Shown: positions 1 to 21,274, numbered from the stretch's first letter. The stretch: DNA of 21,274 nt from an uncultured archaeon (GCA_964525635.1 CAZGJX010000078.1:242-21515), one strand, 5' to 3'. The notes: a model not told the origin generated them from the letters alone. Numbers and translations are program-made.

Positions 1-758
1 AAAGCAGATTGTGTCCAAAGCACTAATCTTCCTGATAATCCTCCTGGAGCTAAATCTTCAACTGATAAATTATCAATTGTTACAATGTCTACTCCCGGAA
101 TATTTCTTCCCGCTTTTACAATTCCAAAGTCTTCCTTTATTACAATTAAGACTCCTTTATAATTTTTGTATTTTCTTCCTCTTCTCTTCCCCTTTCCTGC
201 TCTAACTTTCTTGTTCTTTTTCTTTACTTTTGATAAATCATCGTTTAATCCCAATTCATTCAAAATTGAGAAAATCTTTGATGTTTGTTTTATTGTTTGT
301 ATTTTATCATTTATAACTAATGGAACTTCTGTAATATGATCGACTAAATGACCTCTTAATTTTATCCATTCTAGATTTCCACTGGCAGAGATAGCTGATG
401 CTAATGAGATTTTATTGACTGCTTTGTTAATCTTCTTATTTAGATTTTTTTCAACTTTTATTGGGTGAGCACTGCGCCCTCCTTTTGCATAAGGGACTCT
501 CCCTACATTACGTGCAGTAGAGAAACCAGATCCTTTTATTCTTGGTGCTCTTGACATTCCATGACCCGTTCCCCACCCCTCAGCCACGTTCCGAAGTCCT
601 GCTCTCTTATTGCGACCTTGAGGTTGTATTCTATGACATTGTGCAACTTCGACTGCCTTCTTAATTAAATCCTTTCTAGGTCTTAAATTGAAGATTTTAG
701 GTCTCTCAATTAATTCTATTTTATTCCCTTTTAAATTATATATATTTACTTTATCCAT
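1..758 (-). CDS. rpl4: 50S ribosomal protein L4 (uL4/L4e), 3' end runs off the window; not in the ORF track
   Basis: Manual translation from ATG at 758: MDKVNIYNLKGNKIELIERPKIFNLRPRKDLIKKAVEVAQCHRIQPQGRNKRAGLRNVAEGWGTGHGMSRAPRIKGSG...GRVPYAKGGRSAHP, typical archaeal/eukaryal uL4 motifs. Lies directly downstream of rpl3, the canonical order. Confidence 0.96.
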   Translation of the reverse strand, partial: MDKVNIYNLKGNKIELIERPKIFNLRPRKDLIKKAVEVAQCHRIQPQGRNKRAGLRNVAEGWGTGHGMSRAPRIKGSGFSTARNVGRVPYAKGGRSAHPIKVEKNLNKKINKAVNKISLASAISASGNLEWIKLRGHLVDHITEVPLVINDKIQTIKQTSKIFSILNELGLNDDLSKVKKKNKKVRAGKGKRRGRKYKNYKGVLIVIKEDFGIVKAGRNIPGVDIVTIDNLSVEDLAPGGLSGRLVLWTQSA

Positions 759-779
759 TTAACTTCACTTTTCCTTATA

Positions 780-1799
780 CTACTTGCGTTGTTGACTTTC
801 CCTATTTATAAATATAATTTCTGGTGTCTTAATGTCAAATGATTTAACAGGTCTTATTGTTTTCCTTATTCTAATTAATCTCTTTTTAGGACCTGGAATC
901 GAACCTAAGACTAAAATATAATCTCCGCTTATTTTTCCATATTTAATAAACCCGCCCTTTGGGTTTATTTCCTCTTCATTTTCTCCTATGAGCATAATTC
1001 TTTTGTGGTATTCAGTTCTTTGGTGAAATCCTAATTGTCCAGGACGAGGAACTGTATAACTAACTCTTGCAGGATGCCATGCTCCTATGCATGCAACGGT
1101 TCTCCTTATTTTGCTATTTTTCCTGGTCAATATTTTAATACCATGTCTTTTTACTGGGCCTTGAAATCCTTTTCCTTTAGTAACTGCGATTACATCAATT
1201 AGATCTCCTTCCTTTAACATATCACGAATCCGGATTTCTTTTCCTAATAACTTTAAACCATATTTAAATTCTTTTTCAGGATCATTGGTAGAGTTTACTT
1301 TAATTTCAATTATATCTGGTTTTTTTCGAGGTAATGAAGTTTTATATGGTTGCGTTTGAAAAATCCCTCTAATTTCACTAGTTTTATTAATCTTTTTTAA
1401 AAGTTCTTTTTGTATATTCTTAAAATCATAGTTTTCCATTTTAGGAGGATTTAATGTTCTATGTAAATTTTCATTGAATTTCCGAGAAAAGAGTTCCCCA
1501 ATGACGTATTTACCATAATCATCTTCATTATAGATTCTAACACCAATTAATAATAGAGGAGGGGTTTCAATTACACTAACTGGTTTCATAAGTTCTTTCC
1601 CATAATAAGGGCTATTTTCTTGATCTTCTATATATGTGATATGTGTCATACCTGCTTTAAATCCAGCAAAACCAAGAAAATTAACATCTTCATCATCATC
1701 TAACCAATTTCTAATTCTACCTTTAATATTAGCAGCTCTTTTTCTTGGAAGATAAGCTAAAGAGCCATGTCTTGGTGCTGATTTTTTACGATGTCCCAT
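780..1799 (-). CDS. rpl3: 50S ribosomal protein L3 (uL3)
   Basis: Motifs APRHGSLAYLPRKRA, FAGFKAGMTH, TKGKGFQGPVKR, GAWHPARV, GQLGFHQRTE, GSIPGPKKRLI. ATG at 1799 (MGHRK) is preferred over the ORF-track GTG at 1808. Confidence 0.97.
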   Translation of the reverse strand: MGHRKKSAPRHGSLAYLPRKRAANIKGRIRNWLDDDEDVNFLGFAGFKAGMTHITYIEDQENSPYYGKELMKPVSVIETPPLLLIGVRIYNEDDYGKYVIGELFSRKFNENLHRTLNPPKMENYDFKNIQKELLKKINKTSEIRGIFQTQPYKTSLPRKKPDIIEIKVNSTNDPEKEFKYGLKLLGKEIRIRDMLKEGDLIDVIAVTKGKGFQGPVKRHGIKILTRKNSKIRRTVACIGAWHPARVSYTVPRPGQLGFHQRTEYHKRIMLIGENEEEINPKGGFIKYGKISGDYILVLGSIPGPKKRLIRIRKTIRPVKSFDIKTPEIIFINRESQQRK

Positions 1800-1994
1800 A
1801 GTTTTCACTTAGATTTTAGAATTAAAAATATTTTAAATTAAATAAATTTTTTGATAGGTTATAAACGTTATAAAAAATAGTTAAAACTACTAATATTAGC
1901 AAAAAAACTATCATTATAAAATAGTCTTCTAAATTTCCTAGAGATTAACTTTTAATACGTGGAATTTAAAACTTAATTTTATAATATAAAGTAT

Positions 1995-4175
1995 ATGGAT
2001 TTGAGTGTAAAAAGGAATAATGATTTTCAAGGAGAAAGATTAATTAAATCATCTGATAATCTCTTATCTATTAATTGTGAAAAATGTAAAAATTTAGAAA
2101 AAGATATCTATAAAGACAACTGTATTTCTTGCGTATCAGAGTTTTTATACAAAAACCAAAAGAGAAAAATATATTCAATTCAATTGGAAACATTCAATTC
2201 TATTGTAAATAAAAATAAAATCTCTTTCTTTCTTGAATATCATGATTTTTTAGAAAGAATAAAAAAAATTTTAAAAAAAATTAGAAATCAAAGAAATAAA
2301 TGTTATTATAATGATTTAAAATGTCCAATCTTTTCAGAAGCATTACACAATTTAAATAAAAAGATAGATTTATACAATCCAATTTCATTTTACAAATTAA
2401 TAAGAGATTATAATTCAAATTTAATTAATATCAAAACTAAAAATCAATGTTTAAAGTGTTTTTTAAAGATATCTGAAAATCTAAAGTATTTAAACAGTAT
2501 TCTATCTAACCTAAGAATTATAAATAAATATAATAACTTCAATAAGAAGAGAGATTTATTTAAAAATTATTCTAATTTTTATGAGTATTTCTTCTCAGAT
2601 ATATTTATTTCAAAAGAAAAAAAACCTATTTTTTTGACAAATATATTGAAAAAATGGAAATTAATTAAAAGTTATGATATTGAAAAATATAATTTATATA
2701 GATGTGATATCTTTAAGATTAAAAATGAAGTAGAAAATATCTATACAATAAAAATCTTTTTTGAGAAATCTTCCAAGAATGACTTCTATAATGGAATTCT
2801 TAATGATACTTATAATCATTTACGTTTAGCAAACATAAATCAGATTATTTCTATTGAGAAATTAATAGATTTTTATCATAATGAAGCAGTAAAATTCATT
2901 GATCAAAAATATAGATTGTCAAATATAAATAAGCATAGTATTGGATTATTGGTTGCAATTAAAATAATAAATTTAGAAAAAATCTTTCCATTATTGATTG
3001 ACGATTATATTGAAGAAATATTTTTAGATTCTCCTCTTGAGAAGATTTATATTAATCATCAAAAATTCGGTCGATGTAGAACATTAATTACACTTAAAGT
3101 TCAAGAAATAGAGCGATTAAAAACATTATTTAGACTTTATAGTGGCCAAAGACTTGATCACTCAAATCCAAGTATAAAATTGGTAATTAAAAATAAATTT
3201 TTTTATTGTAGATTTGCAGTTGATATCAAACCAATTAATTTTCAAGACTTTTCATTGGATATAAGAAAATTAAATAAAAATATCTTTACAATTCAAGATT
3301 TATTAAAAAATAATACTTTAAATCCAAAAATGACCGCCTTTTTATATTTATGTATATTAAAACAGGTTAATATCACAGTCACAGGTACAACAGATTCAGG
3401 TAAGACAACTTTAATTAATGCATTAGATCTTTTGGCACCTAAAGAATTTAGAAAAATATATGTTGAAAATGTCGTTGAATCTCTTGATGAAATTGAGTTT
3501 GGAAAACATCAATTGAAATATAAAGTAGATTCCTCAGAAGATTTAGTTAAATCAATCAATACAAAAAGTGGGCTAATAAAAAAATTATTACATAGAACAC
3601 CTGATTTAATTTATTTAGGGGAAATATTGACTGAAGAAGAATCAAAAGCAATGTTTCATTGTTTAGCTGCGGGATTAAAAGGTTTTCAAACAATTCATGC
3701 TAATGACATTGATTCATTGATAAATAGATTTATCTATCATTTTCAGATTAATAAAGTGTGTCTAAATGATTTGGATCTGATAATACTTATGAAAAAAAAT
3801 AGAAATAATAGTCGAAAGGTGTTTTCAATCAATGAAATTGTTCTAAATGATGGTAAAGTTACTTTTTATCCTATTTTTCAATTTAATCCTAAAAGAAATG
3901 ACTGGGATCAATTAAAATCTTTATATTCGACTAAAATAATTAAAAAATTAGCTAAATTTGAGTATCAAAATAAAGAGGATTTTGAATGTTTAATTGAAAT
4001 ATATACTAAAATATTTAGCTTTTTAGGGAATGAAAAAAAATTCAGGAATGTAAAATTAATCAAATTCTTTGATAAAATATCTTATATCTCATATGATTCT
4101 ACTTCTCATCTAGAAGAATACTTACATAAAATGCTATCTTCTCAGAAAAATATGACTCCCGTTAGAAATAAATAA
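1995..4175 (+). CDS. Type IV pilus/type II-IV secretion ATPase (VirB11/CpaF/TadA/ArlI family) with a Cys-rich N-terminal extension
   Basis: PLLIDDYIEEIF motif, SLDIRK, Walker A GTTDSGKTT, Asp-box-like YVENVVE, Walker B region PDLIYLGE, His box TIHA..IDSLINR. The N-terminus has CEKC, CISC, C-x6-C and CLKC. Confidence 0.9.
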   Translation: MDLSVKRNNDFQGERLIKSSDNLLSINCEKCKNLEKDIYKDNCISCVSEFLYKNQKRKIYSIQLETFNSIVNKNKISFFLEYHDFLERIKKILKKIRNQRNKCYYNDLKCPIFSEALHNLNKKIDLYNPISFYKLIRDYNSNLINIKTKNQCLKCFLKISENLKYLNSILSNLRIINKYNNFNKKRDLFKNYSNFYEYFFSDIFISKEKKPIFLTNILKKWKLIKSYDIEKYNLYRCDIFKIKNEVENIYTIKIFFEKSSKNDFYNGILNDTYNHLRLANINQIISIEKLIDFYHNEAVKFIDQKYRLSNINKHSIGLLVAIKIINLEKIFPLLIDDYIEEIFLDSPLEKIYINHQKFGRCRTLITLKVQEIERLKTLFRLYSGQRLDHSNPSIKLVIKNKFFYCRFAVDIKPINFQDFSLDIRKLNKNIFTIQDLLKNNTLNPKMTAFLYLCILKQVNITVTGTTDSGKTTLINALDLLAPKEFRKIYVENVVESLDEIEFGKHQLKYKVDSSEDLVKSINTKSGLIKKLLHRTPDLIYLGEILTEEESKAMFHCLAAGLKGFQTIHANDIDSLINRFIYHFQINKVCLNDLDLIILMKKNRNNSRKVFSINEIVLNDGKVTFYPIFQFNPKRNDWDQLKSLYSTKIIKKLAKFEYQNKEDFECLIEIYTKIFSFLGNEKKFRNVKLIKFFDKISYISYDSTSHLEEYLHKMLSSQKNMTPVRNK

Positions 4176-4494
4176 GTATTGAAGAACTAAAATTTTGATA
4201 ATTTATCATAGATATGCAAACCTAAAGGATTTCTTCTAAAAAAAAAGGATTATTATTTGTGATTATTAGATTCAGATTAACTTGGATTTCAAAATCTTTT
4301 TTTAGAGAAATTTAAATTTCCTTTCAAATCAATCTACTAAAATTGAGGATTATAATTAAATTCTTCACTAAAATTTATTTTTAGACCGATAGTTAAGAGA
4401 TTAGAAAACTCTAAGAAAACTTACTTCCTTAGAAGCAGTAATTATAAATTTAAAATAACTTGGGATTTTTAATCTTTAACATATATTTATTGTT

Positions 4495-4914
4495 ATGACA
4501 AATTTAGTTGAAAAATTATTAATCACAGGTTTTGGAATCTTTATTTTAATCTCGTTTCTATTTATTATATCGCCTTTCACAGATTTAATTAATGAATATG
4601 ATGATTCTCATGAAAAACTTGATAAAATATTAACAAACATTAATGATATAGATCAATCTATTGAATATATTTCAATCTATCATAACGAATCATATTTTAA
4701 AGAAATAGAAACATATACTAACTTTAATATAACTATTATGGAATACAAGATTCAGTATAATTTTATATTGAATCAAGAATGGAGATGTGTATTTTCTAAT
4801 TATAAAATTAGATTAAGTATCAATAATTTTCAATTAATTTCTGAAAAAAAATATCTTCTTAATCTTTCATATAAGGATTCTCTGATAGATATTAATTTTA
4901 TTCTCATAGAGTGA
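4495..4914 (+). CDS. Small protein with an N-terminal hydrophobic helix; candidate pilin/minor pilin-like subunit
   Basis: MTNLVE-KLLITGFGIFILISFLFII: an early Glu plus hydrophobic helix, then an amphipathic helix and a beta-rich C-terminus. Lies between the ATPase and platform genes, 4 nt upstream of the latter. Confidence 0.5.
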   Translation: MTNLVEKLLITGFGIFILISFLFIISPFTDLINEYDDSHEKLDKILTNINDIDQSIEYISIYHNESYFKEIETYTNFNITIMEYKIQYNFILNQEWRCVFSNYKIRLSINNFQLISEKKYLLNLSYKDSLIDINFILIE

Positions 4915-4918
4915 TAAT

Positions 4919-6451
4919 ATGACATTTACTTCACTTTATCTAAAATTTTGTAGACACTTTAACTCACAAAAGTTACCTAAAATACAATTTAAAGAGTTAA
5001 ATACACATTATAAGAAATTATATAATCATAAATATAAGATTAATGATGATAATATAAATAAGGCTTCTTTTACAATTTGTATATTGATATTTACATTCAT
5101 CTTTGTTTTTTCATTTTTATTTCTAAAATTACATATTTTAATCATTACATTTTATTCAATTATTATTTCTTTAATTATAACCTATAATTTTAATTTATTT
5201 TTATATAAAAAAATAAAGAAAGCAGAAAAAATCTTAAATTCATTATTATATTTTATTAAAATAGATTTTTCTCTAATTCAAAAAACAGGAAAATCTTATA
5301 CAGATAACTGTTTAAATTTTATTAATTTAATGATAAATTATAATATAAGTATTTCAAAAGAATTTAAGAAAATCCTATCAAAGATACATTGTGGATATTT
5401 ACCTGAATTAGAATTAAATAATTATATCTATCCTTCTAAAGATTTTATTGATTATATAAATAATTTACTAATAAATGATTTTCAATCAGAATATGATTCA
5501 AATGAATATTTATCTCATACATTAGAAGAAAATTTTAAAGTCTATTTAAAACAGATAAGCACAAAACTAAGTATTATCTTTTTTGTGGGTATTTTTTTTC
5601 CTATTGGATTTTGTTTTTTACTTTTGTTATTATCCTTAAATAAAATCATAATTATTATCTTTGTTCCTATACTAATTCTATTATTAAATTATTTATTCAA
5701 AAAATTCATAGATATCAATCATTACCTAGTTGGTTTTATTAAAAGTGATTCAAATCTTGAAAAAAAGAAACTTGATGAATTCTTAGTTCTAATAGAAAGT
5801 TTTGCTTTTAATCTTAAAAAAAATATTTCTCCTGAACAAGCTTTCATTAAAGCATATATTAAAGAAAGAGAACATATTCCAATTTTATATGAATTATTAG
5901 AATATGAAATTAGTTTTTTCTTAAATGGTCTTTATAATTTTACTGAAATATTACAAACTTTTAAAAAAAAATTAAAATCTTATAGGTATATCACTATTAT
6001 AAATTCAATCATTAATATGCTAAAAGAAAATGCTTATCTCAGTTCAAATAAAATAATAGAAATTGTCAAGGTTTTAAATAAACATAAAAAACTAGAAAAA
6101 AAATTAGATATAATAATTAAAGGTGAAAAATTTAAAGTATTTCTATTTTTATTTATACTCCCAATTACTACAGGAACAATAGGAGCATTATTACCCTTTC
6201 TACCTGAAATTTCTCAATCTCTATTATTTTTAGATCATATAAATGATCCGATTCTATTTCTGAAATCCTTAGATATTATTGATCTTTTCTTAATTTTATT
6301 TATACTTCTAATCAGCAATATAATTTCTTCATATTATTTTTTAAAAATTATAAGTTTTCATTATAAATCCTTTTTATTAATAATTTCTGGAACAATATTC
6401 TTATTAACTTTTTCTCTTTCGATTTTAAATATAGCTAATTTTATTATATGA
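4919..6451 (+). CDS. Polytopic membrane platform protein, TadB/TadC/GspF (T2SSF, ArlJ-like) type
   Basis: Repeated pattern of TM pairs alternating with helical cytoplasmic domains. The segment 'EFLVLIESFAFNLKKNISPEQAF' resembles the T2SSF domain start. Next to a CpaF-type ATPase. Confidence 0.75.
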   Translation: MTFTSLYLKFCRHFNSQKLPKIQFKELNTHYKKLYNHKYKINDDNINKASFTICILIFTFIFVFSFLFLKLHILIITFYSIIISLIITYNFNLFLYKKIKKAEKILNSLLYFIKIDFSLIQKTGKSYTDNCLNFINLMINYNISISKEFKKILSKIHCGYLPELELNNYIYPSKDFIDYINNLLINDFQSEYDSNEYLSHTLEENFKVYLKQISTKLSIIFFVGIFFPIGFCFLLLLLSLNKIIIIIFVPILILLLNYLFKKFIDINHYLVGFIKSDSNLEKKKLDEFLVLIESFAFNLKKNISPEQAFIKAYIKEREHIPILYELLEYEISFFLNGLYNFTEILQTFKKKLKSYRYITIINSIINMLKENAYLSSNKIIEIVKVLNKHKKLEKKLDIIIKGEKFKVFLFLFILPITTGTIGALLPFLPEISQSLLFLDHINDPILFLKSLDIIDLFLILFILLISNIISSYYFLKIISFHYKSFLLIISGTIFLLTFSLSILNIANFII

Positions 6452-6455
6452 GATT

Positions 6456-6752
6456 TTAAGAAAAAAAAATGAGATAAACTAATTGAATTAACAATATTAA
6501 TCCTATAAAAATGTATATTGAAAAACAAGTATAATAGATAATATTATATATCTCTAAATAAATTTGTAGTTCTAGTATGAATAATCTAAAATTCTCAAAA
6601 ATAAGCAATAAAGGTATTAATAAGATTAAATAAATAGAACAACAGATCATTGTGTTTAAAAAATCAGAGGAAATTAATGAATATGCAAAAATAAGGATAC
6701 TCGTTGAAATAACAAGAAAAATTTCTAAAATAAATAAATCGAACTGAATCAT
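6456..6752 (-). CDS. Small hypothetical membrane protein (~3 TM helices)
   Basis: 98-aa highly hydrophobic ORF filling the gap, convergent on the platform gene. Confidence 0.55.
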   Translation of the reverse strand: MIQFDLFILEIFLVISTSILIFAYSLISSDFLNTMICCSIYLILLIPLLLIFENFRLFILELQIYLEIYNIIYYTCFSIYIFIGLILLIQLVYLIFFS

Positions 6753-6912
6753 TCATATTAACTTTAGTAGATTTCTATATAAATACCATTATTTTTATGA
6801 AAGAAATTGAAAAATTAATATTCATTAATAATTTATATTTACAAATATTTATTATTCTGAATTTATTATTGATAAATTAGGAATTTAAGGTCTTTATACT
6901 AAAGAGAGAATC

Positions 6913-7401
6913 ATGAAAAATTTTAAATTAAAAGGTTTGAAATATAAAAAAGGAAAGTATGATTTATATAATGATAGATTTGTTTTTTTCCCACCAAAAC
7001 TAATAGATATTTTATCTTCTATTTATGGAGAAGGAGCAAAATCATTATTGGTATGGTTAGGTAAGAAAGCGGGGTGGACATTAATTCAAAATTGGGATGA
7101 TGTTTTAACACCAAAAACCGTAGAAGATTTGGTTAATCAATTTACAGAACTATTAAGTAATTTAGGATGGGGAAAATTTACAGTAAGAAATCTTTCTGAA
7201 GATTCTATCACGATTAGACTTCAACATAATATATCCTCTGAATTAGAAAGTGAATCAAAGTATATATGTTATTTTATTACGGGAATTCTAACGGGATTGG
7301 GAGAATTTACCTTATATAGAGTAAATACAACTGAAACTAATTGCTGCTTTGAAGGTGGTAAGAGTAAATTATGTGAATTTAAAATCACTAAATTATCTTA
7401 A
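6913..7401 (+). CDS. V4R (4-vinyl reductase) domain protein, Bet3/TRAPP-related fold
   Basis: LLVWLGKKAG, LGWGKF, CYFITGILTG, ETNCCFEG..LCEFKI: the Cys/Gly pattern of V4R domains. Confidence 0.85.
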   Translation: MKNFKLKGLKYKKGKYDLYNDRFVFFPPKLIDILSSIYGEGAKSLLVWLGKKAGWTLIQNWDDVLTPKTVEDLVNQFTELLSNLGWGKFTVRNLSEDSITIRLQHNISSELESESKYICYFITGILTGLGEFTLYRVNTTETNCCFEGGKSKLCEFKITKLS

Positions 7402-7409
7402 TTATAGAA

Positions 7410-7781
7410 TTACCAGGGGTCCCAATCTTTTGGATTTAAATCATCTTCTTCAGTATTTTCATACGTTTTTTTATTAGATTTTGAATTGAAATATGAACCA
7501 GCATCACTATCTTGATTACTATTCAAAGTCAGATTAAACTGATCTTCTGCAACACCTGAAAGTTCTCCTATGACAACATCTTTAAAAGCAGAAATTAGAG
7601 AAAGAAAGTTGAAAAATTCTTCTTTATTCATCTCCACCTCTGTTTTTTCTCCCTCATTCATAATAGCAAACTTAACAAGTCTAACTTCTCCACTTATTTC
7701 AACTGAAGTTAATTGAATTATGTGATTTTCTTTTTTTAATTGGATTTTCCAAGAAGTCTCTCTTTTTTTTTCAATCTCCAT
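7410..7781 (-). CDS. Hypothetical protein; putative PC4/PUR-like beta4-alpha domain with an acidic tail
   Basis: Four beta-like segments, then helix NKEEFFNFLSLISAFKDVV, then a low-complexity acidic tail ending EEDDLNPKDWDPW. The fold is inferred. Confidence 0.6.
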   Translation of the reverse strand: MEIEKKRETSWKIQLKKENHIIQLTSVEISGEVRLVKFAIMNEGEKTEVEMNKEEFFNFLSLISAFKDVVIGELSGVAEDQFNLTLNSNQDSDAGSYFNSKSNKKTYENTEEDDLNPKDWDPW

Positions 7782-7954
7782 TAAAGAATCACATTATATA
7801 ATAAATAAAAATCTATTAATTAAAAGAAAATTATTAAATTTAAAATTTTATTTCTCTTTATACTATTAAAAAAAAAAAAAAATTAAAAAAATTAGATTTA
7901 AATTAAAATCAATTGAAGAAATAGATTAATTGACTTCTAAGTATCTTACTCTTT

Positions 7955-8272
7955 TTATAATATTTTTTCAAGGAAAAAATCCTGAATAAAATTAGTTAAT
8001 TTATCGTCTCTGATAATTTTCTGTAAAAAAGAATTAATATCTTTTATATTTAATTCCTCTATCAATTTGCTGAGGATGTCTTGAATGGGCTTATTTTCAT
8101 AAAATCTTTTATTAAAAGATATTTTTTGACCAACTAGACCTTGGAAATTTGAATTATTAAGAATTAAATTAAATTTATTAAATATTAATTCGTATTCCTT
8201 ATCATCTAAATTAATATCTCTAAAAAAATCCAGTGATTTTCTTAGATCTTCCTTCTTAATCATATCATTCAT
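7955..8272 (-). CDS. Hypothetical protein (105 aa, helical)
   Basis: Codirectional ORF 49 nt downstream of the peptidase. No recognisable motif. Confidence 0.6.
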   Translation of the reverse strand: MNDMIKKEDLRKSLDFFRDINLDDKEYELIFNKFNLILNNSNFQGLVGQKISFNKRFYENKPIQDILSKLIEELNIKDINSFLQKIIRDDKLTNFIQDFFLEKIL

Positions 8273-8321
8273 TTAGTTATATTTGATTGAATTGATTAAA
8301 TATATATTTAAAGAAAAATAT

Positions 8322-8981
8322 TTAAAATCCCCCAAAAAAAAGCATAGTAATATATACAATAGTAATGATAAATATTAAGGGTGGACGATTATGAATTAAT
8401 AATTGGATCTTTTTTTCTTTTGATTTATGTATAGAAGAATTTAGAAGAAATTTTTCTATTTTTAATAAACTATTAAATTGGTAAAACGCTTTTAGGAAAA
8501 GTCTTCTTAAAATTGTATTTTTGGATAATTTACTAATGAATTCATCAAAAAAAAAACCCTTTCCTGATATATTATCAACAAGGAATTGGAATAAAAAGTA
8601 TAGAATAAAACCTAATGAAAATAATAAATAGAAGAGAGAGATATGTAAAAACTTTAGATATTTTAAAGGATGAATTAAAAAAATAATGATAATTACTTTT
8701 CCATCGGCACCTCCAATGATTTTAAAAATAAATAGGAAAAATGATATAAAAAAAACGACTATTAAAACCAATAATTTAATTCCTAAGAAATGAAATAAGT
8801 TATTATTTAAAAAAAAAAAAAATTCAAAAAATAGTGTAAAAATAGCTATAGTGATAAATATTTTAAATATTTTCAAGGATACGGTTCTATTTTTTAAATC
8901 AAAAAAAGAACTAATTATTAATATTAAGATTATTATCCCAAAATTAAATGAACATATTAGAATTTTTATAGATTCTCCCAT
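8322..8981 (-). CDS. Prepilin/prearchaellin peptidase (A24, PibD/ArlK-like GxGD-type aspartic protease)
   Basis: Both catalytic Asp motifs are present: SFFDLKNRTV and IIGGADGK. Multiple TM segments; C-terminal PLIFIIT motif. Confidence 0.9.
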   Translation of the reverse strand: MGESIKILICSFNFGIIILILIISSFFDLKNRTVSLKIFKIFITIAIFTLFFEFFFFLNNNLFHFLGIKLLVLIVVFFISFFLFIFKIIGGADGKVIIIIFLIHPLKYLKFLHISLFYLLFSLGFILYFLFQFLVDNISGKGFFFDEFISKLSKNTILRRLFLKAFYQFNSLLKIEKFLLNSSIHKSKEKKIQLLIHNRPPLIFIITIVYITMLFFGGF

Positions 8982-9256
8982 ATTTTTATAAATTTTTTTA
9001 AATATCTTGCTTTAATATTCTCCGATTTATATCGGTAGATTTTAATTCGCCCAAAAATCTTTTCTTGCACTAAATTAACTAATTTTAAATAATTTAAATG
9101 TTTTAGAACAATTTTATGATTTAATCTTGTCCTTTTTATTATTGAAGAAATATTTAATTCATTATATCTCGCTAAGAGCTTTAATATTTTTATTCTAGCT
9201 CGTGATCCTAATAAATCTTCGATTCGATTTACATTAATGATATTACTTTCATTCAT
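8966..9256 (-). CDS. ArsR-like winged helix-turn-helix protein
   Basis: LLGSRARIKILKLL...ELNISSIIKRTRLNHKIVLKHLNYLKLVNLVQEKIFGRIKIYR. Its start overlaps the cdc6 stop (ATGA). Confidence 0.88.
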   Translation of the reverse strand: MNESNIINVNRIEDLLGSRARIKILKLLARYNELNISSIIKRTRLNHKIVLKHLNYLKLVNLVQEKIFGRIKIYRYKSENIKARYLKKFIKIWENL

Positions 9257-10458
9257 ATATATATTCCTTTAGTTTCTAATTTATGAAGAATTAAATTTTC
9301 CAGTCTTTTCAATGGTATATCTAGGATTTTGATATATGATTTTCTTCCTTGTATATTTCTACTTTTTAATTTTATTAATACAAGACCATCTTTTCTGAAT
9401 TCATTTAAGTAATTCCATAATTGAGAATAAGATTTCGGTTTGTTTTTAATATTTTCACATATTATATGATATTGTTCCAGAGTTTCAGAAAGAGAAACAG
9501 CTGTTTTTTTTGTTTTTTTTAGTGAAATTGTGATTGACAACAAGAAAAGTAACCTTTCATATTTCAAATATTTTAATATATCATGAATTGAATATGGTAA
9601 TGATTCTTGATTAGCTAATCTTAAGCATTCTGTTGAAATGTAATTTAAATCTTTATTTTCTGCTATTTTGCAAGCTTTCCACAAAATAGTAAGACCATAA
9701 CGAATATCTCCTTTAGTATAAGTAATTTCAGATAACATTTTGATTACATCATCAGATATAGAATTACTTTTTAAACTTAATTTTATTCTATATTTTAAAA
9801 TATCAAAAATCTGTTCTATAGAATATGTATTAAATTTGATTATATTATTTTGCAGCGTACTAATAGTACTTGAATCTAAATTATTTAAACAGGATAGGTC
9901 TCTTACTATTCCAATTAACGATATTCGTTGAGGGCTATTAAAAGAATCATCATAAATTCTTGTTAAAGAGTAGATTAGATCTTTATCATTCTCTATTAAA
10001 TAATTTAATTCATCCAATACCAATAAAACATGCATATCTTCATTTTGAAGTGATTTTATAATAAATTCCAAGAGATCTTGTGGTGAATAGCCTCTTTTAG
10101 GAAAATCTTGTTGAATATCTCTTACAATGTTAATTAAAACCTTATAACTAGTTCTTTCTTTTCTGCAATTTATATGAATATATTTAATACTAATCTCTCT
10201 CTTTTGACCAACTTTGTGCAACATATCTCCAAAAATTTTAACTGTGGCTGTTTTTCCAATTCCCGTATTTCCTGTTATTAATATTTTTCTTGATGTTGAA
10301 TTTGGATTTGTAATTAAGGATAAAAAAAGTTGAGATAATAGTGATAATTCTTTTTCCCGATGTGGTAATTTATCTGGAATATAATTTATATCCAATGTAT
10401 TTTCTGCCTTAAATAAAGTCTCTTTTTTTAGAAAGTTTTCAAAATAATTAGTTACCAT
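9253..10458 (-). CDS. cdc6: Orc1/Cdc6 replication initiator AAA+ ATPase
   Basis: YIPDKLPHREKE, Walker A GNTGIGKT, HINC, Walker B LVLDE, GDIRYGL sensor-2 region, C-terminal winged helix. Confidence 0.95.
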   Translation of the reverse strand: MVTNYFENFLKKETLFKAENTLDINYIPDKLPHREKELSLLSQLFLSLITNPNSTSRKILITGNTGIGKTATVKIFGDMLHKVGQKREISIKYIHINCRKERTSYKVLINIVRDIQQDFPKRGYSPQDLLEFIIKSLQNEDMHVLLVLDELNYLIENDKDLIYSLTRIYDDSFNSPQRISLIGIVRDLSCLNNLDSSTISTLQNNIIKFNTYSIEQIFDILKYRIKLSLKSNSISDDVIKMLSEITYTKGDIRYGLTILWKACKIAENKDLNYISTECLRLANQESLPYSIHDILKYLKYERLLFLLSITISLKKTKKTAVSLSETLEQYHIICENIKNKPKSYSQLWNYLNEFRKDGLVLIKLKSRNIQGRKSYIKILDIPLKRLENLILHKLETKGIYI

Positions 10459-10741
10459 GACTATCCTCTAGATCCTGTATATTATTAATATAATAAAAAA
10501 AACATTTATAAGAGAAATGAGTGTAGTGATTTTTTATAATTAATTTCATTTAATATCTAAAATTAAATGTTTTTTTTAAACGTAAACTAAAAGTTTATGT
10601 CGGGCACATCCTTCATTATTTTCGTAAATCAAATAAATATAAAGGTATATCAATAGTTCTAATAAGTAAATATATTTGAATAAGTTTAATATAAGTTATA
10701 TTATAATTCTGTTTACTATATCTATTTAACTGAACGAAAAA

Positions 10742-11974
10742 TTAATAACTGAATACAATATCTTCTATAGAACTTCTTTTTTTTTTCAATAAAACTAGTT
10801 TTACTAACAAATAAAGAGTTATAGTTGAAGAAATTAAAAAAAAGAATAGGATTGATATAAAAAATGTTGTATCAAAAGGTGCTAAATCTTCAATAATCTC
10901 TAAAGTTAAAAATGTTATATTCCCATTTAAAAATTGAGTTCCATTAACTATTATAGAGATATTTATTAGTGCAGACGTTTGTAAGAAAGTCAAATCTTTA
11001 TTTAAGATATTAATATATACAATTCCAGATAGATTCGATATATACATTTCTTCATATATTAAAGAATCTGAAATTCTTACTTGAAATAAAATTGAATGGT
11101 TGACTAAAGGTATTTCCAAAGTACCATTAAAATAATAATGATAGATTATTAAGTTGAAATCTTCATTTTCTTTGAGAATTAGTTTATATTCTATTATTTC
11201 TATAAATACTGGGGCTTTTTCTACATATATATTATATATAAATGATTTTTGAGAATATAAATCAAAATTATCTATTGTTATATTTAGAAGATTTATTCCA
11301 ATTGATAAATCCAAATTTGATGATATAGAAAAAGAAACAAGACTAGTGTTATTCATATAAAATTCTCTATTTAATAATTTTAAATTATCAGAATAAGTGC
11401 TAATAATTATTTTCAAATTCCCTAAATATGTCTGATTTTCAAAATCAAGGAACCTTGCAGTCAATGATAAACTTTCCCCATAAATAATATTCTCTCTTAG
11501 GCCATCTAATTCACAAATCAATTCCTTTTTATTTATATTAATAGTATAATTACCATAATGTTCATATCTTTCTATTGGTTCGATTGATGATTTAAAATAA
11601 TAAAATAAAGTGATAATATGTGAAGCACAATGATTACTAAAATTGAGATTAAGATTGTTTATCGAAACATTCATAACTTTTTCGATAACATATCCATTTT
11701 CATATAATCCCATTTCATGATATTCAGATGAATTCCACTTTAATATATTAAGAGAATCATAAATTCTAATTTGTACGTAAGAGATTTCATTTTCTTGATT
11801 ATATAATAATATCCAGGAAGCATTTATTATAATAGTCTCATCATAAAAATAATCTTGTTTATTTATATTTAAATAATTAAAACCAAAATATCCTTCTGCT
11901 TTAATTGGCTTAATGAAACTGATAAAACTCACAAAAATACATATAATTAATAAAATTATTCCTTTTTTTTTCAC
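10742..11974 (-). CDS. Secreted, C-terminally membrane-anchored surface protein with beta-rich (Ig-like) repeats
   Basis: N-terminal signal peptide (MKKKG-hydrophobic-IKA/E), many N-x-S/T sequons, C-terminal TM helix followed by KKKR. GTG start. Confidence 0.75.
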   Translation of the reverse strand: MKKKGIILLIICIFVSFISFIKPIKAEGYFGFNYLNINKQDYFYDETIIINASWILLYNQENEISYVQIRIYDSLNILKWNSSEYHEMGLYENGYVIEKVMNVSINNLNLNFSNHCASHIITLFYYFKSSIEPIERYEHYGNYTININKKELICELDGLRENIIYGESLSLTARFLDFENQTYLGNLKIIISTYSDNLKLLNREFYMNNTSLVSFSISSNLDLSIGINLLNITIDNFDLYSQKSFIYNIYVEKAPVFIEIIEYKLILKENEDFNLIIYHYYFNGTLEIPLVNHSILFQVRISDSLIYEEMYISNLSGIVYINILNKDLTFLQTSALINISIIVNGTQFLNGNITFLTLEIIEDLAPFDTTFFISILFFFLISSTITLYLLVKLVLLKKKRSSIEDIVFSY

Positions 11975-12335
11975 ATAAATTATTTTTCATAAATCTTTTT
12001 AAACATCACTAGCTTATCGCTTATATCTTGATATGAAAATCTCCTTTTAAATCATTAGAACTTAAAGAATCTAGATTCATATTCCTGAATGAGCAGTTAA
12101 TATCGTAGAAAATCTATCATAAGGCTCTAATCTAAAAATTTTTGAGCTTTATGAAATTTTAGTAAAATATTATTACTCCCTACTATATCTCTATTTTGTG
12201 TACAATTAAGAAAGGATGATCATATATAATAGAATAATAATGGAAAATCTATTATTGCTAAAAATCCGAATTTCTTTAACATTTTAGATAAAAAAGAAGA
12301 GGGACTTTTTTAAAACTAGAATAATGATTTTTATT

Positions 12336-13022
12336 CTATTTATCTAGATCCTTAGAAAATTTTGTATATTCATCACCTATGGGGGCACCACCATTTCCAT
12401 ATATTTGATATAAAACGGTTCTTCTTGCACATTCACTGAAACTTCTATAAACGTCTTTCTTTTTTTCCCATAATGCACATGTTTTATAAATGATTGGATT
12501 CCAAATATAAAGTTCATTATCTGGTTCATACCATAATTTTTCATCCTTCAAAATTTGTTTAAAGTCTTCCTCTGCTATTACTTCTGTCAAATCCTGTTTA
12601 TTTAACATAATAATTAAAGGAATTTCTTTGACTAATTTACCTCTAGTAACGTTTTTTAACTCTTTTAATGATTCTATGTTATCCTCAAAAAAATGGGTTT
12701 GTGAATCAACAGTAAAAATAACTCCATCTGTTCCTTTAAAAATTTTCTTTCTCAATGGAGAAAATCTGCTTTGACCCGCAACAGTATAAACATGATAAAA
12801 AACTTTTCTCTGTTTTGTAGATTGGAAAATACCTCTATCAAAATATAAAGTAGAACCACTTGCCATTGAAATCTTTGTTAAATTTCCTGTAGGTTTAATA
12901 TCTTGTTCTGTTTCATTAGTTAATCTATATAAAGTGTCAACTACTGTAGTTTTACCAGATCCTCCCATCCCCCAATATAGAATTTTTATATAGACTTTAT
13001 GATCTGCTGTAAAACGAACCAC
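12336..13022 (-). CDS. Small GTPase, MglA/Arf-like (Ras superfamily)
   Basis: G1 GMGGSGKTT, TLYFD switch I, G3 TVAGQ (MglA-type, non-DxxG), DGVIFTVDS, G4 NKQD, G5 CA. GTG start. Confidence 0.9.
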   Translation of the reverse strand: MVRFTADHKVYIKILYWGMGGSGKTTVVDTLYRLTNETEQDIKPTGNLTKISMASGSTLYFDRGIFQSTKQRKVFYHVYTVAGQSRFSPLRKKIFKGTDGVIFTVDSQTHFFEDNIESLKELKNVTRGKLVKEIPLIIMLNKQDLTEVIAEEDFKQILKDEKLWYEPDNELYIWNPIIYKTCALWEKKKDVYRSFSECARRTVLYQIYGNGGAPIGDEYTKFSKDLDK

Positions 13023-13609
13023 TTGAAATCAACCTTTTATTTAATATGATTTTTAATTGAAAATATTTTAATGATAAAATATTCTTTAAATTTTTATTAA
13101 TTTTATAGTATTGAATATTATTATAATTAAGTATTTACAAATGATATTATATTTTTTTTTTAATAATAAAATAAATAAGATTCAATCTAATATATTTTAA
13201 TTTATTTTTTTTTTGATAGTATTTTTTTAGAGTATTTTATTTTTAAAAAACTATTTTTTTAATAAAATATAAATAAATAACATAAATTTCTTTATTCACT
13301 AGGTCTTGAGAAATCCACAACCTTATCATCCATTTTTATTACCTCTATCTGATTTTTTACCTAGTTTCTGAGAATAATATAACTCACATTTGACAAAACT
13401 CTTGTTTTTCTTCAATTATATAATTATATTTTTTCTAGACTTTATATAAGGAATTAAAAAAAATAAGATACTTCCAATTATCCCTCTTTCTCTCTCTAAA
13501 ATTATGTTTCAATACAATATAATAAATAGTCAATTAAATGGAAAATTATACCTAAAAATCCATATAAATCGGGCGCGCATTTCATAAAATAATAAAATGA
13601 AATTAAATT

Positions 13610-14629
13610 ATGAGACAAATGAACATACATCAAGAATATAGTCAGGAATGTCCTGAATGTGGTGGATTTATTATATATACTAACTCTGAGAAGATTTGCA
13701 AAGAATGTGGCTTAGTTATGGATACACTCTTTAAAAACTCATCTTATAGTTTTAAAGATTCTTATAATAATAATCATCTATGTAAACAATATGTTGCCCT
13801 AGGAGATAGAACGGATTATATTGGGGGATTAGGATCATATATTGGATATGAAAATTCGAAATATCTAAAAGATAATTCTGGAAAATTATTATCTCCTAAT
13901 GAACAACGACTCTATCGTAGATTAAAAAAAAATTATTCTCAATTTTTGAGGATTAAGAATCATGAGACAGAGTATCGGATTTTTAATATTCTAAATAAAA
14001 TAACACTTTATTTAAACCTAAATAAAAATATAAAACATAATGCTGCGTATTATTACAAAAAAATTCTTAAAAATGAAAAAAAAATTATCAATAATATATC
14101 CTTAATAGCATTTTGTATTTTCTTTGCAGCAAGAAAAGAAAATCATAATGCTCCAATTACAATAAAGGAGATTTCTAATATCTTTCAAAAATTCGGTCAT
14201 AGAGTGAATCCAAGGCTTATTTTAAGGGATGGTTTAAAATATAAAAAATATTTAATGGTTAATGTAAAACCACATAAAAGTGAAGATTATCTTAATAGAT
14301 TAATGACTCAAGTAATGAATCATGATGATCTACACGAAAGATTAATAAAAAAAGATATAGATTGGACAAAAGAAGAGTTTCAGAATAAATTAATAAAAAA
14401 ATCACTTGAAATTATGAAAAAATTAACATCCTGGGAACGAGGTGGGAGAAATCCATTTATATTAACTGGGGCAATAATATATTTAGCAGATAAGCTAATG
14501 ACAAAAGAATATGGAAAGAAACCAATATTAACACAGAAATTAATCTCTGAAGCAACAAATATAGCCGAATATTCTATTCGAGATCACTATGTAAATTTAT
14601 TAAAACCTTTATTTATGCAAGTGAAATAG
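13610..14629 (+). CDS. tfb: Divergent transcription initiation factor B (TFB/TFIIB) paralogue
   Basis: Zn ribbon CPECGG...ICKECGLV, two cyclin-like repeats, GRNP motif, C-terminal HTH TQKLISEATNIAEYSIRDHY. Confidence 0.85.
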   Translation: MRQMNIHQEYSQECPECGGFIIYTNSEKICKECGLVMDTLFKNSSYSFKDSYNNNHLCKQYVALGDRTDYIGGLGSYIGYENSKYLKDNSGKLLSPNEQRLYRRLKKNYSQFLRIKNHETEYRIFNILNKITLYLNLNKNIKHNAAYYYKKILKNEKKIINNISLIAFCIFFAARKENHNAPITIKEISNIFQKFGHRVNPRLILRDGLKYKKYLMVNVKPHKSEDYLNRLMTQVMNHDDLHERLIKKDIDWTKEEFQNKLIKKSLEIMKKLTSWERGGRNPFILTGAIIYLADKLMTKEYGKKPILTQKLISEATNIAEYSIRDHYVNLLKPLFMQVK

Positions 14630-14779
14630 TTAATTTTTTTAGAAAAAGTTGGGAATGAATCTAGTAATAAATGGGAATTATTTATAAAGGTGACCCCCCC
14701 CCCTTTTTGTTTAAATACACATAATTCAATATTAGAGTATAGTTGAATACAACGGATATTTAACTCAAAAAATTTTATT

Positions 14780-15470
14780 ATAAAAAAATATGATTTATGG
14801 ATTCATTGGAAGCAGGGAGATGAATGCTCCAAATTTATCATGAACGCAGGGGGATGCATGGAAGGTTTACTTGCGTGGGCTAACAGCATGGAACCAAATG
14901 CGAAAAAAATAAGGCGTTTAGTCGAGATTTTAGGATAAAGAATTAGAGATTGATTCATGTGTTCATGATATTCTCTTATATGGTGATGAAGAACCATTAG
15001 AACAAGCATTTCAAGAAGACCTAATTGGGTGTCATGAAATCCCTGATCCTGAAGAAATTGAGGAAACTTATAATTTAGAATCTAACTTTTATGAGGCTAA
15101 ATTCGAAGAATTAAAAACAATTGAGAGAAGATGTATAAAATGTTCAAAAGACCTAAGATTTGAGGATTTCTATACGACTTATAGATTAAAGCTAAACGAG
15201 GAGGAGATCATAAAGTTATGGAATAACAATACCCTTCAATTTTTCTGTTGTACGTGTTTTGGAAAAATGAAATGTAACTCATGCGATAATCTTTTAGAAT
15301 TTACCTCATTTGACACCAGACTCTATTTTTTCTGTAGTAAATGTTTATCAGACATCCTTAAGCAGACTCAAGAGTATGGCACCAAAAAAAATTTAGAGAA
15401 ATTCATACAATCACTTCTAAAGATAAGCGATATCATCGAGGATGGAACGATTGAGATTATAAAAAAGTAA
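14780..15470 (+). pseudogene. Frameshifted gene (~230 aa) for a multi-Zn-finger protein; the 67-aa ORF at 15267 is only its C-terminus
   Basis: Frame A 14780-14938 reads (I)KKYDLWIHWKQGDE...KIRRLVEILG*. Frame B is open from 14934 to 15470 without an earlier ATG: DKELEIDSCVHDILLYGDEE...RCIKCSKD...KLWNNNTLQFFCCTCFGKMKCNSC...FFCSKC. Confidence 0.7.
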
Positions 15471-15496
15471 AATAAAAGGTAAGAAAATTAAAAGAT

Positions 15497-16168
15497 TTAG
15501 GTTGAATTACTAAAAGCATATATTAACTTTTTAAAATATTTATATAGTTCTATTGTTTTTTCAATCTCTTTTGTAAGGATTTCTAAAAATTGTGGAATAT
15601 CATCCCTAAAGTTTTTCATATTTTCTGAATTGATTTTAAAAAATTGTTTATACATATCCAAGTTGTTATCTTTAATTTCTAACTGAATTGTTATTGTGTG
15701 TATAGTATCTCCCAGTAGAAATTTAATTTTACTATCATCTGAATTATCTTTATTTTGAAAATTATGAATAAATTTAGCAGTACCAAGATTTGTTGCTGCA
15801 ATTCTTCTTTTATGTTTGTTTTGTAAAATAATATACAAATAATGTCCATATTTTTTCTTTTTTAATTTATAACTAGCTATTTCATGATATGGATAATATT
15901 TTTTTCTTAGTCTTTGAATCAATATTCCATTTTCATATACAAGTATATAAGTTCTATAAGTTATTACAGAAAAAGGAAGTATAGATAAAGCCATACAACC
16001 TATAAAAGCAATCCAGATCCAGGAAACTATAAGTTGATCTGCCGATTCAAACATTAAGAAAATAAGAATAGAGCATATAATCGCAAAAAACAATATCCAC
16101 ATGATCCCCGCTAAACCCTCATTTTTATTACTATTTGTGATTTCATACATTTTGTTTCCTTTTTCCAT
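15497..16168 (-). CDS. Hypothetical membrane protein, two TM helices plus a possible PH-like beta domain
   Basis: Two hydrophobic helices, then YILVYENGILI...YYPYHEIASY...LYIIL, a pattern resembling bacterial PH-like domains. Confidence 0.65.
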   Translation of the reverse strand: MEKGNKMYEITNSNKNEGLAGIMWILFFAIICSILIFLMFESADQLIVSWIWIAFIGCMALSILPFSVITYRTYILVYENGILIQRLRKKYYPYHEIASYKLKKKKYGHYLYIILQNKHKRRIAATNLGTAKFIHNFQNKDNSDDSKIKFLLGDTIHTITIQLEIKDNNLDMYKQFFKINSENMKNFRDDIPQFLEILTKEIEKTIELYKYFKKLIYAFSNST

Positions 16169-16721
16169 ATTACTTCTATTAGATTATTATACTTAAATAT
16201 GTTATTCAGAGAAAATCATTTTAAGAATTCACTTTTAGATTAATCAAGTTTAGATAATCATTAGTCAAGGTGAAGTCAGGATCTCATACTTATTTTATTA
16301 ATATCATATCTCTTTCTCTCTAAATAATAAGAATAGAAGCCAACTCCTTATCTCCAATTAAATAGAATATTGTCGCTATACTAAATAAAATATATTTAGA
16401 ATCATAATTCGCAGAAGATAGATTCAAAGCATCCAGTTATTATTAACGAACATCTATTCCCTCCCAATTAGAGTCATCCTTGGAAAAGTAGTTTTTGAAA
16501 ATTGTTTTTGAGGTATTAAGAAGTTGTTTTTCAAGGATCTTACCAAGGTAAAAAATAGTGATAAAAAGCTATTTTTGATAATAATAAGATTAAATTGTTG
16601 TTTTTTTCTGATGTACTTACTAAATAATAACAATAAAAAGTTGTATAAAGGTGTGTAGAAGTACATCAGACTTGATTTTTTAAAATAAAAATGTTATTAA
16701 AAAGTAGTCTTACTAGATATA

Positions 16722-16791
16722 TTGCCCAATCCCTAATAGACGCGGTTGAGGACTCACCCGAAGCACTCATCTTTAGATAGGATTAATTCAC
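16722..16791 (+). mobile_element. Eroded right end of an IS200/IS605-type (tnpB) element
   Basis: GAAGC-ACTCATC-TTTA-GATAGGAT-TAATTCAC resembles the GAAGC-stem-TTTA-stem-TAGTTCAC right end. It sits in a locally GC-richer patch, and one frame ends ...SPEALIFR*, like tnpB tails. Confidence 0.55.
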
Positions 16792-16810
16792 TAAATTTTT
16801 TAAATTATCT

Positions 16811-16824
16811 AAGTTTATAAATAA
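16811..16824 (+). promoter_or_regulatory. TATA box of the tRNA-Glu gene
   Basis: TTTATAAA at 16814-16821, about 27-34 nt upstream of the mature tRNA 5' end. Confidence 0.5.
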
Positions 16825-16847
16825 TCAAGACTACAATATTAATTGAA

Positions 16848-16953
16848 GCTTCTGTAGTGTAGTTCGGTCAATCTTAAAATTATACTTCAAATTAAGGATT
16901 ATGCATATGAGGCTCTCACCCTCGTGACCCGGGTTCAAATCCCGGCAGAAGCA
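16848..16953 (+). tRNA. tRNA-Glu (anticodon CTC) with a 31-nt intron at non-canonical position 21/22 (16872-16902)
   Basis: Acceptor stem GCTTCTG/CAGAAGC, T arm CCGGG-TTCAAAT-CCCGG, anticodon arm TGAGG-CTCTCAC-CCTCG. Removing 16872-16902 restores the D arm (GTGT/GCAT) and gives 75 nt. No encoded CCA; a T-tract follows. Confidence 0.95.
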
Positions 16954-17089
16954 TATTTTTCATAAATATATAATTTAATTAGAATAATATAAGTTCTTTT
17001 AGAGAAATGCAAATATTACTAAAATAAAATTAAGTTTGCATATATATTTAGAAAGGAGGAGGAACTTCAAGTGATAAAGTAATCCCTTA

Positions 17090-17485
17090 TTATGAATTAA
17101 TAAAACCTAAGAATTCCATCAAATTATATAAATCTCTTAATAGATATATATATTCTTTTAATTTTTCTGTTTGATCTTCTTGTTTTATTATTTCGAGAAG
17201 CCAATTTATTTTTTCTTCTAATATATCATAAGTGTTCGTTAAGAGAATATGGTTGTCTTTAATAATTGTTTGATTAATTTCATGTAGTTGTTTATGTTTT
17301 GAATCTTGCTTTTTCTTATTTTTATCCTTTTCATTAACAATTATTATTTTTCTATTACATGAAGCACATATTAATTCCCCGTCTTTATCTCGAAATATAG
17401 GTGTATTACATTCAGGACACGCTTCATTAAGCATTGTGTATCCTAACCGAAGTAATTCAGCCATCTTCGTTATATTTTCCTTCAA
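17090..17485 (-). CDS. UPF0148 / SSSCA1 (autoantigen p27) family Zn-ribbon protein
   Basis: KMAELLRLGYTMLNEACPECNTPIFRDKDGELICASC. Confidence 0.9.
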   Translation of the reverse strand: MKENITKMAELLRLGYTMLNEACPECNTPIFRDKDGELICASCNRKIIIVNEKDKNKKKQDSKHKQLHEINQTIIKDNHILLTNTYDILEEKINWLLEIIKQEDQTEKLKEYIYLLRDLYNLMEFLGFINS

Positions 17486-17527
17486 TAATATCCACTATGT
17501 TATATTTTTATTTAAAAAAATTTTTCT

Positions 17528-17719
17528 TTACTTATTTTTCATTTTTAGAAGGCTCACGATATATCCTGAAATCCTATTTCTTAGATGTTTTGAATCAATC
17601 TCAAGATATTTATCTAAAAGCTTTTTATTTTCATCAAAATCAATTGTGAATATATCAGGGTATTTATTAATTAATTCGTTCGAAATATTCTTTATTAATA
17701 CAGTTCTAACTTTTCCCAT
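17528..17719 (-). CDS. rps17e: 30S ribosomal protein S17e (eS17)
   Basis: MGKVRT..IK....ELI.KYP..FT.DFDENKK......SKHLRNRISGYI. Confidence 0.97.
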   Translation of the reverse strand: MGKVRTVLIKNISNELINKYPDIFTIDFDENKKLLDKYLEIDSKHLRNRISGYIVSLLKMKNK

Positions 17720-17822
17720 ATTTTTTCATTTCTATTAGTTTATTCAATTTTTATTCCTACTTATCAGATTAATGTTTTATAAAATAAATGTTTTATTCAT
17801 ATTTTAAGATTAATTTTTTTAT

Positions 17823-18098
17823 CATAAAAATAAAAGAATACCCATTCATTTAGGGATGGGATGGATTTTATAATAAAATGATTTAAAAATCAATAATATC
17901 TCTCACATCCTATCTTTAAATAAAAGGAATTCTCTCTAGTAAATAGTGATGATAAATTAGATAACCAATAATGCATCATCATTCTACTGTAGGGCCTATG
18001 GGATGTCAAGCGTTTGAAAAAACTGTAAGACTCAAGCGATTCATTGAGCTCGTTTCAATGAATTAAGAATCCAACACCATTGGGTGGTGGTAGTTCAA
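17823..18098 (+). mobile_element. Non-autonomous, internally deleted IS200/IS605 derivative: left-end hairpin, omega-RNA-like 3' region and right end
   Basis: Left hairpin CCCATTC-ATTTAG-GGATGGG (17841-17860). The 3' part ACTGTAGGGCCTATGGGATGTCAAGCG...TCAATGAATTAAGAATCCAACACC-ATTG-GGTGGTGG-TAGTTCAA ends in TTCAA at 18098. No tnpA/tnpB ORF. Left boundary approximate. Confidence 0.75.
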
Positions 18099-18239
18099 TC
18101 TTTTTAGGTAATAAGCGTTTTATCAGAATTATTTATAATAAAGTTTTTTTTTTTTGATATTATTTCTCAGTAAACACAATTTTTATTAGTTTTCATTAAT
18201 TTCATTTAATATTATATAAGATATTTTTAAGTTAGAAAA

Positions 18240-18419
18240 ATGGGATTATATCAAAGATTAAAGGAAAATTATTCAAATCAATTCTCAATTTTTCAGGTAA
18301 TTTCCCTTCTCCAAGTAGATGCGACAGAAGTAAGAATTATCAGAAATGCCCTAAAACAACTACATCAACAGGGATTAATTAAAAGAATTGGAAAAAATAT
18401 GTATGAAATAATTAAATAA
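18240..18419 (+). CDS. 59-aa winged-helix protein (below the ORF-track cutoff)
   Basis: MGLYQRLKENYSNQFSIFQVISLLQVDATEVRIIRNALKQLHQQGLIKRIGKNMYEIIK*: recognition helix plus GLIKRIGKNMY wing. Fills the gap and converges on the GTPase gene. Confidence 0.8.
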   Translation: MGLYQRLKENYSNQFSIFQVISLLQVDATEVRIIRNALKQLHQQGLIKRIGKNMYEIIK

Positions 18420-18426
18420 TAATAAA

Positions 18427-19023
18427 TTAATATTTTATAATAATATTTGGGAATAAAGAATTAATAATCAATTTAAATGATTCTACAATGCCAAATCCAT
18501 TGATGGCGATAGTTTCTTTGATAAATACTTTATAAAATTTCTTTAATTCTTCATAAGAGATAAAATCACTTTCTTTTATTTTTCTTACATTTGCTAAATC
18601 ATATTTATTTAAAGCAATTATTGTAGGTATTTTATAAATATCTTCTCCAAAAAAATGGTTTAACTCCTTCCAAGAGAATTTATTTCTATCTAAATATTCA
18701 AAATTTGAGTCTATTACAAATATAATTCCATCAGCTCCCTTTAAAGTGGCAGTTCTAGTACTTGCATAAAAATCTTGTCCCGTAGCGGAATAAATCAAAA
18801 ATTTTAAACTCCATTCCATCCCTTTAAACTCCAAAACACCAAAATCAAAAACCAATGTTCTACCTAATGAATTTTCTATAGACTTAAGTGTTTTAATTTT
18901 ATTATAATGTTTAAAAAGACTCTTTATTGATGTTGTTTTACCTGACATTGCTGGACCATAAAAGATTAGCTTAATTTGAATTATTTTTTTTTCAAAATCA
19001 AAAAGTATGATAATTACCCCCAT
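18427..19023 (-). CDS. MglA-like small GTPase
   Basis: IQIKLIFYGPAMSGKTT, RTLVFDF (MglA switch I with Arg), SATGQ.FY..TR...LKGADGIIFVIDS, NKYD, A.NG.GI. Confidence 0.92.
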   Translation of the reverse strand: MGVIIILFDFEKKIIQIKLIFYGPAMSGKTTSIKSLFKHYNKIKTLKSIENSLGRTLVFDFGVLEFKGMEWSLKFLIYSATGQDFYASTRTATLKGADGIIFVIDSNFEYLDRNKFSWKELNHFFGEDIYKIPTIIALNKYDLANVRKIKESDFISYEELKKFYKVFIKETIAINGFGIVESFKLIINSLFPNIIIKY

Positions 19024-19925
19024 AATGATTGGATTTTCTCTCCAATAAATGTTAATTTATTATTTTGAATTAATCTTGAAAAATCTTCTCTCCATTCATT
19101 CATAATAAAAGATAATATTCGTTTTATAGAACCATCTTCATAATCTATAGCTTCAAGTAATGTTTTACTTCCTATTTTTGAATTTATATTCATATTATGT
19201 AAAAAATTCAATTTAGATAAAATAAAAAATGCTCTTTTGGCACCCAAGTAAAAATTTTGAATTTCTTCTTGGAAAATATTTTTCTTTATCTCTCCTTTTT
19301 CAACCTCAAAATCTAATAATGTTTCTTTTAATTCATTATCTAATTGACTTTTATGTACTTCTTCAGAAATAACTCTTTTCATTTTATTTATTGACTTTTC
19401 TGTGTCTTCTGATATTTTTTGAAAAATTCTTTCTTCCATATCAAGATCTATTATTTTTTCATTAATTCCAACTATATTTACTCTTAATTTTTCAGAGTCA
19501 ATTGATATTTCAAGAAAACTATTTACCTTTGCTCTAATTAATTCTTTTATTAAATTTAAGAGTATTTTTTCTTTTTGAACTTCTATCCCAATAATCATAG
19601 AATCTAAAGAATCCAGTTCAGATATTGCTTTTATAGCTACATTAGATGGACATCGTATTTGAATTCGTATTGATTGATAATCATTGTTTTCATTTAAAAA
19701 TAAATTATTATATTCCGTATTTGAAATAAAATCAGTATAAAACACTAGGTCTTTTCTAAAATTAATAAGTCCTGACAATTCTATAATAAGTTCGTCAATA
19801 TAATTTGGATCTTCTCCATAGACAATGATAGGAATCCTATCTAAAAGACAATAAAGGACTAATGCTCTTTTCTTTTTTTTTATATTTTCGAGAGATCTAA
19901 ATATATTCATTTCTTTTCTCATCAT
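19014..19925 (-). CDS. Hypothetical protein with a cDENN-like alpha/beta core and helical C-terminus
   Basis: VLYCLLDRIPIIVYGEDPNYIDELIIELSGLI and the later MIIGI strand resemble the cDENN core pattern. Tightly coupled between the roadblock and GTPase genes. The CDS is secure; the DENN call is tentative. Confidence 0.55.
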   Translation of the reverse strand: MMRKEMNIFRSLENIKKKKRALVLYCLLDRIPIIVYGEDPNYIDELIIELSGLINFRKDLVFYTDFISNTEYNNLFLNENNDYQSIRIQIRCPSNVAIKAISELDSLDSMIIGIEVQKEKILLNLIKELIRAKVNSFLEISIDSEKLRVNIVGINEKIIDLDMEERIFQKISEDTEKSINKMKRVISEEVHKSQLDNELKETLLDFEVEKGEIKKNIFQEEIQNFYLGAKRAFFILSKLNFLHNMNINSKIGSKTLLEAIDYEDGSIKRILSFIMNEWREDFSRLIQNNKLTFIGEKIQSLWG

Positions 19926-19926
19926 T

Positions 19927-20928
19927 TTATTTTATTAATAACTCCCCTAAAAGACTTTTAATGTCAAATGATTTTCCTTTCTGTTCTTGATTTACTCTTT
20001 TCATAATCCTTTCAATTTTTCCTAAAAATTGGGGTATAATTAATCTTATCAAACCTAATTTTTGTTTAGATTTACCCATCTCTGAACATAAAATTGCATT
20101 ACTTAACCCATTAATAGTTTGAAAAGTATTTCCACAATCAATTAAAATATTTTCTGCAGTCATCTTCTTCAATAACCAAGCACATCTATTTGCTGTTTCG
20201 AATAAAGAATATGTCATTGCAGCTATATTATCTATATTGATATTATTCTCCAATGAATTTTTCAATTTTTTGGATAATATGAACCCTCCATCTAAACAGA
20301 GAAAAGTATATTTTAAATCTATAATTGTGAGAGTAAAATTATTCAATATTTTATTTAATTCCCAAGATAACTCTTCAGAGATATTTAATGAGGATGAAGA
20401 TAAATAAGTTTTTCTCTCATTTTCCTCTTTGAGATAAAAATTATCTAATACTTCATTAATTTTTTCATTGTTGAATTCAATTAATGGGGGTTTAAATGAT
20501 TCTCCCGAGGTAATTAATGTTGTTTTTATTTTTTTTAGACATTCATTTGTTTGAAGAAATATACCTCCTAAATTAACATAAGGTTGAGCAGTTATAGCTA
20601 TGAAAAACTCATTATGATCTTCAATAATTCCTTGTTGTTCTAATATTCGATTTAGAGACTCATGTATGGGAGTACTTAATGGTGCTATTAATATCTTTGC
20701 CTTCTTTCCTTCAATAAGAATATATTTTAAATCTTTTGGATATAAATTTATTCCAATGTTATAAATTGCACTCGCCGCGGAACATACGTTAAAGATCTCA
20801 TTTTTGGTTAGCCATACACCCGTTGATTGAATTGGATTACCATCTCTCTGAGTTAAAACTGCATTTTCAACACCTTTTAATTGCTTAATCTGATCTAGAT
20901 GAATTCTGATTTTCTCTTTAAGATTCAT
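19927..20928 (-). CDS. Tandem roadblock/LC7 (MglB/LAMTOR-like) double-domain protein
   Basis: Repeat 1: GVENAVLTQRDGNPIQS...CSAASAI...ILIEGKKAKILI...NLGGI. Repeat 2: DLKYTFLCLDGGFIL...IAAMTYSL...ILIDCG...KLGLIRL. Confidence 0.9.
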   Translation of the reverse strand: MNLKEKIRIHLDQIKQLKGVENAVLTQRDGNPIQSTGVWLTKNEIFNVCSAASAIYNIGINLYPKDLKYILIEGKKAKILIAPLSTPIHESLNRILEQQGIIEDHNEFFIAITAQPYVNLGGIFLQTNECLKKIKTTLITSGESFKPPLIEFNNEKINEVLDNFYLKEENERKTYLSSSSLNISEELSWELNKILNNFTLTIIDLKYTFLCLDGGFILSKKLKNSLENNINIDNIAAMTYSLFETANRCAWLLKKMTAENILIDCGNTFQTINGLSNAILCSEMGKSKQKLGLIRLIIPQFLGKIERIMKRVNQEQKGKSFDIKSLLGELLIK

Positions 20929-21025
20929 ATCAAAAACTTATTAAATTTATGTAGTGTATTTTTATTGTCAAAAATCTTTTTAAACTACGAGGATTTGTAA
21001 ACTTTAAAAGGGATCCTTATGAAAA

Positions 21026-21041
21026 TAAAAAGATTTATATC
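21026..21041 (+). promoter_or_regulatory. Putative BRE/TATA promoter of the rRNA transcript
   Basis: Purine-rich AAAAAGA followed by TTTATAT, about 200 nt upstream of the 16S 5' end. Confidence 0.4.
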
Positions 21042-21233
21042 ATATCGTTCAATTAATATTATTGCAGTAAATCATATCTTTACCGGTGTAAACTTGGATT
21101 ACGGTATTAATTCCGTTAAATGATGAGTTAATTCAAAGATATGATAAAAAAAATGTGGTTATAATTTTAAATATTATAACTGAAGTAGGTCTTTAAAAGC
21201 CTCCTAATTAGTCTTAAAACAAACTTCATAATT

Positions 21234-21274
<41 letters not shown>

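Follow-up and report, generated by a model that had tools for sequence, protein, structure and literature searches.

A candidate Tad/Flp- and Epd-like filament machine encoded in the core genome of Lokiarchaeia-type Asgard archaea

Which type IV filament (T4F), if any, is assembled by an archaeal locus that encodes an assembly ATPase, a pilin-like protein, a platform, and a prepilin peptidase, with no canonical major pilin among these genes? The question is raised by a 21,274-nucleotide stretch of DNA from an uncultured archaeon (GCA_964525635.1 CAZGJX010000078.1:242-21515), hereafter the window. Sequence comparisons indicate that the window probably encodes the motor and processing part of a T4F machine of the Tad/Flp-Epd kind, vertically inherited in Lokiarchaeia-type Asgard archaea, and that the fiber subunit would be a tiny Flp-like prepilin encoded outside the window. 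The initial annotation had proposed an Asgard Tad/T4F-type assembly system, and a Tad/Flp-like filament machine of a Lokiarchaeia-type archaeon accords with that proposal.

Organization and conservation of the locus

The genes for the ATPase, the pilin-like protein (denoted p139), and the platform follow one another on the + strand, and the prepilin peptidase gene starts on the - strand 1.87 kb past the end of the platform gene (Table 1). All four genes thus lie where the initial annotation had placed them, with the peptidase put at about 2 kb.

Table 1. Features of the window and the Flp-like prepilin gene of the same genome
Feature	Coordinates	Strand	Length	Remarks
Assembly ATPase gene	1995-4175	+	726 aa	Pfam T2SSE
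Spacer, ATPase to p139	4176-4494	none	319 bp	Intergenic
p139 gene	4495-4914	+	139 aa	Pilin-like, bitopic
Platform gene	4919-6451	+	510 aa	Polytopic membrane protein, predicted two-domain T2SSF
Small membrane protein tm98	6456-6752	-	98 aa	Convergent with platform gene
V4R-domain protein (V4R162)	6913-7401	+		Weak Pfam V4R match, E 1.1e-4
A24 prepilin peptidase (class III signal peptidase)	8322-8981	-	219 aa	
ArsR-family regulator	8966-9256	-		Pfam HTH_5
Orc1/Cdc6	9253-10458	-		Pfam Cdc6 domain
Divergent TFB paralog	13610-14629			9.4 kb from ATPase gene
Flp-like prepilin gene	G000:C92:2328-2579	-		Contig C92, same genome; p139 HMM

We compared 79 related loci, many of which are broken off at contig ends. 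The same gene order was found across these loci, with the ATPase present in 72, p139 in 68, and the peptidase in 62; ArsR was found in 65, Cdc6 in 66, V4R162 in 72, and the divergent TFB in 56. tm98 was recovered by tblastn in only 14 of the 79, and an ORF of 98-100 aa adjoins the platform gene in four loci (L122, L123, L124, and L126). Given that the order is conserved over the 79 loci, the arrangement is not due to chance. ArsR and Cdc6 are conserved companions of the system, and the 98-aa membrane protein and the V4R-domain protein are conserved neighbors. The surrounding genes are housekeeping ones (L3/L4, Cdc6, TFB) in conserved synteny, with no sign of an island. Both the housekeeping setting described in the initial annotation and the neighborhood conservation that it had suggested checking were therefore found.

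The spacer between the ATPase and p139 genes, in which no + strand ORF of at least 30 aa and no repeats were detected, is unusually long for this operon; the corresponding gap is 16 bp in L123, and the two genes overlap in L126. On the - strand, the peptidase gene overlaps the ArsR gene upstream of it by 16 nt, and the ends of ArsR and Cdc6 overlap by 4 nt, so that these three genes appear to be co-transcribed. In L125 and L126, the Cdc6-(ArsR)-A24 order is found directly ahead of the ATPase gene.

The ATPase, the platform, and the peptidase

The ATPase matches Pfam T2SSE with 62.1 bits (cut-off 24.9, E 4.8e-17). Residues ~223-643 correspond to a full-length two-domain secretion ATPase of the archaeal GspE/ArlI type and are followed by a C-terminal tail (residues ~644-726); among PDB sequences, the family profile matched 2oap (A. 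fulgidus GspE; E 2.2e-31, query 223-643), FlaI 4ii7 (E 1e-24), and CpaF (E 4e-10). The Walker A motif (G464..G469-K470-T471-T472) is invariant in 24 orthologs, as are D537/E543 and H568, and with all catalytic motifs present, the enzyme is catalytically intact by sequence. Residues 1-222 form a conserved, lineage-specific N-terminal extension of ~220 aa with eight cysteines (C28, C31, C43, C46, C103, C110, C152, and C155) that are invariant in the same 24 orthologs, which bears out the earlier description of this ATPase as unusual. ATPases of distant Asgard lineages carry these Cys clusters as well. The eight-Cys domain is probably a binding site for two Zn ions or Fe-S clusters; more speculatively, it could tie assembly to the redox or metal state.

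In NCBIfam, the ATPase comes closest to ArlI/FlaI (NF058587, E 5e-30), but its score of 104.7 bits is far below the cut-off of 550 and excludes an ArlI ortholog; judging from the NCBIfam search, it groups with no characterized system. The initial annotation had envisaged, as an outcome that would speak against it, an ATPase belonging to a characterized system whose pilins are encoded elsewhere. The second half of this clause holds, the pilin being encoded elsewhere, but the first half does not.

The 510-aa platform protein yielded no match in Pfam or NCBIfam, and only 2 of the 32 members of its family touched T2SSF (best E 3.8e-5). The family profile (A1) detected relatives in 55 of the 151 genomes of the phylum; among the relatives that were fetched, a 275-aa protein of L085 (35.0 bits) and a 505-aa protein of L087 (29.9 bits) scored above the Pfam T2SSF cut-off (25.2 bits), and a weaker profile bridge to T2SSF exists within the class as well. 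When the structure model (pLDDT 78.8) was compared with 48,161 chains using VIA-align, five of the top eight fold matches were PilC 2whn (Z 9.4, 103/103 aligned, rmsd 3.0), PilC 3jc8 (Z 9.1), SpoIIIAB (Z 8.2), EpsF 2vma (Z 7.7), and TcpE 4hhx (Z 7.5), Z values in the range in which a common helical arrangement is possible. All these matches fall on residues ~278-400, with whole domains covered. A whole-chain Foldseek search gave no match, and no internal duplication was detected by hhalign. Together, the profile bridge to above-cut-off relatives and the PilC, EpsF, and TcpE fold matches argue that the protein is a very divergent, fused two-domain T2SSF platform of the PilC/TadB-TadC/ArlJ type; the concern, voiced in the initial annotation, that it might lack a T2SSF fold was not borne out. 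In other Asgard lineages (L085, L089, and L090), the platform is split into two genes.

The peptidase scored 25.0 bits against Pfam Peptidase_A24 by hmmscan (cut-off 26.5), 26.9 bits in a six-frame search of the genome, and E 1.8e-4 against NCBIfam FlaK. No other A24 match was found in the 4.45-Mb genome, whose completeness as estimated from marker genes is 100%. The catalytic D28 is present in 37 of 39 orthologs, and G90-G91-x-D93-G-K95 is present in all 39.

A Flp-like prepilin and a leaderless pilin-like protein

Searching the 12,015 ORFs of the genome with the p139 HMM (E 1.2e-4) and an N-terminal HMM (1.5e-5) revealed a Flp-like prepilin on another contig. Its predicted cleavage site is …G↓GNLVEY…, leaving a mature peptide of ~44 aa (~4.7 kDa). 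The family shares a Lys-rich leader and the predicted site ...[G/A]↓G-[N/S]-L-x-E-Y, in which G23, G24, E28, and Y29 are invariant among 14 aligned members, and is represented in 53 of the 61 sampled genomes of the class (37 of the 39 high-quality ones). The earlier statement that there is no canonical major pilin thus holds inside the window and fails for the genome as a whole; sister lineages, moreover, have the prepilin gene beside or inside the locus. In 13 genomes, the prepilin and platform genes occur on the same contig, at a distance of 11-14 kb in 10 genomes and of 2.7 kb in 3. In L122 and L124, the prepilin gene lies ~90 bp from the ATPase gene in divergent orientation, and in L125 and L126, from a sister family, the genes for prepilin, peptidase, ATPase, p139, and platform are all contiguous. 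Because the prepilin is on a different contig in the assembly analyzed here, its linkage in this genome is inferred from these relatives.

The Pfam family most often matched by the prepilins is Flp_Fap (6 of 14 members, best E 0.0019, all below the 32.2-bit cut-off). Against 1.84 billion proteins, the Flp-like profile retrieved 58 representatives, 57 of which were scanned; 8 match Flp_Fap, 4 of them above the cut-off, to which the prepilins are thus linked transitively. JGI names 2 of 10 looked-up profile matches "Flp pilus assembly pilin Flp." One match is a SecE, which shows that the specificity of the profile is incomplete in its transmembrane (TM) part. The profile had no match among PDB sequences, and the prepilin had none in plasmids (tblastn). 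With this protein, the components looked for as marks of a T4F system were found: a secretion ATPase with Walker A, Walker B, Asp, and His boxes, a polytopic platform with T2SSF domain(s), an A24 class III signal peptidase with two catalytic Asp residues, and, outside the window, a putative filament subunit that combines a predicted class III signal peptide with a hydrophobic helix at the N-terminus.

p139 contains a single N-terminal TM helix and matches no family in Pfam or NCBIfam; members of its family show no Pfam match to archaellin, ArlF/G, or TadE. The conserved N-terminus, MTNLxEK, leads into the TM helix, and the beta domain beyond it, on the extracellular side, carries two N-glycosylation sequons that are likewise conserved, NLN[IV]T and LLN[VI]S. 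Across 37 aligned orthologs, no variation is seen at M1, E6, or K7, and hardly any at T2, L9, G12, F13, F21, and P27. AlphaFold modeling (pLDDT 91.2) revealed a helix at residues 2-62 and then 7 strands, and the type IV pilins recovered by fold comparison (8pfb_G, Z 4.7; 6xxd_A, Z 4.2) scored level with coiled-coil noise. In an hhalign comparison with the Flp-like family (probability 94.9%, E 4.3e-8), residues 3-33 of p139 aligned with residues 25-55 of the prepilin, so that Met1 sits at the prepilin -1 position. Since its N-terminus aligns with the mature Flp-like N-terminus, p139 is a pilin-like protein without a leader. No in-frame standard start codon was found upstream in the window, and in most of 68 orthologs the frame opens no more than 8 codons ahead of the Met. 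At position 2, the aligned orthologs and two p139-like ORFs (f2) have Thr, Ser, Pro, or Gly, all of which permit Met removal. Starting exactly where a mature pilin starts, p139 would need no peptidase.

Could p139, then, be the sole fiber subunit, a leaderless major pilin, and the Flp-like protein an unrelated membrane peptide that shares a hydrophobic N-terminus with it? No pilin-like gene other than that of p139 separates the ATPase and platform genes (68 of 79 loci), the confident model of p139 is lollipop-shaped, the invariant E6 would become E5 if Met were removed, and the Flp-like profile catches a SecE. We nevertheless consider this quite improbable: the Flp-like gene is tied to the ATPase in several independent arrangements, the region of its leader and cleavage motif matches bona fide Flp_Fap proteins, and the conserved peptidase requires a substrate, whereas p139 offers no leader to cut. 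By analogy with TadE/TadF, p139 most likely serves as a pilin-like subunit of the minor, priming, or tip kind and presents its glycosylated beta domain; that it instead stays anchored in the membrane and acts like ArlF/G is hardly less likely.

With the Flp-like protein as the fiber subunit, the peptidase would cut the prepilin behind a small residue, leaving Glu at +5, and the hexameric ATPase would dock onto the cytoplasmic T2SSF domains of the platform. ATP hydrolysis would then raise processed subunits from the membrane into a thin helical fiber, while p139, by virtue of its start, would bypass the peptidase. The fiber would probably serve adhesion to surfaces or syntrophic partners.

Relationship to known filament systems

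The ATPase and the platform belong to the same superfamilies as the archaellum core proteins ArlI and ArlJ, and p139 resembles ArlF and ArlG, which likewise combine an unprocessed pilin-like N-terminus with an extracellular beta domain, in being small and bitopic. An archaellum core of degenerate or atypical form, in which p139 would be the stator protein in the manner of ArlF/G, would account for these features and for the best NCBIfam match of the ATPase, but is highly improbable given the ArlI score far below the cut-off, the lack of any family match of p139 to archaellin or ArlF/G, and the nature of the associated subunit, a 44-aa Flp-like peptide instead of an archaellin. A genome-wide search for archaellins (PF01917) gave no match, and no ArlF/G, ArlH, ArlC/D/E, or ArlX family was found in the window; archaellum membership was rejected on these grounds, in agreement with the initial annotation, which had pointed to missing ArlF/G/H genes.

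Subclade 4D of Thermoproteales has been described as a two-component system without pilins, with an ATPase that carries a Cys-rich N-domain and lacks the C-terminal domain, a TadC-like partner that is strongly diverged and has 4-5 TM segments, and a homolog of TFIIB encoded in the operon (Makarova, Koonin and Albers 2016, PMC4858521). Compared with this description, the present locus is similar in the N-terminal Cys domain of the ATPase, the barely recognizable TadC-like partner, and the nearby TFIIB homolog, which lies outside the operon, 9.4 kb from the ATPase gene, unlike in 4D. Membership in 4D was rejected because of the full-length ATPase, the two-domain platform, and the pilin-like gene plus prepilin; the peptidase is a further difference.

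An alternative is a short membrane-anchored pseudopilus in place of an external pilus, or another housekeeping role, be it protein export, the assembly of surface proteins as by the Sulfolobus bindosome system, or a link to transcription or replication as suspected for 4D. The 4D-like traits are compatible with this reading. The system is near-universal and resides in the syntenic core genome beside Orc1/Cdc6, ribosomal protein genes, and the divergent TFB, with a peptidase that appears to be co-transcribed with Cdc6 and ArsR. In the account of Imachi et al. 2025 (bioRxiv 10.1101/2025.02.26.640444), surface filaments on the protrusions of Hodarchaeales are given as a major difference from two cultured Promethearchaeales strains, which implies that this account documents no pili for cultured Lokiarchaeia. 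This alternative is unlikely, considering that, in contrast to 4D as described, the ATPase is full-length, the platform has two domains, and the genome encodes both a dedicated peptidase and a conserved prepilin, and that thin fibers of 4-6 nm are easy to overlook in imaging. Moreover, Flp-type subunits form the fibers of Tad pili.

As judged by sequence, the machine is genuinely related to the Tad pili of bacteria and the Epd pili of archaea, if very divergent from them. With the bacterial Tad/Flp system (type IVc; Flp, TadV/CpaA, TadA/CpaF, TadB, TadC, TadE/F, TadZ), it shares a putative major pilin of very small size that has a charged leader and a motif of the Tad G↓xxxxEY type, a peptidase without a methyltransferase domain, adjoining ATPase and T2SSF platform genes, and a larger pilin-like accessory protein. 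In other Asgard lineages, there are two platform genes, and one distant locus (L090) also has a ParA/MinD-like ATPase as in Tad. Unlike Tad, in which TadB and TadC are separate and contain one T2SSF domain each, the platform here is a single fused gene, the ATPase, which bears the eight-Cys N-domain, has its closest profile matches in archaeal GspE (2e-31) and FlaI (1e-24), with CpaF (4e-10) more distant, and p139 has neither a leader nor a TadE Pfam match. Among the 23 ORFs of the window, no TadZ/CpaE ParA/MinD-like ATPase was found, nor a secretin such as the RcpA of diderms.

Epd of Methanococcus maripaludis ("T4F system 1") has been proposed as an archaeal relative of Tad and is placed in the clade that has been suggested as the origin of Tad; in both Epd and Tad, the platform is described as encoded by two genes, each contributing a single T2SSF domain (Denise et al. 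2019, PMC6668835). Compared by description rather than sequence, the present system is similar to Epd in being archaeal and in its short major pilin, dedicated class III peptidase, and ATPase-platform pair, and differs in its fused platform. The +1 residue here is Gly, unlike in EppA substrates, which have Gln at this position.

Across 677 Asgard genomes, a survey of archaeal T4F machineries recorded ATPase, platform, pilins, and peptidase; it describes the core components as only seldom adjacent and the system type as mostly ambiguous, and its main text does not use the term "Flp" (PLoS Genet 2026, PMC13705601). Here, by contrast, the ATPase, the pilin-like gene, and the platform adjoin one another, and they were probably left unlinked because standard profiles miss the platform.

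Gene set and neighborhood

Four genes of the window, encoding an ATPase, the 139-aa pilin-like protein p139, a 510-aa membrane platform protein, and a prepilin peptidase, make up a single type IV filament system of Tad/Flp-Epd type together with a prepilin gene located elsewhere in the genome. The initial annotation had reported the four window genes, and all of them are confirmed at the coordinates listed in the table; its interpretation is supported in part. The source genome (4.45 Mb, 245 contigs, 100% complete by marker genes) has a G+C content of 26.8%, compared with ~22% for the window (21.3 kb). The window genes are archaeal and Asgard-like (L3, L4, Orc1/Cdc6, TFB, two Arf-family small GTPases, and a Roadblock protein), and the named homologs of the two main proteins all come from Lokiarchaeota or Promethearchaeota MAGs. 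Synteny was analyzed in 79 related loci, all from Promethearchaeota MAGs and many of them cut by contig ends. Because both the genes and a near-constant gene order are kept across this set, the locus belongs to a stable core neighborhood rather than to an island, in agreement with the earlier view that the system is embedded among housekeeping genes.

Features of the window and associated loci (window positions unless a contig or locus is named)
Feature	Coordinates	Strand	Assignment or description	Kept in syntenic loci
ATPase	1995-4175	+	Pfam T2SSE	72/79
Spacer, ATPase to p139	4176-4494		319 bp, AT-rich	
p139, 139 aa	4495-4914	+	Pilin-like	68/79
Platform, 510-aa membrane protein	4919-6451	+	T2SSF by profile bridging and fold	
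98-aa protein	6456-6752	-	Small membrane protein, convergent with platform gene	
V4R protein, then p123	6913-7781		V4R domain; acidic 123-aa protein	72/79; 71/79
A24 peptidase	8322-8981	-	Pfam Peptidase_A24	62/79
Orc1/Cdc6, ArsR, and peptidase	8322-10458	-	Replication initiator, regulator, and prepilin peptidase	Cdc6 66/79; ArsR 65/79
L3				63/79
L4				62/79
Two Arf-family GTPases, 303-aa protein, Roadblock/LC7 protein (333 aa)	12336-13022, 18427-20928	-	Typical Asgard eukaryotic-signature genes	52/79 and 51/79; 38/79; 3/79
TFB paralog, 339 aa	13610-14629	+	Divergent; single weak TFIIB repeat (E 3.5e-7), weak Zn ribbon	56/79
tRNA	16848-16953	+	Rfam, 52.5 bits	
Flp-like prepilin	C92 (same genome): 2328-2579	-	Small pilin precursor	
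176-aa protein	C69 (same genome): 13155-13685 (L084: 8156-8686)	-	Class III signal peptide	
Second platform copy	G001:C16: 42463-44492		p139-like ORF just upstream	
Split ATPase	L122: 3541-5695	-	Two ORFs, 586 and 111 aa	

Several other features of the neighborhood were recorded. In relatives, the spacer between the ATPase and p139 genes is reduced to 16 bp or the two genes overlap; in the window, neither ORFs nor repeats were found in it. An ORF of 98-100 aa occupies the position of the 98-aa gene in four related loci (L122, L123, L124, and L126). The tRNA match is 106 nt long, against 71 positions in the model, and an intron is therefore presumably present; ARAGORN detected no tRNA in the window. 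The low count for the Roadblock/LC7 protein largely reflects flanks that stop short of its position.

ATPase, platform, and peptidase

The ATPase matched the Pfam T2SSE family (62.1 bits, E 4.8e-17). One rival reading regards the locus as an archaellum remnant, and the top NCBIfam model for the ATPase is indeed archaellum ArlI/FlaI, but its score of 104.7 bits against a cut-off of 550 indicates that the protein is no ArlI ortholog. A profile of 24 orthologs matched Archaeoglobus fulgidus GspE (2oap) with E 2.2e-31, FlaI with 1e-24, and CpaF with 4e-10. Given that the GspE match spans only residues 223-643, residues 1-222 represent an addition, which contains eight invariant cysteines (C28, C31, C43, C46, C103, C110, C152, and C155); conservation is likewise complete at the Walker A, Walker B, and His-box residues. 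The cysteine clusters recur in distant Asgard lineages, with one genus lacking the second cluster. An ESM Atlas search with residues 1-225 returned unnamed archaeal clusters (0.80 and 0.75) and was uninformative, and Pfam PF27713.1, precomputed on many ATPase homologs, was absent from the Pfam scan of the window protein. The sole other T2SSE match above the Pfam cut-off in the genome, on contig C108, belongs to a PilT-like NTPase with a PIN domain; it has no pilus genes nearby and was rejected. In one related locus (L122), the ATPase is divided between two ORFs, possibly through a frameshift or stop codon or through misassembly; in the sister genome (L124), the protein is intact, with 728 aa.

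Searches of Pfam and NCBIfam with the platform protein gave no match of its own, and PF00482 had no match across the whole genome. Members of its family are 37-73% identical to the window protein (best 120 of 138 matches); among the matches listed, all given source names are Asgard, and none carries a precomputed Pfam domain. A profile of 32 family members (A1) detected relatives in 55 of the 151 sampled genomes of the phylum, with E-values of 1e-10 to 1e-25 beyond the family to which the window protein belongs, and in many of these relatives the two halves of the platform are matched by separate, neighboring ORFs of 250-300 aa. T2SSF was found in fetched A1 relatives above its cut-off of 25.2 bits, namely, in a 275-aa ORF (35.0 bits) and a 505-aa ORF (29.9 bits). 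Within the class, ORFs of 505 and 525 aa that adjoin ATPases align with the window platform over ~430 residues (E 6e-12 and 5e-13) and span the entire T2SSF profile with sub-threshold scores, and 2 of the 32 family members reach T2SSF on their own (E 3.8e-5 at best).

When the AlphaFold model of the platform (pLDDT 78.8) was compared with 48,161 PDB representatives, the eight best matches included PilC (Z 9.4, 103/103 residues, rmsd 3.0), a PilC model (9.1), SpoIIIAB (8.2), EpsF (7.7), and TcpE (7.5), all five on residues ~278-400 and in a range (Z < ~13) that, as the tool cautions, may be unspecific for helical bundles. A Foldseek search of the PDB with the whole model returned nothing at E <= 0.001, the A1 profile matched no PDB sequences, and an hhalign comparison of the two platform halves detected no internal duplication (probability 1.7%). 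Taken together, the profile bridge, the in-class ORFs and direct touches, and the fold matches of the model lead us to consider the platform established as a T2SSF protein. The T2SSF assignment in the initial annotation is accordingly upheld by the above-cut-off A1 bridge and the PilC, EpsF, and TcpE matches. In one related genome (G001), the platform gene occurs a second time (E 1e-159), with a p139-like ORF just upstream, showing that the module can be duplicated.

The peptidase is the sole A24 match in the genome. Its catalytic Asp D28 is kept in 37 of 39 orthologs and the GGxDGK motif with D93 in all 39. The peptidase and ArsR genes overlap by 16 nt and the ArsR and Orc1/Cdc6 genes by 4 nt, and the pilin peptidase is apparently co-transcribed with this replication initiator; the three genes stay together in genomes of both families f1 and f2. 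A whole-genome scan for class III signal peptides with a regular expression ([KR][GA] followed by a hydrophobic stretch) yielded 79 matches, and the 18 with short leaders that were inspected are mostly polytopic membrane proteins. The Flp-like prepilin was missed by this expression because its -2 residue is neither K nor R. The sole good match is the 176-aa protein on contig C69, whose class III signal peptide (…GNGKG↓LTI…) is of the classic archaeal form and whose domain bears N-glycosylation sequons. Its gene stands alone in its neighborhood, and its relatives make up only three other clusters; the protein may be a second substrate of the peptidase.

The Flp-like prepilin and p139

All 12,015 six-frame ORFs of the genome were searched with an HMM of p139, which detected one further ORF (E 1.2e-4; 1.5e-5 with the N-terminal part alone). 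This ORF, on contig C92, reads …KDFLSDKYG-GNLVEYALLIGFALF… and encodes an Flp-like prepilin. The earlier observation that no canonical major pilin is present holds within the window and fails genome-wide, given the prepilin on C92. One rival reading is a fiber of p139 only. Of the 61 genomes sampled from the class, 53 yielded the prepilin gene, among them 37 of the 39 high-quality ones. Ten positions (F17, D20, G23, G24, E28, Y29, L31, L32, G34, and F35) are invariant in 14 aligned members; with the start codons chosen in our analysis, the leader is Lys-rich, and ~44 aa follow the Gly-Gly. The C-terminus reads …DWTxGLSxDF, and the predicted mature peptide is ~4.7 kDa. In one genus, the site is …A-G-S-L-L-E-Y. 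In either form of the site, cleavage behind the small residue would give a peptide with G1 and E5-Y6, the Flp-type site of the Tad literature.

Among Pfam families, Flp_Fap matched the most prepilin members (6 of 14, best E 0.0019, below the 32.2-bit cut-off). Among 1.84 billion representative proteins, the prepilin profile had 58 matches at E <= 0.001, of which 57 were scanned (one of 36 aa was omitted). Flp_Fap was present in eight of these, four above cut-off (81.4, 61.9, 57.6, and 49.9 bits), with the matches centered on the leader-to-EY region. One match is SecE, above the cut-off of SecE itself, so that the transmembrane part of the profile is not fully specific. JGI records were consulted for 10 matches: two are named 'Flp pilus assembly pilin Flp', one is hypothetical, and seven are unnamed. 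Nothing useful came from comparison of the profile with PDB sequences or NCBIfam or from tblastn against plasmids.

The prepilin gene is linked to the rest of the machinery in relatives. In 13 sampled genomes, prepilin and platform genes share a contig, at a distance of 11-14 kb in 10 genomes and 2.7 kb in 3. In one locus (L123), the prepilin gene lies 8.7 kb upstream of the ATPase gene, beyond L3/L4 and three other genes, and in two others (L122 and L124), the two genes are divergent, ~90 bp from the ATPase start. A sister family of the same order has a contiguous set: in the complete single-contig genome G054 (L125), genes for the prepilin, Cdc6, A24 peptidase, ATPase, p139-like protein, and platform are co-directional within 6.3 kb, with weak HMM assignments for A24 (E 4e-4) and the p139-like protein (E 7e-5), and in L126, Cdc6-ArsR-A24 is followed by the prepilin gene on the opposite strand and then by ATPase-p139-platform. 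ATPase orthologs were found in all five further genomes of the class and a platform profile match in one of the five with the same tool; the L125 platform was detected in a separate HMM run (E 2.5e-22).

The 37 aligned p139 orthologs all start with M-[T/S/P]-x-[L/I/M]-x-E-K followed by a transmembrane helix; M1, E6, and K7 are invariant, and T2, G12, F13, and P27 are nearly so. The position that follows K7 can be A, S, G, T, I, V, or L, so that K7 does not mark a class III cleavage site, and in most of 68 orthologs, the frame opens at most eight codons upstream, without an earlier standard start codon. Two conserved N-glycosylation sequons indicate that the C-terminal domain is extracellular. 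The model of p139 (pLDDT 91.2) consists of a single helix (residues 2-62) and seven strands. No family match was found for p139, the A3 profile had no match among PDB sequences, and Foldseek against the PDB returned only non-significant beta-sandwich rows (TM ~0.19, rmsd ~15 A) that we regard as meaningless. In the VIA-align comparison (best Z 4.8), the pilins 8pfb_G (Z 4.7) and 6xxd_A (Z 4.2) tie with coiled coils, and type IV pilins were the sole fold matches covering both helix and sheet.

By hhalign, residues 3-33 of p139 align with residues 25-55 of the prepilin family (probability 94.9%, E 4.3e-8), a register that places Met1 at -1 and Thr2 at the start of the mature pilin. At position 2, the 37 orthologs have Thr, Ser, or Pro, and the two p139-like ORFs of family f2 have Ser or Gly; all four residues permit Met removal by methionine aminopeptidase. 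Such removal would leave Glu at position 5, as in a processed pilin. Most likely, the machine builds a thin fiber from the Flp-like peptide, in which p139, lacking a leader, serves as a minor or priming subunit; it is nearly as likely that p139 stays anchored in the membrane and acts like ArlF/G.

Relation to known type IV filament systems

Cultured Loki-type Asgard archaea are attached to syntrophic partners, and the contact mechanism is central to models of the origin of eukaryotes. With its near-universal occurrence, the five-gene system offers a concrete genetic candidate for a thin fiber used in adhesion in Lokiarchaeia. It presents two testable oddities, the leaderless pilin-like subunit and the cysteine-rich motor domain, and G054, with all five genes in one cluster, is a natural experimental entry point. 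Two observations count against a pilus: the 24 sequencing runs holding this DNA include no RNA run, and cultured Promethearchaeales strains have been contrasted with Hodarchaeales for the absence of surface filaments on protrusions, in the available part of that report (bioRxiv 10.1101/2025.02.26.640444).

Our search of the literature on type IV pili, prepilin peptidase, and Flp/Tad in Asgard archaea and Lokiarchaeia found no description of this operon. A 2026 PLoS Genetics survey of 677 Asgard genomes (PMC13705601) describes scattered, ambiguous type IV filament components, and 'Flp' does not occur in the available portion of its main text. Standard annotation overlooks two of the five genes, those for the platform and the 60-70-aa prepilin, which probably explains these scattered and ambiguous genes.

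Asgard versions outside Lokiarchaeia include a split platform, a ParA-like ATPase (in one locus, L090), and adjacent Cys-rich ATPases. An Asgard-wide, vertically inherited Flp-type pilus, in which leaderless p139 bypasses the peptidase and primes or caps the fiber and a metal or Fe-S domain with eight cysteines gates the ATPase, is a speculative and rather improbable extension. If true, it would provide the syntrophic relatives of eukaryotes with a dedicated partner-attachment organelle. Should the versions outside Lokiarchaeia also carry a G↓xxxxEY pilin, no other archaeal system would stand closer to the bacterial Tad pilus, and the archaeal donor of Tad would then be sought near Asgard archaea.

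The system is relevant to the proposal that the bacterial Tad pilus originated in archaea. In the accessible sections of Denise et al. 2019 (PMC6668835), Tad is traced to archaeal systems resembling Epd, which have short pilins, split platforms, and TadZ-like ATPases, and the word 'Asgard' does not appear there. Makarova et al. 2016 (PMC4858521), in the part of the article available, report TFIIB homologs in archaeal type IV pilus loci and describe subclade 4D, a T4P-like system of Thermoproteales with a Cys-rich ATPase N-domain, a diverged TadC-like protein, a TFIIB homolog, and no pilins. The window system, whose Flp-like prepilin gene lies on another contig, resembles subclade 4D in part; a non-fiber role, housekeeping or 4D-like, is a rival reading of the genes.
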